Source: a virus (lineage: Duplodnaviria; Caudoviricetes). Taken from it: DNA of 64,000 nucleotides. Below the pieces are notes generated by a model. It did not search any database and was not told where the DNA came from. It worked only from the letters and a program-made list of their open reading frames with translations. Position numbers and translations under genes: made by a program. This document shows positions 1 through 64,000 of this stretch, piece after piece. Within the stretch, counting starts at the first letter, position 1; every line of letters starts with the position of its first letter. The stretch is taken from positions 1 to 64,000 of IMG/VR virus record IMGVR_UViG_3300037466_003369, one strand, 5' to 3'.

Positions 1-412
1 CGCGGTCGCTGCGACCGAAGGCCAAGGTGACGGTGACCTTGACGAGGTCGCCCGCGCCCTCGCCGTCCAGGTAGTCGAAGGCCCTCTGGCGCTTCTCCGG
101 GTCCCAGGAGGCGGCGATGGAGGCGCGATAGAACGGACCGCACTGGAAGGTCATGCCGGGGGCGTTGCCGTCCGGCTCCAGGTCCAGGCGGCTGAGGCCG
201 AGCTGGTCCATCATGTCGGGGAGGGTCTTGGACTCGGCCTCGACGATGCGCTTGTTGACGGCGGCGAGGCGCTCCTCCAGGTCGGCGGACTCCTGCTTGT
301 CGGCGCGAACCTCGGCGGCCTTGTGGCGCAGCGCCTCCAGCGCGCCCTGCGGCGGCGCGGCGGGGGCGTCCTTGATGGCCTGGGCGAGGAAGGCGGGGGG
401 CTCAGTGGACAT
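1..412 (-). CDS. Hypothetical phage protein (C-terminus runs off the window)
   Basis: Read manually: MSTEPPAFLAQAIKDAPAAPQGALEALRHKAAEVRADKQESADLEERLAAVNKRIVEAESKTLPDMMDQLGLSRLDL...; open to the window edge, GC3-rich codons. Confidence 0.7.
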   Translation of the reverse strand, partial: MSTEPPAFLAQAIKDAPAAPPQGALEALRHKAAEVRADKQESADLEERLAAVNKRIVEAESKTLPDMMDQLGLSRLDLEPDGNAPGMTFQCGPFYRASIAASWDPEKRQRAFDYLDGEGAGDLVKVTVTLAFGRSDR

Positions 413-668
413 CCCGGAACTCCGGCGGCATCCCGCGGACGTGGTCGTACTTGGCGCGGCAGAGTTCCGCGAGCTTCCGGTAGCAGACCTCCTGATCCGC
501 CTCCGAGGTCTCCGGATTGTTGTTGGCCAGGAGGGCCAGGGCGATGCCGGCGCAACTGAACAGGTCCGCCACGATGACGTGGATGTCGCCACGGTTCATC
601 GCCAGGGCGGCGGCGAAGATGTCGGTCTGACGGTCGCCGTCCTTAGATGTGGATTCATCAATGTGCAT
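402..668 (-). CDS. Hypothetical protein (88 aa)
   Basis: 3' part of ORF 402..1364 from MHIDES; GGAAGGGG RBS and promoter upstream; stop overlaps the next start. Confidence 0.55.
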   Translation of the reverse strand: MHIDESTSKDGDRQTDIFAAALAMNRGDIHVIVADLFSCAGIALALLANNNPETSEADQEVCYRKLAELCRAKYDHVRGMPPEFRDVH

Positions 669-697
669 TGCGTCGTGGCCCCTTCCGATGGAGCGGG

Positions 698-728
698 AGT
701 ATGGGGCCCGGTGAAAAGAAAGCAAGTG
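698..728 (-). promoter_or_regulatory. Leftward sigma70-like promoter (repeated phage motif)
   Basis: CAC-TTGCTT-16 nt-CATACT followed by a TCGGAAGGGG leader. Confidence 0.55.
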
Positions 729-875
729 GGAAATTTTGCGGCCTGGGGTCGCGCCGCGCGGCTGTCCTATGGACAATTGCCGAGCTTGGATTTTTAGTCG
801 CATCTTCCGGGTATCGGGTCCGGACTTAATCCATGGTTTTAATGAAACCGTGGATTTCCGAAAAGGGGGCGATAA

Positions 876-3164
876 ATGCCAAGAGGGTCGGGCTCTGGTC
901 GGGACGTGGCGTCCGGCGGCGCACCAAGGCATCCCAGGTCGGTCTCCGAATATCTGGCGAGGGTTGGCGCGGAGGTGCTCAACTTCCGCCGGGCCATGAT
1001 CAAGGTCCACAAGGGGGCGTACTACGTCGAGCGGGCGATCATAAGGATCGCCTCGGACGGGACCGTATCGTGCTCGGTCAAGGAATTCGAGCCCACGGCC
1101 GACGAGGCCGCGGCGATGAAGCGCGACCTGGAGGGGGTGACCTTCCCCCGCGCGATCCTGGCGCGGGACGCGGAGGGACTGCGCGGGCAGGTGAGTGGGG
1201 ACGTCTTCGAGTTCTGGGACGTGAGGCGCGAGGGGATCGTCATGTGCCAGGAGCGGCGGCGCATGAGCAACGGGTCGAAGCGCTACGTGCCGTGGACCAT
1301 GATGGACGACGGCAAGTGGGTGATGATGGAGCCCGAGGGGGAGCTGCCGTTCTGGAAGCCCCACGGAGACCTAGCCTCTCCCAACGGACATTCGTCCGTT
1401 GGTCGACGCATCATGCTGCATGAGGGGGCCAAGGCGGCGGCGGCGGCGCAGCGCATCGCCATGGGGCTGTGGGAGCCGTCGTCCGCGGGTGGGCTGAGGG
1501 CCCATCCGTGGGCGGATGAGCTAGCCGGCTACGAGCACTGGGGAATGATCGGCGGCGCCCTGGCTCCCCACAGGACGGACTATGGGGAGCTGATGTCGAT
1601 CTCGCCCCTGGAGGTCGTGTACGTCTGCGACAACGACTTCCCCGGCGAGGCGGCGCTGCAGAGGGTGTCCAAGGCCTGGGGACGGTCGCTCAAGGGTGTG
1701 GCGTTCGGGAAGTCCTTCCCTGGGTCCTGGGACATGGCCGACCCCCCGCCGGCCTCCCTGGTGGTCGGGGGGCGCTGGGTGGGGCCGCGCCTGGAGGACC
1801 TGAAGAAGCCGGCCACCTGGGCCACCGAGCTGGTCCCGCCGGCCGGGGGCGGCAAGGGACGGCCGGCGGCGCGCATCAAGACCGAGTTCGCCGAGGAGTG
1901 GTTGCACTGCGTCACCCCGGAGGTGTTCATCCACAAGGACTGGCCCAACCGGGTGCTGTCGGCCGCGGAGTTCAACTCCCGCACGGCGCCCTTCTCGCAC
2001 GTGGGCGGGACCTCCGAGCTGCTGAAGAAGGTGGAGGCGTCGAAGGCCGCGGTGCTGGCCTACACGCCGGGCCAGGAGCCGGGGGTGTACGGGGGCTCGG
2101 CCCTCGGCCACTACATCAACACCTACTGCCCCTCCGCCATCGCGGCCGAGGGCGGGGACGTGGGGCCCTGGCTCGACTTCATGGAGGGCCTGATCCCCGG
2201 CGAGAGGGACCGCTACGAGGTCATGCGCTGGGTGGCCACCCTGGTGGCCCGGCCGGACATCCGGATGCTCTATGGGCTCTTGCTGATCAGCGAGATGCAG
2301 GGGGTGGGGAAGGGCACGCTGGGCGAGCGCATCCTGACGCCCCTGGTGGGGGAGGTGAACGTCAGTTTTCCAAGTGAGCAGGAGATCGTCGATTCCAACT
2401 TCAACTACTGGCTGGCCCACAAGCGGCTGGCGGTGGTCCACGAGATTTACTCCGGACACTCGTCGAAGGCCTACAACAAGCTGAAGTCGGTGATCACCGA
2501 CAAGTACATGACGGTGCAGAAGAAGTACCAGCCCAACTACGAGATCGAGAACTGGATACACATCATCGCCTGCTCCAATTCCATGCGGGCCATGAAGCTC
2601 TCCATGGACGACCGGCGGTGGCTGATCCCGCGGCTATCGGAGAAGAAGCGCTCGGACGGCTATTGGGAGAAGCTCAACCGCTGGCTGGCCTACGAGGGAG
2701 GTCTGGGGATCATCCGCCGCTGGGCGGAGGAGTTCGTGGCCGCCGAGGGTCCCGTGCAAAGGGGCGAAGCCGCGCCGTGGTCGGAGTCGAAGCGGATCAT
2801 CGTCGAGGAGAGCTACTCGCCGGGACAGGCCTTCGCCGCCGGGCTCCTGGACCGCCTGCGCGGCGACGTGGAGAGCGGCCGGCTTCCGGGGGACTCGTTC
2901 GTGTTTGACGCCGACGTGGTCGCCGCGATCCGGCAGGAGATATACGGCGGTCAATACAACGACCGCCTGGAGAAGCCGATCACCATCCGGGCGCTGGCCA
3001 AGGGTTCCGGGTGGTGCGTCGGCGACGCCCAGAACATGGTCTCCAAGTGGCCGCCGAAGGCCCGCGTGCTGTCGCTGGATGCGGCGACCGCGGCGACCTC
3101 GCCCAGCGAGCTGGCGGCGACGGGCAGGGTTCCGGTGATGGTCGAGAAGAAGGTGACGATGTGA
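876..3164 (+). CDS. DNA primase-helicase (Toprim-like N-terminus, SF3/DUF5906-type helicase C-terminus)
   Basis: LHEGAKAA, VYVCDND and WDMAD Toprim-like motifs; Walker A QGVGKGT, Walker B AVVHEI, motif C IIACSN, DDRRW. Confidence 0.8.
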   Translation: MPRGSGSGRDVASGGAPRHPRSVSEYLARVGAEVLNFRRAMIKVHKGAYYVERAIIRIASDGTVSCSVKEFEPTADEAAAMKRDLEGVTFPRAILARDAEGLRGQVSGDVFEFWDVRREGIVMCQERRRMSNGSKRYVPWTMMDDGKWVMMEPEGELPFWKPHGDLASPNGHSSVGRRIMLHEGAKAAAAAQRIAMGLWEPSSAGGLRAHPWADELAGYEHWGMIGGALAPHRTDYGELMSISPLEVVYVCDNDFPGEAALQRVSKAWGRSLKGVAFGKSFPGSWDMADPPPASLVVGGRWVGPRLEDLKKPATWATELVPPAGGGKGRPAARIKTEFAEEWLHCVTPEVFIHKDWPNRVLSAAEFNSRTAPFSHVGGTSELLKKVEASKAAVLAYTPGQEPGVYGGSALGHYINTYCPSAIAAEGGDVGPWLDFMEGLIPGERDRYEVMRWVATLVARPDIRMLYGLLLISEMQGVGKGTLGERILTPLVGEVNVSFPSEQEIVDSNFNYWLAHKRLAVVHEIYSGHSSKAYNKLKSVITDKYMTVQKKYQPNYEIENWIHIIACSNSMRAMKLSMDDRRWLIPRLSEKKRSDGYWEKLNRWLAYEGGLGIIRRWAEEFVAAEGPVQRGEAAPWSESKRIIVEESYSPGQAFAAGLLDRLRGDVESGRLPGDSFVFDADVVAAIRQEIYGGQYNDRLEKPITIRALAKGSGWCVGDAQNMVSKWPPKARVLSLDAATAATSPSELAATGRVPVMVEKKVTM

Positions 3165-3305
3165 TAGTGATGCAGGGCGCGGCGTCCCGGCGCCCTGGCT
3201 CTCACTCACGTGGTGGCTGCGGCTTGGGCCGCAGCGGCGCGGAGTGGGTAGGATAGCTTGGCCGTGGGGTCAAGGGTCAGGGTGTCGCAGCAAGTCGGAG
3301 GAAGA

Positions 3306-3923
3306 ATGAAGATTCTGGTTGGGTGCGAATTCAGTGGCCGAGTGCGTGATGCGTTCAGAGCCAGGGGTCATGACGCATGGTCATGCGATCTATTGCCCAC
3401 GGAGAGCGATCCACGATGGCACATCCAGGATGATCTCCTGAAGGTGATCGGGACTGGACGATGGGACCTCGCGATCTTCCATCCGCCCTGCACCTTCCTG
3501 ACCTATGCGGGAGCCAAACACCTCTACGAGGGGGGGAAGAAGGAGAACGGACGCAATGAGGAGCGATGGGAGAATATGCGTCTGGCGGCGCTTTTCTTCC
3601 GTGAATTGCTGAATGCCCCTATCGGCAGGATCGCCGTCGAGAACCCCATCATGCTGGCGGAAGCCCGAAAGATCGTCGGGCGTGGCTACGATCAGATGAT
3701 CCAGCCGTGGGACTTCGGACGCCCAGAGAGCAAGCGAACCTGCCTATGGCTGAAGGGACTTCCGAAACTTCAGGAAACCCTGAATGTCAGGGAACAGGCC
3801 ATGAGGCTTCCGCCGAGATTACGCGACAAGGTCCATTACGCCCGTCCAGGTCCCGATCGGTGGAAGGAGCGCAGCCGCACCTTCCCGGAGATCGCAGAAG
3901 CGTTCGCCGATCAGTGGGGGTAG
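3306..3923 (+). CDS. Small phage DNA cytosine-C5 methyltransferase-like protein
   Basis: ILVGCEFSG (SAM motif), FHPPC (catalytic PC), VENP, QPWDFG, KRTCLW; GGAGGA RBS before ATG 3306. Confidence 0.75.
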   Translation: MKILVGCEFSGRVRDAFRARGHDAWSCDLLPTESDPRWHIQDDLLKVIGTGRWDLAIFHPPCTFLTYAGAKHLYEGGKKENGRNEERWENMRLAALFFRELLNAPIGRIAVENPIMLAEARKIVGRGYDQMIQPWDFGRPESKRTCLWLKGLPKLQETLNVREQAMRLPPRLRDKVHYARPGPDRWKERSRTFPEIAEAFADQWG

Positions 3924-4067
3924 GTGTCGCAGACTGGTCAACCGCTCGCCTCCCATCCCGGTTTCGCCGGCCCTTGTGAGCCTGCTTTCGGGCCTCAGCC
4001 TCGTCCGTTGCGCCTGCGACACCCTGGGCCTCTCGTGAAAGAAGGGCGGCGGGAGGATGGTGCGCAT

Positions 4068-4749
4068 TGGGTCTGGGGTCAAGATGGAGAGGGCGACCCC
4101 GGCGTGTGCGTGGCCTGCAACCCTCCCCGAAGCCGTATGCATACGGGCTTCCTTGGTGTCGCCATCGGGGCGACGGCGGAATGGCGACGAGGGGAGAGTG
4201 AGAGGGAATGGGTCTGGGGTCAAGGAGAGATGATCCGTAGTTCCCCAGGCTTCAGGCCGAGCTTCTCGGCCTCTTCCATCGGCCGATAGATGAACTCCTG
4301 CGCAACCATGCGGCAATTTTCCAGCCGCTCCTGGGCCTCGGGCGAGGCTCCATAGATCGTGACGCGCCACGGGCAGTCACTGGTGTGCGTCGCGCAGATG
4401 GGTTCGCCGGCTATGCCGAGGAAGTCCTTCCAGGTGTAGATGTGTGGCCTCTCGTAGAGGTGTTTGATGCCTTGCATGAACTCTTCGAGGCTGGGGCCTT
4501 GGGCCACGTCCATTCCCTCAGGATGATAGGTCCGACCGACCGCTCATGTCGCTCAGACGGATCGTCGTAGGCTGCCGTCGCAGCTTCGGCGTGTCCTGCA
4601 GGCTCCGGACCAAGAACCCTGGGCTAGTGGCGGGGGGAAGGTCGTCTCACAGTCCTGATCCCACGTTGCCCCCGGCCACCACCGGCCTGTGCAGGGCCGT
4701 CTGTTCCGGGTATGCTTTCTTTCTTATTCGTTCGGGGGTCTGGGGTCAA
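4068..4749. repeat. Three dispersed copies of GGGTCTGGGGTCAA
   Basis: Copies at 4069, 4210 and 4736; the first two share 16 identical nt. Confidence 0.85.
4220..4513 (-). CDS. Hypothetical protein (97 aa)
   Basis: ORF with GAGGGA RBS and normal composition. Confidence 0.5.
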   Translation of the reverse strand: MDVAQGPSLEEFMQGIKHLYERPHIYTWKDFLGIAGEPICATHTSDCPWRVTIYGASPEAQERLENCRMVAQEFIYRPMEEAEKLGLKPGELRIISP

Positions 4750-4857
4750 CGAAAACCCCGCCAGTCCGGCGAAGGACTGACGGGGCTCGGAAGGAGAAGG
4801 TCCGCGGTTCGTGGGCCGGGCCGCGGGCTTCAGCGCGGGAAGGATGGAGGAGATCGG

Positions 4858-5358
4858 ATGGAAACGCGAGAGCACGTGTGGCGCAACGGCAGACCGATGG
4901 CGCGGCGAACGGGGGAATTGACCCGGAAGCTGGCGGCCATGGAGATCGGAGAGACCCGGCTGGTCGTGGGTTCGAAGGACCATGTGCGCGCCCTCGTCAG
5001 GGGCGAGCGCGGCTGGATGCGCGTGGAACACCCGGAACGGCGCTTCGAACTGGGCTACCTGGACCGCTTCCGGACGCTGGTGACCCGGCTGGAGGACCTG
5101 CGCCCGGAGGACTGGCCGGCGATCTGGGCTCAGGCCAGGGCCGCAGAGGACGCCGCGATGTCGATGTACCGGGATGAGCGCACGCTGGTTCCCGGATGGC
5201 ACGGATTCGCCCGGTGGGCGGCGTCGGAGGGTCACGGGCGGCTGATCAGGGGAGACCGGTGGTGGGTCTGGGGGCACGCCAGAGGGCTCAAGGCGCAACG
5301 GGCGTTCATGATATGCCTGAGAAACGCGGGCGTCCCTGCAAGGCTGCAGGCGAACTAG
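4858..5358 (+). CDS. Hypothetical protein (166 aa)
   Basis: GGAGGAG RBS before ATG 4858 (METREHVW...). Confidence 0.65.
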   Translation: METREHVWRNGRPMARRTGELTRKLAAMEIGETRLVVGSKDHVRALVRGERGWMRVEHPERRFELGYLDRFRTLVTRLEDLRPEDWPAIWAQARAAEDAAMSMYRDERTLVPGWHGFARWAASEGHGRLIRGDRWWVWGHARGLKAQRAFMICLRNAGVPARLQAN

Positions 5359-5665
5359 TCTTAGACTGATTGAAAACCAACCTGTGATTGTTGAATAATC
5401 TCACAAATCGATCACAAAAACCACCAGGGGTTTAATCCCAGAACCCACTTTCCACTTACATAAACATCTCTTTTCTATCTTGCGTAAGGGATAATTAGAA
5501 AAAGAAATAAAGAAAAGAAGAGAAGGGGGAAGAGAGAAGATAAAGTAGGGGGAGTAGTACGATTTGAGATGTTTATGGAAGTCGGAGGAGGGTTCTCGGG
5601 ATTTAATCCCAGATGCGACATCCGGGCGCTTGCCAAGGCGCAGCTTTGCCGTGATCTTTCGGGCC
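5359..5665. other. AT-rich non-coding element with a long purine tract and flanking inverted repeats (candidate origin, pac or late-promoter region)
   Basis: Sharp GC drop; about 57-nt near-pure purine run 5497-5553; TTTAATCCCAGA at 5431 and 5602; GGGATT-T-AATCCC palindrome at 5598. Confidence 0.5.
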
Positions 5666-6286
5666 ATGGCGTGGCGGGCGATCTATGCGGAACCGAGGCG
5701 GGAGTTCGCGGCTCTCGCCGAACTGAGGCGATTGAGGGTGGGGTGCTTCTGCCCCTACGAGCTGGTCACCGAGCGCAAGCGCTGGCGGGGTGGCTGGCGG
5801 ATGGTGAGTGAGCCGCGACCCTACTTCCGAGGCTACCTGTTCGCCGACCTGGACCGGATGGTCTACACCGATCCCTGCAATGGCTCGCCGAGGCACGTCG
5901 AGAAACTGCCGGGTGTGATGGGAGTCGTTGGCAACGGGCGCGGGGAGCCGCTGGAGGTCCCGAAGCGCGATATCGATCTGCTCCTGGATGTCGCCGACGA
6001 GAACGGAATGATCTCGGCCATTGACGCCACACGGTTGAGCTACCGCTTCCGGGGCCGGGTGGGTGATGTGTTCGAGGTCATCGGGTGCGGCCTTGAGGGG
6101 GCCTGCGGCAAAATAGTCTCCTTGGACCGGCTTGACAGTAAGGGCGAGGTTCGTGCAATCGTGAAGTTCTTCGGGGCGGAACGTGAGATCGACGTCCCTT
6201 ATCAGAACGTGAGTAACATAAGGGCCGCAGTGGGCGGCGGATCGAATAGGGCCGGACGGTGCGACAAGCCGGTGGTTTTCCGGTAA
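5666..6286 (+). CDS. NusG-family transcription antitermination factor (NGN + KOW), specialised paralog
   Basis: WRAIYAEPRRE..A...L, PYFRGYLFA, LPGVMGVVG, then KOW-like VGDVFEVIGCGLEGACGKIV and VKFFGAEREIDVPYQNV. Confidence 0.85.
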   Translation: MAWRAIYAEPRREFAALAELRRLRVGCFCPYELVTERKRWRGGWRMVSEPRPYFRGYLFADLDRMVYTDPCNGSPRHVEKLPGVMGVVGNGRGEPLEVPKRDIDLLLDVADENGMISAIDATRLSYRFRGRVGDVFEVIGCGLEGACGKIVSLDRLDSKGEVRAIVKFFGAEREIDVPYQNVSNIRAAVGGGSNRAGRCDKPVVFR

Positions 6287-6402
6287 TTGTCCTCCTACCC
6301 GGTAACCGAGTAGATCACACCAGCGCCGAAGCTGGTGGGCGTCGGGGCGCTACCTCGTAGAGTGCGAAGCGTTGTCTAAGGTCGTCGCAGGGAGCGAGAT
6401 AC

Positions 6403-6858
6403 TTGGAGTGGTGTAAGGATTGCCCAAGGCACGAAGTTCTTGGCGGTTTGATCGATGCTCTTCGTAGAGACCTCAAGAAGCGTGATCTACGAATAGAGCA
6501 TCTGAATTCGCAAATTGCCGCTATGAAGCAAGGCCGCCTCATGAATGAGGCCGTCGATTATCCAGATAAAATTTATGTAATCGGCGCGATCAATCATGAT
6601 TTCGTTAAGATCGGCATCTCAGCGGATGTCGAGAAGCGTCTAAAGAGCCTCAAAAACCCTACCTCACATCCTGACGCAGATATTCAAAACTTAAGAATTT
6701 TCTTTCAAGAAACGATTGGTTTCGAGGCGCGAAAATTTGAGCGTTTCGTTCATCGTCAACTTCGTCAATTTCGAGCTAAAGGTGAGTGGTTCCGATTAGC
6801 CCCGGAAGAATCGGTCCAGGCTATCAAAAGCCTGTTGCGAGAATGGAAGTCGGTTTGA
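6403..6858 (+). CDS. T5orf172/MUG113-type GIY-YIG-like domain protein
   Basis: IYVIG...VKIGIS.DVEKRLKSL...FERFVHRQL...KGEWF; lower GC than neighbours; start uncertain (TTG 6403 or ATG 6541). Confidence 0.75.
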   Translation: MEWCKDCPRHEVLGGLIDALRRDLKKRDLRIEHLNSQIAAMKQGRLMNEAVDYPDKIYVIGAINHDFVKIGISADVEKRLKSLKNPTSHPDADIQNLRIFFQETIGFEARKFERFVHRQLRQFRAKGEWFRLAPEESVQAIKSLLREWKSV

Positions 6859-7082
6859 TGGCTCTTGACCCGATCACCGCCGACATGCTGGGGCCCGAGC
6901 TGGCCGAGGCGATCAACGCCGCGCACGCCAAGACCAAGGATGACACCATCACGGTTCGGATCGAACAGCATCCGGACACCAAGCTGCCGGGGGCGCACGT
7001 CGTTGCGCGCGGTGGCAACGACCTGCAGCACGGCATGAACGCTGAACGCGCGATCAAGTTCCTGAAGGGGTTGAAAAAGTGA
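6858..7082 (+). CDS. Hypothetical protein (74 aa)
   Basis: TGATG coupling to the upstream gene and GTGA overlap with terS. Confidence 0.6.
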   Translation: MALDPITADMLGPELAEAINAAHAKTKDDTITVRIEQHPDTKLPGAHVVARGGNDLQHGMNAERAIKFLKGLKK

Positions 7083-7621
7083 ACGCGCTGGTCCCGATGG
7101 GTCGCGCGACGCCGAATCCGCTGCGGAAGACAGAATTCAACTGGCTGGTCGCGAACGAGATCGTTGACCGGATCAGTGAAGGCGAATTCATGACTGACAT
7201 CCTGAAGGACGACCACATGCCGTCCTCCTGGACGATCAATCAGTGGATGCATGAATACCCCCAGTTCGCCTCGGATGTCGCGCAGGCGCGCGAGATGGGG
7301 GCCATGCACTGGCTTGAGCAGGCGACCAAGGTCGCCGTGACTCCGACCACCGCCGATAAGGTGGTCTATGGGGTCGATGGCGTGACGCTCACCCGCGAGG
7401 ACCCGGTGGCCGCGCGCAAGCTGGCGGCGTGGGGTCTGCAGGAGGCTGCGAAGCGTATCTGCCCGCAGAAGTACGGTGACAAGGTCGCCGTCACAGGCGG
7501 CTCCAAGGATGATAAGCCTGCGACGGTGCGCGTTGAGCATGAGCACACCCACGTGGTGAGGAAAGTTGAACGCGCCTTCCTTCAGCGGAGCCTTCCGGCC
7601 GAGAGCGATCCAGCCGCCTGA
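7079..7621 (+). CDS. terS: Terminase small subunit
   Basis: EIVDRISEGEFMTDILKDDHMPSSWTINQWM...F...VAQARE pattern of Sf6/P22-type TerS; directly upstream of TerL. Confidence 0.75.
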   Translation: MNALVPMGRATPNPLRKTEFNWLVANEIVDRISEGEFMTDILKDDHMPSSWTINQWMHEYPQFASDVAQAREMGAMHWLEQATKVAVTPTTADKVVYGVDGVTLTREDPVAARKLAAWGLQEAAKRICPQKYGDKVAVTGGSKDDKPATVRVEHEHTHVVRKVERAFLQRSLPAESDPAA

Positions 7622-8999
7622 GTGGCCGGACGTCGGCCTGGGCGAGGATGGCATCCTGCGGCTGCAGACGCCCGATGTCTTCCAGCCGCTCTTCGAGAAG
7701 GGTCCGAAGTACAAGGGCGCGCGCGGCGGTCGGGGCTCTGGGAAGAGCCATAACTTCGCCGAGATGCTGATCGAGGAGGCGATCTGCGACCCGTGGCTGC
7801 GGGCAGTGTGCATTCGGGAAATCCAGCGCACCCTCAAGCAGTCATCCAAGCGCCTGATCGAGGACAAGATCAGGAAGCTGCGCGTCCAGCGCTACTTCGA
7901 GAGCACCGACAAGGAAATCCACATCCTCGACGACGACGGCCAGCGCTGCGGCGTGGTCATCTTCGAGGGGATGCAGAACCACACCGCGGACTCGATCAAG
8001 TCCCTGGAGGGTTTCCGGATCGCCTGGGTGGAGGAGGCCCAGAACCTCAGCCAGCGGTCACTGGACCTGCTCTATCCGACCATCCGCGAGGCCGGCGGCG
8101 AAATCTGGTTCTCCTGGAACCCGAAGAGCCCCAAGGACCCGGTCGAGACGTTCATGACCGGCGCCGACGCGCAGGCCGATCCGAACATCATCACCGTTGA
8201 GGCCAACTACCACGATAACCCGTGGTTCTGGGCGACCGAGCTGGTCGACGACATGGAGCGTGACCGCAGACGCGATCCGGACAAGTACGCGCACATCTGG
8301 CTCGGCGCCTACCTGAAGCGCTCCGAGGCCACGGTGTTCAAGAACTGGCGCATCGCCGTGTTCGAGACCCCGGACGTGGTCGAGCGCTTCCTGTTCGGCG
8401 CCGACTGGGGCTTCAGCGTGGACCCCTCGGTCTTAGTCCGGGGCTTCCTGGGGCGGCTGATCGAGCGCGGCAAGGACGCCCACGGCAACGACGTGGTCGT
8501 GGCGATCCCCGACCAGCGCGGCAACACTCTCTTCATCGACGCCGAGGCCTACCGGGTCGGCTGCGAGATTGATTACCTGCCGGCCCTGTTCGCCGGCAAT
8601 GCGCCGCCCAAGCATGGGCGCGAGTGGGAGAACCCCTACGGCTGGCGCGGGATACCGGGAGCGCTGAGGTGGCCGATCACGGCCGACAGCGCCCGGCCCG
8701 AGACCATCAGCTACATGAAGCGCGCCGGCTTCAACATCCGACCGGCGGTCAAGGGGCCGGGCAGCATCGAGGACGGCATCGAGTTCCTGCGGAATTACGA
8801 TATCGTCGTGCTGCCGACCTGCGTCCACGTCATCGACGAGCTGAGCCTGTACTCCTACAAGGTCGACAAGATGACCGACGAGGTCCTCCCCGATCTGGAG
8901 GACAAGGACAACCACGTGATCGACGCCCTCCGTTACGCCGTGGAGGGCCAGCGACGCGGCGGCCTGCGGATCAGCGACGCGGTCCTGGCGAAGGTCTGA
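7566..8999 (+). CDS. terL: Terminase large subunit (PBSX/Terminase_3 type)
   Basis: GARGGRGSGKS, AVCIRE, IAWVEEA, FSWNP, GADWGF, DSARPE, DNHVIDALRY. Confidence 0.95.
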   Translation: MNAPSFSGAFRPRAIQPPEWPDVGLGEDGILRLQTPDVFQPLFEKGPKYKGARGGRGSGKSHNFAEMLIEEAICDPWLRAVCIREIQRTLKQSSKRLIEDKIRKLRVQRYFESTDKEIHILDDDGQRCGVVIFEGMQNHTADSIKSLEGFRIAWVEEAQNLSQRSLDLLYPTIREAGGEIWFSWNPKSPKDPVETFMTGADAQADPNIITVEANYHDNPWFWATELVDDMERDRRRDPDKYAHIWLGAYLKRSEATVFKNWRIAVFETPDVVERFLFGADWGFSVDPSVLVRGFLGRLIERGKDAHGNDVVVAIPDQRGNTLFIDAEAYRVGCEIDYLPALFAGNAPPKHGREWENPYGWRGIPGALRWPITADSARPETISYMKRAGFNIRPAVKGPGSIEDGIEFLRNYDIVVLPTCVHVIDELSLYSYKVDKMTDEVLPDLEDKDNHVIDALRYAVEGQRRGGLRISDAVLAKV

Positions 9000-9012
9000 G
9001 GGAGAGCCAACC

Positions 9013-9177
9013 ATGCCGAGCAAGTCTCCCGAGCAGCGGCGTCTGATGGCCGCCGCCGCGCATGATCCGAAGTTCGCGGCCAAGGTCGGCGTGCCGCAGA
9101 AGGTGGCCAAGGAGTTCAACCGCGCCGACCAGCACGAGGGCCAGGATCGGAGCTTCCAGAGGATCAAGGCCCTCTGA
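9013..9177 (+). CDS. Small basic phage protein (54 aa), not in the ORF track
   Basis: GGAGAG RBS; MPSKSPEQRRLMAAAAHDPKFAAKVGVPQKVAKEFNRADQHEGQDRSFQRIKAL; TGATG-coupled to the portal. Confidence 0.75.
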   Translation: MPSKSPEQRRLMAAAAHDPKFAAKVGVPQKVAKEFNRADQHEGQDRSFQRIKAL

Positions 9178-11873
9178 TGTGGCCCTTCCGGCGGGGGCCG
9201 GCGAAGCCGGCCGAACCCGCGAAGGCCGCCGAGCCGGCGCGCCCGGCCAAGCGGCGCATCAGCGACACCGCCATCGCCCGCGTCATGGAGCGGCGGCCGG
9301 GCGGCTTCATGCTGACGCCGCTGAGCGAGACCCCGCGCGTCGAGCGTCCTTTCGAGCCCGCCAAGCCGCTGACCAAGGACGCCCCGGAGATGGCCTTCGA
9401 CTCCGGCGTCGAGGACGTCTTCGCGCAGCTCAACTCGGCGACCTACAACTTTGGCGAAGGCATCGGCTTCATGGGCTACGGCTACTTGGCCGAGCTTGCC
9501 CAGCGCCCCGAGTACCGCCGCGGATGCGAGGTCTTGGCGCGGGAGATGACCCGCCGCTGGATCAAGCTGACCTACAACGGCGAGGAGGACGACATCGAGC
9601 CGGAGGCCGAGGGCGACGAGGAGGACGCCACGCCCGGCGAGGCCGACAAGGACGCCGAGCAACCTGAGCCCGAAGCGCAGAAGTCCGATGTCGATCCCGA
9701 ACGGGGTGATCCGCCGGGGATCGGGCACAACAAGCCGCCGCGTCCGGCCCGGAGGGTCAAGCCCAGCGACGAGAAGCTGAAGCGGATCGAGGCGGAGCTG
9801 AAGCGCCTGAAGGTGCGCGAGGCGTTCCGTCGCGTGGCCGAACTGGACGGCGTCTTCGGCCGTGGCCACATCTACCTGGACACCGGCGACACCGAAAAGC
9901 CGGATGAGCTGAAGACCCCGCTGACGGTCAGCAAGGTCAAGATCGGCCGGCGTAAGAAGCTGAAGCGCCTCGTCGTCGTCGAGCCGACCTGGACCTATCC
10001 GCAGAACTACGACAGTCGCGATCCGCTGAAGCCGGAGTTCTTCGAGCCGCAGAACTGGCTCGTGATGCAGAAGTCGGTCCACGCGAGCCGACTGCTGACC
10101 TTCGTGGGCCGCGAGGTCCCGGACATGTTGAAGCCGGCCTACTCGTTCGGCGGCCTCAGCCTGATCCAGATGGCCAAGCCGTACGTCGACAACTGGCTGC
10201 GCACCCGCCAGTCGGTCAGCGACATCCTGCACGCCTTCACCGTCTGGGTGGTGAAGACAGACCTCAACGACATCCTGAACGGCAGCGACGACGGCGATCA
10301 GGTCGTCCGGCGGGCCGAGCTGTTCAACCGGGTCCGCGACAACCGTGGCCTGATGATGGTCGACAAGGAGAGCGAGGACTTCGCCAACGTCGCGGCGCCG
10401 CTCGCCGGGCTCGATCATCTGCAGGCCCAGGCCCAGGAGCAGATGGCCAGCGTCTTCGCCATCCCGCTGGTGGTCCTGCTCGGCATCACGCCCTCCGGCC
10501 TGAACGCCTCCAGCGACGGCGAGATCAGGGTCTTCTACGACTTCATCCACGCCTTCCAGGAGCACCTGTTCGGCCACGCGCTGCACATCATCCTGAAGAT
10601 CGTGCAGCTCTCGCTGTTCGGGGAGATCGACGAGGACATCGGCTTCGAGTTCCTGCCCCTTTGGCAGCCGACCGAGACCGATCAGGCGACGATCCGCAAG
10701 ACCAACGCCGACATCGACAAGGCCTACATCGACGGGGGCGTGCTCGATCCCTCCGAGGTCCGCGAGAAGATCGCCAACGACAAGGACAGCCCCTACCAGA
10801 ACATCGACCCCGACGCCGTGCCGGAGCCGCCGCAACCGCCGGGCGGCGATCCCTTCGGCGCCGATCCGGATGGCGAGGGCGGCTCAGAGGACGATCCGGA
10901 CAGTGGCTTCCCGCCCTCGTCCGGCGGCGGCGAGCGCCGGCCCGCGGTCCCCAAGGCCGGCGGCAACCCCAAGCCGCCCGAGCGCCGTCCGGCCGGCGGC
11001 GATCCCAAGCCCCCGCGGGCCCAGGACGCCGCCTTCAGGGAACAGGACCATCCCCGTGGCCAGCCGGGCAACGCCGGCCAGTTCGGCCCCGGTGGTGGAA
11101 AGTCTAAGACCGAGGCTCCGAAGCCGAAGTCCAAGGAGAAGGAAGCGGCCAAGGCGGCGCAGGAGCCCGCCAGCCCCAGGGAGCGTCCGCCGTTCTCCGA
11201 GGAGGAGCTGTCCGGGCTGCCGCACGTCGATGAGATCGATCAGCCGACCACGTCCTGGGAGGAGCTGAAGACCAAGGGCGAGGAGGGCCGCGCCGCCTTC
11301 GTCGAGGCGCTCTCCGTCGTGGCTGACAAGCTGAGGCTGCGGACCGACGTGACGCTGCCCGAGCAGTTGACGCCCGAGGACCTGGAGAGCGGCGACAACT
11401 TCCTGTTCGTGGCGCCGAACAAGTCCGAGGCCCGAGCGCGGGCCAAGATCGAGAGCGACTATGGCGGCAACTGGTCAAAGCTGCGCGACATGGTCCGCGC
11501 CTCGATCACCGTGTCGTCGATGGATGAGCTGCGGGCGGCTGTGATCGCCGCCGAGGACGCGGGCCTAGCCCTGGCGGCCAAGCCCAAGGACCGCTTCACC
11601 AAGCCGACGCCCGAGGGCTACCGCGATCTCAACACCCTTGTGCGGCTGCCCAACGGCATGGTGGCCGAGCTGCAGTTCCACCTGACGCCGATCATCGCGG
11701 CCAAGAACGAGGGCCACGTCCACTACGAGGCGCAGCAGCGCCTGACCCGCAAGAACGGCATGGAGGAGCCGGACGACACGTGGTCGCTTGAGGACATCGA
11801 GCGGTTCACCCAGGCGCGCGAGCGGCAGCGTGAGCTGTACGGCGCGGCCTGGGAGAAGGCGACGAAGGCCTAG
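9177..11873 (+). CDS. Portal protein (DUF1073 type) with C-terminal RelA/SpoT-family alarmone synthetase domain
   Basis: Position after TerL; VHASRLL, AQAQEQMA...IPLVVLLGITPSGLNASSDGE..FYD portal motifs; C-terminal NKSEARARAK, LRDMVRASI, GYRDLN, AELQFH, HVHYE. Confidence 0.85.
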   Translation: MWPFRRGPAKPAEPAKAAEPARPAKRRISDTAIARVMERRPGGFMLTPLSETPRVERPFEPAKPLTKDAPEMAFDSGVEDVFAQLNSATYNFGEGIGFMGYGYLAELAQRPEYRRGCEVLAREMTRRWIKLTYNGEEDDIEPEAEGDEEDATPGEADKDAEQPEPEAQKSDVDPERGDPPGIGHNKPPRPARRVKPSDEKLKRIEAELKRLKVREAFRRVAELDGVFGRGHIYLDTGDTEKPDELKTPLTVSKVKIGRRKKLKRLVVVEPTWTYPQNYDSRDPLKPEFFEPQNWLVMQKSVHASRLLTFVGREVPDMLKPAYSFGGLSLIQMAKPYVDNWLRTRQSVSDILHAFTVWVVKTDLNDILNGSDDGDQVVRRAELFNRVRDNRGLMMVDKESEDFANVAAPLAGLDHLQAQAQEQMASVFAIPLVVLLGITPSGLNASSDGEIRVFYDFIHAFQEHLFGHALHIILKIVQLSLFGEIDEDIGFEFLPLWQPTETDQATIRKTNADIDKAYIDGGVLDPSEVREKIANDKDSPYQNIDPDAVPEPPQPPGGDPFGADPDGEGGSEDDPDSGFPPSSGGGERRPAVPKAGGNPKPPERRPAGGDPKPPRAQDAAFREQDHPRGQPGNAGQFGPGGGKSKTEAPKPKSKEKEAAKAAQEPASPRERPPFSEEELSGLPHVDEIDQPTTSWEELKTKGEEGRAAFVEALSVVADKLRLRTDVTLPEQLTPEDLESGDNFLFVAPNKSEARARAKIESDYGGNWSKLRDMVRASITVSSMDELRAAVIAAEDAGLALAAKPKDRFTKPTPEGYRDLNTLVRLPNGMVAELQFHLTPIIAAKNEGHVHYEAQQRLTRKNGMEEPDDTWSLEDIERFTQARERQRELYGAAWEKATKA

Positions 11874-12058
11874 TCGCCGCCCATCATCCTCTGGGCCTCG
11901 GCCTCGTCGATGATGTCGCCCCACTCGACGCCCTTGGGGACGTCGCCGGTGTAGGCCACGAACTTCTTCTCCGTGGGGGACCAGACCTCGCTGGGCCACG
12001 CGCGGGACCTCCCGCGGAACAGCGCCCCCTCGTTCTCGATGTAGATGAATTTGGCCAT
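11870..12058 (-). CDS. Small antisense protein (62 aa), candidate immunity/antitoxin for the portal synthetase domain
   Basis: MAKFIYIENEGALFRG...; GGAG RBS; own promoter at 12137-12168; stop codons overlap the portal stop. Function is inferred. Confidence 0.7.
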   Translation of the reverse strand: MAKFIYIENEGALFRGRSRAWPSEVWSPTEKKFVAYTGDVPKGVEWGDIIDEAEAQRMMGGD

Positions 12059-12136
12059 CGTCTTCTCCGGTTTGGGACCTCCCTTGTGATGTGCGGGTGA
12101 GCGCGGCGCAACGCGCATTCGCGGGCCCACGCTCCT

Positions 12137-12168
12137 CATATAGGCGACCTTGAAACAAAAAGGAAGTG
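12137..12168 (-). promoter_or_regulatory. Leftward promoter (repeated phage motif) inside the late operon
   Basis: CAC-TTCCTT-17 nt-TATATG; 5' part CACTTCCTTTTT identical to the copy at 58791-58822. Confidence 0.7.
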
Positions 12169-12171
12169 GAA

Positions 12172-12258
12172 ATGTTCCACACCCTCTGGATCATGGTCGC
12201 CGGCTGCATCGTCGGCTTCCAGGCCTTCGGATACCTGACCCTGTTCCGGGCGGCCTGA
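12172..12258 (+). CDS. Small single-TM peptide (28 aa)
   Basis: MFHTLWIMVAGCIVGFQAFGYLTLFRAA; AAGGAAG upstream; ends 4 nt before MuF. Confidence 0.4.
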   Translation: MFHTLWIMVAGCIVGFQAFGYLTLFRAA

Positions 12259-12262
12259 CCGG

Positions 12263-13063
12263 GTGTCCATCCACCATCGCCAGCGACAGGTGATCCTGCC
12301 GCGGGTGGTCCCGAACGCGGGACTGCAGGCCTACTACCGCAAGCGCCTCGACCGGCTGATCGAGGCCATGCACGACTCGGTCGCCTACTGGGTGGCGCAG
12401 GCCTATCGCGCCAATCCGCCGGAGATCGCCCAGGACGAGAGCCCGGCCATGGCCATGCGGCGGCTGATGCGCAAGCTGGCCAGTCGCTGGAACCGCGAGT
12501 TCGACAAGCTGGCCAGGAAGCTCTCGCCCGAGTTCGTGCGCCGCAACGGCCGGATGAGCGACACCCAGTTCATGGAGCACCTCAAGGCGGCCGGCTTCAC
12601 CGTGGAATTCTCCGTCAGCCGGCAGGTCAACGACGTGATGCAGGCGGCCATCGGCGAGAACGTGGCGCTCATCAAGTCGATCCCGCAGCAGTACCTGACC
12701 CAGGTGGAGGGCATGGTCCTGCGCTCGGTGCAGGCCGGACGCGACCTCTCCACCCTGTCGAAGGACCTGCAGCACCAGTACGGCGTCACGCGCCGCCGCG
12801 CGGCCTTCATTGCCAGGGATCAGAACAACAAGACCACCTCCGCGATCTATCGCGCTCGACAGCTCGAACTCGATATCGACGAGGCCATCTGGCACCACAG
12901 CCACGCAGGCAAGACGCCGAGGCCTAGCCACGTCGCCAACAACGGCAAGACCTACAAGGTCTCCGAGGGCTGGTACGACCCGGACCTGAAGAAGCGTATC
13001 TGGCCCGGCACGGAACCGAACTGCAGATGTACAGCCAAGTCGATCATTCGAGGGTTCATGTGA
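12263..13063 (+). CDS. MuF/SPP1 gp7-family head morphogenesis protein
   Basis: RAAFIARDQNNK, AIWHHS, WPGTEPNCRCTA. Confidence 0.9.
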   Translation: MSIHHRQRQVILPRVVPNAGLQAYYRKRLDRLIEAMHDSVAYWVAQAYRANPPEIAQDESPAMAMRRLMRKLASRWNREFDKLARKLSPEFVRRNGRMSDTQFMEHLKAAGFTVEFSVSRQVNDVMQAAIGENVALIKSIPQQYLTQVEGMVLRSVQAGRDLSTLSKDLQHQYGVTRRRAAFIARDQNNKTTSAIYRARQLELDIDEAIWHHSHAGKTPRPSHVANNGKTYKVSEGWYDPDLKKRIWPGTEPNCRCTAKSIIRGFM

Positions 13064-13233
13064 TGCCGGACGAGAGAGACGCGCCGATGTTCCTTTATCG
13101 CGGCCCGAAGGCGGACGACGACTGGACGCCGCCGACCTTCGGCATGGGCGTGGTCATCGGGGTGCTCGGCGGCCTCGTCGTCGCCGCCCTGATCAGCGCC
13201 GTCGTCACGCTGCCCTGGACCTACCTTGGCTGA
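13063..13233 (+). CDS. Small membrane protein (56 aa)
   Basis: TGATG-coupled to MuF; hydrophobic [24 protein letters not shown]. Confidence 0.55.
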
Positions 13234-15076
13234 CGGCGCCGGCGTCATGCTGCAGGCGCCGGGCAACCGGCTCCTCGTCCTGCGGCGTAGTCAGGAGAGC
13301 GATCATCCGGGGACCTACTGCTTCCCCGGCGGCGGCGTGGAGGAGGGCGAGACCTACGAGGACGCCGCGCGTCGCGAGCTGCACGAGGAGACCGGCTTCG
13401 ACTACCAGGGGCCACTCGCGCAGGTCGACGACCGCGATGGCTTCGTCACCTTCCGCGCCGAGCTGCCCGAGGAATTTGATCCCGAGCTGAACGACGAGCA
13501 CACCGAGGCCCGCTGGATCGAGCCTGGCGAGCACGACGCGGAGCCGCTGCATCCCGGCGTCAGGGCCACCCTCAGTGAGATGGGCTTCGCCATGGATCAA
13601 TCCATCCGCAAGCGCGCGCTCGCCTTCGACCGCGCCACGGTTCGCTCCTTCACCGTGGACGGCCGGCTGCAGGTCGAGCTGAACCCGATCTCCAAGGCCA
13701 ACGTCTGCCCCTACTACGGCGAGGAGATTCCGGACCACGAGAAGCTCGGTCTGGACCCTAAGCGCGTCTACATGCTGCTGCGCGATCCGGAGGAACTGGC
13801 CAAGGCGGCGGAGACCTTCAATGGCGTCCCGCTGCTGCTGATCCACAAGCCCTCCACCGCGGACGAGCACCCGCGCGAGCTGACCATCGGGACCACCGGC
13901 ACGGACGCCGCCTGGGAGGACCCGTACCTCAAAAACACCCTCGTGGTCTGGGACGCCGAGGGTATCGAGGCCATCGAATCCGACGAGCAGAAAGAGCTGT
14001 CGTCCGGCTACCGCTACCGCGCCGACATGACCCCCGGCGTGTTCAACGGCGAGAACTACGACGGGGTCATGCGGGACATCGTCGGAAACCACGTCGCCCT
14101 CGTCGAGGAGGGCCGCGCAGGACCCGACGTTGTCGTTGGCGATTCCAAACCAAGGAACCTCATGATGAAGATCAAGACTGCCGCGCTGCCGTCTCGGAAG
14201 GCCCTGCTTGTCCAGGGCGCCGTGGCGGCGGTCCTCGCGCCGATGATCGCCCAGGATGCCAAGCTCATCGACCTGGGCGGGGTGTTCAAGGGCGTCAACC
14301 GGAAGAACTACGCCGCCCAGCGGGACAACATCGTCTCGCGCCTGAAGCTGGCCACCGACAAGCGTCTGGCCAAGGACGCCGACTTGGAGGACGTGGTCGC
14401 CGTGATCGACGCCCTGAAGGGCGTCAACGGCGGCGACGCCGACGAGGACGACGTCACCATCGATGCCGATCTCGTGCCCGGAGCCGCCGACCCGGCCGAT
14501 CCGGAGAAGACCAATCCGGGCGTCTCCGGCGAGGACGAGGAGGAGGGCGGCCACGAGGCCTTCATGGCCAAGCTGAAGGCCAAGCTGGACGACGCCACCT
14601 ACGCCAAGGTGGTCTCGGCCATGTCCCCGTCCGCCGCCCCCGCGCAGGGCGCGACCGACGAGGAGAAAGACAAGAACGAGGAGCCCGGCGCCGAGGACGA
14701 GGAGGGACCCGAGAAGAAGCCCGAATTCGTCTCCAAGGGCGCGATGGACAAGGCCATCAACGCGGCCTCCGCCAAGGCGGTCAAGGACACCATCACGCGC
14801 CTCGCCGCCGTCCGCGAGGCGGAGAACATCTGTCGCCCGCACATCGGCGAGCTGGCCATCGCCATGGACTCCGCGGAGGCCGTCTACAAGCACACGCTGC
14901 AGACGGTCTGCCCCGACCGCGACCTCACCGGCATCCACCCCAGCGCCTTCCGGGCCATGGTGGAGATGCTCCCCACGGGCTCCGAGCCCAAGACCCCGCG
15001 GCTCGCCCAGGACGCCAAGAAGGCCAAGGCCTTCGAAGAGCGCTACCCCGGCGCCGACCGCATCAAGAGCCTTTAA
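13226..15076 (+). CDS. Nudix hydrolase fused to DUF2213 head maturation protease/scaffold protein
   Basis: Complete Nudix box [23 protein letters not shown] (13331-13399); DUF2213 motifs [29 protein letters not shown]; acidic/helical scaffold-like tail. Confidence 0.9.
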
Positions 15077-15088
15077 GGAGAGCCCCCG

Positions 15089-16012
15089 ATGGCTGACTTC
15101 CAAACCCAGGTGAACGTCCAGCCGGCCCCGGCCGTGGCGGGCGACTTCGCCTCCGCCAATCCGCGCTGGTCGGTCGACGCCGGCCCCGGCGGCCTCGTGG
15201 CCGGCGTCGGCGGCGTGACCGTGGGTCGCTTCGCGTGGTGGGACAATGCGAACCACCGCACCGTGCTGAACAGCGGCGCGGGCGCGCCGACCGGCTTCGT
15301 CCACCGTGAGCAGCAGGCGCTCATCACCACCTACCTCGCGGCGGCCTCCAACGTGGTCCCGGTGGGCTTCGGGATCACCCTGATGTCCGGCGGCGACTTC
15401 TGGGTGCTGAACGATGGCTCGACCGAGGCCCTGGTGGGCCAGAAGGCCTACGCCGACCTCGCCACCGGCAAGGTCTCGTTCGCCGCCACCGGCTCGGCCT
15501 CCACCGCCTCGGTGACCGGCTCCATCGCCGCCTCCACCGCCTCGGTGACCGGCTCCATCGCCGACAACGTGCTGACGGTGACCGCGGTCGCCTCCGGCAC
15601 GCTGGTGGTGGGCGGCACGCTGAGCGGTACCGGCGTGGCCACCGGCACGCAGATCGTGGCCCAGCTCTCCGGCACGCCGGGCGGCATCGGAACCTACTCG
15701 GTCAACATCGGCGAGCAGACCGTCAGTTCCACCGCGATCTCCGAGACCTACGGCACGCTGACCGTGACCGCCGTGGGCTCGGGCGCGCTGGTGCTGGGCG
15801 CCGTGCTCTCGGGCACGGGCGTCACCGCGGGCACGATCATCACCGCCCTCCTGACCGGCGCCGGCGGCACGGGGACCTACGTGGTTTCCCCGACGCAGAC
15901 GGCCGGCTCGACCACCATCACCGCGACGACCAACGTCGAGACCAAGTGGGTCTGCATGTCCCAGGGTCTGCCCGGCGAACTCGTCAAGATCAGCTCCCAC
16001 GTGCTGGGCTAA
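15089..16012 (+). CDS. Head decoration/cement protein with two inserted G/T-rich beta modules
   Basis: Between DUF2213 and capsid genes; [20 protein letters not shown] and [11 protein letters not shown], a pattern typical of this slot. Confidence 0.7.
15497..15562 (+). repeat. Perfect 33-nt in-frame tandem duplication ([11 protein letters not shown] x2)
   Basis: GCCTCCACCGCCTCGGTGACCGGCTCCATCGCC repeated twice. Confidence 0.95.
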
Positions 16013-16026
16013 GGAGTGTCCCTGAG

Positions 16027-17115
16027 ATGAACTACCACGACGCACAGACCCAGTGGACGGACGACGCTCCGCTGCTGGCCGCCAAGGGCGTGGTGCTCCC
16101 CGACGCCAAGGCGTACAAGCCCGACGAGTTCGGCGCCGACTACGGCTTCGCGATGGACGCCCAGCCGGCCCTGGTCACCCAGTCCAACGCCGGCATCCCG
16201 GCGTTCCTCACCACCATGGTCGATCCGGCGGTCATCCGGATTCTGCTGGCCCCGAACAAGGCCGCGACCATCTTCGGCGAGGTCAAGAAGGGTTCCTGGC
16301 TGGACGAGACGGCGATGTTCCCCATCGTCGAGCGCACCGGCGAGGTGAGCACCTACGGCGACTTCAACGAGAACGGCCACGCCGGGGTCAACACCAACTG
16401 GCCGCAGCGCCAGAGCTACCTGTTCCAGGTGGTGAAGGAGTGGGGCGAGCGCGAGCTTGAACGCGCCGGCCTCGCCCGCATCAACTGGGCCTCGGAGATC
16501 GACGAGGCGGCGGCGATCCAGCTCATGAAGTACTCCAACCTGACGTATTTCTTCGGCGTCGCCGGGTTGCAGAACTACGGGCTGCTGAACGACCCGAACC
16601 TGTCGGCGTCGCTGACCCCCGCCACGAAGACCTACGGTGGCGTCAAGTGGATCAACAACGGCGTCGTCGTGGCCACGGCCAACGAGGTCTACAACGACAT
16701 CCAGTCGATCTTCCTGCAGCTCGTCAACCAGTCTGGCGGCCTGATCGACCAGGAGTCGCAGATGACCCTGGCCATGTCGCCCAGCTCGGCCGTGGCCCTG
16801 ACCGCGACCAACAGCTTCAACGTCAGCGTCGCCGACCTGCTGAAGAAGAACTTCCCCAACCTGAAGCTGGAGACCGCGGTCCAGTACGGGGCGCTCTCGG
16901 CCACCAACACGCAGGGCGTGGCCGCCGGCAACCTCGTGCAGCTCATCGCCTCCAACGTCGAGGGACAGGACACCGGCTACTGCGCCTTCAACGAGAAGAT
17001 GCGCGCCCACCCGGTCATCCGCGCGATGTCCTCCTTCAAGCAGAAGGTCACGTCCGGCACCTGGGGCGCGATCATCCGTCAACCGTTCGCCATCGCGTCG
17101 ATGGTGGGAGTCTGA
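16027..17115 (+). CDS. Major capsid protein (DUF2184 type)
   Basis: AAGGAG RBS; AMDAQPAL, GEVKKGSW, GEVSTYGD, YFFGVAGLQNYGLLNDPNL, TSGTWGAIIRQP. Confidence 0.9.
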   Translation: MNYHDAQTQWTDDAPLLAAKGVVLPDAKAYKPDEFGADYGFAMDAQPALVTQSNAGIPAFLTTMVDPAVIRILLAPNKAATIFGEVKKGSWLDETAMFPIVERTGEVSTYGDFNENGHAGVNTNWPQRQSYLFQVVKEWGERELERAGLARINWASEIDEAAAIQLMKYSNLTYFFGVAGLQNYGLLNDPNLSASLTPATKTYGGVKWINNGVVVATANEVYNDIQSIFLQLVNQSGGLIDQESQMTLAMSPSSAVALTATNSFNVSVADLLKKNFPNLKLETAVQYGALSATNTQGVAAGNLVQLIASNVEGQDTGYCAFNEKMRAHPVIRAMSSFKQKVTSGTWGAIIRQPFAIASMVGV

Positions 17116-17118
17116 TCC

Positions 17119-17583
17119 ATGGCCGATGCCTCCAACGACACTGCCAAGACGGTCACCGTCGCCTGCAAGATGCCCAACGGCGTCCTGCTGCGGCTGTTCA
17201 AGGCCGAGACCGTGCAGGAGCCCGTCCCCGGCGGCGGCTTCCGCGACGTCCAGGTGATGCGGCACACCGGCGACGTGGTGAAGATCAACGGCTACGCGGC
17301 CGAGGCCGGCAAGTCGCCGGCCTCGCCGATGACCGACGAGGGCTACGCGCTCACCTACGGCGTCTCCAAGGATTTCTGGGACCAGTGGCTGTCCCAGAAC
17401 CGCGATCTCGCCATGGTCGAGAACAAGCTGATCTTCGCGCACGCCAGCTCGCAGTCGGCGAAGGCCGAATCGCGCGACCACGCCAAGACCCGCAACGGCC
17501 TGGAGCCGATGGCCATTAAGGGCGATCCGCGCAGCCCGAGGAGCCCGCGGGTCGGCGAGATCGAGAAGGCCGAGGCGGCCTGA
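17119..17583 (+). CDS. Conserved head-region hypothetical protein
   Basis: VTVACKMPNGVLL; follows the capsid gene. Confidence 0.75.
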   Translation: MADASNDTAKTVTVACKMPNGVLLRLFKAETVQEPVPGGGFRDVQVMRHTGDVVKINGYAAEAGKSPASPMTDEGYALTYGVSKDFWDQWLSQNRDLAMVENKLIFAHASSQSAKAESRDHAKTRNGLEPMAIKGDPRSPRSPRVGEIEKAEAA

Positions 17584-17587
17584 TCCG

Positions 17588-18010
17588 ATGGCGGTAGTCG
17601 CCTTCGACTACAACACCTGGATCACCCGGTTCCCGGAGTTCACCACGACTCCGAACATCGCGACGCTCGCGCCGCTGATGTTTGCCGAGGCCAGCCTGTA
17701 CGTGAGCAACACCGATGCGAGCCCGGTCACCGACCTCGGTGTCCGGGCGCTCATCCTTAATCTGGTCACGGCCCACCTCGTCTTCATCAACTACGGCGCC
17801 GGTCCCAACGGCCCCTCGTCCCTGGTCGGCCGCATCTCGTCGGCGACCGAGGGCTCCGTGAGCGTCAACACCGCCTACGCCGAGGCCAAGCCCGGCTCGC
17901 GGGCGTGGTTCGACCAGACCAAGTACGGAGCCCAGGCCTACGCGGCGCTCGGCCCCTACCGGCGCTTCCGCTATGTGCCGCAGCCCTGCGCCCCGTTCCG
18001 CCGGTGGTGA
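17588..18010 (+). CDS. Head-tail adaptor (DUF4054 type)
   Basis: FPEF, LVTAHL, VGRISSATEGSVSV, QTKYG. Confidence 0.8.
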   Translation: MAVVAFDYNTWITRFPEFTTTPNIATLAPLMFAEASLYVSNTDASPVTDLGVRALILNLVTAHLVFINYGAGPNGPSSLVGRISSATEGSVSVNTAYAEAKPGSRAWFDQTKYGAQAYAALGPYRRFRYVPQPCAPFRRW

Positions 18011-18564
18011 AGAGCGTCTCCTTCTCCGGCGGCGACAAGCTCACCAAGCGGCTGAAGGAGATCGCCAAGGGAGTCTCGCAGCCCGCGGCCCTGAAGGTCG
18101 GCTTCCTGGAGGGATCGACCTACCCCGACGACAAGGGCACGCCGACCGCGGCGGTCGCCGCGTGGCAGGAGTTCGGGACGCCGACCATCCCCAAGCGTCC
18201 GTTCTTCCGCAACATGATCCAGGAGAACAGCTACCGCTGGGGCCCGAACGTCGGAACGGCGCTGAAGTCCACCGACTATGACGCCGTCACGGCGCTGAGC
18301 CTGATGGGCATCGAGCTGCGCGACGAATTGCAGGACTCCATCCGCGAGGGCGACTTCGCCCCGCTTAGCCCGATCACCGTCATGCTCCGCGGCATGAAGT
18401 ACAATGATCCCAGCCTCGTTGTGACCGGCGCGACCGTGGGCGAGGCCGCCCGCCGCGTCGGCCTGGGGTTGACCAACTACGGGGCCCCCACCAAGCCCCT
18501 CATCGACACCTCGCACATGATCAATTCGGTCGACTTCAAGGTCGACCAGGGAGCCAACTCATGA
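18007..18564 (+). CDS. Neck/tail-completion protein
   Basis: GTG start overlapping the upstream stop; LKVGFLE, AAWQEFGT, IPKRPFFR, KPLIDT. Confidence 0.7.
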   Translation: MKSVSFSGGDKLTKRLKEIAKGVSQPAALKVGFLEGSTYPDDKGTPTAAVAAWQEFGTPTIPKRPFFRNMIQENSYRWGPNVGTALKSTDYDAVTALSLMGIELRDELQDSIREGDFAPLSPITVMLRGMKYNDPSLVVTGATVGEAARRVGLGLTNYGAPTKPLIDTSHMINSVDFKVDQGANS

Positions 18565-18995
18565 CGACCCCCATCATCAAGGCCTTCGACGTGATCAACG
18601 GTGCGCGCGGCGTGGACGCGCCTTACGTCGCCGGTGTCCTCGCCGACACGCCGCAGACTCTCACCCAGGCGAACATCCAGCTCGACACCGGGACCAAGAC
18701 CGCCACGGCCACGGCCGGCGCGGCGACCCTGAACAAGGCCTCCGGCGTGATCACCTCCGAGGCGTTGACGACCGCCGCCGGCGCCACCTACGCGCTGACG
18801 CTGACCAACAGCGACATCGTCCTGGGCGACATGGTCCTGGCCTCCGTGCAGAACGGCACGAGCACCACCGGCACGCCCTGCGTGACCACGGTCGCCGTGA
18901 GCGCCGGTCAGGTGATCGTCACCATCCAGAACATCCACGCCTCCGCGGCGCTGAACGGCACGATCAAGATCACCTTCGCGGTGCTCAAGGCCTAG
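18561..18995 (+). CDS. Putative virion structural protein (Thr/Ala-rich)
   Basis: Coupled ORF in the neck region. Confidence 0.65.
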   Translation: MTTPIIKAFDVINGARGVDAPYVAGVLADTPQTLTQANIQLDTGTKTATATAGAATLNKASGVITSEALTTAAGATYALTLTNSDIVLGDMVLASVQNGTSTTGTPCVTTVAVSAGQVIVTIQNIHASAALNGTIKITFAVLKA

Positions 18996-19000
18996 GGAGG

Positions 19001-19396
19001 ATGAACCTCCACAACATCGTTGCAGGGGCGATCTCGGCGGTCAATCCGCTGATCCATGCCAAAATCTACCCCAGCCAGGGCTATACCAAGGACTCCAGCT
19101 ACCATCAGGTCCCCGCCTACGGCGACCCCCAGGACGTCATGATCCAGGTCCAGGCGCTGCAGTACAACGACCTCGTCAAGACCGACAATATGAACATCCA
19201 GGGCGAGCGCCGGGCGATCTACCTGAACGGCGACTGGAACGGCGTGGTGCGCGCCGACAAGGCCGGTGGCGACAAGCTGGTGTTCCCGGACCATCCGGGC
19301 GGCCCGGACCGCACGTGGCTGGTGGTGCTGATCTCCGAGAACTGGCCGGACTGGACCAAGGTGATCGTGACCCTGCAGATGGACGAACATGCCTGA
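19001..19396 (+). CDS. Head-closure/neck protein
   Basis: MNLHNIVAGAISAVNP, GDKLVF, WLVVLISENWPDW; position. Confidence 0.7.
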   Translation: MNLHNIVAGAISAVNPLIHAKIYPSQGYTKDSSYHQVPAYGDPQDVMIQVQALQYNDLVKTDNMNIQGERRAIYLNGDWNGVVRADKAGGDKLVFPDHPGGPDRTWLVVLISENWPDWTKVIVTLQMDEHA

Positions 19397-19652
19397 CGAC
19401 GGCGTCGACAAGTCCCTGGCGCTGCCGGCGGCGATCTTCGTGAACAACGCCACGGCGTTCATGACGCTGGACAGCAACACCGTGCGGCTGGTGTTCACCG
19501 AGAATCTCAACACGGGCGATGCGGCGATCTTCCGCTGCAGCGTGATCATGCCGCTGGAGACCTTCCGCCAGCTCGGCGAGATGGTGGACAGCGTGGTCGA
19601 GCGCTACGAGACCCTGACCCATGGCTCGACGCCGGGATCGGCGCTCAACTAG
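19389..19652 (+). CDS. Hypothetical protein (87 aa)
   Basis: Coupled ORF with phage-like codon use. Confidence 0.55.
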   Translation: MPDDGVDKSLALPAAIFVNNATAFMTLDSNTVRLVFTENLNTGDAAIFRCSVIMPLETFRQLGEMVDSVVERYETLTHGSTPGSALN

Positions 19653-19655
19653 GCC

Positions 19656-20201
19656 ATGCCGGTCACCCTCAGCCTGACCGAGGACCAGATTTTCACAGTC
19701 CTCGGGGACTTCCTGACGTCCATCCTGCCGAGCGACGTGGAGATCGTGCGTGGCCTCGTGAACCGCGTGCCGCCGCCGACCGGCCCCGACTACATCGTCA
19801 TGACCTCCGAGTTCCGCACCCGGCTGGCCACCAACGTCACCACCTACGACACCAGCGACCCCGCGCCGACCACCCAGGCCGTCCTGGAGCCGGCGACCTT
19901 CGTTGCGCAGATCGACGTATTCGGGCCGGCCAGCGCCGACAATTCGCAGATCATCTGCACCCTCTTCCGCAGCGAGATGGCCACCACCTTCTTCGCCCAG
20001 AGCGGTTTCGACGTGCAGCCGCTCTACGTCGAGGACCCCAAGCAGATTCCCTTCTCGGACGGCGAGCAGCAGTACGAGGAGCGATGGACCATCGACGCGG
20101 TGATGCAGATCAACCCCGTCGTCACGGTCTCCCAGGACTTCGCGAACCAAGCCGTCGTCGGCCTGATCGAGGTCGACGCCTACTATCCCCCTGGAGGTTA
20201 A
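19656..20201 (+). CDS. Tail terminator/neck protein
   Basis: Immediately before the sheath; AQIDVFG, QQYEERWTIDAVMQINP. Confidence 0.65.
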   Translation: MPVTLSLTEDQIFTVLGDFLTSILPSDVEIVRGLVNRVPPPTGPDYIVMTSEFRTRLATNVTTYDTSDPAPTTQAVLEPATFVAQIDVFGPASADNSQIICTLFRSEMATTFFAQSGFDVQPLYVEDPKQIPFSDGEQQYEERWTIDAVMQINPVVTVSQDFANQAVVGLIEVDAYYPPGG

Positions 20202-20204
20202 TCC

Positions 20205-21911
20205 ATGCCCGCCAGCATTCCGGCCTCCGCCATTGTCAACGTCAATCCTGGCGTCGTCACGGCGGGCGGCTCGGCCCTCAGTCTCAATGGCGTCGTGCTG
20301 ACCGCCAGCACGCGCGTGCCCATCGGCTCCGTGCTCTCCTTCCCGAGTCAGACGGCTGTGGCGGCCTACTTCGGCGCCACCAGCCAGGAGGCGGGGATCG
20401 CCACCGTTTACTTCACCGGCTTCGAGAACAAGAATGTCACGCCGGGCGCGATCCTGTTCAGCCAGTACCCCACCTCCAACGTCTCCGCCTACCTGCGGGG
20501 CGGCGCGGTGTCCGGCCTGACGCTGACTCAGCTCCAGGCGCTCTCCGGCGTCCTGGCGGTGACCATCGACGGCACGCTGAAGACGTCGAGCGCCATCAAC
20601 CTGTCCGGCGCGACGAGCTTCACCAACGCCGCCCAGCTCATCAACCGCGCCCTGGGCGCGACGGGTCCGCAGACCGCCTCCGTGACCGGCGCCATCGCGG
20701 CCACCACGCTCACCGTCTCGGCCGTCAGCAGCGGCACACTGCACGTGGGTGACGTGCTCTCCGGCACGGGCATCACGGCCGGGACCTACATCACCGCCTT
20801 CGTGTCCGGCACGGGTGGCACGGGGACCTACACGGTCAGCGACAGCCAGACGGCCGGCTCGACCATGGTTACGGCCACGGCTCCGGTGGTCACCTTCGAC
20901 AGCATCTCCGGCGCCTTCGTGGTGACCTCGGCCACCACCGGCACGGCGTCCACCATCACCTACGGCTCCAACACTATCGCCGATGGCCTGAAACTGACCC
21001 AGGCGCAGGGCGCGGTGCTGAGCCAGGGTGCGAATACCGCCACCCCGGCGGCGGCCATGAATGCGATCATCACCCAGACCCAGAACTGGGCGACGTTCAT
21101 GACCACCTTCGAGCCGGTCACGGCCGACAAGATCGCCTTCGCGGCCTGGACCAATGGCCAGAACAAGCGTTTCGCCTACGTCATGGGGGACACCGACGTC
21201 ACGGTGACCCAGCCCAATCCGACGTCCAGCGCCGGCTACCAGATCATCCAGCTCGCCTACGACGGGACCATCCCGATCTACGAGCCCTCGGACCTCAACC
21301 ACGCCGCCTTCGTCTGCGGCTGCGTCGCGTCGCTGGACTTCACCGAGACCAATGGGCGCGCCACCATGGCCTTCCGCACCCAGGGCGGCCTCGCGCCGGG
21401 CGTGACCGACCAGACCATCGCAGCCCAGCTCTTGCTGAACGGCTACAACTTCTACGGCGCCTACGCCACGGCGTCGCAGGGCTTCGACTTCTTCTACAAC
21501 GGCTCGATCACCGGCGTGTTCGACTGGGCCGACAGCTACATCAACCAGATTCAGCTCAACGCCGCCCTTCAGCAGGCGCTGGTGAGCCTGCTGACCTCGG
21601 TCAAGTCCGTGCCCTACAACCAGCCCGGCTACGGGCTGCTGCAGCAGGCCTGCATGGACCCGATCAACGCCGCCCTGAACTTCGGTACGATCCGGGCCGG
21701 CGTGGCGCTCTCGGCGTCGCAGGCGGCGCAGGTCAACGCCGCCGCGGGCCAGAAGATCGACACCATCCTGAGCACGCGGGGCTGGTATCTGCAGATCAAG
21801 GCCGCATCGGCCCAGACCCGTGCGGCGCGCCAGTCGCCGCCGATGACGCTCTGGTACACGGACGGCCAGAGCGTGCAGCAGATCAACCTCGCCTCCATCG
21901 AAGTCCAGTAG
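20205..21911 (+). CDS. Contractile tail sheath protein (DUF3383 type)
   Basis: [64 protein letters not shown]. Confidence 0.9.
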
Positions 21912-21924
21912 GGGACAGCCGCCA

Positions 21925-22359
21925 ATGGCAAAGACCATCACGTCCGCCAACGCGATCTTCATGTTGGCGGTCACGGGCGTCTTCGACACGCCCGTGCAGC
22001 TCCAGGGCTTCTCCGCGGACGACGTCTTCGACACCGAGGCCGTGGAACCGGCGGAGATCATGCAGGGGGTCGACGGTGTCATGTCCGCCGGCTTCATCTA
22101 CGTGCCCATCAAGCAGGGCATCACCCTGCAAGCCGACAGCGACTCCAACGACCTCTTCGAGGAGTGGTATCGCCAGCAGCAGGCGGCGGTGGACATCTTC
22201 TTCGCCCAGGGTACGGTGCGCCAGCCGGCCATCGGCAAGGCCTACACCATGACCAAGGGTGTGCTCTCCACCTATCCCTCCATGGCCGACGCCAAGAAGG
22301 TCCTGCAGCCGCGGAAGTTCGGGATCACCTGGGAGCGGATCGAGCCGGCGCCGATCTGA
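21925..22359 (+). CDS. Tail tube protein
   Basis: TITSANA, QLQGFSADDVF, LQADSDS..FEEW; follows the sheath. Confidence 0.8.
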   Translation: MAKTITSANAIFMLAVTGVFDTPVQLQGFSADDVFDTEAVEPAEIMQGVDGVMSAGFIYVPIKQGITLQADSDSNDLFEEWYRQQQAAVDIFFAQGTVRQPAIGKAYTMTKGVLSTYPSMADAKKVLQPRKFGITWERIEPAPI

Positions 22360-22760
22360 TGTCCAGGAAGGTCAAGGAGATCACCATCACGGCCGAGGGC
22401 CGTGACCAGGGGAAGACGTACCTTATCACCGAGCTGCCCGCGTCCGAGGGCGAGAAGTGGGCCATGCGGGCGCTCGCGCTCCTGGCCAAGTCCGGCGTCG
22501 AGTTGCCGGACGGCTCCGCCAACCTCGGTATGGCCGGCGTTGCACGCCTGGGCTTCGAGGCGCTGATGGGGATCAACTTCCTGGACCTGGAGCCGTTGCT
22601 GGACCAGATGATGACCTGCGTTCAGGCCGTCCCATCCTCCGGGATGGCGCGGAAGCTGGTGGAGGAGGACATTGAGGAGATCGCCACGCGGCTCGCCCTG
22701 CGGCGCGACATCTTCGAGCTGCACACCGGTTTTTTCGGGAGCGCCGGCCCCTCGACCTAG
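22359..22760 (+). CDS. Tail assembly chaperone (G)
   Basis: GRDQGKTYLITELPASEGEKWAMRAL; between tube and tape measure. Confidence 0.8.
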   Translation: MSRKVKEITITAEGRDQGKTYLITELPASEGEKWAMRALALLAKSGVELPDGSANLGMAGVARLGFEALMGINFLDLEPLLDQMMTCVQAVPSSGMARKLVEEDIEEIATRLALRRDIFELHTGFFGSAGPST

Positions 22761-22954
22761 ACCTGGGCGACGTGGCCGCCGGCAAGCTGCACGAGTACCT
22801 CAACGTGCCCCCCACCATCGGCGCCGTGATCTCCTCCCGGCTGGGGACCCTCCACGAGATGGACACGGTCTACGGCGTCGAGGACGTCTACGACCTCCTG
22901 GAGGTCATCTCCGTGGACGCCCACAACCGCCGCGCACTGCAGCCGGAGGAGTAG
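22730..22954 (+). CDS. -1 frameshift extension of the tail chaperone (GT product)
   Basis: T TTT TTC heptamer at 22730-22736 in the correct register; the -1 frame is open into ORF 22772..22954. Confidence 0.75.
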   Translation, partial: FFRERRPLDLDLGDVAAGKLHEYLNVPPTIGAVISSRLGTLHEMDTVYGVEDVYDLLEVISVDAHNRRALQPEE

Positions 22955-22957
22955 CCG

Positions 22958-25000
22958 ATGGCCACGATCATCGACGAGCTGGTGGTGCTCCTGCGGCTGG
23001 ACGGCGGCAAGGAGTTCGAGAAGGGGCAGAAGGACATCGACGAGGGTCTGAAGAAGACCAAACAGGGGGCCACGGCCACCGGCAAGGAGCTGGAGTTCCG
23101 CGCCAAGCGCTCCGTCGAGTCCTTCTCCAAGTTCCGTGACGAGGTCATCGCCCTGTTCGCCGCCTTCACGGCCGGCGTGGGCCTGAAGAACTTCGTCGCC
23201 GATACCGTGCGCTCCGAGGCCAACCTGGGCCGCATGTCCCACGCCCTGGACGTCTCCACCGAGACCCTCTCCCAGTGGCAGGGCGTCCTGAAGCGCAACG
23301 GTGGAACGGCGGAGGACGCCACCTCCGCGTTCCGCACCCTGGCTGACATCATCGCCGAGGTGCAGACCACCGGGACCACCGGCAAGGGCGGCGTGCTGAT
23401 GCGGATGGGCATCAGCGGCGGGATCAATCAGCTCCAGGACAAGGTCGGTTCGCTGTTGGAGATGGCGGACAAGGCCAGCCGCATGGACCCGCAGACGGCG
23501 TCCTTCATGTTGCGCCAGATCGGCTTCTCCGAGGCCATGGTGAACGTCATGCTGAAGGGCCGCGGGGCCCTTCAACAACTCCTGGAGCAGCAGAAGAAAC
23601 TCGGCGTCACCACCGACGCGGACGTCCGCGCCGCCCAGCGACTGCAGGACAGCCTGGAGGGCCTGAAGACCGCCTCGTCGCGGGTCGGCGCCGCGATCCT
23701 GACGGCGCTGGAGCCGGCGATGGACCTTATCGCCAAGTTGTTCACCGCCCTTGCGGAGTTCGCCCAGAACAACCAGCCTATCGTCATCGGCGCCCTGGCC
23801 GCACTCTCGGCGGCCTTCGTTGCGGTGGGCATCGCCGCCGCGGGCGCGGCCATCGCAGCTAGCCCCATCCTCGGCCCCCTCATCGTCGTCTCTGGGATCG
23901 CGCTCGCAGCCGGCGCCGCAATCGGCGTGCTCTATGAGGCCCTGATCCGCGGCGCGCACACCTTCATGGAGTTCGTGCGTCACAACAAGGCCGCGCATGG
24001 CGCCTTGGAGGAGGTCATCGCGTCCGCCCGAGACCTCTGGGGGGCGATCACCGAACTGCTCGCGCCGATGAAGCCGGTGGCCGACGCCATCGGCAATGCC
24101 TTCAGGGCGGTCGGCGACGCCATCCGCGACGCTTTCGGCTCGGCCACCGTCGCCATCGGCCGCAACTTCCTGAACTTCGTCGTCAACTCCTTCCATGCCA
24201 TCGCCGACGTCATCCGGGCGATCACCGCCCTGGTGCATGGTGATCTGAAGGGAGCCATGGCCGCCTCCCGCGATTTCCTGCGCGATTCCGTGGCCGAGAC
24301 GCCTCGCGCCAGTCGCGACGTGCCCACGTCGCAGGCCACGCCCGGTGCGGCTGCGGGTGGCGCTCCCGCCTCACAGTCTAAGACCGGTCGAGCGAACGCC
24401 ACCGAGATCGAGGCGCGGCTTCGGGCGGGTGGTCTCACCGCCGAGCAGGCCCGCGGCGTCGTGGCGGGCATCCACGCGGAGAGCGGCTTCAGGCTCAACG
24501 CCTTCAACGGCGCCGGCGGAGGCAAAGGGGCTTTTGGGATCGGCCAGTGGCGTGGTTCGCGGCTCGCGGAACTGCGTCGCCGATATGGCCCCAATCCCAC
24601 CCTGGCTCAGCAGGTCGACTTCCTGCTCTGGGAGCTGATGGGCGGCGACCGCGGAGGCCGGAAGGTACTCGGACAGAGCACCGTCACGGGCGCGATGCAG
24701 TCGTACATCCGTGACTTCATGCGCCCGGACCTGCCGGGCAGTACGGCGGCATCGGAGGGGGACATCCGGCGCGGCAACGCCTTCCTGGCGGCCAACTCCA
24801 ACCTACCCTCGCCCGGCGTGATGACCGGCGCGCGCGCCGCGCAGAGCGCCACGGCGGCGTCGGCCGCGTCACACACTGAGGTCAGCGTCGGCGACGTCAC
24901 CATCGTCACCCAGGCCCGCGACGCGGACGGCATCGCCCGCGACTTCGTGCCGGCCGTCAAGCGCCGCTTCGTGCAGCAGGTCAATCAGGGCCTCAGCTAG
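22958..25000 (+). CDS. Tape measure protein with C-terminal phage tail lysozyme domain
   Basis: ATIIDELVV, helical Ala-rich body; GVVAGIHAESG...AFGIGQW...QQVDFLLWEL. Confidence 0.85.
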   Translation: MATIIDELVVLLRLDGGKEFEKGQKDIDEGLKKTKQGATATGKELEFRAKRSVESFSKFRDEVIALFAAFTAGVGLKNFVADTVRSEANLGRMSHALDVSTETLSQWQGVLKRNGGTAEDATSAFRTLADIIAEVQTTGTTGKGGVLMRMGISGGINQLQDKVGSLLEMADKASRMDPQTASFMLRQIGFSEAMVNVMLKGRGALQQLLEQQKKLGVTTDADVRAAQRLQDSLEGLKTASSRVGAAILTALEPAMDLIAKLFTALAEFAQNNQPIVIGALAALSAAFVAVGIAAAGAAIAASPILGPLIVVSGIALAAGAAIGVLYEALIRGAHTFMEFVRHNKAAHGALEEVIASARDLWGAITELLAPMKPVADAIGNAFRAVGDAIRDAFGSATVAIGRNFLNFVVNSFHAIADVIRAITALVHGDLKGAMAASRDFLRDSVAETPRASRDVPTSQATPGAAAGGAPASQSKTGRANATEIEARLRAGGLTAEQARGVVAGIHAESGFRLNAFNGAGGGKGAFGIGQWRGSRLAELRRRYGPNPTLAQQVDFLLWELMGGDRGGRKVLGQSTVTGAMQSYIRDFMRPDLPGSTAASEGDIRRGNAFLAANSNLPSPGVMTGARAAQSATAASAASHTEVSVGDVTIVTQARDADGIARDFVPAVKRRFVQQVNQGLS

Positions 25001-25827
25001 TGTCGCTGATCCCCTTCCCGAACGTGCCGCAGGTCCCCGGCGTCCCGCAGCTCACGCGTTACGCGGGCGGCCCGTCCGTGGCGCAGATGACGTCGCTGTT
25101 CCCCGGTGCATCCGGTCTCCTGCATGAGATCGATGGCGTCTCCGCCTACCTCACGACGTCGCCGCAGGCGACCGTCAAGGACCTTTTCGCTTCGGTCCCC
25201 GGCGTCAGCTCGATCATGACGAACAATCCGGCCTTTTCGCAGATCATGAGCCTGTCGAACTTCGACGCCCTGGGCAACGGCCTCAGCCTGCTGACCGGCG
25301 ATGACCCCGGCGTGGGCTCGCTCACGGCCAGTCCGGAGTGGGGCGTCTTCGATGACGGCGGCCAGCCGGTGGCCATTGCCGATTCCTTCGTCTCCATCGA
25401 GCACATGAAGGACTGGCGGGTGGCCAATTTCCCCGTCGCGCCGAACGGTTTCGCCGCCTACAACAAGGTCGAGACCCCCTACGAGGAGCGGATCACCTTC
25501 GCCAAGGGCGGGACCCTGCAGCAGAAGGAGACTTTCCTGCAGGACATCGACGATGCGGTGGCGTCGCTCGATCTCTTCACCGTGGTCACCCCGGAGGTGA
25601 CCTACGCCAACGCCAATCTCGTCCACTACGATTACCGCCGCCAGTCGCGGCAGGGCGTGACGCTGCTGCTGGTGGAGATCGGTGTCATGCAGGTCCGCGT
25701 CTCGGCGTCGCAGACCTTCTCCAACACCAAGAGCCCGGCGGCCAATGCCGCACAGAACGGCGGCACGGTGCAGCCGCAGTCCCCGACAACGGCCCAGACC
25801 AATGCGGCGGCAGCCGGCGCGACCTGA
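25000..25827 (+). CDS. Baseplate/tube-initiator (Dit-like) protein
   Basis: After the tape measure; FPVAPNGFAAYNKVETP. Confidence 0.65.
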   Translation: MSLIPFPNVPQVPGVPQLTRYAGGPSVAQMTSLFPGASGLLHEIDGVSAYLTTSPQATVKDLFASVPGVSSIMTNNPAFSQIMSLSNFDALGNGLSLLTGDDPGVGSLTASPEWGVFDDGGQPVAIADSFVSIEHMKDWRVANFPVAPNGFAAYNKVETPYEERITFAKGGTLQQKETFLQDIDDAVASLDLFTVVTPEVTYANANLVHYDYRRQSRQGVTLLLVEIGVMQVRVSASQTFSNTKSPAANAAQNGGTVQPQSPTTAQTNAAAAGAT

Positions 25828-26126
25828 TGCTGATCGTCCCCCTGCAGCCCGTGGCGGCCCAGACGGTGCTGGTGACGCTGGCCAATCAGGCCTGCCGAAT
25901 CAACGTCTACCAGAAGCGCACCGGCCTCTACGTCGATCTCTACGTCTCCAACGCCGAGATCGTGACCGGCGTGATCGCCGAGAACGCCAACCGCATCGTG
26001 CGCTCGGCCTACCTGGGCTTCATCGGCGATCTCGCATTCTTCGACACCCTGGGGGCCTCGGACCCCTACTACACTGGTCTCGGCGCGCAGTACGCCCTGG
26101 CCTATCTTGAGGCGTCGGACCTGTGA
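25827..26126 (+). CDS. Small baseplate protein
   Basis: Coupled; IVPLQPVAAQTVLVTL. Confidence 0.65.
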   Translation: MLIVPLQPVAAQTVLVTLANQACRINVYQKRTGLYVDLYVSNAEIVTGVIAENANRIVRSAYLGFIGDLAFFDTLGASDPYYTGLGAQYALAYLEASDL

Positions 26127-27001
26127 GCTTCACCAAGCGCCACATCGACGTCCAATTCCAACTCGGCCAGGGCTCCTTCGGGGGCACGTCGCAGAACACC
26201 GTGGACGTCACCGGTCTGCGCTGCTCGGCGAATGTCTCCAAGGCGGGGGGATGGACCAACTCCACGCTTGAGCTGCGCATCTGGGGACTCTCGCTCTCGG
26301 TGATGAACGACCTCTCCACACTGGGCAAGCCGCTGCCGGCGATCCGCAACAACGTGGTCACCCTGAAGCCCCGTTCCGACGATGTCGGACCGACCGTGGC
26401 CTTCATCGGCGTCATCCAACAGGCCTGGGCGGACATGCAGGCCATGCCCGAGAGCGTCTTCGTGGTGCAGGCCACCTCCGGGATGCTGGCGCAGCTCCGG
26501 CCGCTGCCACCGACCAGCATCAACGGTGTCGCCGACGTGGCGCAGGTCGCCGCTGGCCTTGCCAATCAGATGTCGATGAACTTCACCAACGGTGGCGTCG
26601 ACATCAAAATCCCCAACCTCTACCTCTCCGGGACCGGCGTACAGCAGGTTCGCCAGCTCATGGACGTCGGCCCGATCAACTGGATCATCGAGGACAACAC
26701 CTTGGCCATCTGGCCGAAGGACGGCACGCGCGATCCAAAGGCCAATCCGGTGGTGGTCTCAGCGGACACCGGTCTCGTCGGTTATCCCAACTGGACGGCG
26801 CAGGGCCTCATGGTGAAGACCCTCTACAATCCCAACATCGCCTACGGCGCCGCGATCCAGATCACCAGCGACATCACCCCGGCCAACGGGGTGTGGTCGC
26901 CGTTCAAGATCGACCACGTCCTGGAGAGCGAGGTCCCGGATGGACAGTGGTTCTCCATGATCGAGGCCGCCGCCTTCGGTCGTCCCGCCGTCGCCACCTG
27001 A
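26123..27001 (+). CDS. Baseplate hub protein
   Basis: ELRIWGLS, TGLVGYP; position. Confidence 0.7.
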   Translation: MSFTKRHIDVQFQLGQGSFGGTSQNTVDVTGLRCSANVSKAGGWTNSTLELRIWGLSLSVMNDLSTLGKPLPAIRNNVVTLKPRSDDVGPTVAFIGVIQQAWADMQAMPESVFVVQATSGMLAQLRPLPPTSINGVADVAQVAAGLANQMSMNFTNGGVDIKIPNLYLSGTGVQQVRQLMDVGPINWIIEDNTLAIWPKDGTRDPKANPVVVSADTGLVGYPNWTAQGLMVKTLYNPNIAYGAAIQITSDITPANGVWSPFKIDHVLESEVPDGQWFSMIEAAAFGRPAVAT

Positions 27002-27672
27002 TGAGCGAAACCTATGTGGGTTTCGAGGCCCTCAACTCCGGGGCCTCCGACACCAACGCCCTGCGCTTCCTGTTCCAGCAACTCATGGCGGGGGTGTGGA
27101 CCTCCGGGCTGGTGCTGGTGAGGGCGGTGACCAATGTCGACACCCTGGACCCGGTGGGCTTCGTGGACGTCCAGCCCATGGTCCATCAGATTGACGGGCA
27201 GGGACAGATCACCCCGCACGGGACGATCCACAACCTGCCCTACTTCCGGATGCAGGGCGGGACCAACGCGGTGATCCTCGATCCCAAGGTCGGGGACATC
27301 GGCATCGCCATCTTCGCCAGCCGGGACATCTCCGCGGTCAAGACCTCCAAGCAGCCCGGCGCGCCCGGCTCCTGGCGGCGCAACGATCCCGCGGACGGCC
27401 TCTACATCGGCGGCTTCCTGAACGGCGTGCCGGCCCAGTACGTGCTGTTCAGCGACGCCGATGGGATCAAGGTGGTGAGCCCGACCAGGGTGACGATCCA
27501 GGCCCCCGACATCCAGTTCATCGGCCCGACGCATACCACCGGCGCGGTCACCGGCGACACCACCGCGACCTACGGCGGTGAGGTCACCGCCAACGGCGGC
27601 CACACGGTGAGCGCCCACACGCACGGCGGCGTGCAAACGGGCAGCGGAAGCACGGGGACGCCCACGGGATGA
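27001..27672 (+). CDS. Baseplate central spike (Gp138-like)
   Basis: VDVQP, LPYFRMQGG, DPKVGDIG; C-terminal HTHGGV metal-binding tip. Confidence 0.85.
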   Translation: MSETYVGFEALNSGASDTNALRFLFQQLMAGVWTSGLVLVRAVTNVDTLDPVGFVDVQPMVHQIDGQGQITPHGTIHNLPYFRMQGGTNAVILDPKVGDIGIAIFASRDISAVKTSKQPGAPGSWRRNDPADGLYIGGFLNGVPAQYVLFSDADGIKVVSPTRVTIQAPDIQFIGPTHTTGAVTGDTTATYGGEVTANGGHTVSAHTHGGVQTGSGSTGTPTG

Positions 27673-28028
27673 AGACGCTCCTTCTGGACACCGTCGCCTG
27701 GGACCTCGTCCTCGACGCCAGCGGCAACATCGCCCTGGCCGCCGAGCCTTATGCCCAGGCCCAGGACGCCGCCTCAGCCATCCGCACCTTCCAGGGCGAA
27801 TGCTACTACGACACCACCCTGGGCATCCCCTACTTCTCCCGCGTGCTCGGCAAGCTGCCCTCGGCCCAGTACCTCAAGGGCCAGTTCACCGCGGCGGCAC
27901 GCACGGTCCCCGGCGTGGTCACGGCGCAGTGCTTCCTCCGGGCGCTGCAGAAGCGCCAGCTCGGCGGGCAGGTCCAGATCACCAACGACCAGGGCCAGTC
28001 CGCCGTGGTCAATGTCCCGGTGGGGTAG
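27669..28028 (+). CDS. Baseplate wedge/sheath initiator (gp25/W-like)
   Basis: WDLVLDASGNIA, FQGECYYDTTLGIPY. Confidence 0.75.
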   Translation: MKTLLLDTVAWDLVLDASGNIALAAEPYAQAQDAASAIRTFQGECYYDTTLGIPYFSRVLGKLPSAQYLKGQFTAAARTVPGVVTAQCFLRALQKRQLGGQVQITNDQGQSAVVNVPVG

Positions 28029-28031
28029 CGC

Positions 28032-29237
28032 ATGGCCCAGACCAACGTCCCCGCCCTCCAGTTCACCGCGGGCGGCATCATCGCGCCGACCGAGGCGGAC
28101 ATCCTCGCCGGTCGTCAGACCGACATCGATCAGGCCTTCGGCGGCGACGTCAATCCGGCGCTGGTGACGCCGCAGGGCCAGATCGCCCAGAGCGACACCG
28201 CAATCATCGGCGACAAGAACGACCAGTTCCTGTTCCTGGCCAACAACTTCGACCCCGCCTACGCCTCCGGCCGCTTCCAGGACGCCATCGGCCGCATCTA
28301 CTTCCTGGAGCGCCTGCCTCCGACCGCGACCGTGGTCCCGTGCCTCTGTGTCGGCGCGCCCTCGACGGTGATCCCGGTCGGTGCGTTGGCCACGGACGGC
28401 GTCAACAAGTGGAGCTGCATCCAGGCCGGGACGATCCCTTCCGGCGGCTCGATCACCCTGCAGTTCGCCTGCACGACCAATGGGCCGATCCCGTGTCCGG
28501 CGAATTCGGTCAACCAGATTTTCCAGACCATCCCCGGCTGGGACACGGTCAACAACCCCACGGCCGGGACCGAGGGGACCAACGTCGAGAGCCGTGCCGA
28601 CTTCGAGCATCGTCGCCAGCTCTCCGTTGCCGGCAATTCCAAAAGCATGATCCAATCGGTGCAGGCGGCCGTCCTGGCGGTCCCCGGCGTGATCGATGCA
28701 TACGGCTACTCCAACGAGACCGCCGCGCCGATCACCATCGGTTCAGTGACGATACCGGCAAACTCGATCTTCGTCTGCGTCTCCGGTGGCGATCCCCTCG
28801 CCGTGGCCACGGCCATCTGGACCAAGAAGATGCCCGGCTGCCCGATGAGCGGCGGGACGACCGAGACGGTCTACGACACCGATGGCTACAGCCCGCCGTA
28901 CCCGGCCTACACGATCACCTTCCAGACCGCCGTCAGCCTGCCGATCAAGTTCGCGGTCTCGATCACCAATTCGGCGCAGGTCCCGGCGAACGCCACGGCG
29001 CTGGTGCAGGCGGCCATCCAGGCGGCGTTCAGCGGTTCGGACGGTGGCTCGCGAGCCCGCATCGGGGCCACGCTCTACGCCTCCCGCTTCTATGCCGGCG
29101 TGGCGCTCCTGGGTTCCTGGGCGCAGCTCATCTCGATCAAGGTGGGCACGGTCACGGCCACGCTCGACGACGTGACCGTGGCCATCGATCACGTGCCCAC
29201 CCTGCAGAACTCCGACATCACGGTGACCCTGGTATGA
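28032..29237 (+). CDS. Baseplate J-like protein
   Basis: TPQGQIA, FDPAYASGRFQDAIGRIYFLER, ESRADFE. Confidence 0.85.
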   Translation: MAQTNVPALQFTAGGIIAPTEADILAGRQTDIDQAFGGDVNPALVTPQGQIAQSDTAIIGDKNDQFLFLANNFDPAYASGRFQDAIGRIYFLERLPPTATVVPCLCVGAPSTVIPVGALATDGVNKWSCIQAGTIPSGGSITLQFACTTNGPIPCPANSVNQIFQTIPGWDTVNNPTAGTEGTNVESRADFEHRRQLSVAGNSKSMIQSVQAAVLAVPGVIDAYGYSNETAAPITIGSVTIPANSIFVCVSGGDPLAVATAIWTKKMPGCPMSGGTTETVYDTDGYSPPYPAYTITFQTAVSLPIKFAVSITNSAQVPANATALVQAAIQAAFSGSDGGSRARIGATLYASRFYAGVALLGSWAQLISIKVGTVTATLDDVTVAIDHVPTLQNSDITVTLV

Positions 29238-29746
29238 GACCCCACCTGATCTTCGCCACGGCGATCCTGTTCGGCGCGGTGTTCTGCGCCGCGGAGGGAC
29301 GCGCCCAGTCGAGTCCGGGCTTCTACAATGGGCAGGTCCCGACCGCGGGGCAGTGGAACGCCGCTTTCGCTGGCAAACAGGACTACAATCCGAATTTCTT
29401 CGCGACGGCCTACACCTGGACGGCGCCGCAGACCTGGAGCGCCCAGGCGATCTTCAATGGCCACGTGTCATTCGGGGCGGCGAGTTCTCCGGTAGTGTCC
29501 GCCTGCGGGACGTCGCCGAGTATCGTCGGCTCCGACAATGCGGGCGAGGTGACCACCGGCACGGGCTCTCCGACGAGCTGCACGATCACCTTTACCGCCG
29601 CCTACGCCGTGCAGCCTATCTGCATCGTGCGCGACCGCACCGCGACGACCACCATCAACAGCTACACGATCAGCACCACGGCGCTTGTGGTGACCACCAG
29701 CGCCGCCAGCAGCCAGAAGCTGGACTACATCTGCGTCGGGGCCTGA
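29234..29746 (+). CDS. Signal-peptide-bearing beta-rich protein inserted in the baseplate module
   Basis: ATGA overlap with J; MRPHLIFATAILFGAVFCAAEGRA|QSS. Confidence 0.75.
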   Translation: MRPHLIFATAILFGAVFCAAEGRAQSSPGFYNGQVPTAGQWNAAFAGKQDYNPNFFATAYTWTAPQTWSAQAIFNGHVSFGAASSPVVSACGTSPSIVGSDNAGEVTTGTGSPTSCTITFTAAYAVQPICIVRDRTATTTINSYTISTTALVVTTSAASSQKLDYICVGA

Positions 29747-29750
29747 ATCG

Positions 29751-30359
29751 ATGCCCGGCATCGGTTCCTTCGTCGTCGGCCAGAGCGCGCTGGGGTCCGA
29801 CCCCTTCGACTGGCGACAGACGATCATCAGCCAGTACGCCAACAGCCCCACCATCCTGGCGTTGATCGAGACCTTCGACGAGTGCATCGATCCGACCACC
29901 GACATCGACAATTTCTTCGACACCGTCTTCAATGTCGACACCGCGGTGGGCTTCGGCCTCGACATCTGGGGCCGGATCGTTGGCGTCGGCCGCGTATTCC
30001 CAATCTCCAACACCATCTACTTCGGCTTCGAGGGTACGGACAACGTCGGCTGGAACCAAGGCGTCTGGTGGGACGGCGTCGCCGGGACCACCAACTTCGC
30101 CCTGGCCGATACGCCCTACCGCCGGCTGATCCTGGCCAAGGCCATGAGCAACATCACGGACGGCTCGATCCCCTCGATCAACGCCATCCTGCGACAGCTC
30201 TTCTCCGGACGCGGCAACGCCTACGTCCAGGACAACGCCAACATGACCATGACCTACACGTTCGATTTCGCCCTTGATCCGGTGGACCGCACCATCGTGG
30301 TGAATTCTGGCGTCCTTCCGCACCCTACGGGTGTGACCGTCAATGTGGTGTCCGCCTGA
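29751..30359 (+). CDS. Baseplate wedge protein (DUF2612 type)
   Basis: TIISQYANSPTI, TAVGFGLDIWGRIVG, YRRLILAKAMSNI. Confidence 0.85.
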   Translation: MPGIGSFVVGQSALGSDPFDWRQTIISQYANSPTILALIETFDECIDPTTDIDNFFDTVFNVDTAVGFGLDIWGRIVGVGRVFPISNTIYFGFEGTDNVGWNQGVWWDGVAGTTNFALADTPYRRLILAKAMSNITDGSIPSINAILRQLFSGRGNAYVQDNANMTMTYTFDFALDPVDRTIVVNSGVLPHPTGVTVNVVSA

Positions 30360-31915
30360 TGCAAGACACGGATGTCCCCGCCAAGTTCAACATCCCCTGG
30401 GGCTACGCGGCCGGACCCTCCTATATCCGGGTCGTCCCGCAGGCGTCGCAGATCAGCGTGCAGGCCGGCGCCGCCAGCCTCACGGACGGCTTCCCGCCGT
30501 TGACGTTCACGCCGGAGGCCTCCGGCGGCGTGCCACCCTTCGGCCAGGACACCAACGGCATCCTCAACCAGATCACCGCGTGGCTGCGGTGGCTGGCCGG
30601 CGGCGGCGATCCGCCGGTCTACGATTCCACCTTCCAGTCGGCCATCGGCGGCTACCGCAAGGGGGCCGTGGTCAGCTCGGCCACCACCTTCGGCCATTAC
30701 TGGATGTCGCTGATCGACAACAACACCTCCAATCCGGACACCGGCGGCGCCAACTGGGCCGCCTGGGGGCCCGGTGCGACGGAGTACGTGGTCGACACCG
30801 GCGCCGCCAACGCGCTCGTGGTGACGCCGCAGACGGCGCTGACGGCCTACGTCAACGGCGTGGAGTTCCTGGTCGATCCCGCCCACGCCAACACTGGTGC
30901 TGCGACCATCAATGTCTCCGGTCTCGGAGCCGTTCCCATCGTCCATGTGGACGGCACGGCGCTGATCGCGGGTGAAATCCAGGTCAATCAGCTCATTCGG
31001 GTGGCCTACTTCGGCAGCTCCTTCCAGTACCTGAACGCGCCCTACGCATTGACGCAGTCGCCGCTGAACAATTCCACGAAGCCGGCCTCGACGGCCTACG
31101 TGGACGCCGCGGTCACGTCGCAGGACAATTTCGCCGGCAACCTCGTCGGCCTGATCACCTCCAACACGCCGAGCTTCACGACGACGCGGATCACGGTCGC
31201 GACGGGCATGTGCCGCGACAGCACCAACGCGATCAACCTGTCGCTTGCCGCGCCGATCAGCAAGAGCATCACGGCGGCGTGGTCGGCCGGGACCGGAAAT
31301 GGTGGCCGCGACAGCGCCTGGGCTTCGCTCTCGAATGGCCAGACGGGCTACACCTTCCTGATCTTCAATCCGACCACGGTCGCCTACGACGTCCTCTTCA
31401 GCCAGTCGCCGACGTCGCCGAGTCTGCCCGCCGGGTACACCTACTTCCGGCGCGTGAACTCCTTCCTCCTGGAGTCAGCATCGACCAATCTCAAGCAGTT
31501 CATCCAGGTCGGGGACTGGTTCGAATTCGTGGTCCGCAGCACGGACTACGCCAACACCAGCAACGGCGGCCTCGTCAGTTACCTGCGCTCGATCAGCGTC
31601 CCCATCGGGGTGAAGTGCAAGGCCAAGATTTACTTCCAGTCGAACGGGACCATCGACAACAACCCCTACCTCTCGGGCGTCTACGATCCGGACCTCGGCA
31701 CGCCACCGGCCTTCGGGGTGGGCACGCAGTGGGCGCAGGTTCGGCGCACCGCGGCCAGCACGCCGGGCGGCACGCAGTACGCCTATGGCACGGTTGTGCT
31801 GGAACAATGGACCGATAACAGCGGCCACATCTACACCGCCAGTAGCGACACCGCCGACGTCATCGCGCTCGGCGTCCTGGCCTACCAGGACATCACCCTT
31901 AACCGGTACTTCTGA
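30359..31915 (+). CDS. Tail fibre protein
   Basis: GAASLTDGFPPLT...GGVPPFGQDTNGILN fibre anchor after DUF2612. Confidence 0.8.
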   Translation: MQDTDVPAKFNIPWGYAAGPSYIRVVPQASQISVQAGAASLTDGFPPLTFTPEASGGVPPFGQDTNGILNQITAWLRWLAGGGDPPVYDSTFQSAIGGYRKGAVVSSATTFGHYWMSLIDNNTSNPDTGGANWAAWGPGATEYVVDTGAANALVVTPQTALTAYVNGVEFLVDPAHANTGAATINVSGLGAVPIVHVDGTALIAGEIQVNQLIRVAYFGSSFQYLNAPYALTQSPLNNSTKPASTAYVDAAVTSQDNFAGNLVGLITSNTPSFTTTRITVATGMCRDSTNAINLSLAAPISKSITAAWSAGTGNGGRDSAWASLSNGQTGYTFLIFNPTTVAYDVLFSQSPTSPSLPAGYTYFRRVNSFLLESASTNLKQFIQVGDWFEFVVRSTDYANTSNGGLVSYLRSISVPIGVKCKAKIYFQSNGTIDNNPYLSGVYDPDLGTPPAFGVGTQWAQVRRTAASTPGGTQYAYGTVVLEQWTDNSGHIYTASSDTADVIALGVLAYQDITLNRYF

Positions 31916-33099
31916 TGGCGCTCGTCCGGCCGCCCATGACGTGGGCCATGACCGGATCGTCACTGACGACCGGCAGGCTCTCCACGGACTGGGTCCCGAC
32001 CCTCACCTATCAGGCGCAGACCTTCCCCGAGTGCAAGGGGCCGGTCTTCATCTACAACATGGGCCACGGGAGCTGGACCAGCCTGGACATCCTGGCCAAC
32101 ATTCCGGAGCTGACCGCGGCCAATCCCACCCACGTCTTTCTGGAGACCGGGAGCATCAACGACTGCGTGGACTTCGGAAGCGGCCCGGCCGTCAGCCTCT
32201 CGACGCACAACGTCAATGTCACGTCGATGGTCTCGCAGCTCCGTGCGCGGAATCCCGGCGTCGTGATCATCATCGTGACGATGAGCAGCGTGTCGAGCTA
32301 CCAGACGGCGCGCACGACGCTGCCCAACTACTACTCCGCCGACGTCTCCCTGGCCGGCAGCCTGGGTTGCCTGCTGCTCGACAACTACACCGGCACGGTC
32401 ACCGTGCCCGGCGGCTGGCCAAAGCCCCTGAACGGCATGTTGACCAACGGCAACCTGCCGCAGCAGTATCCCACCCCGAGTGGGTTCACGCTGTGGTCGC
32501 CGACGCCGCAGTTCGACCCGGCCGCCCTGGGTCCGGGTCTGGTGATGGGCAACGCCAATCAGGTCCTGACCAGTACGGCGACGTTCGGAACGTTCTCCAC
32601 CGCCCGGGGCGTGCTGGCGCAGAACAGTGGCAAGCTCTACCAGGAATTCATGACCACGGCCACGGTCAACAAGGGTTACCTGTTCGGAGCCTGTACGGCG
32701 TCGGCGACCTTGAGCAATTACCTGGGCAGCGACAACTTCGGCTACGGCTACTACGGCTTCGATGGCAGCGTGCAGCATGGCGGCTCCGGCGTCGCCTTCT
32801 ACAACACGTACCTGCCCGGCGACCTGATCGGTGCGGCGTGGGACTTCGGTCTGGGCAAGCTCTGGTTCGCCAAGAACGGGGTGTGGCAGGGCGGCGGCAA
32901 CCCGGCCACGGGCAGCGGCGGCGTCACCCTCTCGCCGGGGACCTATTACCTCGCCGCGACTCTCCTGGCCGGTGACGCCGTGGAGATGATACCGCTCCTT
33001 GGCGACGGGCTGCACCCGGTGGCCAGCGCCGTGAACACCTACTTCTATCCGAACATCGTCGTCCTGATGCGTCAGCTCATGGCCACGTTCTGGCCCTAA
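31915..33099 (+). CDS. SGNH-hydrolase-fold protein with an inserted SPRY/B30.2-like domain
   Basis: MTGSSLT, NMGHGS, GSIND, DGLHP; insert SGKLYQEF...GDLIGAAWDFGLGKLWFAKNG. Confidence 0.7.
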   Translation: MALVRPPMTWAMTGSSLTTGRLSTDWVPTLTYQAQTFPECKGPVFIYNMGHGSWTSLDILANIPELTAANPTHVFLETGSINDCVDFGSGPAVSLSTHNVNVTSMVSQLRARNPGVVIIIVTMSSVSSYQTARTTLPNYYSADVSLAGSLGCLLLDNYTGTVTVPGGWPKPLNGMLTNGNLPQQYPTPSGFTLWSPTPQFDPAALGPGLVMGNANQVLTSTATFGTFSTARGVLAQNSGKLYQEFMTTATVNKGYLFGACTASATLSNYLGSDNFGYGYYGFDGSVQHGGSGVAFYNTYLPGDLIGAAWDFGLGKLWFAKNGVWQGGGNPATGSGGVTLSPGTYYLAATLLAGDAVEMIPLLGDGLHPVASAVNTYFYPNIVVLMRQLMATFWP

Positions 33100-33116
33100 G
33101 CCCCAGAGGAATTCCC

Positions 33117-33893
33117 ATGCTCCTGAAGTCCTGGGGCGCCGCTCTGGCGCTCTCCCTCGCGTTCATGTCCGGAGTCGTGCAGGCCCAGGTCGTGCTGCCC
33201 GGCGGCGTGACTACCCCCGGCGGCCAGCCGGTGGGCGTCGTGCCCATGGCCATCATCAATCCGAATGACGGCGCGACCTGCATCGTCGGCAATACCGGAT
33301 GTCCGAGCATCGGGGGCGGCACCGGCGGCACGGTGACCGTAACCAACGCCTTCAACCTTGAGACGACGCAGGTCAGCGTCAACCAGCATCTCGCTAACAT
33401 CGAGACGGGCCTGTCGTCGCCGCCCTCGGTGCAGGGCGTCGCGGCGCAGGGCAGTTCCGACACCGACATCCCGCTCAATGACGGCTGCCGCGCCGCCAGC
33501 ACCGCGCCCACGGCGGTGGCTGACGGTCAGAAGGTGGTGCGCCTGTGCTCGCTGGACGGGCGCGCCGTCACGCTGCCGTACAGCATCAAGGAACTCATGG
33601 TCCGCGGCAGCGTGACCGTGACCAACGCCGCGAGCACCATCCTGGCCGCGCCGGGCGCGTCGCTGAACCTCTACGTCACCGCCGCGCAATGCACCAACTC
33701 TTCGGCTACGGGCGTGACGCTGACCTTCAATGACAGCGCCAGCACCATCCTCTATGTGCCCCCCGGCGGCGGTTTCGGCTTCACCTTCCCTACGCCGCTG
33801 GTGTCGAATGCGACGAACACGGCCTTCACCGCGACGGGGGACACCACCCAGACGACGGTGAAGTGCGCGGCCCAGGGCTACAAGGGGAACTGA
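33117..33893 (+). CDS. Signal-peptide-bearing tail-region protein
   Basis: GAGGA RBS; MLLKSWGAALALSLAFMSGVVQA|QVV. Confidence 0.75.
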   Translation: MLLKSWGAALALSLAFMSGVVQAQVVLPGGVTTPGGQPVGVVPMAIINPNDGATCIVGNTGCPSIGGGTGGTVTVTNAFNLETTQVSVNQHLANIETGLSSPPSVQGVAAQGSSDTDIPLNDGCRAASTAPTAVADGQKVVRLCSLDGRAVTLPYSIKELMVRGSVTVTNAASTILAAPGASLNLYVTAAQCTNSSATGVTLTFNDSASTILYVPPGGGFGFTFPTPLVSNATNTAFTATGDTTQTTVKCAAQGYKGN

Positions 33894-33896
33894 TCC

Positions 33897-34883
33897 GTGC
33901 GTCAAGTCCGCAGCCTGATCGCAGCGCTGTGCTGCACGGCGCTGACCGCCGCGCCCGCGCTGGCGGCGCCGGCCGTGGTCGGCAATGCCAACATCGGCTC
34001 CCACTTCCAGGCGTCCGGCGTCTCGACGTCGAACGTCATCACCACCACGACGGATGCTCCCGTTGGTTCGCTGATCTTCATGGCCACCGGTTTCTCCGGG
34101 ACCCAGACGATCAGCAGCGTCACGGACAGCGCGGGCAATCCGTACACCGCTGAGAACTCGATCCAACTCGGATCGAAGCGGGACGCCTTCTATTGGTCGG
34201 ACAACACGGCCACGGACCTGCCGGCGCCTGCCACGGCCACGGGCAGCATCACCACCACCACGGTCACCTTCACCACCAATCCGGGGACGCTCGGCGTCGG
34301 GCAGGCGATCACCGGCACGGGCGTCACGGCGAGCACCCAGATCACCGGCGGCATCAGCCAGTGGAACGGGACCAGCGCCTCGGCCACGGTGAACAACTCT
34401 CAGACGGTCGGCAGCGAGACGCTGACGATCTCCAGCACCATCACCACCACCTTCGGCGCCTCCAACGCCACCATGGGTGCGATGGCGTGGCTGATCTCCG
34501 GCGCACCCACGGCCAGTCCAATCGAGACCACCGGCCGCGCCCAGGCCAGCGGGACCTCGTCGGCCGGGACCAACGCCAACGCGCTGGTGACGGTGAACGC
34601 CGCCGCCGGCTCGTTGGTGCTGGCCTGCGTCCACATCTCGGGGGCCAATACCTCGGACAGCTACACCGAGGACGCCACGGTCACCAACATCGCTCCGCGA
34701 CTGCTCAGCTCCGGGAACCTGGGATTCTACTGCGTCTCCTGGCTCGCCACCGGGGTATCCAAGACCTGGACGCCGACCTGGACCAATTCCCGGACCTGGA
34801 CCTCGTGGTCCACGGCGGTGAAGTCGACGGGCGGGACCGCGAGCGTGTGCCTGTTGATGATGACTGGAGTCGGAAAATGCTGA
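33897..34883 (+). CDS. Signal-peptide-bearing Ser/Thr-rich beta protein
   Basis: MRQVRSLIAALCCTALTAAPALA|APA. Confidence 0.75.
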   Translation: MRQVRSLIAALCCTALTAAPALAAPAVVGNANIGSHFQASGVSTSNVITTTTDAPVGSLIFMATGFSGTQTISSVTDSAGNPYTAENSIQLGSKRDAFYWSDNTATDLPAPATATGSITTTTVTFTTNPGTLGVGQAITGTGVTASTQITGGISQWNGTSASATVNNSQTVGSETLTISSTITTTFGASNATMGAMAWLISGAPTASPIETTGRAQASGTSSAGTNANALVTVNAAAGSLVLACVHISGANTSDSYTEDATVTNIAPRLLSSGNLGFYCVSWLATGVSKTWTPTWTNSRTWTSWSTAVKSTGGTASVCLLMMTGVGKC

Positions 34884-37342
34884 GGAACCTGCTCGCTACG
34901 ACCGCCGTGCTGGGCGCCATGGCCGTGGCGCTGCCGGCGTGCGCCGCCACCTCGCGTCCGCTCATCTACATCCGGCCGCAGTCCGCGCTGCCCGCGAACC
35001 AGACCCTCAACATAGGCGCGAAGACACTTGCGGGCTTCGGCGGCGGCAACAGCGGCAGCGCCGGGGGCTCGTTCCCCTTCATGAATATCACCTACAGCGG
35101 GACGCACGCCTCCTCCCTGGTGTTCCAGGACAGCCTGGGCAAGGTGAGCCAGGACAACCTGCTCAAGTTCGACAGCCACAATAGTGTCGTGCCAAACGGG
35201 ACCTATGGCGGACCTGCGCCGGGCGTCGTCACCAAGACCTACCCCATCACGGACCAGAACGGGGCCACCGGCAACCTGAATGTGGTGGCCGTCCCCCTCC
35301 GCTTCGACGTGACCAACATCGATCCCACGGCCTCCGCCACCGGCTCGATCACCACCACCACCGTCACGTTCACCACCAACCCCGGCGTGCTGGTGGTCGG
35401 GCAGTACGTGAACGGCAGCGGGGTCACCGCGGCGACGCAGATCACCGGCAGCATCAGCCAGTGGAACGGCACGAACGCGACGGCGACCGTCAATAAGTCG
35501 CAGACCGTTGGGACGCGCACGCTCTGGGTCTCGGACGGCGACAATCCGGACACTGCGAGCTGCACCGCCACTTGCGGGACCATGGTCACCCAACTGCGCA
35601 CCGTGCTGGAGAAGACCGCGGCGGGCGGTGGCCCTGCGGTGGGCGACAGCGTCTACCTGCGCTGCGGCGCCGTGATCAACCCGCCTGTCTGGGACCGTGT
35701 CAGCGGCACGACGGGCATCCTGACGCCCGGCGACCTGCGCATCGCCCGTCCGCAGGACACGGCGCTGGAGAACGCTTTCCTGAAGGGCAATGCCGGCGGA
35801 CCCTGGACCGCCATCACGGCTCCGGACAACATCTGGATCAAGATCACGACGGACGCGTGCCCCAGCACGAAGGCGCCGACGCCCACGATCCGTCATGCCC
35901 AGATCAACGGTACGAACGAGGTGGTGCAGGGCTTCTCCTTCGAGGGCCTGAATTTCCAGCTCGACAACAATGGCACCAACGGCTTTGCTGTCGGGAGCGC
36001 GAATTCGGCAGAACTGGTCCTTGGGACCGGCAGCACGCAGCAGGCCTTCGTCCGGGTCGCGAACAACACCTTCCAGGGCAACTCGCCCAACACGGGGCAG
36101 CGTGGGCAACAGGGCATCTGGTCCACGACCGTCGTGGGCAACGGCACGTCCAACTGCTCCTTCGCCAACATCACGTACCACGACAACACGGGCGGCCCGA
36201 CGCTGGGTTCCGGCGCAGCTGCCACGGCTCAGATTTCCGGGGGTGTGATCACCGGCTGGAAGCAGGATTCCTTCGGCATTGGTTACGACTACAAGAACAG
36301 TGGGACGCCGGGCTTGCCGCCGGCTGGCGGCGCCGGGACCTGGGCCACGATCTCCTCCGACTGCTCGACGACGCCGACCGCGACTCCCAACATGAATGGC
36401 CTCGATCTGGCCATCGGCATCCTCGGGCAGGCCGGCACGGGACTGGGCAGCCGTGAACTCTACATCCACGACAACATGTTCACGAACCTGTTCAACGGCA
36501 TGGTCCTGACCGGCAACCAGACCGGGGTGACCTACAGCGTCGCCACGAACTTCTGGTTGGTCGGTAACACCTGTGACTCGATCTGGAACATCTGCCGGCA
36601 GATCACCAACGCGGCCCCGGTCTACTCCGAGTGGAACTTCACGAAGAACTTCAAGTACGCGATGGGCTCGTTCCATAACGACGACGAGCTGCGCCAGTAC
36701 CAGGGCATGGTTGCCGGGGCCACTTACCCGTTTGGCGTCCAGAACTACAACATCGCAGTCCGCGGCCAGGGTCTGACCGGTTGGACGGACATGGCCGGCA
36801 ACTTCAACTCCACTCCGCCCAGCGCTGGCCCGATAATCCTGACCGGCTGCACGGCCGAGGGCAACATCTACGTTGGGACCTTTGCCAACGCCCTGACCTT
36901 CCTCGACTGCGACAACTCCGCCCTCGCGGCCTTCAATACGCTGGTCTGGGACCCGGCGGCGAACATCACCAAGCCGAATGAGAATGGCACAGCGACCCAG
37001 TCCAACGCGCCGATCATCAACAAGTATCAGGCGAGCACCACGTTCAACGGCACGTCCACGTACAACGCGGTCGCCGGGGTCAATGCCGTGTGGACGGGCG
37101 GCTCTCCGACTGTCACGTGCAACGTGGCCAGCCTGGGCCTGGGGACCAGCTCACAGAGCGCCGCCGCCTACGCCGCGCCGCCCTCTGACTTCACGACGCT
37201 GCAGACGGTGGCCCAGGTGCAGGCGGCGTTCCAGCCCAAGACCGGGGGCACCCTCACCCCGGCGCAAACGGGGTGCGCCTACTACACCGGCACCGGCGGC
37301 TACTTCGACTACGTCCACCGGGTGGCCAGCCCGCCATTCTAA
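34877..37342 (+). CDS. Signal-peptide-bearing large protein, probable parallel beta-helix (depolymerase/adhesin-like)
   Basis: True start probably ATG 34877 (MLRNLLATTAVLGAMAVALPACA|ATS); VANNTFQG, IHDNMFTN, LVGNTCD, AEGNIYVG coils. Confidence 0.7.
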   Translation: MLRNLLATTAVLGAMAVALPACAATSRPLIYIRPQSALPANQTLNIGAKTLAGFGGGNSGSAGGSFPFMNITYSGTHASSLVFQDSLGKVSQDNLLKFDSHNSVVPNGTYGGPAPGVVTKTYPITDQNGATGNLNVVAVPLRFDVTNIDPTASATGSITTTTVTFTTNPGVLVVGQYVNGSGVTAATQITGSISQWNGTNATATVNKSQTVGTRTLWVSDGDNPDTASCTATCGTMVTQLRTVLEKTAAGGGPAVGDSVYLRCGAVINPPVWDRVSGTTGILTPGDLRIARPQDTALENAFLKGNAGGPWTAITAPDNIWIKITTDACPSTKAPTPTIRHAQINGTNEVVQGFSFEGLNFQLDNNGTNGFAVGSANSAELVLGTGSTQQAFVRVANNTFQGNSPNTGQRGQQGIWSTTVVGNGTSNCSFANITYHDNTGGPTLGSGAAATAQISGGVITGWKQDSFGIGYDYKNSGTPGLPPAGGAGTWATISSDCSTTPTATPNMNGLDLAIGILGQAGTGLGSRELYIHDNMFTNLFNGMVLTGNQTGVTYSVATNFWLVGNTCDSIWNICRQITNAAPVYSEWNFTKNFKYAMGSFHNDDELRQYQGMVAGATYPFGVQNYNIAVRGQGLTGWTDMAGNFNSTPPSAGPIILTGCTAEGNIYVGTFANALTFLDCDNSALAAFNTLVWDPAANITKPNENGTATQSNAPIINKYQASTTFNGTSTYNAVAGVNAVWTGGSPTVTCNVASLGLGTSSQSAAAYAAPPSDFTTLQTVAQVQAAFQPKTGGTLTPAQTGCAYYTGTGGYFDYVHRVASPPF

Positions 37343-37716
37343 CGGCGTCGGTCTATCACCACTGGCGCGCAACCTTCGGTCCGCACGCCAGCGATCCTGG
37401 CTCCTTTGACTTCAGGCCCTACGTAGACTCCAGCGCAGGGCGGCTTACGGATCGTCTCATGGCATGTCCAGTCCCCGATCAGGGTGTTACCCCACACGGT
37501 CTGGCGCTTCTGGCTCTGGGAATCAGGAACGGTTGCGACCCAAGGACCCGGAATTCTGTCGAGGTCCACTCCCCCGGAAAATTCCAGATTGTCGGCTGCC
37601 CCCTCGCGACCATCGGTTTGCAGGATCAGGGAATGGCCGCCCGGTGCGGTGCAGATCAACTTTGCGGGATACGGCGGTGTCGTGATCGAAGCTGCGACCA
37701 GAAGAGCGACGATCAA
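37339..37716 (-). CDS. Antisense exported/membrane-anchored protein (125 aa, 4 Cys)
   Basis: TTG start with GGAG RBS, TTGA-coupled to ORF 37713..37868; MIVALLVAASITT hydrophobic N-terminus. Confidence 0.5.
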   Translation of the reverse strand: MIVALLVAASITTPPYPAKLICTAPGGHSLILQTDGREGAADNLEFSGGVDLDRIPGPWVATVPDSQSQKRQTVWGNTLIGDWTCHETIRKPPCAGVYVGPEVKGARIAGVRTEGCAPVVIDRRR

Positions 37717-37868
37717 GGCCGTCGCTCCAGCGCCTGCCGCAGCTTGCGCTCTCCGTAGGTGTCGGGATCGTGGTGTTCGATGACAGGCTTCTGTCGCTGC
37801 CACAGGGCATGACACCCGAATGCGGCCAATCCGAGATACGTGAACAGCGGTATCAGGATGATCTTCAT
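37713..37868 (-). CDS. Antisense small membrane/lipoprotein-like protein (51 aa), not in the ORF track
   Basis: GGAGGAG RBS; MKIILIPLFTYLGLAAFGCHALWQRQKPVIEHHDPDTYGERKLRQALERRP. Confidence 0.6.
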   Translation of the reverse strand: MKIILIPLFTYLGLAAFGCHALWQRQKPVIEHHDPDTYGERKLRQALERRP

Positions 37869-37898
37869 CGCGCGATCTCCTCCATTGTGCGCGACCTC

Positions 37899-37927
37899 CC
37901 CATACCACAGCCTGAAGTAAAAAGAAA
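37899..37927 (-). promoter_or_regulatory. Possible leftward promoter (degenerate copy of the phage motif)
   Basis: TTTCTT-17 nt-TATGGG upstream of the antisense gene pair. Confidence 0.35.
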
Positions 37928-37964
37928 CAAAGCAGTCATCGCGGGGGCGTCATTGAACACCAAC

Positions 37965-38336
37965 ATGCCGAGCTTGGAGACGGTTGGCGGCTGGGTGGCC
38001 GTCATCCTCGGGTCCAGTGGCCTGGGGGCGGTGGTCAACCACTGGTCCCAGCGGCACAAGACCAAGGCCATGGAGCCTGCCGAGCTGATCCGCGCCATCG
38101 GCGAGGCCAGCGAGACCATGACCGGCGCCGGTTCCACGCTGATGAAGGCCTTCGTGGAGGAGTTCAAGTTCCTCCGCAAGCGCATCGACGAACTGGAGGA
38201 GGACCTGCGGACCTCCAAGACCGGTCACCAGGAGTGCGAGGCGCAGCTACGCGTGGTGCGCCTTGAGATCGAGGAACTGATGCGGGGCCGCGTCGCCGGC
38301 TACGGCGAGGTCGCCCCCAAGGGAGATGGAATATGA
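37965..38336 (+). CDS. Holin/antiholin-like protein (N-terminal TM plus coiled coil)
   Basis: GWVAVILGSSGLGAVV then a heptad-rich helix; first gene of the lysis block. Confidence 0.55.
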   Translation: MPSLETVGGWVAVILGSSGLGAVVNHWSQRHKTKAMEPAELIRAIGEASETMTGAGSTLMKAFVEEFKFLRKRIDELEEDLRTSKTGHQECEAQLRVVRLEIEELMRGRVAGYGEVAPKGDGI

Positions 38337-38647
38337 GCGAGGCCCCCACGCCGCCGGTCACGGCGGCCGATCCCCCCAAGCCCGACACCTGGGGTCAACT
38401 GGTCACCGCCGTGGCCATCGTCCTGGCCCTCTGGACCATCGCCCTCGGACTCGTGATCGTGATCGGCATCCTTCTGGTCAACGCCGTCATGTCCAAGGAC
38501 GCCGACGTCGCCAAGACCATGGCCGTGGCCGGAATTGTCATGGGGACCATCGGTACGGTGGTGGGTACGCTGGGGTCGGCTCTGCAGGCCCCCAGCGGCA
38601 TCGGCAACGTTGTGCGCGCCGTGACCGGCGGCGCACCCAGGCCATAA
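38333..38647 (+). CDS. Putative holin (2 TM)
   Basis: Two hydrophobic segments; upstream of the endolysin. Confidence 0.6.
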   Translation: MSEAPTPPVTAADPPKPDTWGQLVTAVAIVLALWTIALGLVIVIGILLVNAVMSKDADVAKTMAVAGIVMGTIGTVVGTLGSALQAPSGIGNVVRAVTGGAPRP

Positions 38648-38742
38648 CCCGGCGGACGCGGCCAGGAGTGTCGCCGCGAAAACGGTTCCTGCGGGCCTCA
38701 GGCCGCCTCCGGGCCCGCAATCCCCTGTCCGTGCGAGGTCCC

Positions 38743-39237
38743 ATGACGGACGACGATTTGCTTGCGACCTGCATCGCCGACGAGGCTGGCGGCGAGCCCT
38801 ACGAGGGCAAGGTGGCCGTGGCCATCGTGCTCCTCAACCGTATGGCGCTCCGCTATCAGAGCGATGGCACGGCTCCCGGCACGGTGTTGAGGAAGGACCA
38901 GTTCTCGGGCTTCTGGTTCGAAATGATCAACGGTGTCTACACCCGCGTCTGCTACACGTCCGAGGACGCCCAGGCGCGCGCCGAGGAGAAGTTCGCCCGG
39001 TACTCGTTCCAGTCGATCTGGCCCGACTGCAAGCGCGCCATCGTCGATGCCCGGATTTGGGGTGCGCAGCAGAACGGCCAGCATGATTCCGTTCTCAGCT
39101 TCAATCCCGGCCCTGCCTTCGCGGGCCTGACCCCATCGACCGTCCTCTATTTGAATCCCAGGATCAGTCGCGCCCCATGGGCCACGCCTGACAAGCAGGA
39201 CGCGGTGATCTTTAACCACACCTTCTTCCATGCCTGA
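38743..39237 (+). CDS. Endolysin, cell wall hydrolase 2 (SleB/CwlJ) family
   Basis: LATCIADEAGGEPYEGKVAVAIVLLNR, QFS, NHTFF. Confidence 0.85.
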   Translation: MTDDDLLATCIADEAGGEPYEGKVAVAIVLLNRMALRYQSDGTAPGTVLRKDQFSGFWFEMINGVYTRVCYTSEDAQARAEEKFARYSFQSIWPDCKRAIVDARIWGAQQNGQHDSVLSFNPGPAFAGLTPSTVLYLNPRISRAPWATPDKQDAVIFNHTFFHA

Positions 39238-39335
39238 GACAATTTGCTTTATTTCTTTCATTTGAACCCTGACCGATCTTGGGGCACAGTGGCGGTTCCA
39301 GCCCGGCCATCGGGGACGGGCCAGGGAGACAATCC

Positions 39336-39779
39336 ATGAGCATCGTATCGAAGGCCATCCGGGACGTGCTGTCCGGCGTGCCGCTCGCCAAAGTCTGGGA
39401 CGACGCCTCCACGTCGTTCGAGAACTTCGTCACACAGATCGGCAACAAGAGCCAGATCGCCGCCACCGCCATCGCGCAGACCGAGGCTGTGGTCAAACAG
39501 GGCCTCAGCGACGCCATCTCGGTGGCCGATTCGGCGCTGGGCCAGCACGCCGCCGATGTGGCCAAGATCGTCGAGGACGGCCTTGACGCGGCCCTGGCCG
39601 GGGCGACTGGCGGCGCATCGATCCCATACAACGCGATCATCGACGCCGGCATCGAGGACCTCGCCGGCATCGTCGTCACCGCGGCCCATGCCTGGGCGGC
39701 GAAGGTCAAGGCCAGTCTGATCAATGCGCCGGTCATCGCCGCCCCTCAGCAGCAGGCACAGCAACAGCAGCAGAACTGA
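39336..39779 (+). CDS. Ala-rich hypothetical protein in the lysis block
   Basis: GGGAG RBS before MSIVSKAIRD. Confidence 0.7.
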   Translation: MSIVSKAIRDVLSGVPLAKVWDDASTSFENFVTQIGNKSQIAATAIAQTEAVVKQGLSDAISVADSALGQHAADVAKIVEDGLDAALAGATGGASIPYNAIIDAGIEDLAGIVVTAAHAWAAKVKASLINAPVIAAPQQQAQQQQQN

Positions 39780-39789
39780 CGCCTGCGAC

Positions 39790-40326
39790 ATGCACGAGCT
39801 GCACGTCCATCACCACTTCCACCGTGAGGGGCAACCGCCGCCCTCCTTCGATGTGGACATCCTGGCGGCGATCAAAGGACTGAGAGAAGACATGGGTAAG
39901 CTGCAAGACTCGATCGCGGCCTTCAATGCCGCTGATGGCGAGCTGACGAACGTCGTCAATGACCTGATGACCCGATTCCTGGCCGAGCTGGCCGCCGAGC
40001 CGCAGAAGATCGCCGACGCGGTCTCCAAGGCCCTGGCCGATGCGGGCGCGAGCGACGAACAGTCTGCCGCTGCGGTGGACGCCGCCACGGCCCAGACCCA
40101 GGCCCTTCTGGCCAAGGTCAAGGCCGCGTTGGACCCGAGCCACAACGTCGGGGCCGGGACTGACACCACCACGGCCACGGTCGCCGAGACGACCCAGGAC
40201 GCCGGCGCCGCCGAGGCCTCGACGGTGAGCGGCGGCGCGGGGGACGACAGCATCGAAGCCGGCGCCGGCGAACCCGCCGCTCCGGCCACCGCGGCCGAGG
40301 ACGGGTCCCAGACCCAGGTCTCGTGA
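39790..40326 (+). CDS. Hypothetical protein, His-rich N-terminus, helical core, acidic tail
   Basis: MHELHVHHHFH...; 10 nt after the previous stop. Confidence 0.65.
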   Translation: MHELHVHHHFHREGQPPPSFDVDILAAIKGLREDMGKLQDSIAAFNAADGELTNVVNDLMTRFLAELAAEPQKIADAVSKALADAGASDEQSAAAVDAATAQTQALLAKVKAALDPSHNVGAGTDTTTATVAETTQDAGAAEASTVSGGAGDDSIEAGAGEPAAPATAAEDGSQTQVS

Positions 40327-40354
40327 TCATTCCCGTTCGAGGGATGGAAGGGCC

Positions 40355-40384
40355 AGGGGTCGCGCGCGAGCGCGGCCCCTTCTT
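40355..40384 (+). terminator. GC hairpin with GNRA loop, possible internal terminator
   Basis: AGGGGTCGCGC-GCGA-GCGCGGCCCCT then TCTT (short U tract). Confidence 0.45.
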
Positions 40385-40397
40385 CATGGAGGAGCCC

Positions 40398-40463
40398 ATG
40401 AGTTTCATCGCCCGCAAGGCGGCGTTCGTCGCCGGCTTCGTCTGGGGCCTGATCCATGGATAG
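40398..40463 (+). CDS. 21-aa hydrophobic peptide
   Basis: GGAGGAG RBS; MSFIARKAAFVAGFVWGLIHG; overlaps the Rz start. Confidence 0.4.
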   Translation: MSFIARKAAFVAGFVWGLIHG

Positions 40464-40869
40464 GATCATCACCCTGCTGTGCGCCCTGGTCCTGGCGGCC
40501 GGGGCCATGGCCGCCTGGGACCGGCATCCGCCGCTCTCGCTGCCCGTGCTGCCGTTCTGGCATGTTGCCCTGCCGCCCAGCCTCGCGCAGCAGCGCGACG
40601 ACGCCCTGGCCGCCATGGGACGGGCCCGCAATGAACAGGTGACCTGTCTGGCCTCCCTGGGCCAGCAAAATATGGAGATCGAGTCGCTCAGCCGTTACGG
40701 CGACGAGATCACCGCCAAGAGCACCGCCGCCCTCGCCAGAGCCGCGGATGAGAACGAGCGCCTGCGCGCCGCCAGCGCTCACGTCGCCCAGTGGCGTCCC
40801 CAGGACGGCCAGGATCAGTGCGGCGCCTGGGGCAGTGCGGACGCCGCCGTCACGGAGGCCCTGAAGTGA
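40456..40869 (+). CDS. Inner-membrane spanin (Rz-like)
   Basis: N-terminal TM, coiled coil, Cys; overlaps the lipoprotein gene. Confidence 0.7.
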   Translation: MDRIITLLCALVLAAGAMAAWDRHPPLSLPVLPFWHVALPPSLAQQRDDALAAMGRARNEQVTCLASLGQQNMEIESLSRYGDEITAKSTAALARAADENERLRAASAHVAQWRPQDGQDQCGAWGSADAAVTEALK

Positions 40870-41153
40870 AGCTCATCGTCCTGTTCCTCGCCGCCGGCCT
40901 CCTGACGGCCTGCGCGGGGCCCCAGAAGCCCGAGACCCACGTGGTCTACCAGACGGTAGACAGACCCGTACCGGTGTCCTGCGTGCCATCCGGTCTTAAA
41001 CCGAAGCCGGAAGGCCTGCTCACCAGGGAGCAGGCCGAGGAGATGGATGGACCCCACCGATACGTGGCCATCGTGGCCGACTGGGCGCTCCGCGTCGCCC
41101 GCATGAATGACACCGAGCCGGTCATCGAGGCCTGCCGCTCTGTCCCGAGATAG
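40866..41153 (+). CDS. Outer-membrane lipoprotein spanin (Rz1-like)
   Basis: GTG start; MKLIVLFLAAGLLTA|C lipobox; Pro-rich VPVSCVP. Confidence 0.8.
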   Translation: MKLIVLFLAAGLLTACAGPQKPETHVVYQTVDRPVPVSCVPSGLKPKPEGLLTREQAEEMDGPHRYVAIVADWALRVARMNDTEPVIEACRSVPR

Positions 41154-41180
41154 CGCGTCCCAGTCCTTCGCGCTCCACCT

Positions 41181-41213
41181 GGGCCCCGGTTCACGCCGGG
41201 GCCCTTTTTCGTT
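41181..41213 (+). terminator. Intrinsic terminator ending the late operon
   Basis: GGGCCCCGG-TTCACG-CCGGGGCCC-TTTTTCGTTT at the point where the two gene blocks converge. Confidence 0.9.
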
Positions 41214-41432
41214 TCAGGGGCGCTTGGCCCTGATCTCCTCCGGCGTCAGCACACGCGGGTCATCGTGGTCCAGGCTCTCGATGATGGGGTGATCCATGCG
41301 GTGTCGAGCCCTGGCGGCCGAGTAGCGGACGTTCAACGTCGCGGCGCGCTCGGCGCCGCAGAAGGGTACGTCCGACAGCGGCTTCAGCCTCAGGCGCTTC
41401 TCCTCCTCGGGAAAGTAGATGCGCGCTCCCAT
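41214..41432 (-). CDS. Hypothetical protein (72 aa)
   Basis: MGARIYFPEEEKRLR...; TGATG start. Confidence 0.5.
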   Translation of the reverse strand: MGARIYFPEEEKRLRLKPLSDVPFCGAERAATLNVRYSAARARHRMDHPIIESLDHDDPRVLTPEEIRAKRP

Positions 41433-41496
41433 CAGGCGTACTCCGACGGAAGTGGGGCCATCCCCATCAGGCGTACTCCGACGGAAGTGGGGCCAT
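41428..41496. repeat. 34-nt direct repeat with 35-nt period at the thyX 3' end
   Basis: CCCATCAGGCGTACTCCGACGGAAGTGGGGCCAT at 41428 and 41463. Confidence 0.95.
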
Positions 41497-42390
41497 GGCC
41501 TCGCCCGGCAGCATCTTGCGGTACTGCCGCCAGCCGGTGAGGTTGCCGTGCTCCTCGGGACGGTTCCACAGTTCGCTTCCGCACTCCGGGCATTCGATGT
41601 GATCCGCGATAGGCATATGCGTGTCGGGCGTCGCCTGATGCTCGGCCGGGCTGGCATGGACCGGGCTGGCCGCCAGGAGCTTGTCGTACAACTCCAGGTC
41701 CTCCTCGACGGTGGATACCTTCCCGGTCTTGAACGACAGCCGCGAGACGCGGGCGCAGCGGGCGACCGAGACCTTGATGGCGGCATGTTCAATGCTGACG
41801 GCGTTGGCCAACGGGATGTCCAGCGCCCAGAGGTCCTCGTGGTTGATGTATGGCAGATGCCATTCGCCCGGATAGCGAAGTCCCGGCGTGCTGGATAGGT
41901 AGGCGCGCCACATGACATCGGCCAGGGCTCTGATCTCCGGCTGGGCCTCCTTGTCGAGGCGCAGGCCGAAGAAGTTCATGAACTCGGTCGCGGTCACCAC
42001 CACGTTGATGTGCTGGTAGGGCATCAGCACCCGGTTCACGAACTGCTTGTGGGCGTCGACCGCGGCCATGGCCCTGGCGGCGCCGAGGGCCGACTGCATC
42101 CCGTTGTTCCAGGCCCGCTTGGCCACGGCCAGGGCGCTTCCGGTCAGCTCCTCCCTGGCGCTCATGCCGGGGACGTTGCGGCCCCAGTGGATCGGGTAGA
42201 CCGGATCGCGATCCACGTCCTCGATCATGGCCTTCACCGGGATGGCCCGCGCCGAGGAGGCGTTGCGACTGAACACCCGGTGGGTCAGTAGCTCGTCGTG
42301 GATGAAGCGTGGGTAGCGGAGCTGGAAGGTGGTCAGGCGGTCGCACCGCGGACTGATGCTGTCCAGGACGACGCTGGCGGTGATGGTCAT
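41467..42390 (-). CDS. thyX: FAD-dependent thymidylate synthase (phage Thy1 type)
   Basis: RLTTFQLRYPRFIHDELLTHRVFSRNASSARAIP, HKQFVNRVL, AQPEI, CARVS, HASPAEH. Confidence 0.9.
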   Translation of the reverse strand: MTITASVVLDSISPRCDRLTTFQLRYPRFIHDELLTHRVFSRNASSARAIPVKAMIEDVDRDPVYPIHWGRNVPGMSAREELTGSALAVAKRAWNNGMQSALGAARAMAAVDAHKQFVNRVLMPYQHINVVVTATEFMNFFGLRLDKEAQPEIRALADVMWRAYLSSTPGLRYPGEWHLPYINHEDLWALDIPLANAVSIEHAAIKVSVARCARVSRLSFKTGKVSTVEEDLELYDKLLAASPVHASPAEHQATPDTHMPIADHIECPECGSELWNRPEEHGNLTGWRQYRKMLPGEAMAPLPSEYA

Positions 42391-42660
42391 TCAGTCATGC
42401 TCCGCGGTCAGGAGATCGATGTCGTTGGCGAGCGCCACCAGCTTCGGGAAGAGTCTCTCGTAGAGCCTGAGGCGCTCGCGGTCGGAGGCCTTCTCAAGCC
42501 GCCCGGAGACCTCCTCGTAGGTGGTGAACCTGTGGCTGCACTGCGAGCACTCCCGGCGGCGCCGGACGCTGCCGTCCACGTCCTGCCGGGAATCCTTGAC
42601 GTTGGTCCGGGCGTCGCACTTCGGACAGGCGAAGCCGTTGGCCGAGGAGGGGCCGGCCAC
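42391..42660 (-). CDS. NrdR-like N-terminal zinc-ribbon protein without ATP cone
   Basis: CPKC...VKDSR...[18 protein letters not shown]. Confidence 0.75.
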
Positions 42661-42947
42661 TAGGACGACCGGGCCAGGATGGCCTCCAGAGTCTGCACCC
42701 TGGACTCCAGGTCCTCGGCCCACCGCCGGCAGAGGTCGCGCACGCCGGCCGGATAAGCGTCGCCGCCCTCGGCGATCTCGGCGCAGACGTCCATCAGCGC
42801 CGCCGCGGCGTCGGATACGTCAGTCCGGATGTGATCCCTGGCCAGGGCCCTGGCCTCGGCCTGCAGGCGGCGGATGCGTTCGCCCACCGTCTCCGGCTTC
42901 GTGGGCGGCAGCCCGATGATGGTCTGGTGCTGAGGTTCGACGCTCAT
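42660..42947 (-). CDS. Hypothetical protein (95 aa)
   Basis: [21 protein letters not shown]...[15 protein letters not shown]; ATGA overlap. Confidence 0.75.
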
Positions 42948-43357
42948 GCCGCGGCCACGTACTTGTTGGCCTCGGGCGTGGCGTCCAGGAAGGCCTGGGC
43001 GGTGATCGCGCTTCCGTCGAAGAGGTCGTAGATCGCCCACACCGAGGGCCCCAGCACTCGGCCCGAGGTGGCGGGACGGTGCTCCAGCCAGTAGACGGTT
43101 TTGTCGTGCATCCGGGCCCATTCGATCTCACGGGTGGTGCTCTCGCCGTAGTAGCCGTCCACGTTGAGAACGACGATGGCGTCGGAGTGATTGATCTTGT
43201 CCTGGTGGACGAGGTCGAAGCGGCGCTTCTCCTCCTCGGAGGCATCGCCCTCCATGCGGCAGATCGTGTAGACGGTGTGCCCGGCCTTGGTCAGGATGAC
43301 GTCCCAGTCCCGGAACGCCTGCCCGAACCGCGTCGAGCCGCAGAGCGTGATCTTCAT
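42944..43357 (-). CDS. Nucleoside 2-deoxyribosyltransferase-like fold protein
   Basis: KITLCGSTRF...HQDKINHSDAIVVLNVDGYYGESTTREIEWA. Confidence 0.7.
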   Translation of the reverse strand: MKITLCGSTRFGQAFRDWDVILTKAGHTVYTICRMEGDASEEEKRRFDLVHQDKINHSDAIVVLNVDGYYGESTTREIEWARMHDKTVYWLEHRPATSGRVLGPSVWAIYDLFDGSAITAQAFLDATPEANKYVAAA

Positions 43358-43557
43358 GATGCCTTCCTGATGTCTGAGTCCGTTGACGCCGTCACGATCC
43401 ATCTCTCGGTCTGATAGTAGATCGTGTCGCCAACCCTGATTCCTGTGGGCACGTAGATTGTGCGGATCGTGGGAGAGGCCAGCGAAGAAATCGCCGGCAA
43501 CAGCGGCGCAGCCACGGCGCCGGCCAGGAGACCGAACAGTCCTCTTTGAGTGGTCAT
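43354..43557 (-). CDS. Small protein with a Tat-like N-terminus
   Basis: MTTQRGLFGLLAGAVAAPLLP. Confidence 0.5.
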   Translation of the reverse strand: MTTQRGLFGLLAGAVAAPLLPAISSLASPTIRTIYVPTGIRVGDTIYYQTERWIVTASTDSDIRKAS

Positions 43558-43558
43558 G

Positions 43559-44323
43559 TCACGGTCCCTGCAACGCGTCCCAGAAGCGCCGGCCCAGGGC
43601 CACGTGGCCCGCGGCGGTGTAGTGCAGGCTGTCGGGCTGCAGCGGCAGGTCCTTGGTTGTGAAGCCCGGCGAATTGGCCGGGTCATCGGTGGAGACGTCC
43701 CATTGCGCCAGCCGCACGGTCTGCACGTAGGTGGTCAGCGGCGCATTGATGCGGCCGACGCCCACCCTGTTCACCGACCAGCCCACGGTGGGGTCCCGGA
43801 CGTGGGCCAGGAAGTCCCGCAGGTTGGTGTTGTAGTTGTCGGCCGCGGTCTGGTCGGTTGCGTCCTGCTCGCCCTGCATCCACATGCAGAAGTCGTAGGC
43901 CGTGAAGGCGTACTGGCCGCCGGCCAGCGCCGCCATGGCCGCCTGGGTGGTGTCGTGGGCGGTCTTGAACAATTCCGCCGTGCTCTCCGGCGACCAGTCC
44001 AGGACGCCCACGCCGTCATTCCTGGCGAGGCCCGTGGAGCCCTTCACACAGCCGGCCTTGACGATCCAGAGCGAGTCGCTCGACGACACGTTCTTGGACT
44101 TCCATTGGTTGGCGAACTCCACCTCCGGACCCCAGACGCCGGGGTTGGCCAGCGTGCCGGTGTTGGAGCCGGGCAGCATGTAGTTCCAGGCGTCCGGGAC
44201 GCCGTCGCCGTTGGTGTCGCACCAAATCTGGACGCGGGCGTCGGGCGTGTAGGGCGCCGGGCCGGTGTTCAGGAAGCCGAGGGCGTTGGACTGTCCCGCG
44301 ACGATCACGCGCATCATGGCCAT
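43559..44323 (-). CDS. SASA/CE6-family acetylesterase (SGNH fold)
   Basis: VAGQSNALG, WMQGEQDA, DSLHYTAAG. Confidence 0.85.
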   Translation of the reverse strand: MAMMRVIVAGQSNALGFLNTGPAPYTPDARVQIWCDTNGDGVPDAWNYMLPGSNTGTLANPGVWGPEVEFANQWKSKNVSSSDSLWIVKAGCVKGSTGLARNDGVGVLDWSPESTAELFKTAHDTTQAAMAALAGGQYAFTAYDFCMWMQGEQDATDQTAADNYNTNLRDFLAHVRDPTVGWSVNRVGVGRINAPLTTYVQTVRLAQWDVSTDDPANSPGFTTKDLPLQPDSLHYTAAGHVALGRRFWDALQGP

Positions 44324-44628
44324 CAGGCGATCTCCCTGGCGTCCTGGTCGATCTCATCCTCGACCAGCGAGGTGTCGCCGTCGTCCAGGGGCGCGAACAG
44401 CGAGATACAGTAGCCGACGCGGTGACCGCTGGACATGACGGCGGGACGCTCGCGCAGCGCCACGGCCCGGTCACAGGCGTCGATGGGGCAGACGCCATGG
44501 CTCCAGACGTCGACCCTCTCCACGAAGTAGATCGCGCCCTGGGTGACGTCATGGCGCGTCACATGACCCATGGACTTCCAGGTCCGGACGCAGCGCACGC
44601 ACATGCCGGGACCGATGGGCTTGGCCAT
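44323..44628 (-). CDS. Hypothetical protein (Cys-rich)
   Basis: Coupled ORF. Confidence 0.55.
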   Translation of the reverse strand: MAKPIGPGMCVRCVRTWKSMGHVTRHDVTQGAIYFVERVDVWSHGVCPIDACDRAVALRERPAVMSSGHRVGYCISLFAPLDDGDTSLVEDEIDQDAREIA

Positions 44629-44708
44629 CAGTGACCTCCGCCGAGGATCAGCGCGGCGCCCAGGGTGAACAGGGCCACGGCCCAGGTGAAGTCCATCAAT
44701 GCCCGCAT
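44628..44708 (-). CDS. 26-aa membrane peptide
   Basis: GGAGGAGG RBS; MRALMDFTWAVALFTLGAALILGGGH. Confidence 0.5.
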   Translation of the reverse strand: MRALMDFTWAVALFTLGAALILGGGH

Positions 44709-44733
44709 GTCAGCCTCCTCCGATTGCGCAGCC

Positions 44734-44765
44734 ATGCTGCACCATAGCGAGACAAAAAGAAAGTG
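44734..44765 (-). promoter_or_regulatory. Leftward promoter-motif copy
   Basis: CACTTTCTTTTTG core; -10 ambiguous (CAGCAT at 17-nt spacing). Confidence 0.4.
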
Positions 44766-44770
44766 ATTTC

Positions 44771-44998
44771 CTACGTGACCGGTCGCCGCGCCTCGTCGGA
44801 AACCGGAATCCACTGACCGCTTCTGAAGTCGATGTGACCATTCATGATAGCCAGCCGCTCGATGTGATGTAGCCGCCGCTTTGGACAGTGCGTCGTCAGG
44901 CTGGCCTCCAGGCCGTTACAGACGAGACAGAATCGTTCGCCCCGAACCATCGCCCGCGGGAAGGAGTGGAACGGCCAGTCGATCACTTCAGCAGTCAT
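44771..44998 (-). CDS. Hypothetical protein (CxxC)
   Basis: MTAEVIDWPFH...CLVCNG. Confidence 0.55.
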   Translation of the reverse strand: MTAEVIDWPFHSFPRAMVRGERFCLVCNGLEASLTTHCPKRRLHHIERLAIMNGHIDFRSGQWIPVSDEARRPVT

Positions 44999-45299
44999 TG
45001 ACCTGCAGCTCCGCGCCATGACGCGCCACCTCGGCGGCGAACCGGTCCTCGTAGTGCTCGGCGATGGGGCCGGCGCCGTGTCCGACTACGATCTCGTGGC
45101 CGCAGTCCGGGCACGCCCAGAGGTCCGAGTTCCAGAGCTTGTAGGGCGTCCAGGCGTCCGGGCAGCGCAGGCCGCGCACGTTCTCGTCGCGCTCGACGCG
45201 GACGGCGCCGCCGTGGGGCTTGCCCTCGATCCAGGCGAAGCCGTTCTGCTTGGGTCGGTAGAAGCACCGGCACTTCACGCACACGGGTTTCGGCATCAT
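44988..45299 (-). CDS. Hypothetical zinc-finger-like protein
   Basis: CVKC...CPDCGHE. Confidence 0.65.
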   Translation of the reverse strand: MMPKPVCVKCRCFYRPKQNGFAWIEGKPHGGAVRVERDENVRGLRCPDAWTPYKLWNSDLWACPDCGHEIVVGHGAGPIAEHYEDRFAAEVARHGAELQVNDC

Positions 45300-45505
45300 T
45301 TCCCTCCCTTCAGTTCCACGGCCCTTCCGCCGCCGTTGTGGATCAGCCAGCGCCGGCCACCCTTCCTGGCCTTCAGGATGACATCCTTGCCGTCAAAAAT
45401 GTTAGGCGTCGGCGCTTTGGTCTTTGCGACGTCCACATGGACGATTTCGTCATGGATCACAGAGCCGCGCGACACGCGGCGGGGTTCAGGCTTGGACTTC
45501 GGCAC
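45296..45505 (-). CDS. Small basic hypothetical protein
   Basis: Coupled ORF. Confidence 0.45.
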   Translation of the reverse strand: MPKSKPEPRRVSRGSVIHDEIVHVDVAKTKAPTPNIFDGKDVILKARKGGRRWLIHNGGGRAVELKGGK

Positions 45506-45710
45506 GTTGCGCCTCCCGCTTGGCGAGGTAGTCGCAGCGGGCCTTGGCCAGGGACAGGCCGTCCGGGGTCCTGGGGTAGGCGCTGTCGCCGGTCGAGTGC
45601 GTGCCGCCGGGAGCCGGACGGTAGACCGCGTAGCAGGGCTCGCCGGTCAGGGTCTTGTCGCGGGCGACCCAGTAGGCGCCGTTCTCGTGCATGATGTCGG
45701 TTTCCCTCAT
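45486..45710 (-). CDS. Hypothetical protein
   Basis: MRETDIMHENGAYWVARD; ATGA overlap. Confidence 0.6.
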   Translation of the reverse strand: MRETDIMHENGAYWVARDKTLTGEPCYAVYRPAPGGTHSTGDSAYPRTPDGLSLAKARCDYLAKREAQRAEVQA

Positions 45711-45892
45711 GCAAGTTCCTCTCGAAGCTTGATCATCTGGACCCGGCCGGCATTGTGGCCTTGCGACCAAGCCAGCTTCTCCTGTGGGCGGTCGGCGCTG
45801 AAGGGATTGGAGCCGTAGGGCTTGCCCTCCACTCCTGCCGCGTGACCCATATCATTGGCGCGCTCGATTTGGCGCTGGGTGGGCTGGTTCAT
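45707..45892 (-). CDS. Rmf/CrpP-like small protein
   Basis: GHAAGVEGKPYGSNPF...LAWSQGHNAG. Confidence 0.55.
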   Translation of the reverse strand: MNQPTQRQIERANDMGHAAGVEGKPYGSNPFSADRPQEKLAWSQGHNAGRVQMIKLREELA

Positions 45893-46281
45893 GCCGCCTC
45901 CTTCCGTTCCTCGATCTTCGCGGCCTCTGCCGCCTTCGTCTTGGCCGCCTTCGCCTTGGGCTCGACCCTGAGCAGCGCGCCCAGGCCCTGCCGCCGCATC
46001 CGCTTCTTCAGCAGTTCCGCGGGATCGGGCCGCCCGGCCGCCCGGTCCTCGGCGATGATCCTGTCCAGCTCCAAGCATAGCTCCGTCAGCGCGATCTTGC
46101 CGATGGGGTCGCCCTTCAGGTGGCGGCCCCGCCGCCACGCGAGGAGCTGGAGCATCAGGGGCGCGCCCCGCTTCAGCATCCGGTTGTTCCAGGCCCGCTT
46201 GTGTTCGGCGCAACAGAACACCGCGAGGGGGTGGGCGGGTTCGTGCTGGACGCCGCACTCGGGACAGATTTCCTTGGCCAT
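45889..46281 (-). CDS. Hypothetical protein with zinc-finger-like N-terminus
   Basis: CPECG...FCCAEH. Confidence 0.65.
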   Translation of the reverse strand: MAKEICPECGVQHEPAHPLAVFCCAEHKRAWNNRMLKRGAPLMLQLLAWRRGRHLKGDPIGKIALTELCLELDRIIAEDRAAGRPDPAELLKKRMRRQGLGALLRVEPKAKAAKTKAAEAAKIEERKEAA

Positions 46282-46454
46282 CAGTGATACCCCCACCCAA
46301 GAACCTCGCCCTGGTGGCCGTAGCTCACCCAGACGCCCCGAGCTTCCAATTCGACCTTCGCGGCCTCACCGTGCCAGTGGTAGAGGCCGGACTGGATGAC
46401 TTTCAGAAGCTCTTCGACCTTGAGCCCCTTCATCCGTTCTTCGAGCTTTTCCAT
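46281..46454 (-). CDS. Hypothetical protein (57 aa), not in the ORF track
   Basis: GGAAGGAGA RBS; MEKLEERMKGLKVEELLKVIQSGLYHWHGEAAKVELEARG... Confidence 0.65.
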   Translation of the reverse strand: MEKLEERMKGLKVEELLKVIQSGLYHWHGEAAKVELEARGVWVSYGHQGEVLGWGYH

Positions 46455-46475
46455 CGGTCTCTCCTTCCACCATCA

Positions 46476-46504
46476 GTCTTAGACCGATGCGCGGAAGGCG
46501 TCAA
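46476..46504 (-). promoter_or_regulatory. Sigma70-type promoter
   Basis: TTGACG-17 nt-TAAGAC with an A-rich tract upstream. Confidence 0.7.
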
Positions 46505-46749
46505 TCACTTTCTTTCTTTTGCTCGGCGAGGTGCAGGTCCACCAGGGCCTCCAGCTCGGCCAGCATGATCCTGAGGTCCTGGACGCTCTCGCGGGCCCGG
46601 TAGGCCGCCAGCGCCTCTTCCCTTCCGAGGGAGAGCGCCTGGGCGACCAAGTCCAGGCGCACCTTGACCACCTCGCACTGGTGCATGGCGCGCGAGATCG
46701 TGGTGCGCGCCCGGCCCAGGTTTGACGACAGGTAGTCCTCTCGGGTCAT
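46501..46749 (-). CDS. Hypothetical helical protein
   Basis: MTREDYLSSNLG... Confidence 0.6.
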   Translation of the reverse strand: MTREDYLSSNLGRARTTISRAMHQCEVVKVRLDLVAQALSLGREEALAAYRARESVQDLRIMLAELEALVDLHLAEQKKESD

Positions 46750-46750
46750 C

Positions 46751-47587
46751 TCACCACCCGAACCGCTCGGCGCAGATCGGGCCGATGCCGCGCTCGATGC
46801 TCTCGGGGTTCGACAGCTCCCGGCCGCAGCAGGCGCACTGCCCGAACCGCTTGCCGTAGGCCACAGCGGCGGCCTCGGGATCGGCCGCCGCCGCGACGAT
46901 CTCCGCGGCCCTGGCGTCGTCGCAGGTCCCGAAGGCCCGCATGAACTTGCCGTCCGCAACCTTGCCCAGGTAGTCACCGCCGACCGATTTGACGTAGATG
47001 GCGCCGGCGTTGCGCCCCGTGACCGGGGCCGGCGAGAACTTGAACTCGGCGAGCCGCAGCACCGGCCGCTTGATCCCGCTGGCCAGCGCCGCGCCGATGG
47101 CCTGGACGATCCGACTCACGTCGATGGCCGGCGCCGCGGCGGCCCGCGCCTCGCGCTCCTGGGCCCACTTGGCTTCCCGCTCGGCGTCGGCGCCCCGCAG
47201 CCGCTCGACCGTGGCAAGCTGGTTGTCGGTCAGGTGGCCGTACTTCCGCACCGCCTCCTGCATCGCGGCGGCGAAGCCGAACTTCGGGGCCTTGGCCACG
47301 ATCCAGGCCCAGGCGGCCGGGTTGGTCTCCTGCCACGCCTGGGCGGCCTCGCCCTTCTTCCTGGCCACCCGGTCGCGGGCCTTGGCCCGGTCCTCGGACG
47401 AGGTCCGGTAGGTCACGAGGCCCTTGCCGCCGCAGGCGAAGCACGCCCGCGAGCGGTAGTAGCCCCACCGGCCCGTGCCATTGCACTTGCCGCAGCGCTC
47501 CTCAAAGGTGCGCGGCGCGGGCGTTCCGAAGTCGGCGATCTCGCGTTCCGCCGCGAAGTCGCCCTCAAGGTCCGACCACATGTCCAT
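46751..47587 (-). CDS. Zinc-finger protein with DUF6011-like C-terminus
   Basis: CGKCNGTG...CFACGGKG; CACCGRELSNPESIERGIGPICA; AAGGAGA RBS. Confidence 0.8.
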   Translation of the reverse strand: MDMWSDLEGDFAAEREIADFGTPAPRTFEERCGKCNGTGRWGYYRSRACFACGGKGLVTYRTSSEDRAKARDRVARKKGEAAQAWQETNPAAWAWIVAKAPKFGFAAAMQEAVRKYGHLTDNQLATVERLRGADAEREAKWAQEREARAAAAPAIDVSRIVQAIGAALASGIKRPVLRLAEFKFSPAPVTGRNAGAIYVKSVGGDYLGKVADGKFMRAFGTCDDARAAEIVAAAADPEAAAVAYGKRFGQCACCGRELSNPESIERGIGPICAERFGW

Positions 47588-47612
47588 GACGTCTCCTTTC
47601 CTTCCGACGCCC

Positions 47613-47643
47613 ATCATAGTGGGTCCAAAAGAAAAAGAAAGTG
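47613..47643 (-). promoter_or_regulatory. Leftward promoter (repeated phage motif)
   Basis: CAC-TTTCTT-16 nt-TATGAT. Confidence 0.65.
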
Positions 47644-47649
47644 TTTTCT

Positions 47650-47841
47650 TCAGCGCAGAGGGAACTTCGCGCGGATCACGATCTCCTGGCCGTTGTCGAG
47701 CCTGACCCGCAGCCGCTCGTTCGGCATCCGCAGCGCCCGGATGGCGCGTCGCAGCTTGCCGGCGGTGACCCAGTGCCAGGGCCCCGGCCGCTTGCGGTCG
47801 CCGTAGACGTCCCAGCGGTAGAGGATTGGGGTTGGGATCAT
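47650..47841 (-). CDS. Small basic hypothetical protein
   Basis: TGATG-coupled ORF. Confidence 0.55.
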   Translation of the reverse strand: MIPTPILYRWDVYGDRKRPGPWHWVTAGKLRRAIRALRMPNERLRVRLDNGQEIVIRAKFPLR

Positions 47842-48065
47842 CAGTCGATCCTCAGCGCCGGGATCGCACCCTTGGCGTCATAGACGTAGCTCTGGCCGAA
47901 GCCGCCCTTGCCGATCCTGACCTGGACGTGCTCCGCCGAAGTCACGGGGTAGCAGCCGTACTCAGTGTCGCCGGACCAGACGATGATGGTGTCGTCGGGC
48001 ATGTTGGCCCACGCCCGGCGCAGATCACCGAGGGTGAGGCCTTGGGTCTTGGTGATGTTACTCAT
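47841..48065 (-). CDS. Hypothetical protein
   Basis: GLTLGDLRRAWANMPDDTIIVW. Confidence 0.65.
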   Translation of the reverse strand: MSNITKTQGLTLGDLRRAWANMPDDTIIVWSGDTEYGCYPVTSAEHVQVRIGKGGFGQSYVYDAKGAIPALRID

Positions 48066-49080
48066 CGAAGGTCCATTCCTTCATCAGCTTGGCGATCTCG
48101 GTCCGCACGGCCTCCTGACCGGGCCCGTTGGCCCTGTCCACGGCCTGCGGGTGGCCGGCGGGGATGAAGCGGTTGATCGCGTCCTCCAGCATCGCCCGCG
48201 CCCGCGCCGGGTGACCCACGAGGGCGTTGGCCTCGCACTTCCAGACGCCGAACCGCCGGATGTAGTCCTGGACGTAGGGCTTCCAATGGTCCGGGTGGCC
48301 CGGATCGGAAAGGTCCCGGCCGCCGCCGGTCTCCAGGTTGTCTATCCGCATCAGGCCCATGGCGTCGATCTGGGCCTCGGTGAGGCCCACGGGGACGACG
48401 TCGAAATCGGGATCGTACCAGTCGAGACCCTTGAGATTCAGGCACGAGCGGATGGTCCGCTCCAGGCCCGAGACGATGTGCAGGCCCTTGGGATCGTGGT
48501 CGCCGATGGCCAGGAGCACGCAGCGGCGCCCGGCCTCGGTGTGATCGCGGAAGCGCTTCAGCATCGCCAGCCGGGTGTGGATGTCGGTATCGCCCTTGCC
48601 GTTGGTGATGCGGACGTTGTAGCGGTCGGCCGTGGAGCTGAAGATTTGGACGAGGTCCTTCTTCTCCACGATCATTTCGACGTAGTAGTCCAGGGCGTCC
48701 CAGTAGCCCTGCTCGTTGAACGACCGCGCCCAGCTCCGGAGGTTGTCGCCGATGTCGTTGACGGCGTACTGGGCCCACTCCTCGGGCGTGGCGGTCGCCG
48801 CGTCGAAGTCATAGACCGTGGTCGCCATCCGTGAGGCGTCCGGCTCGATCACGTCGGGGTCCAGCTCGCCGTCCTTGCGCATGTCGGTCAGCAGCTTCTC
48901 GAAGCGGTCGAACTCGCCCTTTGTGATCAGCCCCAGGCCCTCGGCGTAGTAGGCCCAGCCCCGCGGACCGAAGCGGTAGCCGGTGTCCTGGGACATCTGC
49001 TCGATGGCCTCGGCCATGGCCATCCTGGCGGCCCGGCGTACCTCAATCGGCCCCGTGGTCGGCGGCATCTGGAAGGACAT
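48058..49080 (-). CDS. Topoisomerase VI-A/Spo11/JetD-like winged-helix plus Toprim protein
   Basis: RGWAYY, LTDMRKDGELDPDVI, VEMIVEKKDL, LLAIGDHDPKGLHI, CEANAL. Confidence 0.65.
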   Translation of the reverse strand: MSFQMPPTTGPIEVRRAARMAMAEAIEQMSQDTGYRFGPRGWAYYAEGLGLITKGEFDRFEKLLTDMRKDGELDPDVIEPDASRMATTVYDFDAATATPEEWAQYAVNDIGDNLRSWARSFNEQGYWDALDYYVEMIVEKKDLVQIFSSTADRYNVRITNGKGDTDIHTRLAMLKRFRDHTEAGRRCVLLAIGDHDPKGLHIVSGLERTIRSCLNLKGLDWYDPDFDVVPVGLTEAQIDAMGLMRIDNLETGGGRDLSDPGHPDHWKPYVQDYIRRFGVWKCEANALVGHPARARAMLEDAINRFIPAGHPQAVDRANGPGQEAVRTEIAKLMKEWTFDE

Positions 49081-49374
49081 TCTCTAAACCCCCTTTGGTT
49101 CTTGGGAGACCCACTGCCGCCCGCCCTGTGTGTCGTTTGGGCCGGACAGAGCACACACTTTTCGCTTCGCCGGGCGTCCCCGGCTCGGGCAGTGGGTCAC
49201 CCAAGAACCCCGGCCCGCGAGGGGCCGGGACTTGGCGTTTTTTCACGCCGGATTCATCGCTCCCACCTCCCCTCGTCTGATTGATCCGGCACAACATGCC
49301 TTCTGGCGCCGCCTCGGCCCGGCCACCGTTTTCGGCTCCGGGCTCTGGGCGGGTCGTCCGCTAGGGTGGAAGGA

Positions 49375-50478
49375 TCAGGCCGCCAGCTTCATGATGTCGC
49401 CGGCCTTGCGCTCGATCTCCACCCGCTCGTCCTGGTACTCGATGGAACGAGCGTAGGCCGTGGCGCCGACCGTCACGTCCCAGAGGGTCTCGATGGGGCG
49501 GCCCTCCTCGACCTCGTGGGCGAGGCTGATGGCCTTGGCCTGGGAGCGGGTGAAGCGGTTGGCCAGGAACTCGCCGACCTTGTCCTCCAGCTTCTTGGCC
49601 TGGGCCTCCTTGATCACCTGCTGCAGGCCGATGGCCGAGGCCTCGGAGTAGCGCTCCAGGGCCGGGACGATCTGCTGCAGCCAACGGTCGGGGGCGCCGG
49701 AGGTGTGCCTGATCTTGACCTCCTTGAAGGCGTCGACCCCGTAGATCATGCGGTTGCGACAGACGTAGTCGAAAGTGAAGGCCGCGATCCCGAGGGTGGC
49801 GGACCCCACCTCGGAATTCCACACGAAGAAGCCGCGGGCCAGGGAGCCGGGCTCACCGTTGCGCCGGTTGGGGACCTCGATTCGGTTCTTCTCGTCGGCC
49901 AGGAAGACGAACATGTCGCGGTCGCCCGCGTAGAGGGTGGTGTTGGCCTTGGTCACCGGGACGTCGTGGCCGAATTCGCCGGGGACCTTGAACTTGCCCG
50001 TCAAGCCATCGCCGAACTGCTTGACGAGGGTGTCCACGATCTCCGCGTTCCAGACCCGGCCGTAGTTGGGGCCGGTGACCGCGGCGACGTCCGGGATGGC
50101 CAGCACTTGGGTGCGCCCCAGGAGCCCCAGCTCCTCGACGTCGCGCACCGCGATCCCGTAGTTCACCCAGTCGGCGGCGAGGTCCGCCGGCAGGGTGCGC
50201 AGGTAGCGGGCCGGGATGCCCAGGCGGCTGGCGAGCTGGCCGAAGGCGAAATGGGTGGGATTGGACGGCGCGTCGGACTTGCGGTCGAGCAGGACCAGGG
50301 CCTTGCGGCTCTCGTCCTCCTGGATCGGCGCCGCCATCAGGCGCGTGTTGGGCAGCACCGTCTGGACGCTCGCCGCGCGCTGGGCGCGGACGTGGGCCTG
50401 GAGATCGAGGAGCGAGACGAAGCGCTCGTCGGCCGGGCGCGTGGACCACTGCGCGGAGGCCTGGGTGAGGACGGTCAT
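49375..50478 (-). CDS. DUF932-family protein
   Basis: TGPNYGRVWNAEIV, LYAGDRDMFVFL, WNSEVGS...FDYVCRNRMI; CGGAAGGAGA RBS. Confidence 0.8.
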   Translation of the reverse strand: MTVLTQASAQWSTRPADERFVSLLDLQAHVRAQRAASVQTVLPNTRLMAAPIQEDESRKALVLLDRKSDAPSNPTHFAFGQLASRLGIPARYLRTLPADLAADWVNYGIAVRDVEELGLLGRTQVLAIPDVAAVTGPNYGRVWNAEIVDTLVKQFGDGLTGKFKVPGEFGHDVPVTKANTTLYAGDRDMFVFLADEKNRIEVPNRRNGEPGSLARGFFVWNSEVGSATLGIAAFTFDYVCRNRMIYGVDAFKEVKIRHTSGAPDRWLQQIVPALERYSEASAIGLQQVIKEAQAKKLEDKVGEFLANRFTRSQAKAISLAHEVEEGRPIETLWDVTVGATAYARSIEYQDERVEIERKAGDIMKLAA

Positions 50479-50571
50479 TGGCTGTTCTCCTTCCGAGAGG
50501 ACTGACGGTCTCGTCAGCAGGGGCATCACCCCCGGACCATCGGGGCGCGGGGCGCGCCCCTAGGTTTCGAC

Positions 50572-50799
50572 CTAGTAGAAATCGTAGCGTTCGTGGGTCA
50601 TGTGAATGCCACCGCGGGGACCGATCCAGCCGATGGCGGTTCCATGGAAGATGCCGACTTCGGCGTGGAGATGGAAGAGAACGCCACTCGCGGCGTGCTC
50701 GAACTCGGCCTTTGTCAGGTCGGCCTCTCGACCTCTGCAGGTCTTCTCGATGACCCGCCGCTTCAGGCTCTCGGCCGTGGCTCTCTGGCGCTGGTTCAT
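50572..50799 (-). CDS. Hypothetical protein
   Basis: GGAAGGAGA RBS; directly behind a promoter. Confidence 0.7.
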   Translation of the reverse strand: MNQRQRATAESLKRRVIEKTCRGREADLTKAEFEHAASGVLFHLHAEVGIFHGTAIGWIGPRGGIHMTHERYDFY

Positions 50800-50819
50800 T
50801 GGTTTCTCCTTCCACGCTC

Positions 50820-50848
50820 AAGATAGGGGAAGAAAGAAAGGAAGGCAA
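50820..50848 (-). promoter_or_regulatory. Sigma70-type promoter
   Basis: TTGCCT-17 nt-TATCTT with an AT-rich upstream tract. Confidence 0.75.
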
Positions 50849-50865
50849 TATAATTTTTTGAAAAA

Positions 50866-51105
50866 TTATCTGACCTTGGCGCGGACCTGGATCACGGCCT
50901 CATGGAGCGTATCGCCGCGACCAGTTCGACTTTGCAACAGGCCGACTGCGTCACCCGGATAGTCCGGCAAGCAAACGACCCAGGGCTGCTGCATATCGGG
51001 ACCGAGCCAGCGGACCATGAACCCATCTGGATTGCCGTTGATCAGATCGGCGAAGGCGACTTCGGCCCTGCGAAGGGGTGCAATGCGGCGTTTACCTTGT
51101 GGCAT
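50866..51105 (-). CDS. Hypothetical protein
   Basis: TAATG-coupled ORF. Confidence 0.55.
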   Translation of the reverse strand: MPQGKRRIAPLRRAEVAFADLINGNPDGFMVRWLGPDMQQPWVVCLPDYPGDAVGLLQSRTGRGDTLHEAVIQVRAKVR

Positions 51106-51305
51106 TATCTGCGTCCCTTCCCGGTCACCTCCTGGTAGGGGATGATCAGGTAGCTGACCTCAGGTCCGCGCCAGCCCATCCGAACGATCTCGATCTCGAC
51201 GCCCTGGACCATGATCCGGCCGTTGGCCTGATGACCTGCGGTGCGGATCGCGTCGATCTTGACGTTGGCGCGCTCGATCATGTGGTTATGGGCTGCGATG
51301 CTCAT
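51105..51305 (-). CDS. Hypothetical protein
   Basis: GGAGGAG RBS. Confidence 0.6.
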   Translation of the reverse strand: MSIAAHNHMIERANVKIDAIRTAGHQANGRIMVQGVEIEIVRMGWRGPEVSYLIIPYQEVTGKGRR

Positions 51306-51368
51306 GCACTTCTCCTCCGATCAATCCGCCGGTTCCCCCGGCCGGAGCCGGGGGTGGCAGAGGGTTGA

Positions 51369-51695
51369 TCAGGCGGCCTTCACCTCCTCGATCAGCCTCT
51401 CCAGCTTGGCGATCTCGGCCTTGGCCGCCTCGCCCAGGACCACGACTTTGGCCGCCTCGCCAAAGCCATTGCTTATCCGGGGGATCGCCAGCGCCTCGGC
51501 CTTCTCGGCGAACTGGCTGGCGTGGACCAGACCACAAACATGGCAACTAGAGCCGCAGTTGATGATCTTGCAGCCCAGGCCGTTCTCGAAGGCGATCACA
51601 TAGGCCTTGCTCTCGGTCACGCCCTTCAGGGCCTCCAGGCTCTCACCGAGCCCCTTGAGGACCTCGGCCTTGGCTTCCTGCTTCTCGATCTGCAT
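51369..51695 (-). CDS. Hypothetical protein
   Basis: CGGAAGGAGA RBS; behind a promoter. Confidence 0.7.
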   Translation of the reverse strand: MQIEKQEAKAEVLKGLGESLEALKGVTESKAYVIAFENGLGCKIINCGSSCHVCGLVHASQFAEKAEALAIPRISNGFGEAAKVVVLGEAAKAEIAKLERLIEEVKAA

Positions 51696-51718
51696 GACAG
51701 GTTCTCCTTCCGAGTCAC

Positions 51719-51749
51719 AAGATAGCGCTTCCAGAAGAAAAAGAAAGTG
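51719..51749 (-). promoter_or_regulatory. Leftward promoter (repeated phage motif)
   Basis: CAC-TTTCTT-16 nt-TATCTT. Confidence 0.7.
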
Positions 51750-51770
51750 ATTTCTGCACGCCGAGACGGA

Positions 51771-51956
51771 TTATTTCTCGTCGAGTACGGCGTCCACGAG
51801 ATCGTCCATCAGGACGCGGGTGACGATGGCCGCCAGGAGCTGTTCGCGGCGCACGCCGTGGGCGTCGGCATGGCGCTGGAGGACCGCGGACATGTGGCCC
51901 TCGATCTGCTCGTTGATGTCCACGTGGCCGCAGCCGATCAGGCGGTGGCGGCTCAC
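51771..51956 (-). CDS. Small hypothetical protein
   Basis: GTGA-coupled ORF. Confidence 0.55.
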   Translation of the reverse strand: MSRHRLIGCGHVDINEQIEGHMSAVLQRHADAHGVRREQLLAAIVTRVLMDDLVDAVLDEK

Positions 51957-52351
51957 GCGGCCTCGCGCGGGGGCTGGATGGCGACCGGCTCGATGGCCGC
52001 CAGGACTTTGGCCGCGCCCTGCGGCGTGATCCCGTAGCCCTCGTTGCTGAAGGTCTGGATCGCGTCCTTGCCCAGGATCGAGCGTAGCCTGGAGACGTGG
52101 GTCCGCATGGACACCTCCGTCTCGATGCGGGCGAACTCCATGATGTTCTCGGTCCGGACCATCCGGCCCCGGCCCTCGTGGATCGCGATCAGCGCCAGGG
52201 CCTCCTTGGGGTAGAGGTCCAGCCGGTTCATCAGCGATCCGATGACGCCGTCGCGGATGCGCAGGCCCAGCTCCGACTTCAGCTCCCGGTTCTGTTCCTC
52301 CAGGGCGTCCACGCGCGCGGCCATGCGCTTGCAGTCAGGACACCCGCGCAT
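51953..52351 (-). CDS. Stand-alone OmpR/PhoB-type winged-helix DNA-binding protein with N-terminal coiled coil
   Basis: LYPKEALAL...GRMVRTENIM...MRTHVSRLRSILG..AIQTFSNEGYGI. Confidence 0.75.
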   Translation of the reverse strand: MRGCPDCKRMAARVDALEEQNRELKSELGLRIRDGVIGSLMNRLDLYPKEALALIAIHEGRGRMVRTENIMEFARIETEVSMRTHVSRLRSILGKDAIQTFSNEGYGITPQGAAKVLAAIEPVAIQPPREAA

Positions 52352-52727
52352 CGTGGACCTCCGTCACCGGCACGCCCGCGGCGTCCAGGTTGTCGCGCAT
52401 GTTGGCCGTGCCCCGGCCGCCGGGGAACTGCAGGCCATGGTCGGGGTGCATGTCCAGCATCCGCGCATTGCGCGCCGGCCCGGCCCTAAGGCCCAGCCTG
52501 TGCCACGGCGCCGGGAAGGTCGCCACCGGCACGCGGCGCGCCCTGGCCCACTCGTAGGCGAGCTGGTCCACGCCCTGGTGGTGCGGCTCCCAGGGGTCGT
52601 GGCCGCAGATGATGATCAGGTTGGCAATGGAGGAGACCAGGGAATCGTTGAGCACGAACTGGTCCAGTTCGTCCCAGACCAGCTCGCGATCCCTGCAGTC
52701 CCGACCTCCAAACACGACCAGTCGCAT
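52335..52727 (-). CDS. SLOG-family (DUF2493/YspA-like) protein
   Basis: RLVVFGGRD, GVDQLAYEWA, AGPARNARML, FPGGRGTANM. Confidence 0.85.
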   Translation of the reverse strand: MRLVVFGGRDCRDRELVWDELDQFVLNDSLVSSIANLIIICGHDPWEPHHQGVDQLAYEWARARRVPVATFPAPWHRLGLRAGPARNARMLDMHPDHGLQFPGGRGTANMRDNLDAAGVPVTEVHDARVS

Positions 52728-52790
52728 CGGCCCCTCCCTCCACCATGAAAACCCCGCTGCGCCAACGGCGCAGCTAGACGTGTTGTCGCA

Positions 52791-52994
52791 CTACGGCTCG
52801 CCGTACCGCGGCTGGCGCTCCTCGCGGCATTCGCGCCGACCGAGCCTGTAGGCCTCGCGCTGATCCACGGTCCACTCGAACCGGTCCATGTCGGCGATGC
52901 TGATGTGGACCTTCCCGCCCAGTTCGTCGTCCCAGCCCTTCCGGTACTGGGGGAGCGCCTGCAGGTCCATCCACCACGCCTTGACCGCGCCCAT
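52791..52994 (-). CDS. Hypothetical protein
   Basis: TGATG-coupled to the helicase. Confidence 0.55.
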   Translation of the reverse strand: MGAVKAWWMDLQALPQYRKGWDDELGGKVHISIADMDRFEWTVDQREAYRLGRRECREERQPRYGEP

Positions 52995-54505
52995 CAGAGC
53001 ACCCACTCGCGCCATTTGTCGCCAGTCACGGCGTCGCTCAGCGACATGTCCTCCCGCAAGGACTTGAGGATTTTGCCGTCCACCGTGTCGCTGCCGTCGT
53101 CGTGGTAGGCGACGAGGTCGATGTAGCCCACGCTGCGGGTCTTGCCCACGGCCTGGGCGCGATCCTCGGATTGTTGGCGGTCGTCGTTGCTCCTGCTGTT
53201 CGAGCAATACACGACAAGGTCGGCGCAGGACCATTCGCGTCCCCGGCCGCCCGCAGCTTCCGTGGCCAGCATCCAGCGACAATTCGGATCGGTCTTGAAC
53301 CTGGCCTCCTCGGCGTCCCGCGTGGACCGGTTGCCACCCCACCAGCGGGCTACACTGCCGACGCCGTATTCGGCCTCCAGCGCCGCCTGTACGGCCCTGA
53401 TCTCGTGGTCATAGGCGCACCAGATGATGGCCTTGCCGTCGTACTCCTCCAGTACGTCGAGCAGGACCTTGGTCCGGTTCGTCGGTATGTGGTGGACGAC
53501 GCCTGCGTCATCGACCACATGCCCGCACAGGAGCTGGTGCAGCCGCATGACCTGGACGATGACGATGGTGGCCGTGACGTGCTCCTCCGCCGAGAGGGAC
53601 ATGGTCGCGAACGCCTTCATCTCGGCGTAGAGCTTCTTCTGCTCGTCGGTGAGGCTGACCTTGCGCACCGAATAGGTCTTCGGAGGCATGTCGTAGACGT
53701 CCTCCAGGAGGACGCGGTCCATGTAGGGGGCGATGCGCTCCTGCAGCTCCTCCAGGTTCCGGAAGCCGACGACGACGGGCACGCGCCGACCGCCGAACCA
53801 CTCGTCGCGGATCACCGCGTAGCGGGCGCGGAAGGCGTAGAAGGAGCGCTGACCGATGATCCGCCAGTCCAGGAACCACATCTGGCCGAACAGTTGCAGC
53901 GGGTCGCGGGGCGTGGGCAACCCGCAGAGGATGCGGCGGTAGTCGCAGAGGGGGGCGACCTTGTCGTTGATGAACTTGGTCCGCGCCGAGGAGGGGTTGC
54001 CGATGATCAGGCTCTCGTCGATGACGCCGTAGCGCCTGCCGGGACGCTGAGAGAGGTACTCCAGGACCGTGGCCCTGGCCCTCTGCACCGACGACAGCGC
54101 CTCGACGTTGATCATCAACGCGCGCGGGCGCTCGGTCTCTTCCAGGAAGCGTCTCAGCGCCTTCTCGTGGGTCCTGCCGCCGTCCGACTTCCAGACGTGG
54201 ACCAGTATGCGCTTGGCGAGGTCGGCCGAGAGGTGGCCGGGCGTGTTGTTCGCCGGATTGCCGAACATGGCGTCGCGCCAGTCGGCGTAGACGCTACCCT
54301 TGCTGATCTCCAGGAAATCACTGGCCTGACCGGTTAATTCAAGTCTGCCGAAATCTCCAAGAGTGGTCGCCGTTTTGCCAGTTCTCTGTGCGTGAAAGAG
54401 GGCGAAGGCCTCCTTGCCCTCCATCCTGGCCAGCGCCCGCGCCTGATGCGCCCGCGGCTGGTAGGGCGGCGTGTAGACTTTGGTCACCGCAGGACCTTGC
54501 ACCAC
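52994..54505 (-). CDS. SNF2-family (SF2) DNA helicase
   Basis: QRTGKT, VIDES, ILCGLP, LHQL, AGGRG, QSEDRA. Confidence 0.9.
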   Translation of the reverse strand: MVQGPAVTKVYTPPYQPRAHQARALARMEGKEAFALFHAQRTGKTATTLGDFGRLELTGQASDFLEISKGSVYADWRDAMFGNPANNTPGHLSADLAKRILVHVWKSDGGRTHEKALRRFLEETERPRALMINVEALSSVQRARATVLEYLSQRPGRRYGVIDESLIIGNPSSARTKFINDKVAPLCDYRRILCGLPTPRDPLQLFGQMWFLDWRIIGQRSFYAFRARYAVIRDEWFGGRRVPVVVGFRNLEELQERIAPYMDRVLLEDVYDMPPKTYSVRKVSLTDEQKKLYAEMKAFATMSLSAEEHVTATIVIVQVMRLHQLLCGHVVDDAGVVHHIPTNRTKVLLDVLEEYDGKAIIWCAYDHEIRAVQAALEAEYGVGSVARWWGGNRSTRDAEEARFKTDPNCRWMLATEAAGGRGREWSCADLVVYCSNSRSNDDRQQSEDRAQAVGKTRSVGYIDLVAYHDDGSDTVDGKILKSLREDMSLSDAVTGDKWREWVL

Positions 54506-54678
54506 AGTGGAACGCTATCCGTTCCCGGCTCGAAGACGGGGTAGTGGTGCGTGTTGACGCAGACCCACTCCTCACCCTTGTAGCTGACCAGCTCACCGGC
54601 CCGATAGCCACGCTGACGCTGGGCACGCGGCTTCCACGGCTTAGCATGACCACGGTCAGGCCAGACGATGATTTTCAT
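54484..54678 (-). CDS. Small hypothetical protein
   Basis: YRAGELVSYKGEEWVC. Confidence 0.55.
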   Translation of the reverse strand: MKIIVWPDRGHAKPWKPRAQRQRGYRAGELVSYKGEEWVCVNTHHYPVFEPGTDSVPLWCKVLR

Positions 54679-54923
54679 GCCAGCTCCGCCGGCCTAACGA
54701 CCTCGGGGCCCCAGACGAAGTCCTGTGGCCACTGCAGCGGACTGACGCCGGTCACGGAGACGCCCCACTTCTCGTCGCTGTCGTCGTCCAGGCTGTTCTC
54801 GATCACCTGGACAATCTCCCAATCCACGGAGGCCCAGTCCTCGCCGGGCGGCATACGGGTGGGATGGACCAGCTTGGCCCAGAACCATCCCTCGCGCTTG
54901 GGTGTTGGATAGGTGATCGTCAT
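54675..54923 (-). CDS. Hypothetical protein
   Basis: MTITYPTPKREGWFWAK. Confidence 0.65.
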   Translation of the reverse strand: MTITYPTPKREGWFWAKLVHPTRMPPGEDWASVDWEIVQVIENSLDDDSDEKWGVSVTGVSPLQWPQDFVWGPEVVRPAELA

Positions 54924-55192
54924 GCCGCCTTCTCGATCCAGAACTCGACGGGATGGGGGCCGGCGCGGTTGGACTTGTGGATCACGCGCCGGTCGCCGTT
55001 GTGGCGCAGCTTCCTGGCGATCATGTCCAGCCGGCCGCGGACGATGGTGTTGGCGTTGATCGGCGGCTCCGGCTCGCCCCTGAAATAGAGCCTCACGAGA
55101 TCGGCCGTGGAGACGCGCCGGCCGTCCTCGGGCAGCAGCGCCAGGAGACGCTCCTCCAGGTCGGTCAGGTGAACGATCTTGCCGGCCTTCAT
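54920..55192 (-). CDS. Putative winged-helix DNA-binding protein
   Basis: LTDLEERLLALL...VSTADLVRLYF. Confidence 0.55.
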   Translation of the reverse strand: MKAGKIVHLTDLEERLLALLPEDGRRVSTADLVRLYFRGEPEPPINANTIVRGRLDMIARKLRHNGDRRVIHKSNRAGPHPVEFWIEKAA

Positions 55193-55395
55193 TCGGTCTC
55201 TCCAGTCGTGGTTCCGGGCAGCTTAGCCTGATCGGAAGAAGAAAGGAAGTCATGTGAAGAGCGCAGGATGTCGCCCCCGCGGAACTCCCAGGTCTGGTGG
55301 CACAGCGAACACGAGGTCTCGCCGTCCCTCCGGCCGCGCCAGCCGCCCGTGAACCTGTGCCGGCCGTCCTGGGTCATGGGGCAAGGGCCGATCAT
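55189..55395 (-). CDS. Small hypothetical protein
   Basis: ATGA-coupled; CSLC. Confidence 0.45.
   Translation of the reverse strand: MIGPCPMTQDGRHRFTGGWRGRRDGETSCSLCHQTWEFRGGDILRSSHDFLSSSDQAKLPGTTTGETE
55220..55251 (-). promoter_or_regulatory. Leftward promoter-motif copy
   Basis: GAC-TTCCTT-17 nt-TAAGCT. Confidence 0.5.
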
Positions 55396-55619
55396 CGGTG
55401 GATCGTCTCCCCGCGATCCTCCAGGTCCTCGGTCATGCCGTTGACGTGGGAGTCGAAGGCGTCGGCGTTGGCGCGCCACCAGTCCGCGATCCAGCGGACG
55501 TGAGCGACCGTCGTCTGTTCATGGGGATTGGCCTTCGGGCAGTCCCAGCCCTGGGAGAAGGCGACGTCGCCCTCCAGCGGGACGCCGTTGTCACGGTTGC
55601 GTTGCCACCTGGGTTTCAT
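55392..55619 (-). CDS. Rmf/CrpP-like small protein
   Basis: EGDVAFSQGWDCPKANPH...RWIADW. Confidence 0.5.
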   Translation of the reverse strand: MKPRWQRNRDNGVPLEGDVAFSQGWDCPKANPHEQTTVAHVRWIADWWRANADAFDSHVNGMTEDLEDRGETIHR

Positions 55620-55819
55620 TCCAGTTTCCCCATGATCTGGTCATTGGCCGTGGCCAATTTGTCATAGAGCTGAAGCGCCCAGGCCGGCTGTGGCTTCCCC
55701 GGATAACCGCAGTCCATCAGCATCCGCATGAAGGCATGGCAGAGCGTGCCGCTCTCCTGCAGGTTCAGTTCCAGGGTCACAGTCTCGGACTGCGGCGGCG
55801 ATATGAATTTGAGGGTCAC
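55616..55819 (-). CDS. Hypothetical protein
   Basis: Coupled ORF. Confidence 0.55.
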   Translation of the reverse strand: MTLKFISPPQSETVTLELNLQESGTLCHAFMRMLMDCGYPGKPQPAWALQLYDKLATANDQIMGKLE

Positions 55820-55983
55820 GGCTCCCTCCCCTCAAAGACGACGCGCACGGGCGGGCACAGCGCGCCCGGAAGGAGGTGACGCTTGGCGTCCTCCTCCGTC
55901 TTCCAGCTCGTGGTTCGCCAGGGATGCGGATCGCGTTGCGGATCGCACGGGGGATAGAAGTTCACCCAGCGGAGATGCCTCAT
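55816..55983 (-). CDS. Hypothetical protein (55 aa), not in the ORF track
   Basis: MRHLRWVNFYPPCDPQRDPHPWRTTSWKTEEDAKR...; overlaps both neighbours by 4 nt. Confidence 0.55.
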   Translation of the reverse strand: MRHLRWVNFYPPCDPQRDPHPWRTTSWKTEEDAKRHLLPGALCPPVRVVFEGREP

Positions 55984-56546
55984 GACGACACCCGATGATG
56001 CGGCTGGTCGAAGGGGTGCTGCTTGCTGGCGCCGACGTCCGCGTGTTCGGAGACGACGCTCTCCCCGAAGTCGAAGCCGAGCGGGAAGCGCACGACGGGG
56101 TCCTTGACCACGTAGAGGTGGTACTGGTTGGCCGTGTCGTACTCGCGGCTCCTGGCCGGGTACAGCTCCACGGCCTCGTGATCGGGGCCGATCAGGCGGT
56201 CCTTGATGGCCATGAAGTCGCGGTACTTCTCGGGCCCAACGCGCTCCTTGTCGCGACGCTTGATGGAGAGGTGGATCATGTCCGGCCAGCCGGGCGCAAT
56301 GGCGGGGGCGTCGCGCATGTTCACCTGATAGCGGCTGTTGATGAACACCCGGTCGTTCTGGAGGTCGGCGAACTGGCGCACGATGTCCTCCCGCGAGACG
56401 CCGGGGAACTCGGCCACGGTTCTGTCGATCAGCTCGTCGTCGACCGGCGTGATGACGCCGGGCTGGAAGAGATCGAAGGGGGCGTCGGGCTTGCTCGTCG
56501 CGACGCCCCTGCGGGCGTTGCGGCGTGTGGGGCTGGCCTTGGTCAT
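55980..56546 (-). CDS. Conserved phage hypothetical protein
   Basis: IHLSIKRRD...KDRLIGPDHEAVELYPARSREYDTANQYHL. Confidence 0.75.
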   Translation of the reverse strand: MTKASPTRRNARRGVATSKPDAPFDLFQPGVITPVDDELIDRTVAEFPGVSREDIVRQFADLQNDRVFINSRYQVNMRDAPAIAPGWPDMIHLSIKRRDKERVGPEKYRDFMAIKDRLIGPDHEAVELYPARSREYDTANQYHLYVVKDPVVRFPLGFDFGESVVSEHADVGASKQHPFDQPHHRVSS

Positions 56547-56710
56547 GCGAAGCTCACCATCAGGTAGACGCCGACCGCGCCGATGGCGCAGACGAACACG
56601 TTGGAGAGACCCAGGGTAATGCTCTTGCCACGTAGGAAGGCGGCGACGAACTGGACAAGGATCATCAGGGCGAACGCCAGGAGGGCGACGCCCAGGGCGT
56701 AGAGGCTCAT
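56543..56710 (-). CDS. Small 2-TM membrane protein
   Basis: Two hydrophobic segments; ATGA overlaps. Confidence 0.6.
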   Translation of the reverse strand: MSLYALGVALLAFALMILVQFVAAFLRGKSITLGLSNVFVCAIGAVGVYLMVSFA

Positions 56711-56949
56711 GGGACCTGGGTCTCCGGATTGAGGGTGACGCCATCCAGGACGACGGAGGGCGTGGTGTCGAGGGCGGCGCAAATCTGCAGCAGTCGCGGC
56801 ACGGTCAGCGTGTTGGCCGCGCTCTCGTACTTCTGGACCTGCTGAAAGCGCACGCCCATGACGCTGGCGACCTGGGCCTGGGTCATGCCCAGGAGGCGCC
56901 GGCGATGGCGCAGGCGGCGACCAACGATGAGGTTGGGGTCCTGGATCAT
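56707..56949 (-). CDS. XRE-family HTH regulator
   Basis: VGRRLRHRRRLLGMTQAQVASVMGVRFQQVQKYESAAN. Confidence 0.9.
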   Translation of the reverse strand: MIQDPNLIVGRRLRHRRRLLGMTQAQVASVMGVRFQQVQKYESAANTLTVPRLLQICAALDTTPSVVLDGVTLNPETQVP

Positions 56950-57140
56950 CAGTCCTCCAACTTGTGGCAGCGCCGGGCGTAACCGATCAGGGCGCCGATG
57001 ACGCTGGGCTCCAGGGCGATGAGCTGCTGGCCGGCGTCGAGGCCCAGCCAGGCGTGGTAGCCGTCGAAGCTGGCGTAGACGCCGTCGCCGAGGTACTCGG
57101 GCCCTGGGAGGGGAGCCGCGGGTTTAGGTTCGAGGGTCAA
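56949..57140 (-). CDS. Hypothetical protein
   Basis: YLGDGVYASFDGY; TTG start. Confidence 0.6.
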   Translation of the reverse strand: MTLEPKPAAPLPGPEYLGDGVYASFDGYHAWLGLDAGQQLIALEPSVIGALIGYARRCHKLED

Positions 57141-57403
57141 TCGTCGTCCTCCTTGAACAGCCGGTCCCAGGTCTCGGCGTCGATGCCGGTCATCAGCCAC
57201 TCGCGGTCGGCGGCGGTGAGATTGGCGAGCGCGTCCTGGACGTACTCGCCGCCCTGCCAGCGGTTGTACTGGTCCGGCATCACCGGCAGCTCGCGCGTGG
57301 TCGGCGGCCCTCCGGTGACCGGCCAGACGGTGAAGACCATGCCGCCGTTCGGACCCAGGGCCCGGGCGACGGTGTGCTTGGCCTGGAATGGGCGGTTGAG
57401 CAT
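57137..57403 (-). CDS. Hypothetical protein
   Basis: VQDALANLTAADREWLMTGI..ETWD. Confidence 0.7.
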   Translation of the reverse strand: MLNRPFQAKHTVARALGPNGGMVFTVWPVTGGPPTTRELPVMPDQYNRWQGGEYVQDALANLTAADREWLMTGIDAETWDRLFKEDDD

Positions 57404-57768
57404 CAGGCTTTCTCCATCCGCTTGATGATCTTCAGTCCCGCGCGCCGCGCCGCCTCCATGGTGTCGTAAGGCGCGAGGTCAGAGCGGATCGGTTCCTTGC
57501 CCAGCATTGGTTGAACCCTATGGAAGACGACGCCCTTGATCTTCAGCGCATAGCGGCGGTCCTTCAGGGGCAGCATGATCCCCAGGGTGCGGATGTGGCC
57601 CAGCACCGTCTTGCCGTCCGCCGCCATCAACACCGCCGTTCCGTGGATGGGCTTGCGCCACTCGCCCGCGCCGCCTACGGCGCGGACGCGCTCGGCGGTG
57701 CGCCCGTGGATTTCCAGCTTGCTGTAGCCGCAGCGCTGCGTAGAGCCCTTGGCGCTGAGCATTTCCAT
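57403..57768 (-). CDS. Hypothetical protein
   Basis: TGATG-coupled ORF. Confidence 0.55.
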   Translation of the reverse strand: MEMLSAKGSTQRCGYSKLEIHGRTAERVRAVGGAGEWRKPIHGTAVLMAADGKTVLGHIRTLGIMLPLKDRRYALKIKGVVFHRVQPMLGKEPIRSDLAPYDTMEAARRAGLKIIKRMEKA

Positions 57769-58601
57769 CAGGCATTCGCCTTCTCGACGATCCGCTGTGC
57801 GGCGTATCGGGCGGCGTTGTTGAGCTGGCGCTGCCACACACCGACCGAGGGAGCCCATTTGAAGCCATGGCTCTTCAGTTCCCGGATCATCTCCGGGGCT
57901 GGTTTGCCCCGGAACATGATCTGCAGCCGATTGGCCTCGACGTTCTCGTAGACCTCCTCGATCCCTGGCGCCGGGCTCTCGATGATCTTGGGCTGCGCCT
58001 GGGCCTGCTTCTGCAGCAGTTCGATCCGTTGCTTGATGCGCCGGATGTTGGCGCCGTTGTTCGTGATCGCGTAGTCGGGGAAGCCGATCCGACCGGCGAA
58101 ATCCGGCTCCAGGAGCTTCTTGACGGCGCCGGCGCTGATGGCCGGTTCATGAGCTTTCAGGGCACAGAGGTAGCGATCCCAGGCCTCTCCGGACTGGATG
58201 TCCCGGACGCCGTGCTTGTAGAAGGCCTTGACCACCTTGTTCATGGCGACCATGGCCGTCTGCCGGGCCTCCAGCCTGATCAGCTCCGTCTTGAGCTTGG
58301 CGACCGCCTCCGGGTCATCCGAGCTGATCCCGCCCGACCCGACCGCGGCAGCCTTGGCCTCGATCTCCTTGGCAGCCTTCAGGTCGGCGAAGCCGCTCCG
58401 GAAGCCGCCCTCGATCCTGCCCCGATAGTTCCGGTCGCGTTTCTCCGAGTGGTGGCCGATCAGGATCGGCTGGCCGAAGGGAATGGCCTCGGCCATCTTG
58501 TGCGCCCGGTCGACCTTGGCCTGCCCGACCTGCCGGAGCTGCTCGGCCCGCGCCTCCAGGCGCTGGCGCCGGGCTTCCTGCTTTTGCTCGTAGTGGTTCA
58601 C
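57768..58601 (-). CDS. DUF3560-domain protein
   Basis: IPFGQPILIGHHSEKRDRNYR, ISSDDPEAV.KL, FKWAPSVGVWQR. Confidence 0.9.
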   Translation of the reverse strand: MNHYEQKQEARRQRLEARAEQLRQVGQAKVDRAHKMAEAIPFGQPILIGHHSEKRDRNYRGRIEGGFRSGFADLKAAKEIEAKAAAVGSGGISSDDPEAVAKLKTELIRLEARQTAMVAMNKVVKAFYKHGVRDIQSGEAWDRYLCALKAHEPAISAGAVKKLLEPDFAGRIGFPDYAITNNGANIRRIKQRIELLQKQAQAQPKIIESPAPGIEEVYENVEANRLQIMFRGKPAPEMIRELKSHGFKWAPSVGVWQRQLNNAARYAAQRIVEKANA

Positions 58602-58768
58602 GCCCTCACCTCCTTGATCACGCCATGCTGGTAGTGGAAGGCGACCGAGGCGCTGGCGCTGGCGAGCCAGTAGACGGCGAAGCTGTCGCCGGCTTCCGCG
58701 GCCTTCCGCATCGCTTCGAGCTGGGCCGTCTTGGCGGCTTGGGCCTTGGCTTTCAGGGTCTTGGCCAT
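58598..58768 (-). CDS. Small hypothetical protein, first gene behind a promoter
   Basis: CGGAAGGAGA RBS; MAKTLKAKAQAAK. Confidence 0.65.
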   Translation of the reverse strand: MAKTLKAKAQAAKTAQLEAMRKAAEAGDSFAVYWLASASASVAFHYQHGVIKEVRA

Positions 58769-58790
58769 CTCGTGTCTCCTTCCGAGTCGT

Positions 58791-58822
58791 AAGATAGGCG
58801 CTCCTGAAAGAAAAAGGAAGTG
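58791..58822 (-). promoter_or_regulatory. Leftward promoter (repeated phage motif)
   Basis: CAC-TTCCTT-17 nt-TATCTT; a possible divergent TTGAAC-17-CATCGT at about 58834 faces the tRNA. Confidence 0.75.
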
Positions 58823-59000
58823 GCTTTTCACGCTTGAACGCATTTTCTTTTTCAGGCATCGTCTCGGCCATCGGAAGTGGTCCCTGACCATCACGCTATG
58901 CCGCGCTCGACGGTGTGATCGCCCCGCGAGGGGCCTCGAAGAGGCTGGAATCATCGAACCGAGGACCCGCAGTCGAGGCTCGGCTGCGGGTCTTGCGCAT

Positions 59001-59075
59001 TCGGGGATCGTCCAACGGTAGGACTGCCGGTTTTGGTCCGGTCAATGGCGGGTTCGAATCCTCCTCCCCGAGCCA
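59001..59075 (+). tRNA. trnQ: tRNA-Gln (anticodon TTG)
   Basis: Acceptor TCGGGGA/TCCCCGA, D-arm GTCC/GGAC, anticodon arm GCCGG-TTTTGGT-CCGGT, TTCGAAT loop, encoded CCA. Confidence 0.9.
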
Positions 59076-59083
59076 CAACGGAA

Positions 59084-59113
59084 GAGCCCCTCGGGTTGTG
59101 GTCCGAGGGGCTC
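59084..59113. terminator. Perfect 11-bp hairpin downstream of the tRNA (terminator or processing stem)
   Basis: GAGCCCCTCGG-8 nt-CCGAGGGGCTC; no U tract. Confidence 0.45.
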
Positions 59114-59205
59114 CCAGGGGGCGCATCACAGGAAGGAGAGTTGCTGATGTTCGATGTCAGCGATCCCAGCCTCTCACGCTTCGCCTAGCTTGGCAATGGG
59201 GAGGG

Positions 59206-59451
59206 TCAGGATGACGCACCCAGGCCCAAGAGCTTCTTCAGTGTCTCGTCGGCCCTGGCCGCCTGGGCCTGGGCGGTGCGGATCGAATTGATGTTGCGGC
59301 GCGTCAGCTTCAGCCGCGCCAGCTCCTCCTCGATGGCGGCGCCCTCCGCCTCGTGGGCGTCGATGCGCTCCATCAGACGCTGCACGGGAGTGCGGAGGTC
59401 CGCGGGCTCATGATCGTCGGGTTGATCGTCGGATTGATCGTCGGGTTTCAT
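59206..59451 (-). CDS. Coiled-coil hypothetical protein
   Basis: MKPDDQSDDQPDD...; GAGAAGGGA upstream. Confidence 0.6.
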   Translation of the reverse strand: MKPDDQSDDQPDDHEPADLRTPVQRLMERIDAHEAEGAAIEEELARLKLTRRNINSIRTAQAQAARADETLKKLLGLGASS

Positions 59452-59453
59452 GG

Positions 59454-59897
59454 TCAGTCCCTTCTCTCGGCGAACAGGGTCTTGATGGCGACCCAGTCCC
59501 ATCTGGAGGGGCCGCCGCCGAACGGCCCCAGGGAGGGTGGAATGTCCTTAATGCTGTTGGTCGCCGCCAGGGCGCGGGCGCAGTCGGGCCGGAAGATGTA
59601 GAGTTCGTCGACCGCGGGCCCGCGCCGGATGCCGGCGGCGCACTGGCGGCGCACCGCGATGAACACGCGCCCCCCGGCGCGGGCCCGGCGCTCGATCCAG
59701 CCCACCTGTTCTGGAGTCAGGGGATGGGCCAAGGCCCATGCACTGGTCTGCTTGTTCTCGATCCAGACCTCGGAGCCCTCCAGACAGAGGTTCATGTCCG
59801 GCACGCCCTGGCCCGTCGACCAGCTCTCGATGGCCTGCATATGAGCCTCGGGAATGTGCTTTCGGAAGAGCTGGCGCAGACCGCCGTCAGTCGCCAC
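59454..59897 (-). CDS. VRR-NUC/PD-(D/E)xK nuclease (Holliday junction resolvase-like)
   Basis: GQGVPDMN...VWIENK...LTPEQVGWI...GGRVFIAV. Confidence 0.8.
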   Translation of the reverse strand: MATDGGLRQLFRKHIPEAHMQAIESWSTGQGVPDMNLCLEGSEVWIENKQTSAWALAHPLTPEQVGWIERRARAGGRVFIAVRRQCAAGIRRGPAVDELYIFRPDCARALAATNSIKDIPPSLGPFGGGPSRWDWVAIKTLFAERRD

Positions 59898-60069
59898 GCC
59901 ACGCCTCCGCGACATCGGCGATTCGTTTCAGGCTGACGGCGATGGAGAGCAGGAGGATTTCCCGTTCCTTGAAAAGCATCCCGTAACCGGATTCTTTGAT
60001 GCCGTCCTGTGCATATTCAATGGCCATCGGTTCCACACCGGATTCGGCGAACTTGGCTTCTTTGATCAT
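59887..60069 (-). CDS. Hypothetical protein (60 aa)
   Basis: ATGA-coupled to dnaE. Confidence 0.55.
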   Translation of the reverse strand: MIKEAKFAESGVEPMAIEYAQDGIKESGYGMLFKEREILLLSIAVSLKRIADVAEAWRGD

Positions 60070-62843
60070 GTCATCTCCCCGAGGTAGCGGATGCGCTTCA
60101 CGCTCAACATGCGGAAACCGGGCGGGATCGTGCCCTTGATCGCGTAGAGGCTCTTGCCGGGCTTGGCCTGGGCCAGTGCGACATCGGCGCCGAGCCGCTC
60201 CCAGTCGCGCCGGTCGATCTTCGCGAGGCACTCGTCCGTGTCGTCCTGGATGAAGAGGTTCAGCGACTTGGTGAAAGGGGGCTTGATCTCGTAGCCGCGC
60301 TTGGCGACGTTCTCCGGCGCGTTCTCGTCCTTGACCGTGACTCGGTTCACGACGCCCAGCACCAGCACCTCGCCGCGCACGCCGCACTGGCAGTCGGCGA
60401 TCTCCCACGGCTCGCTGACGATGTTGGCGCTGGCGGTCAGATCGGGGTGCAGCCTGCGGATGGCGTCGCGGATCGGGAAGAGGGTGTCGATGCTCGTGGA
60501 CGCGCCTTCGAGCTGCTTCTGCAGGGTCGGCCGCAGGGGCTGCCGGGTGCGGCGGGAGTCCAGTATCTCCTGCAACTTGGCTGGGCCAATTCCCTTGACC
60601 GTGGTCAGGGGTCCGATCAGCAGCTTGCCATCCTCGGACAGCGTCCAGCGGTCCACGGAACGGTTCACGTCCAGGGGGACGTAGCCCATGTCCTCGGCCG
60701 CCAGCTCGCGCAGGATGGCGATCTGCTTGGCTGGGTCGGCCTCGGCGTCCAGGGTGGCGGCGGCGAAGGCCGCGGGGTGGTGGGCCTTCAGGTAGGCGCA
60801 CCAGTAGGAGACGACGCCGTAGGCGACGGCGTGCGAGAGATTGAATCCGTAGCTACCAAAGGTTGTAATTTGGTTCCATATGGCCTCTGCGTCGTACTGC
60901 GACATACCACGCACCTGGGCCCCGGCGATAAACGGCGGGGCCATTTCGTCCATGGCGTCCTTGTATTGGATCAGGCGACGGACCCTGGAGGTGTCCTCCC
61001 AAGAAAAGCCGCCGATTTCACGGACGGCTCTCATGGTTTGTTCCTGGAAAATAAGAACTCCTAATGTGCCCTCCACGATGGGCAGTAGCAACGGATGGAC
61101 GTGGTCGCGCCAGTTCGGATCATGACCGTTGCGCCGCGCCACCCAGATGCGCGCGGCGCCGCTATCCAGTGGGCCCGGCCGCGCCAGGGCCGAGAGGGTG
61201 GCGATGTCGTCGAGACTCTCGACCTTCACCGAGGCGGCCAGTCCGCGCAGGGCGTTGCCGTTGAACTGGAAGACGCCGCTGTACTGCTTCCTGTTGAACA
61301 CCTCGAAGGCGGAGGCGTCGTCGTAGGGCAGGCTCTCCAGCCACGCGCTGGTCACCGGTTTGCTGATCAGTTCCATACACCGACCGAAAACGCCCATCTG
61401 GGTCAGTCCCAGGGCATCGATCTTCAGCAGGTTCATCTGCTCGGCGTCTTTCTTGTCGCACCATGCCGCGCCGGTTCGTGAATCGATAGCCACATAGGCG
61501 GTCGTAGGTTCATCGGTGAGTAAGAGGCCGGCCGCGTGCTGGCTGGAGTGGGACGGATGGCCCTCCAGGCGCTCGACGATGGCCGCCTCGGGGTAGTCCT
61601 TGAGCACCCGGTCCAGGGGGTCGTCCGCCTTCCACTTCGGAATCTTCAGCGAGGCGCAGACCTGATTCATCGCCGACTTCTCCTTGAAGAAGCCCACGGT
61701 TCCCAGGCGCGCGACGCGGTCGGCGCCGTACTTCTCGGCGGCGTAGCGGAACACCAGATCGCGGCGGGTGTCGTCGAAATCGATGTCGATGTCAGGACTG
61801 TCATTTCGACTGACATCGATGAACCGTTCGAACAGCAGCCCGTGCTCCAGGGGGTCTATCGCCGTGATTCCCAACAGGTAGCAGACGAGCGACCCGGCCG
61901 ACGATCCGCGGCCGGGGCCCACCATCATCACCTGCTTGGCCCAGGCGATCAGGTCGGCGACGATGAAGAAGTAGTCCTCGAAGTCCTTCTCCTCGATCAG
62001 CTTCAGCTCGCGCTCAAGGCGCTCGGCGTAGGGGCCGTCTTCAAGAGAAACCCCCAACCGTGCGGCGCCGTCCGCGCACATCTCGAAAAGGGTCTTGGGT
62101 CGCTCGGGCTTCAGCAGCTTGCCCTTGCGCAGGGTGGCGCGACACTGATCAATGGCCCAATCTTTATTCGCCACAGCCGACACGATCATCTCGTCTGTGA
62201 CATAGTCTTTGGTCGCCATGTCAGCGAGCCATTCGTCCTGAGACAGGAGATATCTGGGGTAAGTTTGGGTTCCACCCCTACGACCCATGGCCACTCTGTA
62301 GAACTCAAGATCATCAGAGGTGAAAAAATAGTTGTCAGACGAGGCCAGCCACCTGATCCCATTGTCATTCACCAGTCGAGCAAGGCCCTTGGAAACGGAC
62401 GGAGAGAGTGCGACGTAAAAGTCCGGGTACGTCTCGTCGTTGAAGTCCTTTGGTAACTCATCCACGCGAAGTTTCTCATCGGCGATCTTGATCAAACCCG
62501 GAAGCGTTAACGCCTGCTCGTAGGTGAGCATGGGCTCCTTGGTGACATTCCAAGTGGCCTTTGCGATGGCGGCATGCACGGCGGCGATGTCGTCCTTGGC
62601 GTACATGGTCACATAGCTTGGGCTAGGCTTCTTCTCGCCAAGCCTTGGGACCATTGCGAGGTCAACTCCCAGTACCGGTCTAAGACCGACATTTTCAGCT
62701 AGCCTGCACCAGCGAGTCCAGCCGAAGGTGCTACACCGATCAGCAATCGGCGCCTCGGTGGCTCCTAGCGCCTTCAGGCGCGCGATCCCCTCTTCAAGGG
62801 AACCGACAGCGGTCTTGAAGCTGTATCCAGTTTTCAGGCGCAT
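60066..62843 (-). CDS. dnaE: DNA polymerase III alpha-like (family C) phage polymerase
   Basis: VGPGRGSSAGSLVCYLLGIT, SPDIDIDF, HAAG, LLKIDALGL, GVLIFQEQ, FNLSHAVAY. Confidence 0.95.
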   Translation of the reverse strand: MRLKTGYSFKTAVGSLEEGIARLKALGATEAPIADRCSTFGWTRWCRLAENVGLRPVLGVDLAMVPRLGEKKPSPSYVTMYAKDDIAAVHAAIAKATWNVTKEPMLTYEQALTLPGLIKIADEKLRVDELPKDFNDETYPDFYVALSPSVSKGLARLVNDNGIRWLASSDNYFFTSDDLEFYRVAMGRRGGTQTYPRYLLSQDEWLADMATKDYVTDEMIVSAVANKDWAIDQCRATLRKGKLLKPERPKTLFEMCADGAARLGVSLEDGPYAERLERELKLIEEKDFEDYFFIVADLIAWAKQVMMVGPGRGSSAGSLVCYLLGITAIDPLEHGLLFERFIDVSRNDSPDIDIDFDDTRRDLVFRYAAEKYGADRVARLGTVGFFKEKSAMNQVCASLKIPKWKADDPLDRVLKDYPEAAIVERLEGHPSHSSQHAAGLLLTDEPTTAYVAIDSRTGAAWCDKKDAEQMNLLKIDALGLTQMGVFGRCMELISKPVTSAWLESLPYDDASAFEVFNRKQYSGVFQFNGNALRGLAASVKVESLDDIATLSALARPGPLDSGAARIWVARRNGHDPNWRDHVHPLLLPIVEGTLGVLIFQEQTMRAVREIGGFSWEDTSRVRRLIQYKDAMDEMAPPFIAGAQVRGMSQYDAEAIWNQITTFGSYGFNLSHAVAYGVVSYWCAYLKAHHPAAFAAATLDAEADPAKQIAILRELAAEDMGYVPLDVNRSVDRWTLSEDGKLLIGPLTTVKGIGPAKLQEILDSRRTRQPLRPTLQKQLEGASTSIDTLFPIRDAIRRLHPDLTASANIVSEPWEIADCQCGVRGEVLVLGVVNRVTVKDENAPENVAKRGYEIKPPFTKSLNLFIQDDTDECLAKIDRRDWERLGADVALAQAKPGKSLYAIKGTIPPGFRMLSVKRIRYLGEMT

Positions 62844-63547
62844 CCCGTCGCGCCCCGAATTTTCGCCTTGGTCTCAAGGGTCTTTGCAATCGATTCGGGT
62901 GTCTGAAGAGAGTATACACCGGTTGCCCTCATCCTGGCCCAGCGCGCCTTGGCCTTTGCGGACATGATCGCTCTGGCTTCAGGAGTGCATTTATGACCCG
63001 CAGCACGCCGATTCCCCAACGCCTTCCGGGACATCTTCTCCAGCTCCTCAGGCGTGTGTCTTCGTCCAAAGATGATGACCCTCGGTCTCAGAATTTTTTC
63101 CGCCTTCGGTTTTGGCGGATACCGCAACCTCTTGGTGTCGGAGATTTTCTTGATGGTCTCCGCAGAATGACACCGCCCCTTTAGCGCTTTGGAAATGGCT
63201 CTTCGCGTCCTGGGCGACATCGTCTTTCCGCGATGAACCGCACTGATCTTGGCCCTGACCTCTGTGGTCATCTCGACTTTCCCGGCGATTTTCGAGTTAT
63301 TGTATCGAGGACATAGAGCATCGATGCATGCCTGCTCGTACATAATCCTGTCCTCTGGAAGACAGATCAGAACAATGAAAAGTTCAAGGTTTCCGTATTT
63401 CTTAAACGCTCGGCTAAGGGCTTCATTCTTATGAAGACCAAGTCTTAGCTCACGCATGTGAGTGTTGTATCTTTTCCTGATATTCTTGCTCGATCCGATG
63501 TAAAAGTTATCGGACGGTGCGACTAGCTTGTAGACGCCGCAGGTCAT
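62834..63547 (-). mobile_element. Free-standing GIY-YIG homing endonuclease with NUMOD3-like repeats
   Basis: GVYKL...FYIGSS.NIRKR...H; HSAETIKKIS, HTPEELEKMS, CTPEARAIMS; low GC. Confidence 0.85.
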
Positions 63548-63834
63548 ATCTTGATCCCCGCCGCCTGGAGCTTCATGTCGCAGTCCATCTCGATCCGGGC
63601 GATGGCCTGATCGCGGAAGGCGTTGGCCTGATCGTCCAGGATGGCGGCGAACTCCTTGGAGAGGTCGTCGTAGCCCGGCACAAGGCTCCCGGTGTTCCAG
63701 CGCACGACGATCTTGGCGCTGCTGAGGTCCACCGTCTTCCAGGCCTGGATGCGGTCGCGGCGATCCAGGGCGTCCGCGGCGGCGCGCAGGTCCAGTGCGG
63801 TGGGGGTCCTGGGTTCAGGCGCTGGCGAGGGCAT
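63544..63834 (-). CDS. Hypothetical protein
   Basis: ATGA overlap with the endonuclease gene. Confidence 0.6.
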   Translation of the reverse strand: MPSPAPEPRTPTALDLRAAADALDRRDRIQAWKTVDLSSAKIVVRWNTGSLVPGYDDLSKEFAAILDDQANAFRDQAIARIEMDCDMKLQAAGIKI

Positions 63835-64000
63835 CGGCGTGCTCCATGAGCTTGAGGTGGGACATGAGCTGGAGGCCCAGGAACTTGGTGTAGACCGGCG
63901 GGATGGCCTCGGAGAGTTCGTCCAGGGTCATCGCGCCGACTTCGATGCCAAGCGCCTCGGCGGCGGCCTGCCGGTGGCCGCCCTCCCAGACGTCCTTCGT
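63815..64000 (-). CDS. C-terminal fragment of a second DNA cytosine methyltransferase-like protein (partial)
   Basis: Read manually: ...ALGIEVGAMTLDELSEAIPPVYTKFLGLQL, matching the usual C5-MTase terminal motif X pattern. Confidence 0.6.
   Translation of the reverse strand, partial: TKDVWEGGHRQAAAEALGIEVGAMTLDELSEAIPPVYTKFLGLQLMSHLKLMEHADALASA

Follow-up and report, generated by a model that had tools for sequence, protein, structure and literature searches.

The window analysed here is a 64,000-nucleotide stretch of a soil/rhizosphere phage record of 72,275 bases, which CheckV rates as 100% complete. The large terminase gene (TerL) lies at 7566-8999, and the portal gene takes the position after it. 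The features of the region are as follows.

9177-11873, plus strand: portal-synthetase fusion gene, 898 aa (open reading frame and translation; the PF06381 match is confined to this gene)
9372-10883, plus strand: portal domain of the DUF1073 / Phage_portal_3 type, aa 66-569 (Pfam, 4.4e-87; PHROG 146, 4.9e-110)
10830-11273, plus strand: low-complexity Pro/Gly/charged linker, aa 552-699 (148 aa; from composition)
11019-11099, plus strand: conserved junction motif A-Q-D-A-A-F-x-E-x-x-HPR-G-Q-P-G-N-A-G-Q-F-G-x-GGG, aa 615-641 (from alignment)
11274-11870, plus strand: RelA/SpoT-homolog synthetase domain of the Tas1/Apk type, aa 700-898 (199 aa; from profile, model and Foldseek)
11870-12058, minus strand: 62-aa candidate immunity gene, convergent with the portal gene, with overlapping stop codons and a GGAG ribosome-binding site
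12137-12168, minus strand: promoter-like element CACTTCCTTTTT..N..TATATG upstream of the candidate immunity gene (from within-phage comparison)
12263-13063, plus strand: MuF head protein, 266 aa, without a toxin extension (PF04233 at aa 147-258; PHROG 324)
13226-13630, plus strand: NUDIX hydrolase domain at the N-terminus of a DUF2213 (Pa193 gp24-type) internal scaffold (PF00293, 5.7e-21; PF09979, 2.3e-50)

The first-pass annotation had placed an 898-aa frame in the portal slot, with a DUF1073-type portal at residues ~73-550, a Pro/Gly/acidic linker behind it and a MuF gene at 12263 that carries no extension, and each of these assignments agrees with the present analysis. The frame is open throughout, and its start is conserved, with a 64%-identical homolog aligning from residue 1. 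PF06381 (Phage_portal_3) covers aa 197-515 with 292.5 bits (threshold, 33.8), PHROG 146 (“portal protein”) spans the whole domain, and the domain carries an acidic insertion at approximately aa 135-195. This is the sole portal gene of the 72,275-base record, as PF06381 matches only here and PF04860 has zero matches. The linker consists of 19% Pro and 15% Gly with 8% hydrophobic residues, and P/G/A/E/D/K/S/Q together make up 80% of it, while the PF04233 domain of MuF ends at aa 258. The portal-synthetase fusion is real, and not an assembly artefact.

The C-terminal domain is predicted to be a catalytically intact, Tas1/Apk-like nucleotide 3'-pyrophosphokinase toxin domain. Its nearest solved relative is Tas1 (6OX6), which is detected by phmmer with the single sequence (2e-5) and more strongly with the family profile (7.4e-17), at an identity of ~21%. 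The domain model has a pLDDT of 97.1 with its flanking helices included (~aa 700-898), and the top Foldseek match is again Tas1 (2.1e-8), followed by RelQ, RelP and SaEAS. There are 58 PDB matches at E <= 0.001, and the 26 top-ranked rows listed are all RSH synthetases (Tas1, RelQ, RelP, SaEAS, Rel and RelA). Weaker matches are to SaEAS by profile (3.7e-5) and to the XopAD C-terminus (0.0034), and no PHROGs family was found for the domain. The motifs occur in the expected order (the K/R ATP-binding helix, RD, GYR, ExQ and HxxYE), and the residues K749, R753, K757, D771, R774, G814-Y815-R816-D817, E831, Q833, H847 and Y850 are invariant in two alignments of 24 and 81 homologs (A1 and A3).

The earlier reading of this domain is confirmed as an observation and partly supported as an interpretation. 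The five motif strings that it listed (NKSEARARAK, LRDMVRASI, GYRDLN, AELQFH and HVHYE) are present, but the domain is longer than the ~130 aa assigned to it, extending over ~aa 700-898. Its proposal of a monofunctional, toxin-type member of the RelA/SpoT family, lacking an HD domain, is borne out by the closeness to Tas1/Apk1 and by the absence of any HD_4 match across the whole 72,275-base record, and the structure prediction that it called for places Tas1 and the small alarmone synthetases first. The suggested match to RelA_SpoT (PF04607) came out mixed. The domain itself scores 16.2 bits (E 0.013), below the gathering score of 27, so that membership rests on its relatives: 13 of 24 homologs match at E <= 0.001, and two of these exceed the gathering score (31.2 and 27.7 bits). 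Characterised relatives produce (p)ppApp, (p)ppGpp or both (PMC12691689), and the product here would be one or both of these alarmones, between which the sequence does not discriminate.

Among 162 family representatives, the fusion is found in 18 (the Pfam census covered the best 150 of 1,952), and 17 of the 18 fall in one clade with an SH-aLRT value of at least 95. It is retained in relatives whose synthetase domains are only 44-72% identical. The first-pass annotation knew of no characterised portal-borne synthetase, and we likewise found none in the literature searched, nor any portal-synthetase fusion in 50,697 GenBank phage records. A tblastn search of GenBank phages with the toxin domain returned nothing apart from Bordetella phage PHB04.

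The junction motif is present in 13 of 13 aligned portal-synthetase fusions, and also in a NUDIX-synthetase fusion. Its core, A-x-D-A..HPR..G-x-F..GGG, precedes the cargo. Related portals of the same family carry InPase plus synthetase, NUDIX plus Acb1, or DUF7178, and the motif is found at the module boundaries of those with NUDIX plus Acb1 or DUF7178. It repeats between modules of portals with NUDIX, Acb1 or InPase, including three repeats in one polyvalent portal (L047). Acb1 is an anti-CBASS protein family. The shorter pattern A-[FMQ]-D occurs 10 times in the portal, MuF, scaffold and capsid protein against 1.5 expected, and once in 12 other proteins; it sits at the propeptide boundary of the capsid protein and at the NUDIX/scaffold boundary. 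We read the junction motif as a putative processing or module-boundary site, and the portal C-termini of this phage group are a putative general cargo platform (for NUDIX, Acb1, InPase and DUF7178).

What the present analysis adds to the earlier reading is that the putative toxin appears to have a small, dedicated and conserved candidate immunity gene adjoining it. The 62-aa protein belongs to a family of 48 homolog clusters, and in 37 of 46 related loci its gene is the one that immediately follows the synthetase gene, being convergent after portal and NUDIX fusions and co-directional after the non-portal synthetase forms described below. A complex model of the domain with the 62-aa protein scored 0.75 (best of three controls, 0.01), a mark reached by 58 of 80 solved complexes versus 2 of 110 mismatched pairs. 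The runs shared at least 10% of contacts with a partner pLDDT of at least 59, and one of the three scored 0.00. The Tas1-Tis1 complex has been solved, and resemblance to it may account for part of this result. In the model, the interface covers Y815, D817, E831, K843 and Y850-E851 of the portal protein.

The 62-aa model aligns with Tis1 (6ox6_B) in VIA-align with a Z of 3.6 and an rmsd of 4.0 Å over 56 residues (rank 3 of 48,161), a likeness that is not significant and that ties with Sm-like and SH3-like small barrels. No Pfam family (PF24154, Tis1_ImmP, included) was found in 50 members at E up to 1, and the family has no PDB sequence match, no Foldseek match and no PHROGs family. In a neighboring ESM Atlas cluster, PF24154 occurs in 11% of members (score 0.83), which we treat as a lead only.

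The promoter-like element upstream of the gene was found by comparison within this phage only, and is common to four other minus-strand units (at 58822, 51749, 47643 and 44765). A consensus sigma-70 scan of 11700-12400 found no promoter. Because of the conserved adjacency, the predicted position over the active site and the promoter motif of minus-strand (presumed early) genes, the 62-aa gene is likely an immunity gene. Separately, contigs of four runs gave fragments only; one of 156 bases, from a metatranscriptome library, covers 12006-12149, the start and leader of this gene. We rejected it as a sign of expression, as DNA carry-over is possible and the contig extends upstream of the predicted -10 box.

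Sister loci encode non-portal synthetase forms of ~490 aa, followed by the 62-aa gene in the same direction and then by an HD_4 alarmone-hydrolase gene. The isolate PHB04 has this arrangement as gp34-gp33-gp32. The N-terminal parts of these forms have no PHROGs family, and MuF was rejected as their identity (hhalign probability 0.1); with that profile comparison negative, we do not call them Apk2. The HD protein has a general match to MESH1/HDDC3 and to Rel hydrolase domains, in which specificity for (p)ppApp or (p)ppGpp is not distinguishable. The putative toxin-immunity-hydrolase triad is unannotated in PHB04, and its biology is testable in that cultured phage. Among species-representative bacterial genomes, only two distant relatives were found, both non-portal, in Oxalobacteraceae and in a Propionivibrio MAG.

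The closest known system is that of Apk2 (PMC10083569, PMC12226406), in which a RelA/SpoT-type toxin domain likewise sits at the C-terminus of a head-morphogenesis protein and a small non-enzymatic immunity gene adjoins it. The sister loci mirror the Apk2-IapK-Aph1 triad of the same papers in having an HD-type alarmone hydrolase as the third gene. Here, however, the carrier is a PF06381 portal, with MuF encoded separately by the next plus-strand gene; the portal forms lack the HD/Aph1 gene, and the immunity gene is convergent with its own promoter. In addition, Apk2 has been described as tied to temperate phages, whereas no integrase was found in this phage. Tas1/Apk1-Tis1 (PDB 6OX6) resembles the present pair in the synthetase fold and in having a small immunity partner, which here is predicted to lie over the active site, but is associated with type VI secretion, PAAR or Rhs, whereas this gene is part of a phage head operon and its Pfam domains are portal and RelA_SpoT only.

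Fusions of portals to InPase, PBECR and 2H have been described in silico, and predicted to be packaged and injected, by Iyer et al. 2017 (PMC5512222), which lowers the novelty of the present fusion. Their polyvalent proteins share with it the joining of a virion structural domain (portal or MuF) to enzymatic effectors. In the text consulted, RelA/SpoT is named on MuF and in polyvalent proteins but not on a portal, and neither an immunity partner nor a junction motif is described. The exported alarmone synthetases (EAS) and XopAD Rel-like domains (PMC12691689) are comparable as toxin-type synthetases joined to varied N-terminal trafficking domains. None of the carriers listed in that work (Sec signals, LXG, XopAD, MuF, DUF4157 and Rhs/PAAR) is a portal, and Tas1 is closer than SaEAS to the domain studied here. 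MuF-Apk2 toxins and portal-enzyme fusions were thus already known, and the candidate immunity pair, the recurrence of the fusion and the junction motif are new.

In the explanation that we favor, the only portal of this phage, bearing a Tas1/Apk-like alarmone toxin domain on a flexible linker, would serve as a loading module, the role that MuF plays for Apk2. The C-terminus of a portal faces the capsid interior. Since every portal subunit carries the domain, up to 12 copies of it would become part of the procapsid, a packaging topology that we infer from the covalent attachment and from the way portals are known to be oriented. Delivery to the host cytoplasm would require release from the portal, as a tethered domain cannot get there uncleaved; the junction motif probably marks a site at which the cargo is cut during head maturation, and once cut the cargo could exit with the DNA. 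In the new host, the enzyme would convert ATP, and possibly GTP, to (p)ppApp/(p)ppGpp, and the alarmone burst would lead to growth and metabolic arrest, or to a disturbed defence system. The 62-aa protein, expressed from a promoter of its own that belongs to the minus-strand (presumed early) class, would bind over the acceptor and active sites and silence the enzyme. The incoming pulse would thereby be terminated, and the producing cell would be shielded during late synthesis of the portal.

We give this explanation as a whole, that of a packaged portal-borne toxin that is cleaved, ejected and quenched by the 62-aa protein, a probability of roughly 0.6. One point against it is that the HD hydrolase found alongside the non-portal forms is absent from the portal forms. 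Further, an immunity protein that stayed bound and was packaged would make the delivered enzyme inert, and an alarmone burst could hurt the phage's own replication. In favor of cleavage, the portal of the related phage Pa193 lacks its first 93 residues, and its authors suggest cleavage as a possibility (PMC11456595).

The main competitor, which we consider unlikely, is that the domain acts only in the cytoplasm of the producing cell, late and before assembly, with the immunity protein tuning it and the capsid copies never released. Its role might then be host metabolic shutdown, lysis timing or the exclusion of superinfecting phages. Twelve tethered copies have no evident exit unless cleaved, and cleavage is itself only inferred; an immunity gene with its own promoter would suit control of an intracellular enzyme equally well; and a cytoplasmic action of the T7 portal on RelA and SpoT has been reported (bioRxiv 10.64898/2026.01.27.700999). 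A free-standing gene would do as well for such a purpose, however, and the cargo is repeatedly found on head-internal proteins (the portal C-terminus and the scaffold N-terminus) or in the slot after the portal gene. The conserved junction motif repeated between cargo modules, and the Acb1 borne by related portals, also count against this reading.

It is improbable that the domain instead pyrophosphorylates the 3'-CCA of tRNA, as do FaRel2, PhRel2 and CapRel, and would stop translation directly. The fold is the same, and CapRel is among the fold matches (Foldseek rank 46, 1.2e-4), but the nearest characterised protein by both sequence and fold is Tas1, a (p)ppApp synthetase, and the matches that follow it are nucleotide-forming small alarmone synthetases and SaEAS. 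Small alarmone hydrolases reportedly also detoxify tRNA-modifying toxSAS enzymes, in work of Kurata et al. from 2021, and the HD genes of the sister loci therefore do not discriminate between an alarmone toxin and a tRNA toxin.

Slightly less probable again is a strict polymorphic toxin directed at competitors, released by lysis or delivered by particles, with the immunity gene shielding kin. Such a function is among those proposed for MuF toxins (PMC10083569), and a toxin-plus-immunity architecture is typical of polymorphic toxins. Yet this record, which is rated complete, yielded neither a tyrosine nor a serine integrase, and the sister arrangement occurs in an isolated phage, PHB04, so that there is no sign of a lysogen with standing immunity; moreover, the immunity gene shares its phage promoter class with minus-strand replication-side genes. 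An artefact of assembly or gene calling, or a decaying remnant of a synthetase, can be dismissed with near certainty, for although the sequence comes from a metagenomic assembly and includes a low-complexity linker, the same single ORF recurs across many independent assemblies and studies, the catalytic residues are invariant and the cognate small gene is conserved alongside.

The packaging or injection of head-borne toxins such as Apk2, and their purpose, is a stated open question (PMC10083569). A toxin held covalently on an obligatory capsid protein at fixed copy number offers a cleaner test case than the low-copy MuF, as it can hardly be absent from the head, has a known stoichiometry and comes with a predicted cleavage site. 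The pairing with an inhibitor whose promoter is of the minus-strand (presumed early) class suggests that the host is taken over by a pulse that is then quenched, and the repeated junction motif together with Acb1, NUDIX and InPase on related portals points to modular loading of virions with counter-defence enzymes. A bolder version of the favored explanation, which is possible but on which we would not bet, treats the portal as a timed-release device: 12 toxin copies would be cut at the junction motif and ejected with the DNA, giving a (p)ppApp/(p)ppGpp pulse that arrests the host or blinds its defences before the 62-aa inhibitor quenches it, and the motif would serve generally as a “cargo cassette” signal. 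If this were true, the phage group would load interchangeable NUDIX, Acb1, InPase and synthetase modules onto its portals and scaffolds.

The NUDIX-DUF2213 scaffold fusion encoded downstream of MuF is a second putative head cargo. DUF2213 is labeled “head maturation protease” in PHROGs and scaffold in the Pa193 paper (PMC11456595), and we make no confident protease assignment; the DUF2213 protein of that phage, gp24, remains in the virion (PMC11456595). The NUDIX domain resembles generic MutT/NudI-type enzymes, with no clue to a substrate, and one related locus (L001, P0026) has a NUDIX domain in direct fusion with the synthetase.

The portal-synthetase gene is open in translation from 9177 to 11873 (898 aa), and the genes around it are arranged as follows.

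7079-7621, small terminase, 5' of the portal-synthetase gene
7566-8999, large terminase, 5' of the portal-synthetase gene
9177-11873, plus strand, portal-synthetase gene
11870-12058, minus strand, 62-aa immunity candidate between the portal gene and MuF, with a GGAG ribosome-binding site and a stop codon that overlaps the portal stop
5' of the 62-aa gene, on its strand, promoter-like element CACTTCCTTTTTGTTTCAAGGTCGCCTATATG
12263-13063, MuF, after the portal-synthetase gene
13226-15076, NUDIX-DUF2213 protein, after MuF
beyond this, a cement protein, then the major capsid protein, then the contractile-tail module

Residues 66-569 form a DUF1073-type portal (Pfam PF06381, 4.4e-87; PHROG 146, 4.9e-110), residues 552-699 are of low complexity (19% Pro, 15% Gly and 8% hydrophobic by composition), and all of the synthetase motifs lie within the last 199 residues, at the places where the first-pass annotation had put them. 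The fusion that it described is thereby confirmed, and is added to here. The ORF is the sole portal gene found in the 72,275-base IMG/VR record, which CheckV rates as 100% complete. HD_4 has no match in the whole record, which agrees with the absence of a hydrolase domain reported earlier, and no tyrosine or serine integrase was found in it. At window 9579-9761 (portal aa ~135-195) an insertion that is rich in Pro and strongly acidic divides the Pfam portal match into two stretches; it is missing from several relatives. Just 5' of the terminase genes are a NusG-like protein (PF02357, 5564-6286) and a T5orf172/MUG113-type endonuclease-like protein (6403-6858).

That the C-terminal domain is a RelA/SpoT synthetase is settled by sequence matches in the PDB, by its relatives and by the predicted fold. 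The Pfam search proposed at the outset gave a divided answer: the domain's own sequence scores 16.2 bits against RelA_SpoT (PF04607), below the gathering score of 27, while 13 of 24 close homologs match the profile, two of them above the gathering score. In a phmmer search of all PDB chains the top match is Tas1 (6OX6, 2e-5), and a profile built from 81 family members finds Tas1 at 7.4e-17, followed by SaEAS and YwaC. Structure prediction bore the assignment out, since the AlphaFold2 model, with the family alignment as input, has a mean pLDDT of 97.1 and its Foldseek matches in the PDB are RSH synthetases throughout (Tas1 at the top, 2.1e-8; then RelQ, RelP, a Streptomyces exported synthetase, Rel and RelA). 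The domain looks catalytically competent, because its active-site residues are invariant in the alignments (K749, R753, K757, D771, R774, G814-Y815-R816-D817, E831, Q833, H847 and Y850). It probably makes (p)ppApp and/or (p)ppGpp. The former is what the nearest characterised relative produces, but sequence alone does not decide the matter here. Pyrophosphorylation of tRNA is a possible alternative activity.

The synthetase family comprises 1,952 cluster representatives at E ≤0.001, from 118 to 3,127 residues long and with the domain mostly C-terminal, which is the pattern that polymorphic toxin domains show. The 162 best of the 1,952 representatives include 18 that carry the same DUF1073 portal ahead of the synthetase domain, with 44-72% identity to the present domain, and three of the 18 have an InPase domain between the two. 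A single clade of 33 rows (SH-aLRT at least 95) holds 17 of the 18 portal forms in a synthetase-domain tree that requires at least nine architecture switches overall, and in which some of the short rows of non-portal type could be fragments of genes. Other samples in IMG/VR contributed two copies that are 98% identical, and a further one has 37% identity. About 15 studies have soil or rhizosphere metagenomes that contain the stretch or its close relatives, although five of the matching rows may represent the source sample. The fusion is real; it is also old and has been maintained. All cases so far are from uncultured phages, and 50,697 GenBank phages include none.

The 62-aa protein has 48 homolog clusters and matches no Pfam or PHROG family. 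In a two-family profile search of all loci collected, its gene immediately follows that of the synthetase in 37 of 46, and most of the others are at the end of a contig or in the remotest relatives. It is convergent after portal fusions and after the NUDIX-synthetase fusion of one related phage (L001), and co-directional after the ~490-aa non-portal forms, which stand immediately behind a PF04860 portal gene and in most cases are followed, after the small gene, by an HD_4 alarmone hydrolase gene. Complex prediction supports binding of the small protein to the synthetase domain, with a score of 0.75 versus 0.01 for the best of three controls; among solved complexes 58 of 80 attain this mark, and among mismatched pairs 2 of 110. 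Across the runs at least 10% of contacts agree and the partner pLDDT is at least 59, with one of the three runs at 0.00. The confident predicted contacts include Y815, D817, E831, K843, Y850 and E851, and the contact residues form the acceptor-site and catalytic face of the domain. Because the structure of the Tas1-Tis1 complex is known, resemblance to it may account for part of this result. Kinship of the small protein with Tis1 is possible: its model (pLDDT 88) has no significant Foldseek match in the PDB, Tis1 comes third among 48,161 chains in an exhaustive alignment, but only at Z 3.6 (rmsd 4.0 Å, 56 residues aligned) and in a tie with Sm-like and SH3-like barrels, and a weak lead toward Tis1_ImmP comes from the ESM Atlas. 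In two more distant portal-synthetase phages (L011:8346-10982 and L012:7539-9746) the convergent immunity gene leads six to eight small minus-strand genes between portal and MuF, including one for a DUF3560 protein, in what looks like a moron island at this position.

Elements nearly identical to the one upstream of the small gene precede minus-strand transcription units at 58822, 51749, 47643 and 44765, and a GGAG-type ribosome-binding site with a start codon comes after each of them. The shared element, CACTT[CT]CTTTTT..N..TAT, occurs at these four places and at 12168 (all on the minus strand), and possibly at 728. This likeness places the small gene in the promoter class of the minus-strand, replication-side genes and not in that of the plus-strand head operon around it; from their position we infer that the minus-strand units are early. 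Since the element does not resemble the sigma-70 consensus, the phage may have a promoter class of its own. In a rhizosphere metatranscriptome assembly the only part of a 1.5-kb stretch seen is a 156-base contig over window 12006-12149, which covers the beginning of the immunity gene with its leader and may be DNA carry-over. Between the immunity promoter and MuF, a 28-aa hydrophobic ORF (12172-12258, plus strand, MFHTLWIMVAGCIVGFQAFGYLTLFRAA, with AAGGAAG upstream) may encode a small membrane peptide or be open by chance.

The linker contains a conserved junction motif, A-x-D-[AS]-[AG]-x-[FW]-x-E-x-x-H-P-R, followed by a short spacer, G-x-F and a Gly run. It is found in all 13 aligned portal fusions and in the NUDIX-synthetase fusion, and follows the portal domain in other long IMG/VR portal ORFs. 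In L047 (IMGVR_UViG_3300050821_011222) the ORF consists of portal, NUDIX and Acb1 (an anti-CBASS protein family, 3e-37), with the motif three times, once ahead of each further module; a 1,415-aa portal ORF in L039 (IMGVR_UViG_3300046462_001109, 761-5005) has a DUF7178 region after it. The motif in these portals marks module boundaries, and the L047 portal seems to bear a known counter-defence enzyme. The L047 frame is open throughout positions 1-5658 (1,886 aa), with both ends open.

The first part of the motif overlaps the tripeptide A-[FMQ]-D, which occurs 10 times in the portal, MuF, scaffold and capsid proteins versus 1.5 expected from composition, and once in 12 other proteins (~5,500 residues in total). 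It lies at aa 69 of the capsid protein, where the family-profile match begins, and at aa 122, where NUDIX gives way to DUF2213; related phages have it at the corresponding positions. A related Pseudomonas phage, Pa193, keeps its DUF2213 scaffold protein (gp24) inside the virion, and the first 93 residues of its portal are absent from both the map and mass spectrometry, for which the authors suggest possible cleavage (PMC11456595). In the portal of the present phage, the tripeptide is found at aa 73-75 as A-F-D. These observations fit proteolytic release of cargo inside the head by a postulated protease. The NUDIX hydrolase domain, at the N-terminus of the Pa193 gp24-type scaffold protein, is a putative second head cargo. 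L001 has NUDIX on the synthetase and not on the scaffold, and its absence from L002, another portal-synthetase phage, makes the NUDIX-synthetase link facultative.

We propose that the portal is the module by which a Tas1-like alarmone-synthetase toxin is loaded. Up to 12 copies of the enzyme would be incorporated into the procapsid and probably cut at the junction motif, and the freed enzyme could exit with the DNA. By covering the active site, the small protein would inhibit the enzyme at the time of late portal synthesis and also, should the enzyme be injected, once an initial pulse has passed. This fusion offers a covalently anchored, stoichiometric case on which to test the open question of packaging and injection of head-borne toxins.

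RelA/SpoT toxin domains on MuF were predicted in 2012 and 2017 (PMC3482391, PMC5512222) and have been characterised as Apk2 (PMC10083569, PMC12226406); the 2017 work also describes, in silico, portal fusions to InPase, PBECR and 2H domains. The portal is not among the carriers in a 2025 survey of exported alarmone synthetases (Sec, LXG, XopAD, MuF, DUF4157 and Rhs/PAAR; PMC12691689). A 2026 preprint reports that the portals of T7 and other coliphages bind and inhibit RelA and SpoT (bioRxiv 10.64898/2026.01.27.700999), a portal-alarmone link in the opposite direction. The first-pass annotation knew of no portal-borne synthetase; in the papers searched we likewise found none described, and neither the junction motif nor the present family of small immunity proteins. 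The portal-synthetase would act like Apk1 and Apk2, yet it belongs to neither, as it lacks the MuF carrier and Aph1 hydrolase that define the latter and the PAAR/T6SS that defines the former.

A cultured relative of the non-portal type is Bordetella phage vB_BbrM_PHB04 (an isolate; NC_047861, L010:6212-8477), in which the gp35 portal is followed by gp34 (~490 aa, its C-terminal synthetase domain 51% identical to the present one), gp33 (a homolog of the 62-aa protein) and gp32 (an HD phosphohydrolase, named 'metal-dependent phosphohydrolase'). These correspond to the toxin, binding-immunity and hydrolase-immunity triad of Apk2-IapK-Aph1 (PMC10083569, PMC12226406), and as a triad are unannotated in this phage. 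The N-terminal part of gp34-type proteins has no detectable similarity to MuF (hhalign probability 0.1); two repeated segments are apparent in its alignment consensus.

Follow-up and report, generated by a model that had tools for sequence, protein, structure and literature searches.

A putative Tis1-like immunity gene inverted beside a portal-fused Tas1-like synthetase in a phage genome

Introduction

[quoted passage not shown] Phage head proteins carrying (p)ppApp synthetase toxins are known as well.

Among the MuF-type toxins of temperate phages (Bacteroides caccae), the Apk2-BcTis1-Aph1 cassette comprises a portal-adjacent head-module protein with a C-terminal (p)ppApp synthetase, always together with a Tis1-like gene and variably with an HD hydrolase, and Tis1-like immunity genes beside phage (p)ppApp synthetases have already been published (PMC10083569). 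Tis1-like domains neutralise (pp)pApp synthetases by acting on the acceptor site, and the toxSAS module of FaRel includes two flanking antitoxins, namely ATfaRel, which is a SAH hydrolase, and AT2faRel, whose N-domain is Tis1-like (PMC11782079). Furthermore, in the prophage system Bxa-Bsi-BAH, an ADP-ribosyltransferase fused to MuF is opposed by two immunity proteins, of which one binds and the other is enzymatic (PMC11699363).

The window analysed in this study is a stretch of 64,000 nucleotides of a virus of the Caudoviricetes (IMG/VR record IMGVR_UViG_3300037466_003369, positions 1 to 64,000). In a first-pass annotation, a small - strand gene within the + strand head operon, here termed orf62, had been proposed as an early expressed immunity gene against the synthetase domain of the portal protein, in an arrangement thought to be new. 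The features of this locus are compiled in Table 1.

Table 1. Position and strand of the features discussed in the text (window coordinates).
Feature	Position	Strand	Basis or remarks
Portal protein (PF06381, aa 197-515) with C-terminal Tas1-like RelA/SpoT synthetase	9177..11873	+	Pfam, Tas1 match
Synthetase (RSH) region common to other phages	11190..11870	+	15-domain alignment; Tas1-aligning core 11409-11708
orf62, candidate immunity protein of Tis1 type, 62 aa (coordinates with stop codon)	11870..12058	-	Codon GC, family, model
Leader between -10-like hexamer and ATG of orf62 (78 nt)	12059..12136	-	Sequence
GGAG ribosome-binding site	12065..12068	-	Read from sequence; 6 nt 5' of the orf62 ATG (12058-12056)
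Promoter-like element CAC-TTCCTT(12165-12160)-17-TATATG(12142-12137)	12137..12168	-	5' of orf62; putative replication-block promoter class
28-aa hydrophobic ORF	12172..12258	+	Sequence
NUDIX domain fused to DUF2213 head protein	13226..13630	+	Pfam NUDIX, E 5.7e-21
Promoter-element copy	47613..47643	-	Before 278-aa DUF6011 gene (ATG 47587)
Promoter-element copy	51719..51749	-	Before 108-aa gene (ATG 51695)
Promoter-element copy	55220..55251	-	Before 90-aa gene (ATG 55192)
Closest second copy of the element	58791..58822	-	Heads 56-aa gene (ATG 58768), itself before DUF3560 gene

Results

The portal-fused synthetase

The portal protein was recognized by Pfam through PF06381 (E 4.4e-87), and Tas1 (6ox6_A) is the nearest relative of its C-terminus among solved structures (E 3.4e-5). 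Against the Pfam family RelA_SpoT, this C-terminus reached an E value of 0.023 and 15.4 bits, which is under the cut-off of 27; the synthetase of a relative (L004) scored 26.8 bits. When 15 phage domains were aligned, K, K, D, R, GYRD, E-x-Q and H proved to be invariant and to follow the order of the RelA/SpoT motifs. MuF (PF04233) is encoded by a gene of its own (12263-13063) and is distinct from the toxin carrier. No Aph/HD_4 hydrolase (PF13328) was found in the 72-kb genome, and the NUDIX domain fused to a head protein might possibly act there as an enzymatic co-antidote. An integrase was not found in the phage genome of the window; the phage may therefore not be temperate.

orf62 is a conserved gene

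The codon-position GC contents of orf62 (0.56/0.44/0.98) match those of true genes of this genome with 66% GC; antisense-shadow ORFs in the same genome show about 0.45/0.65/0.95. The in-frame extension upstream of the gene, to position 12139, has a GC3 of just 0.70, and the ATG at 12058 is therefore the likely start. An 89-aa form with an upstream start was ruled out by codon composition. Both the GGAG ribosome-binding site and the overlapping TAG codons described in the first-pass annotation were found again: the portal TAG occupies 11871-11873 and the stop of orf62 is the complement of 11870-11872, so that the two genes overlap by 2 nt within CTAG. A 44-aa ORF on the - strand (12136-12270) was discarded for a codon phase at odds with that of this genome.

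The close homologues of orf62 fall into 48 clusters, and at 50% identity the family comprises 162 clusters (1.84 billion proteins); 12 residues are invariant across 47 aligned homologues. Some members are longer, reaching 238 aa, through unannotated extensions or tandem duplications, and no RSH domain was found when natural fusions of orf62 with a synthetase were sought among them; a match of 836 aa was a B-lectin repeat and thus a false positive. Neither orf62 nor its 89-aa extended form matched any Pfam family at E values up to 10, and a megablast search of GenBank phages with 5 kb around the locus gave no match. Taken together, orf62 is a real and conserved gene.

Linkage to the synthetase

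In all 26 loci that were found through orf62 and that possess enough flanking sequence and a synthetase, the homologue lies 11-152 nt from the synthetase (11 nt from the RSH region in the window), so that the small gene adjoins the synthetase in every synthetase-carrying viral locus with enough flank. This strict adjacency spans three carriers, namely a portal fusion (window and L048), a separate protein of 572 aa (L024) and a protein of about 483 aa, which is located after a PF04860 portal in PHB04-like phages. For the reverse search, an alignment was used instead of a single protein, which had given near-identical relatives only. The small gene was detected beside every complete synthetase domain of at least 38% identity, except for L053, in which the domain lies within an 898-aa protein, and for L035, which is truncated.

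The convergent layout is kept in three phage lineages: beside the window, it occurs in L048, a portal-RSH fusion with 44% identity in the RSH domain and the identical 2-nt stop overlap, and in L024 (RSH identity 42%). Toxin, small gene and hydrolase are arranged co-directionally in this order in Bordetella phage PHB04 and at about 20 loci of orf62 relatives from metagenomes; most of the PHB04-like loci have HD_4 (PF13328) after the small gene. One phage (L008) possesses a carrier with a Zeta-toxin domain replacing the synthetase; an intact orf62 homologue is still present, and an additional 62-aa ORF lies between this homologue and the toxin.

In bacterial genomes, all ten homologues lack a synthetase within 5 kb. 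Five of these ten bacterial genomes contain no synthetase anywhere. Stand-alone copies are present in genomes of Microvirga, Caldimonas, Bradyrhizobium, Hydrogenophaga and Methylobacterium, and several are located among housekeeping genes (tctC, an ABC-F gene, tuf, an rlmB-like gene and osmC). These copies fit orphan immunity genes but also leave room for another role. Bacteria collect antidotes against T6SS effectors, and the orphan chromosomal copies suggest that hosts may gather antidotes of the kind described here, too.

Predicted fold

The AF2 model of orf62 (pLDDT 88.8) shows a sheet of five strands, after which a helix forms the C-terminus. In a comparison with 48,161 chains, Tis1 (6ox6_B) ranked third for orf62 (Z 3.8; rmsd 3.9; 56 of 62 residues aligned) and first for the model of a second family member (Z 5.0; rmsd 3.5; 59 residues aligned), Z scores that are low in absolute terms and under the safe level for a small-barrel match. 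The second member is 28% identical to orf62 (hhalign probability 95.9%), and its match to Tis1 leads the next one by one Z unit; Sm/SH3-like small barrels score almost as high as Tis1 against both models. Judged from these models, Tis1 appears to be the nearest solved fold to orf62.

Foldseek returned nothing below E 1 when the PDB was searched with the orf62 model. The profile of Tis1_ImmP (PF24154) did not match the window protein or 46 relatives at an E value of 1 or better, nor divergent family members, nor any of six phage records (the window genome and five relatives) in a six-frame search, and a broader profile search for bridging sequences annotated as Tis1_ImmP found none. In a neighbouring ESM cluster, 11% of the members carry Tis1_ImmP (score 0.83), which is a lead only. 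The sole match of the orf62-family profile to PDB sequences (E 0.021) was attributed to chance.

The promoter-like element

The resemblance of the element upstream of orf62 to a motif at 58791, which the first-pass annotation had pointed out, is real and extends further. TTCCTT-N16-18-TATNNK occurs twice in the window (0.02 expected), and ACTTYCTT-N16/17-TAWNNK has five matches, none of them on the + strand, where 100 shuffles gave an expectation of 0.00; a sixth, looser copy is located at 44765. Every copy precedes a ribosome-binding site and the ATG of a - strand gene. Four of the five copies of the second pattern head genes of the replication block, the remaining one being that of orf62, and this - strand block encodes a pol III alpha-like polymerase, an SNF2 helicase and ThyX. 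A hexamer of the type TAT-NN-T/K follows ACTTYCTT after 16-17 nt in four of the six copies; the copy at 55251 shows TAAGCT at 17 nt, and the copy at 44765 is devoid of such a hexamer at that spacing. Ribosome-binding site and ATG are found 20-25 nt past the hexamer in five of six copies, and the leader of orf62 is 78 nt long. A scan with a simple sigma-70 consensus gave no promoter at the orf62 element. The motif is predicted to be a phage-specific promoter class. Since orf62 would share this class with the replication block, it could plausibly be expressed separately from the late operon, and the label "early" is drawn solely from the genes which share the motif.

The leader shows no special fold (z 0.74), and a structured leader was rejected on this ground. 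The leader word GAGCGTGG, formerly regarded as a signal shared with the leader at 50810, occurs by chance, because five occurrences stand against 5.35 expected. On the opposite strand, a TTG-started ORF (12166-12258; codon-position GC 0.55/0.42/0.90) contains the ATG-started hydrophobic ORF of 28 aa, which is kept in the near-identical relatives L005 and L006. The ribosome-binding site of this ORF, AAGGAAG, and the -35-like hexamer upstream of orf62 are reverse complements of one another.

Discussion

Proposed function of orf62

orf62 is probably a Tis1-like immunity protein for the portal-fused synthetase, encoded on the inverted strand, separately promoted and presumably made earlier than the enzyme. 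Its role as immunity gene of the portal synthetase, already suspected in the first-pass annotation, is well supported by comparison, as adjacency, the rank of Tis1 among the fold matches and the Apk2 cassette speak in favor of it; the ten bacterial homologues without a synthetase limit this support. Most likely, orf62 would bind the C-terminal domain of the portal protein, a putative (p)ppApp synthetase of Tas1/Apk type, and, by analogy to Tis1-Tas1, would block its pyrophosphate-acceptor site. The putative (p)ppApp synthetase could then not drain ATP in the virion-producing cell. As the inverted gene appears to run from its own promoter, of the class of the - strand replication block, the antidote could be made independently of the late head operon producing the toxin, and probably ahead of it, if the genes sharing the promoter are taken as a guide. 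Exclusion of superinfecting siblings by orf62 is speculation.

A further-reaching interpretation is doubtful: the portal synthetase, or its cleaved C-terminal domain, might be a virion cargo that gives a short (p)ppApp pulse, which early orf62 would end, and the bacterial copies would be captured antidotes. If this were true, the pulse would shut down the metabolism or defence of the next host after entry with the DNA, and the orf62 promoter would serve to stop the incoming enzyme in a matter of minutes and, at a later stage, to deal with newly made enzyme. A timed toxin pulse would thus be encoded in gene orientation, and the bacterial orphan antidotes would blunt phage- or T6SS-delivered synthetases.

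The strict adjacency shows a functional coupling but not its sign, and orf62 could also be a partner of the synthetase without inhibiting it, either as chaperone or adaptor for folding or portal delivery, or as a cofactor which activates the enzyme or sets its substrate. The HD_4 hydrolase downstream in PHB04-like loci could then confer immunity alone, as Aph1 does for Apk2 (PMC10083569). Such a partner is nevertheless unlikely: the apparently nearest solved fold, Tis1, is an inhibitor; BcTis1, which occupies the equivalent gene position, does protect, though only partly; the window genome has no HD_4 hydrolase and therefore needs some other antidote; and orphan copies in enzyme-free bacteria would be senseless for an activator or chaperone. 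These orphan copies, alone between housekeeping genes, would rather suit a protein that acts on the host independently of the synthetase, for example an anti-defence factor or small regulator carried as a passenger of an accessory module beside the portal gene. The homologue kept by L008 beside a Zeta toxin instead of a synthetase would suit it as well, and many host-takeover genes likewise have a separate promoter of the replication-block class. Hitch-hiking, however, does not predict an adjacency that outlasts three carrier architectures and a change of strand, the fold matches to Tis1 would be a coincidence, and the inserted 62-aa ORF in L008 is a mark commonly left by the exchange of a toxin-immunity cassette in which an orphan immunity gene stays behind; a role in the host is thus even slightly less probable than that of a non-inhibiting partner. 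That orf62 is no gene at all but an accidental ORF opposite an intergenic region might be suspected from its shortness and from the missing match to any Pfam or PHROG family, but is practically refuted already by the conservation of dozens of homologues with invariant residues, and a GC3 of 0.98 with GC1 exceeding GC2 and the confident fold prediction point in the same direction.

More weight has to be given to the objection that the immunity function is right and the temporal offset is wrong, which we regard as the most serious alternative, albeit clearly the less probable one. The motif could be an operator, another regulatory site or a middle or late element, and orf62 could be expressed at the same time as the portal gene or could act mainly as antisense into the 3' end of the latter. 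The motif contains a GAAA-N-TTTC inverted repeat and a short palindrome around CAC, a hairpin with a T-run at 12180-12166 appears terminator-like in the scan, and a sigma-70-like promoter is not apparent by consensus. The scan detected no terminator after orf62, so that transcription would continue in antisense direction into the part of the portal gene that codes for the synthetase, and the homologues in L024 and L048 are located behind other - strand genes without such a motif. Against this, the hexamer spacing and the distance to ribosome-binding site and ATG in the copies correspond to promoter geometry, all copies face - strand genes, and the block they serve is devoted to replication and nucleotide metabolism. 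A timing of orf62 before the late head operon is still considered probable on the basis of the genes that share the promoter.

Comparison with known systems

Since Tis1-like genes beside phage synthetases have been published (PMC10083569), the arrangement that had been claimed as new is so only in its orientation, its separate promoter and the use of the portal as carrier. In the lineage of the window, the enzyme is fused to the portal, the channel by which DNA leaves the capsid, and the antidote is uncoupled from the toxin in strand and, as predicted, in promoter class, a layout that persists among enzyme domains with as little as about 42% identity. It thereby becomes testable whether the enzyme serves against the newly entered host until it is switched off, or is only tolerated during assembly, and the cultured relative Bordetella phage PHB04 offers a comparison with an ordinary co-directional cassette.

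Bxa-Bsi-BAH follows the same dual-immunity logic for a polymorphic toxin associated with the phage head, but differs in toxin chemistry and in the folds of the immunity proteins. In FaRel, a (pp)pApp synthetase is likewise countered by a Tis1-like binder of the acceptor site and by a hydrolase; however, FaRel belongs to a chromosomal toxin-antitoxin operon and is not a virion protein, and AT2faRel possesses a pZFD domain, which orf62 lacks. Closer is Tas1-Tis1: no other solved structure is as near to the portal C-terminus as Tas1, Tis1 ranks first or third among the structural matches to the modelled small protein and aligns over nearly its full length, and both Tis1 and orf62 are small stand-alone proteins encoded beside the toxin. 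In contrast to Tis1, orf62 shows neither detectable sequence similarity to it nor a Tis1_ImmP match, its gene is convergent, whereas that of Tis1 lies downstream and co-directional, and the carrier is a phage portal instead of the PAAR/T6SS carrier of Tas1. The gene order of Apk2-BcTis1-Aph1 is found identically in PHB04 and the about 20 metagenomic relatives of orf62. The window genome differs from this cassette in having neither Aph/HD_4 nor a detected integrase, in the fusion of the toxin domain to a portal protein (PF06381) and not to MuF, and in a small gene that is inverted, with a promoter of its own as predicted from the motif, instead of following downstream on the same strand.

Organization of the portal locus

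The full virus record comprises 72,275 bp and was rated complete by CheckV; the window covers its first 64 kb and has a G+C content of 66%. An integrase was not found in the phage genome. The coordinates of the relevant features, including those of viral and bacterial loci compared with the window (L-numbers), are compiled in the following table.

Positions of features in the window and in compared loci
Feature	Position	Strand	Remarks
Packaging, head, tail and lysis genes	~0.9 to 41 kb	+	
Replication and nucleotide genes	from 41.5 kb onward	-	pol III alpha-like polymerase, SNF2 helicase, ThyX, DUF3560, DUF932
Portal protein	9177-11873	+	898 aa; PF06381, E 4.4e-87
orf62	11870-12058	-	62 aa; directly against the portal end
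Hydrophobic ORF between portal and MuF	12172-12258	+	28 aa; gene-like codon composition
MuF	12263-13063	+	
NUDIX-DUF2213 fusion	13226-15076	+	head protein
Promoter-family copies (six)	58822, 55251, 51749, 47643, 44765, 12168	-	
Carrier with Zeta-toxin domain, L008	5191-7201		PF06414, E 7e-24
Four overlapping small ORFs, L024	6453-7201	+	59, 61, 67 and 68 aa
Mid-protein synthetase domain, L053	2697-5393		898-aa phage protein
Mid-protein synthetase domain, L056	2448-4670		740-aa phage protein
Stand-alone bacterial homologues, L061-L070	e.g. L061:5010-5183, L063:5004-5180, L064:4998-5183		

The small gene orf62 showed G+C contents of 0.56/0.44/0.98 at codon positions 1/2/3. In this genome, true genes have values of about 0.63/0.45/0.92 and antisense shadows of about 0.45/0.65/0.95. 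Because its composition matches that of true genes, orf62 is a minus-strand gene rather than a shadow. An upstream in-frame start (ATG 12139) was rejected, as the position-3 G+C of the extension falls to 0.70; this drop, together with a GGAG located 6 nt upstream of ATG 12058, identifies the latter as the start. The stop codons of orf62 and the portal gene have two bases of CTAG in common. The codon-position G+C and this overlap thus bear out the minus-strand gene with a GGAG and a stop overlapping the portal stop, as described in the first-pass annotation.

Promoter-like motif upstream of orf62

A promoter motif had also been claimed ahead of orf62, and as a motif it proved to be real and stronger than claimed. 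The pattern TTCCTT-N16-18-TATNNK occurs twice in the window (0.02 expected), both copies being identical at 28 of 34 bases, and ACTTYCTT-N16/17-TAWNNK was matched five times, on the minus strand every time (0.00 expected). Of all NACTTYCTT sites in the window, six are on the minus strand, and the plus strand has a single one. Every motif copy lies ahead of a minus-strand gene, whose ribosome site and ATG follow it. The leaders comprise only 20-25 nt at five of the six copies, and 78 nt in the case of orf62. A scan with the sigma-70 consensus revealed no promoter at the motif, which therefore represents a phage-specific class. The motif carries a short A-rich/T-rich inverted repeat (GAAA-N-TTTC, or about GAAA-N4-TTTC), which is centred on CAC, overlaps the -35-like hexamer and may serve as the operator of a phage regulator. 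The leader word GAGCGTGG, previously noted as shared with the leader at 50810, is put down to chance, with 5 occurrences (5.35 expected). In the neighbouring 28-aa ORF, the ribosome site AAGGAAG is reverse-complementary to the -35-like hexamer in the putative orf62 promoter, and the ATG lies inside a 6-bp palindrome (GTGGAA-ATG-TTCCAC).

The Tas1-like synthetase domain fused to the portal

Among all solved structures, the type VI (p)ppApp synthetase effector Tas1 (6ox6_A, E 3.4e-5) was the best match of the last ~260 residues of the portal protein. RelA matched much more weakly (E 0.23), and the Pfam RelA_SpoT match was below the threshold (15.4 bits). The domain looks enzymatically active, because the synthetase motif residues (Lys/Lys, Asp-x-x-Arg, Gly-Tyr-Arg-Asp, Glu-x-Gln and His) are invariant across 15 aligned phage versions. 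More distant synthetase domains occur mid-way in the phage proteins of L053 and L056, where no recognisable orf62-type gene adjoins.

The orf62 family and its neighbourhood

A word-indexed search yielded 48 clusters of the orf62 family (60-78 aa, 52-98% identity), none of them annotated, and an HMM scan across all 1.84 billion representatives yielded 162. Twelve residues, centred on an I-E-N-E-G-A-L-F-R-G hairpin, are invariant in 47 aligned members. For comparison, 24 viral loci were collected via the small protein and 31 via the synthetase domain, and both features were placed with profiles. In all loci with enough flank and a synthetase, the two are separated by 11-152 nt.

Three architectures were distinguished among these loci. 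In the first, found in Bordetella phage PHB04 and some 20 relatives, a PF04860 portal is followed by a protein of ~483 aa with a C-terminal synthetase. The small gene comes next in the same direction, start and stop codons overlapping, and in most of these loci a hydrolase of the HD_4 type (PF13328) lies after it. In the second, a PF06381 portal is fused to the synthetase and the small gene is convergent; besides the window, this applies to two near-identical relatives (L005, L006) and to L048 (fusion of 866 aa, synthetase identity 44%), where the stops overlap by 2 nt as in the window. The third is represented by L024 (synthetase identity 42%), in which a portal-DUF7178 protein precedes a separate synthetase protein of 572 aa; convergent with it runs a string of four small ORFs, the last being the orf62 homologue and the rest belonging to no known family. 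This comparison therefore shows that the adjacency of small gene and synthetase persists through changes of carrier and strand, and that the convergent arrangement goes far back in the lineage with PF06381 portals.

Exceptions are L008 and ten bacterial copies. In L008, a PHB04-like phage, the carrier shares its N-terminal part (residues 1-207) with the PHB04-like carrier and bears a Zeta-toxin domain where the synthetase is expected; a new 62-aa ORF and then an intact orf62 homologue follow. Such an arrangement is typically left by the swap of a toxin-immunity cassette, the old immunity gene remaining as an orphan. The gene after the portal therefore codes for a carrier of polymorphic toxins, behind which old immunity genes stay.

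The bacterial homologues leave the main room for a function of orf62 independent of the synthetase: none of the ten has a synthetase within 5 kb, ordinary chromosomal or housekeeping genes lie on either side of those checked, and a genome-wide look in five of these genomes revealed no synthetase of the orf62-neighbour type. The hosts include Microvirga, Caldimonas, Bradyrhizobium, Hydrogenophaga, Methylobacterium and several MAGs. Orphan immunity genes are, however, common for T6SS effectors, so that the bacterial orphans also fit an immunity role. Most copies are intact. L062 is a tandem fusion of two domains, and L068 and L070 are truncated. In some, an additional L-Y-D-G-Y-D-G-G motif region precedes or follows the domain. 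A distant family member (P0183) overlaps an unannotated gene of 215 aa tail-to-tail by 38 nt. Abi_alpha and the S subunit of a type I restriction system are encoded nearby, and the two overlapping genes may form a stand-alone toxin-immunity pair within a defence island.

Structural comparison with Tis1

The AlphaFold2 model of orf62, based on the 47-sequence alignment, was confident (pLDDT 88.8, pTM 0.73) and comprises five strands and a C-terminal helix. Foldseek found nothing with this model. In an exhaustive alignment against 48,161 PDB representatives, 6ox6_B, the immunity protein Tis1 crystallised together with Tas1, ranked third behind two Sm-like proteins (Z 3.8, rmsd 3.9 Å, 56 of 62 residues aligned to the 76-residue chain). 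Because this Z score is weak, the test was repeated with a divergent member, the small ORF between synthetase and HD_4 in L050 (28% identity to orf62; hhalign relatedness 95.9% probability; model pLDDT 83). Here 6ox6_B headed the list (Z 5.0, rmsd 3.5 Å, 59 residues aligned), with the next match lower by one Z unit. The agreement is hard to ascribe to chance, because chain A of this crystal is the structure to which the neighbouring enzyme comes closest. From these models, the orf62 protein probably shares the Tis1 fold and would work like Tis1. Profile searches gave no sequence link between the family and Tis1_ImmP (PF24154), and orf62 was therefore not assigned to that family; the sole trace was an ESM-Atlas neighbour cluster, 11% of whose members carry PF24154.

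Proposed function and comparison with known systems

Fold, context and literature suggest that the orf62 protein would bind the synthetase domain and block its acceptor site. With a separate putative promoter, of the class seen in the replication block, orf62 could be expressed without the late operon, and probably before it. No terminator was found after orf62 in a terminator scan, so transcription of the gene would continue, in antisense, into the part of the portal gene that codes for the synthetase; late transcription, in turn, would have to cross orf62 in antisense. Since an Aph-type/HD_4 hydrolase is absent from the 72-kb genome, the putative binder is the only recognisable antidote. The NUDIX domain of the DUF2213 head protein might conceivably help as an antidote, standing in for the hydrolase after the small gene in related phages.

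The immunity reading of orf62 is well supported. Of the new arrangement proposed earlier, the variant is new, but its kind is already known (PMC10083569). A literature search found no description of a synthetase fused to a portal, nor of an immunity gene in inverted orientation. Small immunity ORFs downstream of MuF polymorphic toxins were defined by Jamet et al. 2017 (PMC5576092), and Tis1-like domains neutralise (pp)pApp-making toxSAS enzymes at the acceptor site (Dominguez-Molina et al. 2024, PMC11782079). In a 2026 preprint (10.64898/2026.01.27.700999), the portal of T7 is reported to bind RelA and SpoT and to inhibit both, which is a different kind of portal-alarmone link from a portal-fused synthetase. 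Ahmad et al. 2023 described MuF-fused (p)ppApp synthetases of temperate phages (Apk2), followed by the Tis1-like BcTis1 and the HD hydrolase Aph1; the tis1-like gene is always there, aph only variably (PMC10083569). This cassette corresponds to the PHB04-type cassette among the orf62 relatives. A synthetase toxin with a Tis1-like gene is thus known as a kind, whereas the portal carrier, the convergent gene, the separate promoter class and the lack of a hydrolase are new here, the convergent layout being conserved in three lineages.

Follow-up and report, generated by a model that had tools for sequence, protein, structure and literature searches.

Among the described head-maturation systems, the prohead protease gp21 of phage T4 removes its own 9 N-terminal residues by self-cleavage (PMC9958956), and the cleavage site of phage SPN3US gp245 ends in A-X-E, has Val as its P4 residue and is followed by Ser at P1' (PMC10052503). 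For the major capsid protein of the PB1-like phage KPP12, Edman sequencing gave the N-terminus SNFTAPVTT... (PMC3474789); KPP12 ORF22, a cement protein free of the motif considered here, starts with Met by the same method and is uncut. In mature Pa193 heads, the authors of that study found an ordered segment (residues 286-326) of the phage's DUF2213 protein but were unable to say whether the protein is cut, which counts against the reading given below. In Iyer et al. 2017, enzyme and toxin domains fused to portal or MuF proteins, including ADP-ribosyltransferase, zeta toxin, Nudix and nucleotide enzymes, were predicted to be packaged and delivered (PMC5512222).

The locus compared with these systems lies in a window of 64,000 nucleotides from a virus of the Caudoviricetes (IMG/VR record IMGVR_UViG_3300037466_003369); all features given below are on the + strand. 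The initial annotation had listed nine copies of a motif in four head proteins and proposed that a prohead protease cuts after its Asp, thereby freeing two enzyme cargos. All nine copies were found at the listed residues in the portal, MuF, Nudix-DUF2213 and capsid proteins. The whole reading, in which the phage's DUF2213 head-maturation protease recognises the motif as its cutting site, including the predicted cuts and the release of the cargos, is considered likely.

Occurrence and conservation of the motif

The portal protein (898 aa, 9177..11873; PF06381, E 4e-87; PDB matches to the Pa193 and E217 portals) consists of an N-terminal propeptide, a Phage_portal_3 core, a Pro/Gly-rich linker and a RelA/SpoT-like C-terminal domain. 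It carries MAFD↓S at aa 72-75 (9390..9401) and, in the disordered linker and heading the cargo junction, RAQD↓A at aa 614-617 (11016..11027; DAAFREQDHPRGQPGNAGQFGPGGG). The MuF-like minor head protein (266 aa, 12263..13063; PF04233, E 5e-14; phrog_324) has IAQD↓E at aa 55-58 (12425..12436). The protein at 13226..15076 combines a Nudix domain (PF00293, E 5e-21), the DUF2213 protease (PF09979, E 2e-50) and a scaffold-like C-terminal region; its 616 aa are counted from TTG, and the database form begins at ATG 13247. Its sites are FAMD↓Q in the Nudix-protease linker (aa 121-124, 13586..13597), LAFD↓R where the protease domain begins (aa 132-135, 13619..13630), IAQD↓A at the protease/scaffold boundary, in a coil right after a helix (aa 341-344, 14246..14257), IAMD↓S in a loop between helices (aa 545-548, 14858..14869) and LAQD↓A in a low-confidence linker (aa 593-596, 15002..15013). 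Two copies beyond the nine were found in the same protein, GAMD↓K (aa 505-508, 14738..14749) and the conserved A-x-D variant LAKD↓A (aa 381-384, 14366..14377), the latter again in a loop between helices. Every site of the full-length model was located in a loop or a low-confidence linker. The major capsid protein (362 aa, 16027..17115; HK97 fold family PF09950/DUF2184) carries FAMD↓A at aa 41-44 (16147..16158), numbered from the ATG at 16027. The cement/decoration protein (307 aa, 15089..16012; PF23982, PF22758) lacks the motif and is predicted to stay uncut.

The enrichment test proposed in the initial annotation was run by shuffling the residues within each protein (2000 shuffles), and the head proteins were compared with the 70 other ORFs (15,360 aa). 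The motif [ILVMFYW]A[FMQ]D, which was defined after inspection of the data, occurred 8 times in the head proteins against 0.45 expected, a count reached by 0 of the 2000 shuffles, and not once in the other ORFs against 2.8 expected. The corresponding values for A[FMQ]D were 10 against 1.6 and 5 against 9.6. The copies outside the head proteins that had been entered as a caveat were present (PAMD in the tape measure, QAQD in the ORF at 27669-28028), and other ORFs contained three more A[FMQ]D tripeptides, all lacking a hydrophobic P4. For generic A-x-D the head proteins showed no enrichment (19 observed, 17.9 expected), and within this window alone no single tripeptide stayed significant once corrected (Bonferroni) for 8000 tripeptides (AMD, P 9e-4; AQD, P 4e-3).

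With the motif specified beforehand, four further phages again showed enrichment in their head proteins, namely Klebsiella phage RCIP0114 (8 against 1.1 expected, P 2e-5), Acinetobacter phage AB1 (7 against 0.97, P 7e-5), Vibrio phage BT-1011 (6 against 0.93, P 4e-4) and Pseudomonas phage F8 (6 against 1.16, P 1e-3). The counts in the non-head proteins of each of these genomes were at the expected level. In 257 DUF2213 proteins A[FMQ]D was found 744 times in the scaffold regions (75 expected) and 61 times in the N-terminal cargo extensions (18.7 expected, a 3-fold enrichment), while the folded protease domain was not enriched (17 against 19). Wifcevirus Eco4M-7 has few A[MQFL]D sites, which counts against the reading.

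In the portal, MuF, capsid and protease-scaffold proteins the signal is genuine and conserved, and hundreds of relatives have sites at the equivalent positions. In 119 capsid homologues A42 was conserved in 99%, M43 in 93%, D44 in 100% and A45 in 97%, so that an L-A-M-D-A stretch with 93-100% conservation adjoins a variable 40-aa propeptide (residues 1-40). An equivalent phi-A-[MQL]-D was present 57-85 aa from the portal N-terminus in RCIP0114, F8, AB1, BT-1011, metagenomic homologues and 12 of 15 viral loci; the structure model of the Pa193 portal begins only at residue 94. At the position of the MuF site, P-P-x-[IM]-A-Q-D↓x-S-P-A occurred in 9 of 13 related viral loci, and FAMD, IAMD, VAMD or FAQD in cultured phages. 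This site follows a conserved N-terminal helix and not a variable propeptide, which counts against the propeptide model. The scaffold region was poorly conserved overall, and its columns with at least 90% conservation were mostly A-x-D sites, including A and D of IAQD↓A, A375 and D377 of LAKD↓A (P0006 numbering) and A, M and D of GAMD↓K, at which nearly all of 120 homologues had xAMD↓A. The lineage-specific FAMD↓Q (pLDDT <50) was found in only 3 of 120 homologues. At the LAFD position phi-A-[FLMQ]-D was present in 67 of 69 homologues without an N-terminal extension, there 3-16 aa from the N-terminus. The PB1-like DUF2213 proteins lack this N-terminal peptide, so self-cleavage there is not universal.

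Capsid N-termini and the DUF2213 domain

The capsid FAMD aligned with SAMD (residues 61-64) in the capsid proteins of Pa193 and F8. The mature KPP12 capsid protein begins at residue 65, directly after GSAMD, and its SAMD aligns with the FAMD of the window; capsid cleavage exactly after the aligned Asp has been shown in this homologous phage. The capsid structure models of E217 and Pa193 begin at residue 66, and the Pa193 cement protein gp25 was modelled from residue 1 to 211. In the T1-like phage TLS, whose gp33 is a DUF2213 protein, the capsid N-terminus ASDMGIW comes after ...AKND. For the window, the mature capsid protein is predicted to comprise residues 45-362 (318 aa, 34.3 kDa).

The best PDB match of the DUF2213 domain (13634..14185; AF2 model, pLDDT 90) was T4 gp21 (5jbl_A, Z 10.8, rmsd 2.8 over 130 residues), and the structural alignment was almost in register (model 13-171 to chain 15-172). 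Herpesvirus assemblin proteases matched with Z 7-10. The His, Ser and His of DUF2213 were invariant in 53 sequences; the candidate catalytic residues here are His207 (13844-13846), Ser259 (14000-14002) and His289 (14090-14092). The protein is named head maturation protease in PHROGs and is a homologue of the 'scaffolding protein' gp24 of Pa193. The head-protease families S78, ClpP, S77 and S49 had no match across the complete 72-kb genome. We infer that the DUF2213 domain itself is the protease responsible for the cuts, and the head protease of the phage itself very probably cleaves at hydrophobic-Ala-x-Asp. Neither this role of DUF2213 nor the likely self-activation at LAFD↓R had been recognised in the initial annotation. 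The original proposal of a short motif shared by head proteins and cut after Asp thus gained support from the enrichment and its replication, the conservation, the gp21/assemblin fold, the KPP12 and TLS N-termini and the location of the sites in loops.

Predicted processing and the enzyme cargos

In the proposed mechanism the DUF2213 domain, which spans roughly aa 137-320 in the protein of 616 aa, would act as a serine protease in the assembled prohead, cutting after the Asp of [hydrophobic]-Ala-x-Asp↓Ser/Ala with mostly Met, Gln, Phe or Leu at P2. Self-cleavage at LAFD↓R (135/136), the probable self-activation cut, and at FAMD↓Q (124/125) would render the protease active and detach the N-terminal Nudix domain. 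Cuts at 344, 384, 508, 548 and 596 would split the protease from the scaffold region and reduce the scaffold to peptides of 2-13 kDa. N-terminal propeptides of 44 aa (capsid), 75 aa (portal) and 58 aa (MuF) would be lost, and cleavage of RAQD↓A (617/618) would yield a 31-kDa RelA/SpoT-like domain with an HPR...GQF tag, in at most 12 copies per head. Cleavage at the non-capsid sites is predicted. Both cargos would be liberated by these cuts, and the released enzymes would remain in the capsid and move into the host together with the DNA.

The first predicted cargo (281 aa, 31 kDa, 11028..11870) consists of the junction tag and the RelA/SpoT-like (Tas1-like) domain. Portal aa 745-844 had a PDB match to Tas1 (E 1.9e-4), and the RelA_SpoT match of the C-terminal domain was weak (E 0.023, under the family cut-off). 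The same domain is also fused to DUF2213 proteins in P0255, P0256 and P0260. The second predicted cargo is the Nudix domain (13 kDa, 13247..13597); its residues 1-112 were modelled with confidence and lead into a disordered linker. It is plausible that the former is freed at RAQD↓A and the latter detached at the self-cleavage-like site LAFD↓R.

It is rather unlikely, though of some weight, that the code serves only the classical substrates (capsid propeptide, scaffold, perhaps the portal and MuF N-termini) and that both cargo sites are unused. No free enzymes would then arise; the synthetase would stay on the portal C-terminus, and the Nudix domain would stay on the protease or be degraded. 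RAQD has no hydrophobic residue at P4, and the HPR...GQF part dominates the conservation of the junction. In the logo of 62 junction sequences D was present in 38 and the next A in 40, and the P3 Ala in only about half of the copies; as the Asp is better conserved than this Ala, it could have another role. Residues 529-765 of the Pa193 portal are invisible, which is compatible with a tethered flexible domain and with cleavage alike. Nevertheless, A-x-D↓A was conserved in 9 of 9 portal-synthetase fusions found, 96 of the 105 homologues that have an N-terminal extension keep phi-A-[FLMQ]-D at the LAFD↓R position, within the disordered linker, and the 3-fold enrichment in the cargo extensions also argues for use of these sites. 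Multi-cargo proteins have one junction for each module, which suggests that the modules become separated.

A non-proteolytic role, with the motif as a short linear motif for docking or targeting to scaffold or protease and another enzyme cutting the capsid beside it, is very improbable. In favour of such a role, T4 capsid-targeting sequences serve targeting and cleavage together (PMC9958956), and the cutting role of DUF2213 is deduced rather than taken from enzymology. The mature KPP12 N-terminus, however, lies directly after the Asp, TLS follows the same Asp rule, the genome matched none of the other protease families searched for, DUF2213 has a protease fold with an invariant His-Ser-His, and folded domains are not enriched in the motif. 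Chance or composition, given proteins rich in Ala and Asp and a genome of 67% G+C, is an explanation for which the unenriched A-x-D and the tripeptide values of the window could be cited; it has a negligible probability and was rejected, being refuted by the independent replication, which included low-GC phages, besides the shuffles and the column-wise conservation in hundreds of homologues.

Comparison with described systems

The fusion of enzyme domains to head proteins resembles the polyvalent proteins of Iyer et al. (PMC5512222). Unlike here, the processing proposed there is mainly by zincin-like metallopeptidases, and in the passages searched the A-x-D rule, DUF2213 and the HPR junction are unmentioned.

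The PB1-like Pbunavirus phages have a homologous protein (PF09979; Pa193 gp24 and its E217, F8 and KPP12 orthologues) and the same gene order of portal, MuF, DUF2213, cement and capsid, and their capsid cut after SAMD is established by experiment. Unlike in this phage, their DUF2213 proteins have neither a Nudix domain nor the N-terminal LAFD peptide, and the HPR junction is absent from the C-terminal extension of their portal. In the literature searched, Pa193 gp24 and its orthologues are not called proteases and no cleavage rule is stated. The T1-like TLS also has a DUF2213 protease-scaffold (gp33), a Phage_portal_3 portal and a capsid cleaved after Asp with Ala at P1'. It differs as a siphovirus and by Lys instead of Ala at P3, which marks a separate dialect of the code; no fused cargo was found within the TLS region examined.

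T4 gp21 (MEROPS S77), which cuts after [L/I]-x-Glu, shares the protease fold, although sequence similarity was undetectable (PF03420 unmatched). In both systems capsid, scaffold and internal proteins (in T4, IPI-III and Alt) have a short motif with an acidic P1 in common. T4 and, by prediction, this phage also share self-cleavage of a short peptide from the N-terminus of the protease, breakdown of the scaffold to peptides, and packaged enzymes that shed a short N-terminal piece. In contrast to T4, P1 is Asp and not Glu, Ala occupies P3, a herpesvirus-like His is the third invariant residue, protease and scaffold are on a single polypeptide, and the cargo forms fusions with the C-terminus of the portal and the N-terminus of the protease instead of being free proteins with a targeting peptide. 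The logo is nearly identical to that of phiKZ gp175 and SPN3US gp245 (MEROPS S80; A/S/G-X-Glu), with hydrophobic P4, P3 Ala, any P2, acidic P1 and P1' Ser. As in those phages, where processing extends to the portal, the capsid protein and the abundant ejection proteins alike, multiple copies are found inside propeptides. The differences are Asp at P1, the sequence family DUF2213 and the occurrence in phages of 40-70 kb rather than jumbo phages. The Asp-cut motif, the DUF2213 fold and the N-termini of the homologues together point to an Asp version of the "X-x-Glu" code of T4, phiKZ and SPN3US.

Motif enrichment and conservation in head proteins

The window (64 kb) derives from a record of 72,275 bp with 67% G+C that was rated complete by CheckV. 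Its head module is encoded on the + strand and comprises the genes of the large terminase (7566-8999), the portal (9177-11873; 898 aa, Phage_portal_3 core at aa 197-515), the MuF protein (12263-13063), the Nudix-DUF2213 protein (13226-15076; 616 aa), a cement protein of the E217 gp24/XM1 gp53 type (15089-16012) and a capsid protein of the PF09950 family (16027-17115). A short antisense ORF (11870-12139, - strand, third-position G+C of 0.90) lies between the portal and MuF genes inside this operon, and a 68-aa ORF with a coding-like G+C pattern (13027-13233) is located between the MuF and Nudix-protease genes; small ORFs occur at the latter gap also in PB1-like and AB1-like phages. At 307 aa, the cement protein is longer than its relatives (160-211 aa), and its C-terminal half is made up of two long Gly/Thr/Ser-rich repeats matching the tail-fibre-like PHROGs phrog_38233 and phrog_21413. 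Such repeats suggest that an extension points outward from the capsid surface.

The initial annotation had listed copies of a hydrophobic-A-[FMQ]-D motif in the head proteins, and every copy was found at the residue given. Two copies had been overlooked, both in the DUF2213 protein: GAMD (505-508) and the conserved variant LAKD (381-384). For enrichment analysis, 75 window ORFs were called by third-position G+C and the residues were shuffled within each protein. The proposed difference between head and other proteins was borne out: [ILVMFYW]A[FMQ]D occurred 8 times in five head proteins versus 0.45 expected, a count reached in none of 2000 shuffles, and was absent from the other ORFs (15,360 aa; 2.8 expected). 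The shorter pattern A[FMQ]D was present 10 times in the five head proteins (1.6 expected) and 5 times in the other ORFs (9.6 expected). With the same within-protein shuffles the generic A-x-D was not enriched in head proteins, and no single tripeptide in the window alone was significant after correction for 8000 tests. As the motif had been defined after inspection of the data and no single tripeptide passed, the motif was fixed and then tested in other genomes; support accordingly comes from the pooled motif together with its replication and conservation.

The fixed motif was enriched in the head proteins of Klebsiella phage RCIP0114 (8 versus 1.1 expected, P 2e-5), Acinetobacter phage AB1 (7 versus 0.97, P 7e-5), Vibrio phage BT-1011 (6 versus 0.93, P 4e-4) and Pseudomonas phage F8 (6 versus 1.16, P 1e-3), and was at expectation in the non-head proteins of each. 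Counts for F8 were taken from annotated genes and those for BT-1011 from ORFs called in this analysis. The deposited annotation of BT-1011, with all 70 genes on one strand and nearly all abutting without gaps, looks artificial. Chance or composition as the origin of the motif was ruled out by the shuffles and by the replication in other genomes. One short motif with a fixed P1 residue was common to several head proteins and rare elsewhere, the pattern of motif-directed maturation. In a logo of 43 sites from five genomes, P4 was L, I, V, F or M in 30 sites, P3 was Ala, P2 was Met > Gln > Leu > Phe, P1 was Asp, and P1' was Ser or Ala in 24 sites.

Conservation at equivalent positions in relatives was seen for the sites of the capsid, portal, MuF and DUF2213 proteins, as the initial annotation had proposed to check. 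Among 119 capsid homologues A42 (99%), M43 (93%), D44 (100%) and A45 (97%) were kept while residues 1-40 were variable, and tblastn alignments to the capsids of distant phages start at residues 38-41, at the motif. In cultured phages and metagenomic homologues, the portal site, hydrophobic-A-[MQL]-D, is 57-85 residues away from the N-terminus, and it was present in 12 of 15 viral loci. The MuF site aligned at one and the same position in 9 of 13 viral loci, where it reads P-P-x-[IM]-A-Q-D↓x-S-P-A (arrow, proposed cut). In the DUF2213 protein, the sites at 133, 342, 506, 546 and 594 were kept in nearly all of 120 homologues, and FAMD at 122 was lineage-specific. In a 50-sequence alignment of this protein, the columns conserved to at least 90% outside the protease domain were mostly A-x-D sites. 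Across 257 DUF2213 proteins, A[FMQ]D occurred 744 times in the C-terminal scaffold regions (75 expected), 61 times in N-terminal extensions (18.7 expected) and 17 times in the protease domain (19 expected). In Escherichia phage vB_Eco4M-7 (Wifcevirus), a relative whose head genes are arranged in the same order, A[MQFL]D sites are few and absent from the capsid protein, and another dialect of the code may be in use.

The DUF2213 domain and the mature ends of homologous capsids

The initial annotation had taken DUF2213 for a head protein without an assigned role. A protease fold was predicted for it here. The domain (aa 140-307) matched positions 1-167 of PF09979 with 171.3 bits (cut-off 22), a match recovered again in a genome-wide search, and the family is named "head maturation protease" in PHROGs. 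An AlphaFold2 model of aa 125-320 had a pLDDT of 90, and its best PDB match was T4 gp21 (5jbl_A; Z 10.8, rmsd 2.8, 130 of 165 residues). Herpesvirus assemblins came next (VZV Z 10.2; PRV, HSV and HCMV Z 7-9), and unrelated folds (MCE domains) scored 5.5 or less; all Z-scores were obtained with VIA-align. Foldseek against the PDB gave weak E-values (4.5e-3 and above), with assemblins in all top rows. The candidate catalytic residues H207, S259 and H289, in the order His-Ser-His, were invariant in 53 sequences and are present also in Pa193 gp24. A profile search of the DUF2213 protease against PDB sequences retrieved only Pa193 gp24, with no sequence link to gp21. DUF2213 is a separate sequence family which, judged from the model, has the assemblin fold in common with the S77, S80, S78 and S21 proteases.

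Profile searches of the complete genome for other head proteases gave no match to S78 (PF04586), ClpP (PF00574) or S49 (PF01343). S77 (PF03420) gave no match either, a weak negative as this profile was silent in control genomes too. The protease gene lies between the MuF and cement/capsid genes, and in its product a helical, scaffold-like region is joined to the predicted protease. In the full-length model (numbering of the 609-aa database form, to which 7 is added for gene numbering), Nudix occupies residues 1-112, a disordered linker with both FAMD and LAFD residues 116-130, and the protease domain follows; behind it comes a helical region in which all remaining sites fall in loops or low-confidence linkers. 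Residues 286-326 of Pa193 gp24 were seen inside the capsid in the Pa193 structure paper. This "putative scaffolding protein", equivalent to F8 gp21 (locus L002, 5739-7175), carries an entire DUF2213 protease domain, in which His, Ser and His are conserved, and from its sequence would be better described as a protease-scaffold fusion. The DUF2213 proteins of PB1-like phages do not have the N-terminal LAFD peptide.

Mature N-termini directly after the motif were found for the capsid protein of homologues only, in KPP12 and TLS. In the PB1-like phage KPP12, 20 N-terminal residues of the major structural protein were read by Edman sequencing (PMC3474789). In the F8 capsid protein this peptide begins at Ser65, with GSAMD immediately before it, and HMMER aligned the window capsid FAMD (41-44) with the SAMD of the PB1-like capsid. 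The N-termini of the KPP12 cement protein and ORF30, as uncut controls, were Met (PMC3474789). Cryo-EM models of E217 and Pa193 start at residue 66 for the capsid and at residue 1 for the cement protein, and that of Pa193 at residue 94 for the portal. In the T1-like phage TLS, gp33 is a DUF2213 protein (E 4e-23), and the capsid N-terminus determined by Edman sequencing, ASDMGIW, comes after ...GAKND. With Ser65 after SAMD in KPP12 and Ala after KND in TLS, the capsid is cut behind Asp in two independent DUF2213 systems, and the P1' residue is small in both. These homologues bring cleavage at the capsid site close to proof. The mature capsid protein predicted for the window (residues 45-362, 318 aa, 34.3 kDa) equals its mature PB1-like counterpart in length. 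The claim of a cleavage code with cutting after Asp is thus supported by enrichment, positional conservation, the protease fold and the capsid N-termini of homologues.

Predicted processing and the cargo junction

The DUF2213 protease would cut after Asp in hydrophobic-A-x-D↓S/A. T4 gp21 cleaves nine N-terminal residues from itself and thereby unblocks its active site (PMC9958956); by analogy, the likely activation cut here is LAFD↓R, where the protease domain starts. Of 69 homologues without an extension, 67 had a site of this type 3-16 residues from the N-terminus; among those with N-terminal cargo, 96 of 105 had such a site too. In this phage the Nudix domain would come off with the same cut. 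Further cuts, at 344, 384, 508, 548 and 596, would part the scaffold region from the protease (22.9 kDa) and leave that region in pieces of 2-13 kDa. N-terminal propeptides of 75 aa (portal), 58 aa (MuF) and 44 aa (capsid) would be lost.

The Nudix domain at the N-terminus of the protease protein matched PF00293 with 75.6 bits (cut-off 21.1) and had many Nudix matches in the PDB. In the portal, a Pro/Gly-rich linker of about 100 aa is followed by a C-terminal domain that matches the (p)ppApp synthetase toxin Tas1 (6ox6, E 1.9e-4). Against RelA/SpoT (PF04607) this domain remained below the cut-off of 27 with 15.4 bits (E 0.023), and the homologue P0249 reached 25.4 bits. A search with portal aa 600-898 retrieved eight other portal fusions with the same synthetase-like domain, all of which kept A-x-D↓A (x = Q, S, N, G or F), and also DUF2213 proteins carrying it. 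Further portal C-terminal cargo, in homologues P0258-P0271, comprised ADP-ribosyltransferases (PF03496, PF01129), a type IB topoisomerase (PF01028), a zeta toxin (PF06414) and a Hint domain (PF13403). A protein of 1191 aa (P0260) combines Nudix, the synthetase-like domain and DUF2213.

Every cargo module was preceded by a junction, (A)-x-D-A-x-[F/W]-x-E-x-x-H-P-R-G-Q-P-G-N-A-G-Q-F-G-x-G-G-G, with up to 5 copies per protein. In the window it lies at 11025-11108 (portal aa 617-644) with about 25 conserved residues; it occurred also in the homologues P0246-P0271 and in the viral loci L010-L037, on portals, DUF2213 proteins and multi-domain head proteins. It is covered by no Pfam family. Of 62 unique junctions, 38 had the Asp, 40 had the Ala that comes next, and about half had Ala at P3. 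Candidate roles are a tag, a retention or ejection signal, or a protease exosite. A degenerate DNA pattern scan of viral contigs identified 28 viral loci with the junction, mostly with Phage_portal_3 portals, then MuF, then DUF2213 where the locus reaches far enough; co-occurrence with DUF2213 was judged on these 28 loci, many of which end before the protease gene. A tblastn search with the 31-aa junction against the phage collection gave no match, probably because the query was short and the low-complexity filter was on.

As RAQD↓A lies in the disordered portal linker, A-x-D↓A is kept and the junction precedes the modules, release of the synthetase-like domain appears plausible, less secure than the other cuts. 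The freeing of both enzymes, which the initial annotation had proposed, would be a reasonable extension of the cleavage code; for putative effectors of the T4 Alt/IP type, processed and free in virions, the features observed are the architecture and the conserved junction sites. Tentatively, the phages with Phage_portal_3, MuF and DUF2213, which are very numerous, might build their heads from cut-and-release polyproteins and inject the freed, tagged cargo with the DNA. A standard cassette, namely an x-x-Asp↓Ala cut site followed by the tag F/W-x-E-x-x-HPR-G-x-x-G-x-x-G-Q-F, would then allow any enzyme or toxin module to be fused behind it, at the C-terminus of the portal or the N-terminus of the protease; the modules observed include the RelA/SpoT-like synthetase, Nudix, ADP-ribosyltransferase, zeta toxin and type IB topoisomerase. 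If this is true, the Asp-specific DUF2213 protease would turn fusions into free, tagged internal proteins of fixed copy number (up to 12 per head for portal cargo; for protease cargo, the number of protease-scaffold copies), and this phage would deliver a matched pair of synthetase and Nudix at infection. The code would explain how enzymes on essential head proteins could become free internal proteins, and cargo release bears on phage counter-defence and on the laboratory packaging of chosen proteins into phage capsids.

Comparison with known head maturation systems

The DUF2213 family has about 8,500 clusters at 50% identity and takes in the therapeutic Pseudomonas phages E217 and Pa193, Acinetobacter Obolenskvirus and T1-like coliphages. 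The testable rule for it is that the cut follows an Asp, P3 being Ala in this clade. For the portal, MuF and capsid proteins as well as the scaffold peptides, the code predicts mature ends and masses. Published structures can be re-read accordingly, with a predicted protease domain in the Pa193 "putative scaffolding protein". The structure papers on E217, Pa193 and XM1 identified neither the protease nor a cleavage rule; gp24 was described as a putative scaffolding protein in the Pa193 paper, and the XM1 authors suggested another gene product, gp46, as the protease. A survey of polyvalent proteins describes portal and MuF fusions and suggests zincin-like peptidases for their processing (PMC5512222). 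In the literature covered, which included few subscription journals, no stated A-x-D rule or characterised DUF2213 protease was found, and an earlier description may exist.

The results support a code that is an Asp-P1, Ala-P3 version of motif-directed head maturation, with an enzyme from an uncharacterised and very large protease family. The closest described systems are T4 gp21, which recognizes [L/I]-x-Glu, and phiKZ gp175/SPN3US gp245. The logo of SPN3US gp245 is Val(P4)-Ala-X-Glu↓Ser (PMC10052503), and the logo obtained here is nearly identical, with Asp in place of Glu at P1.
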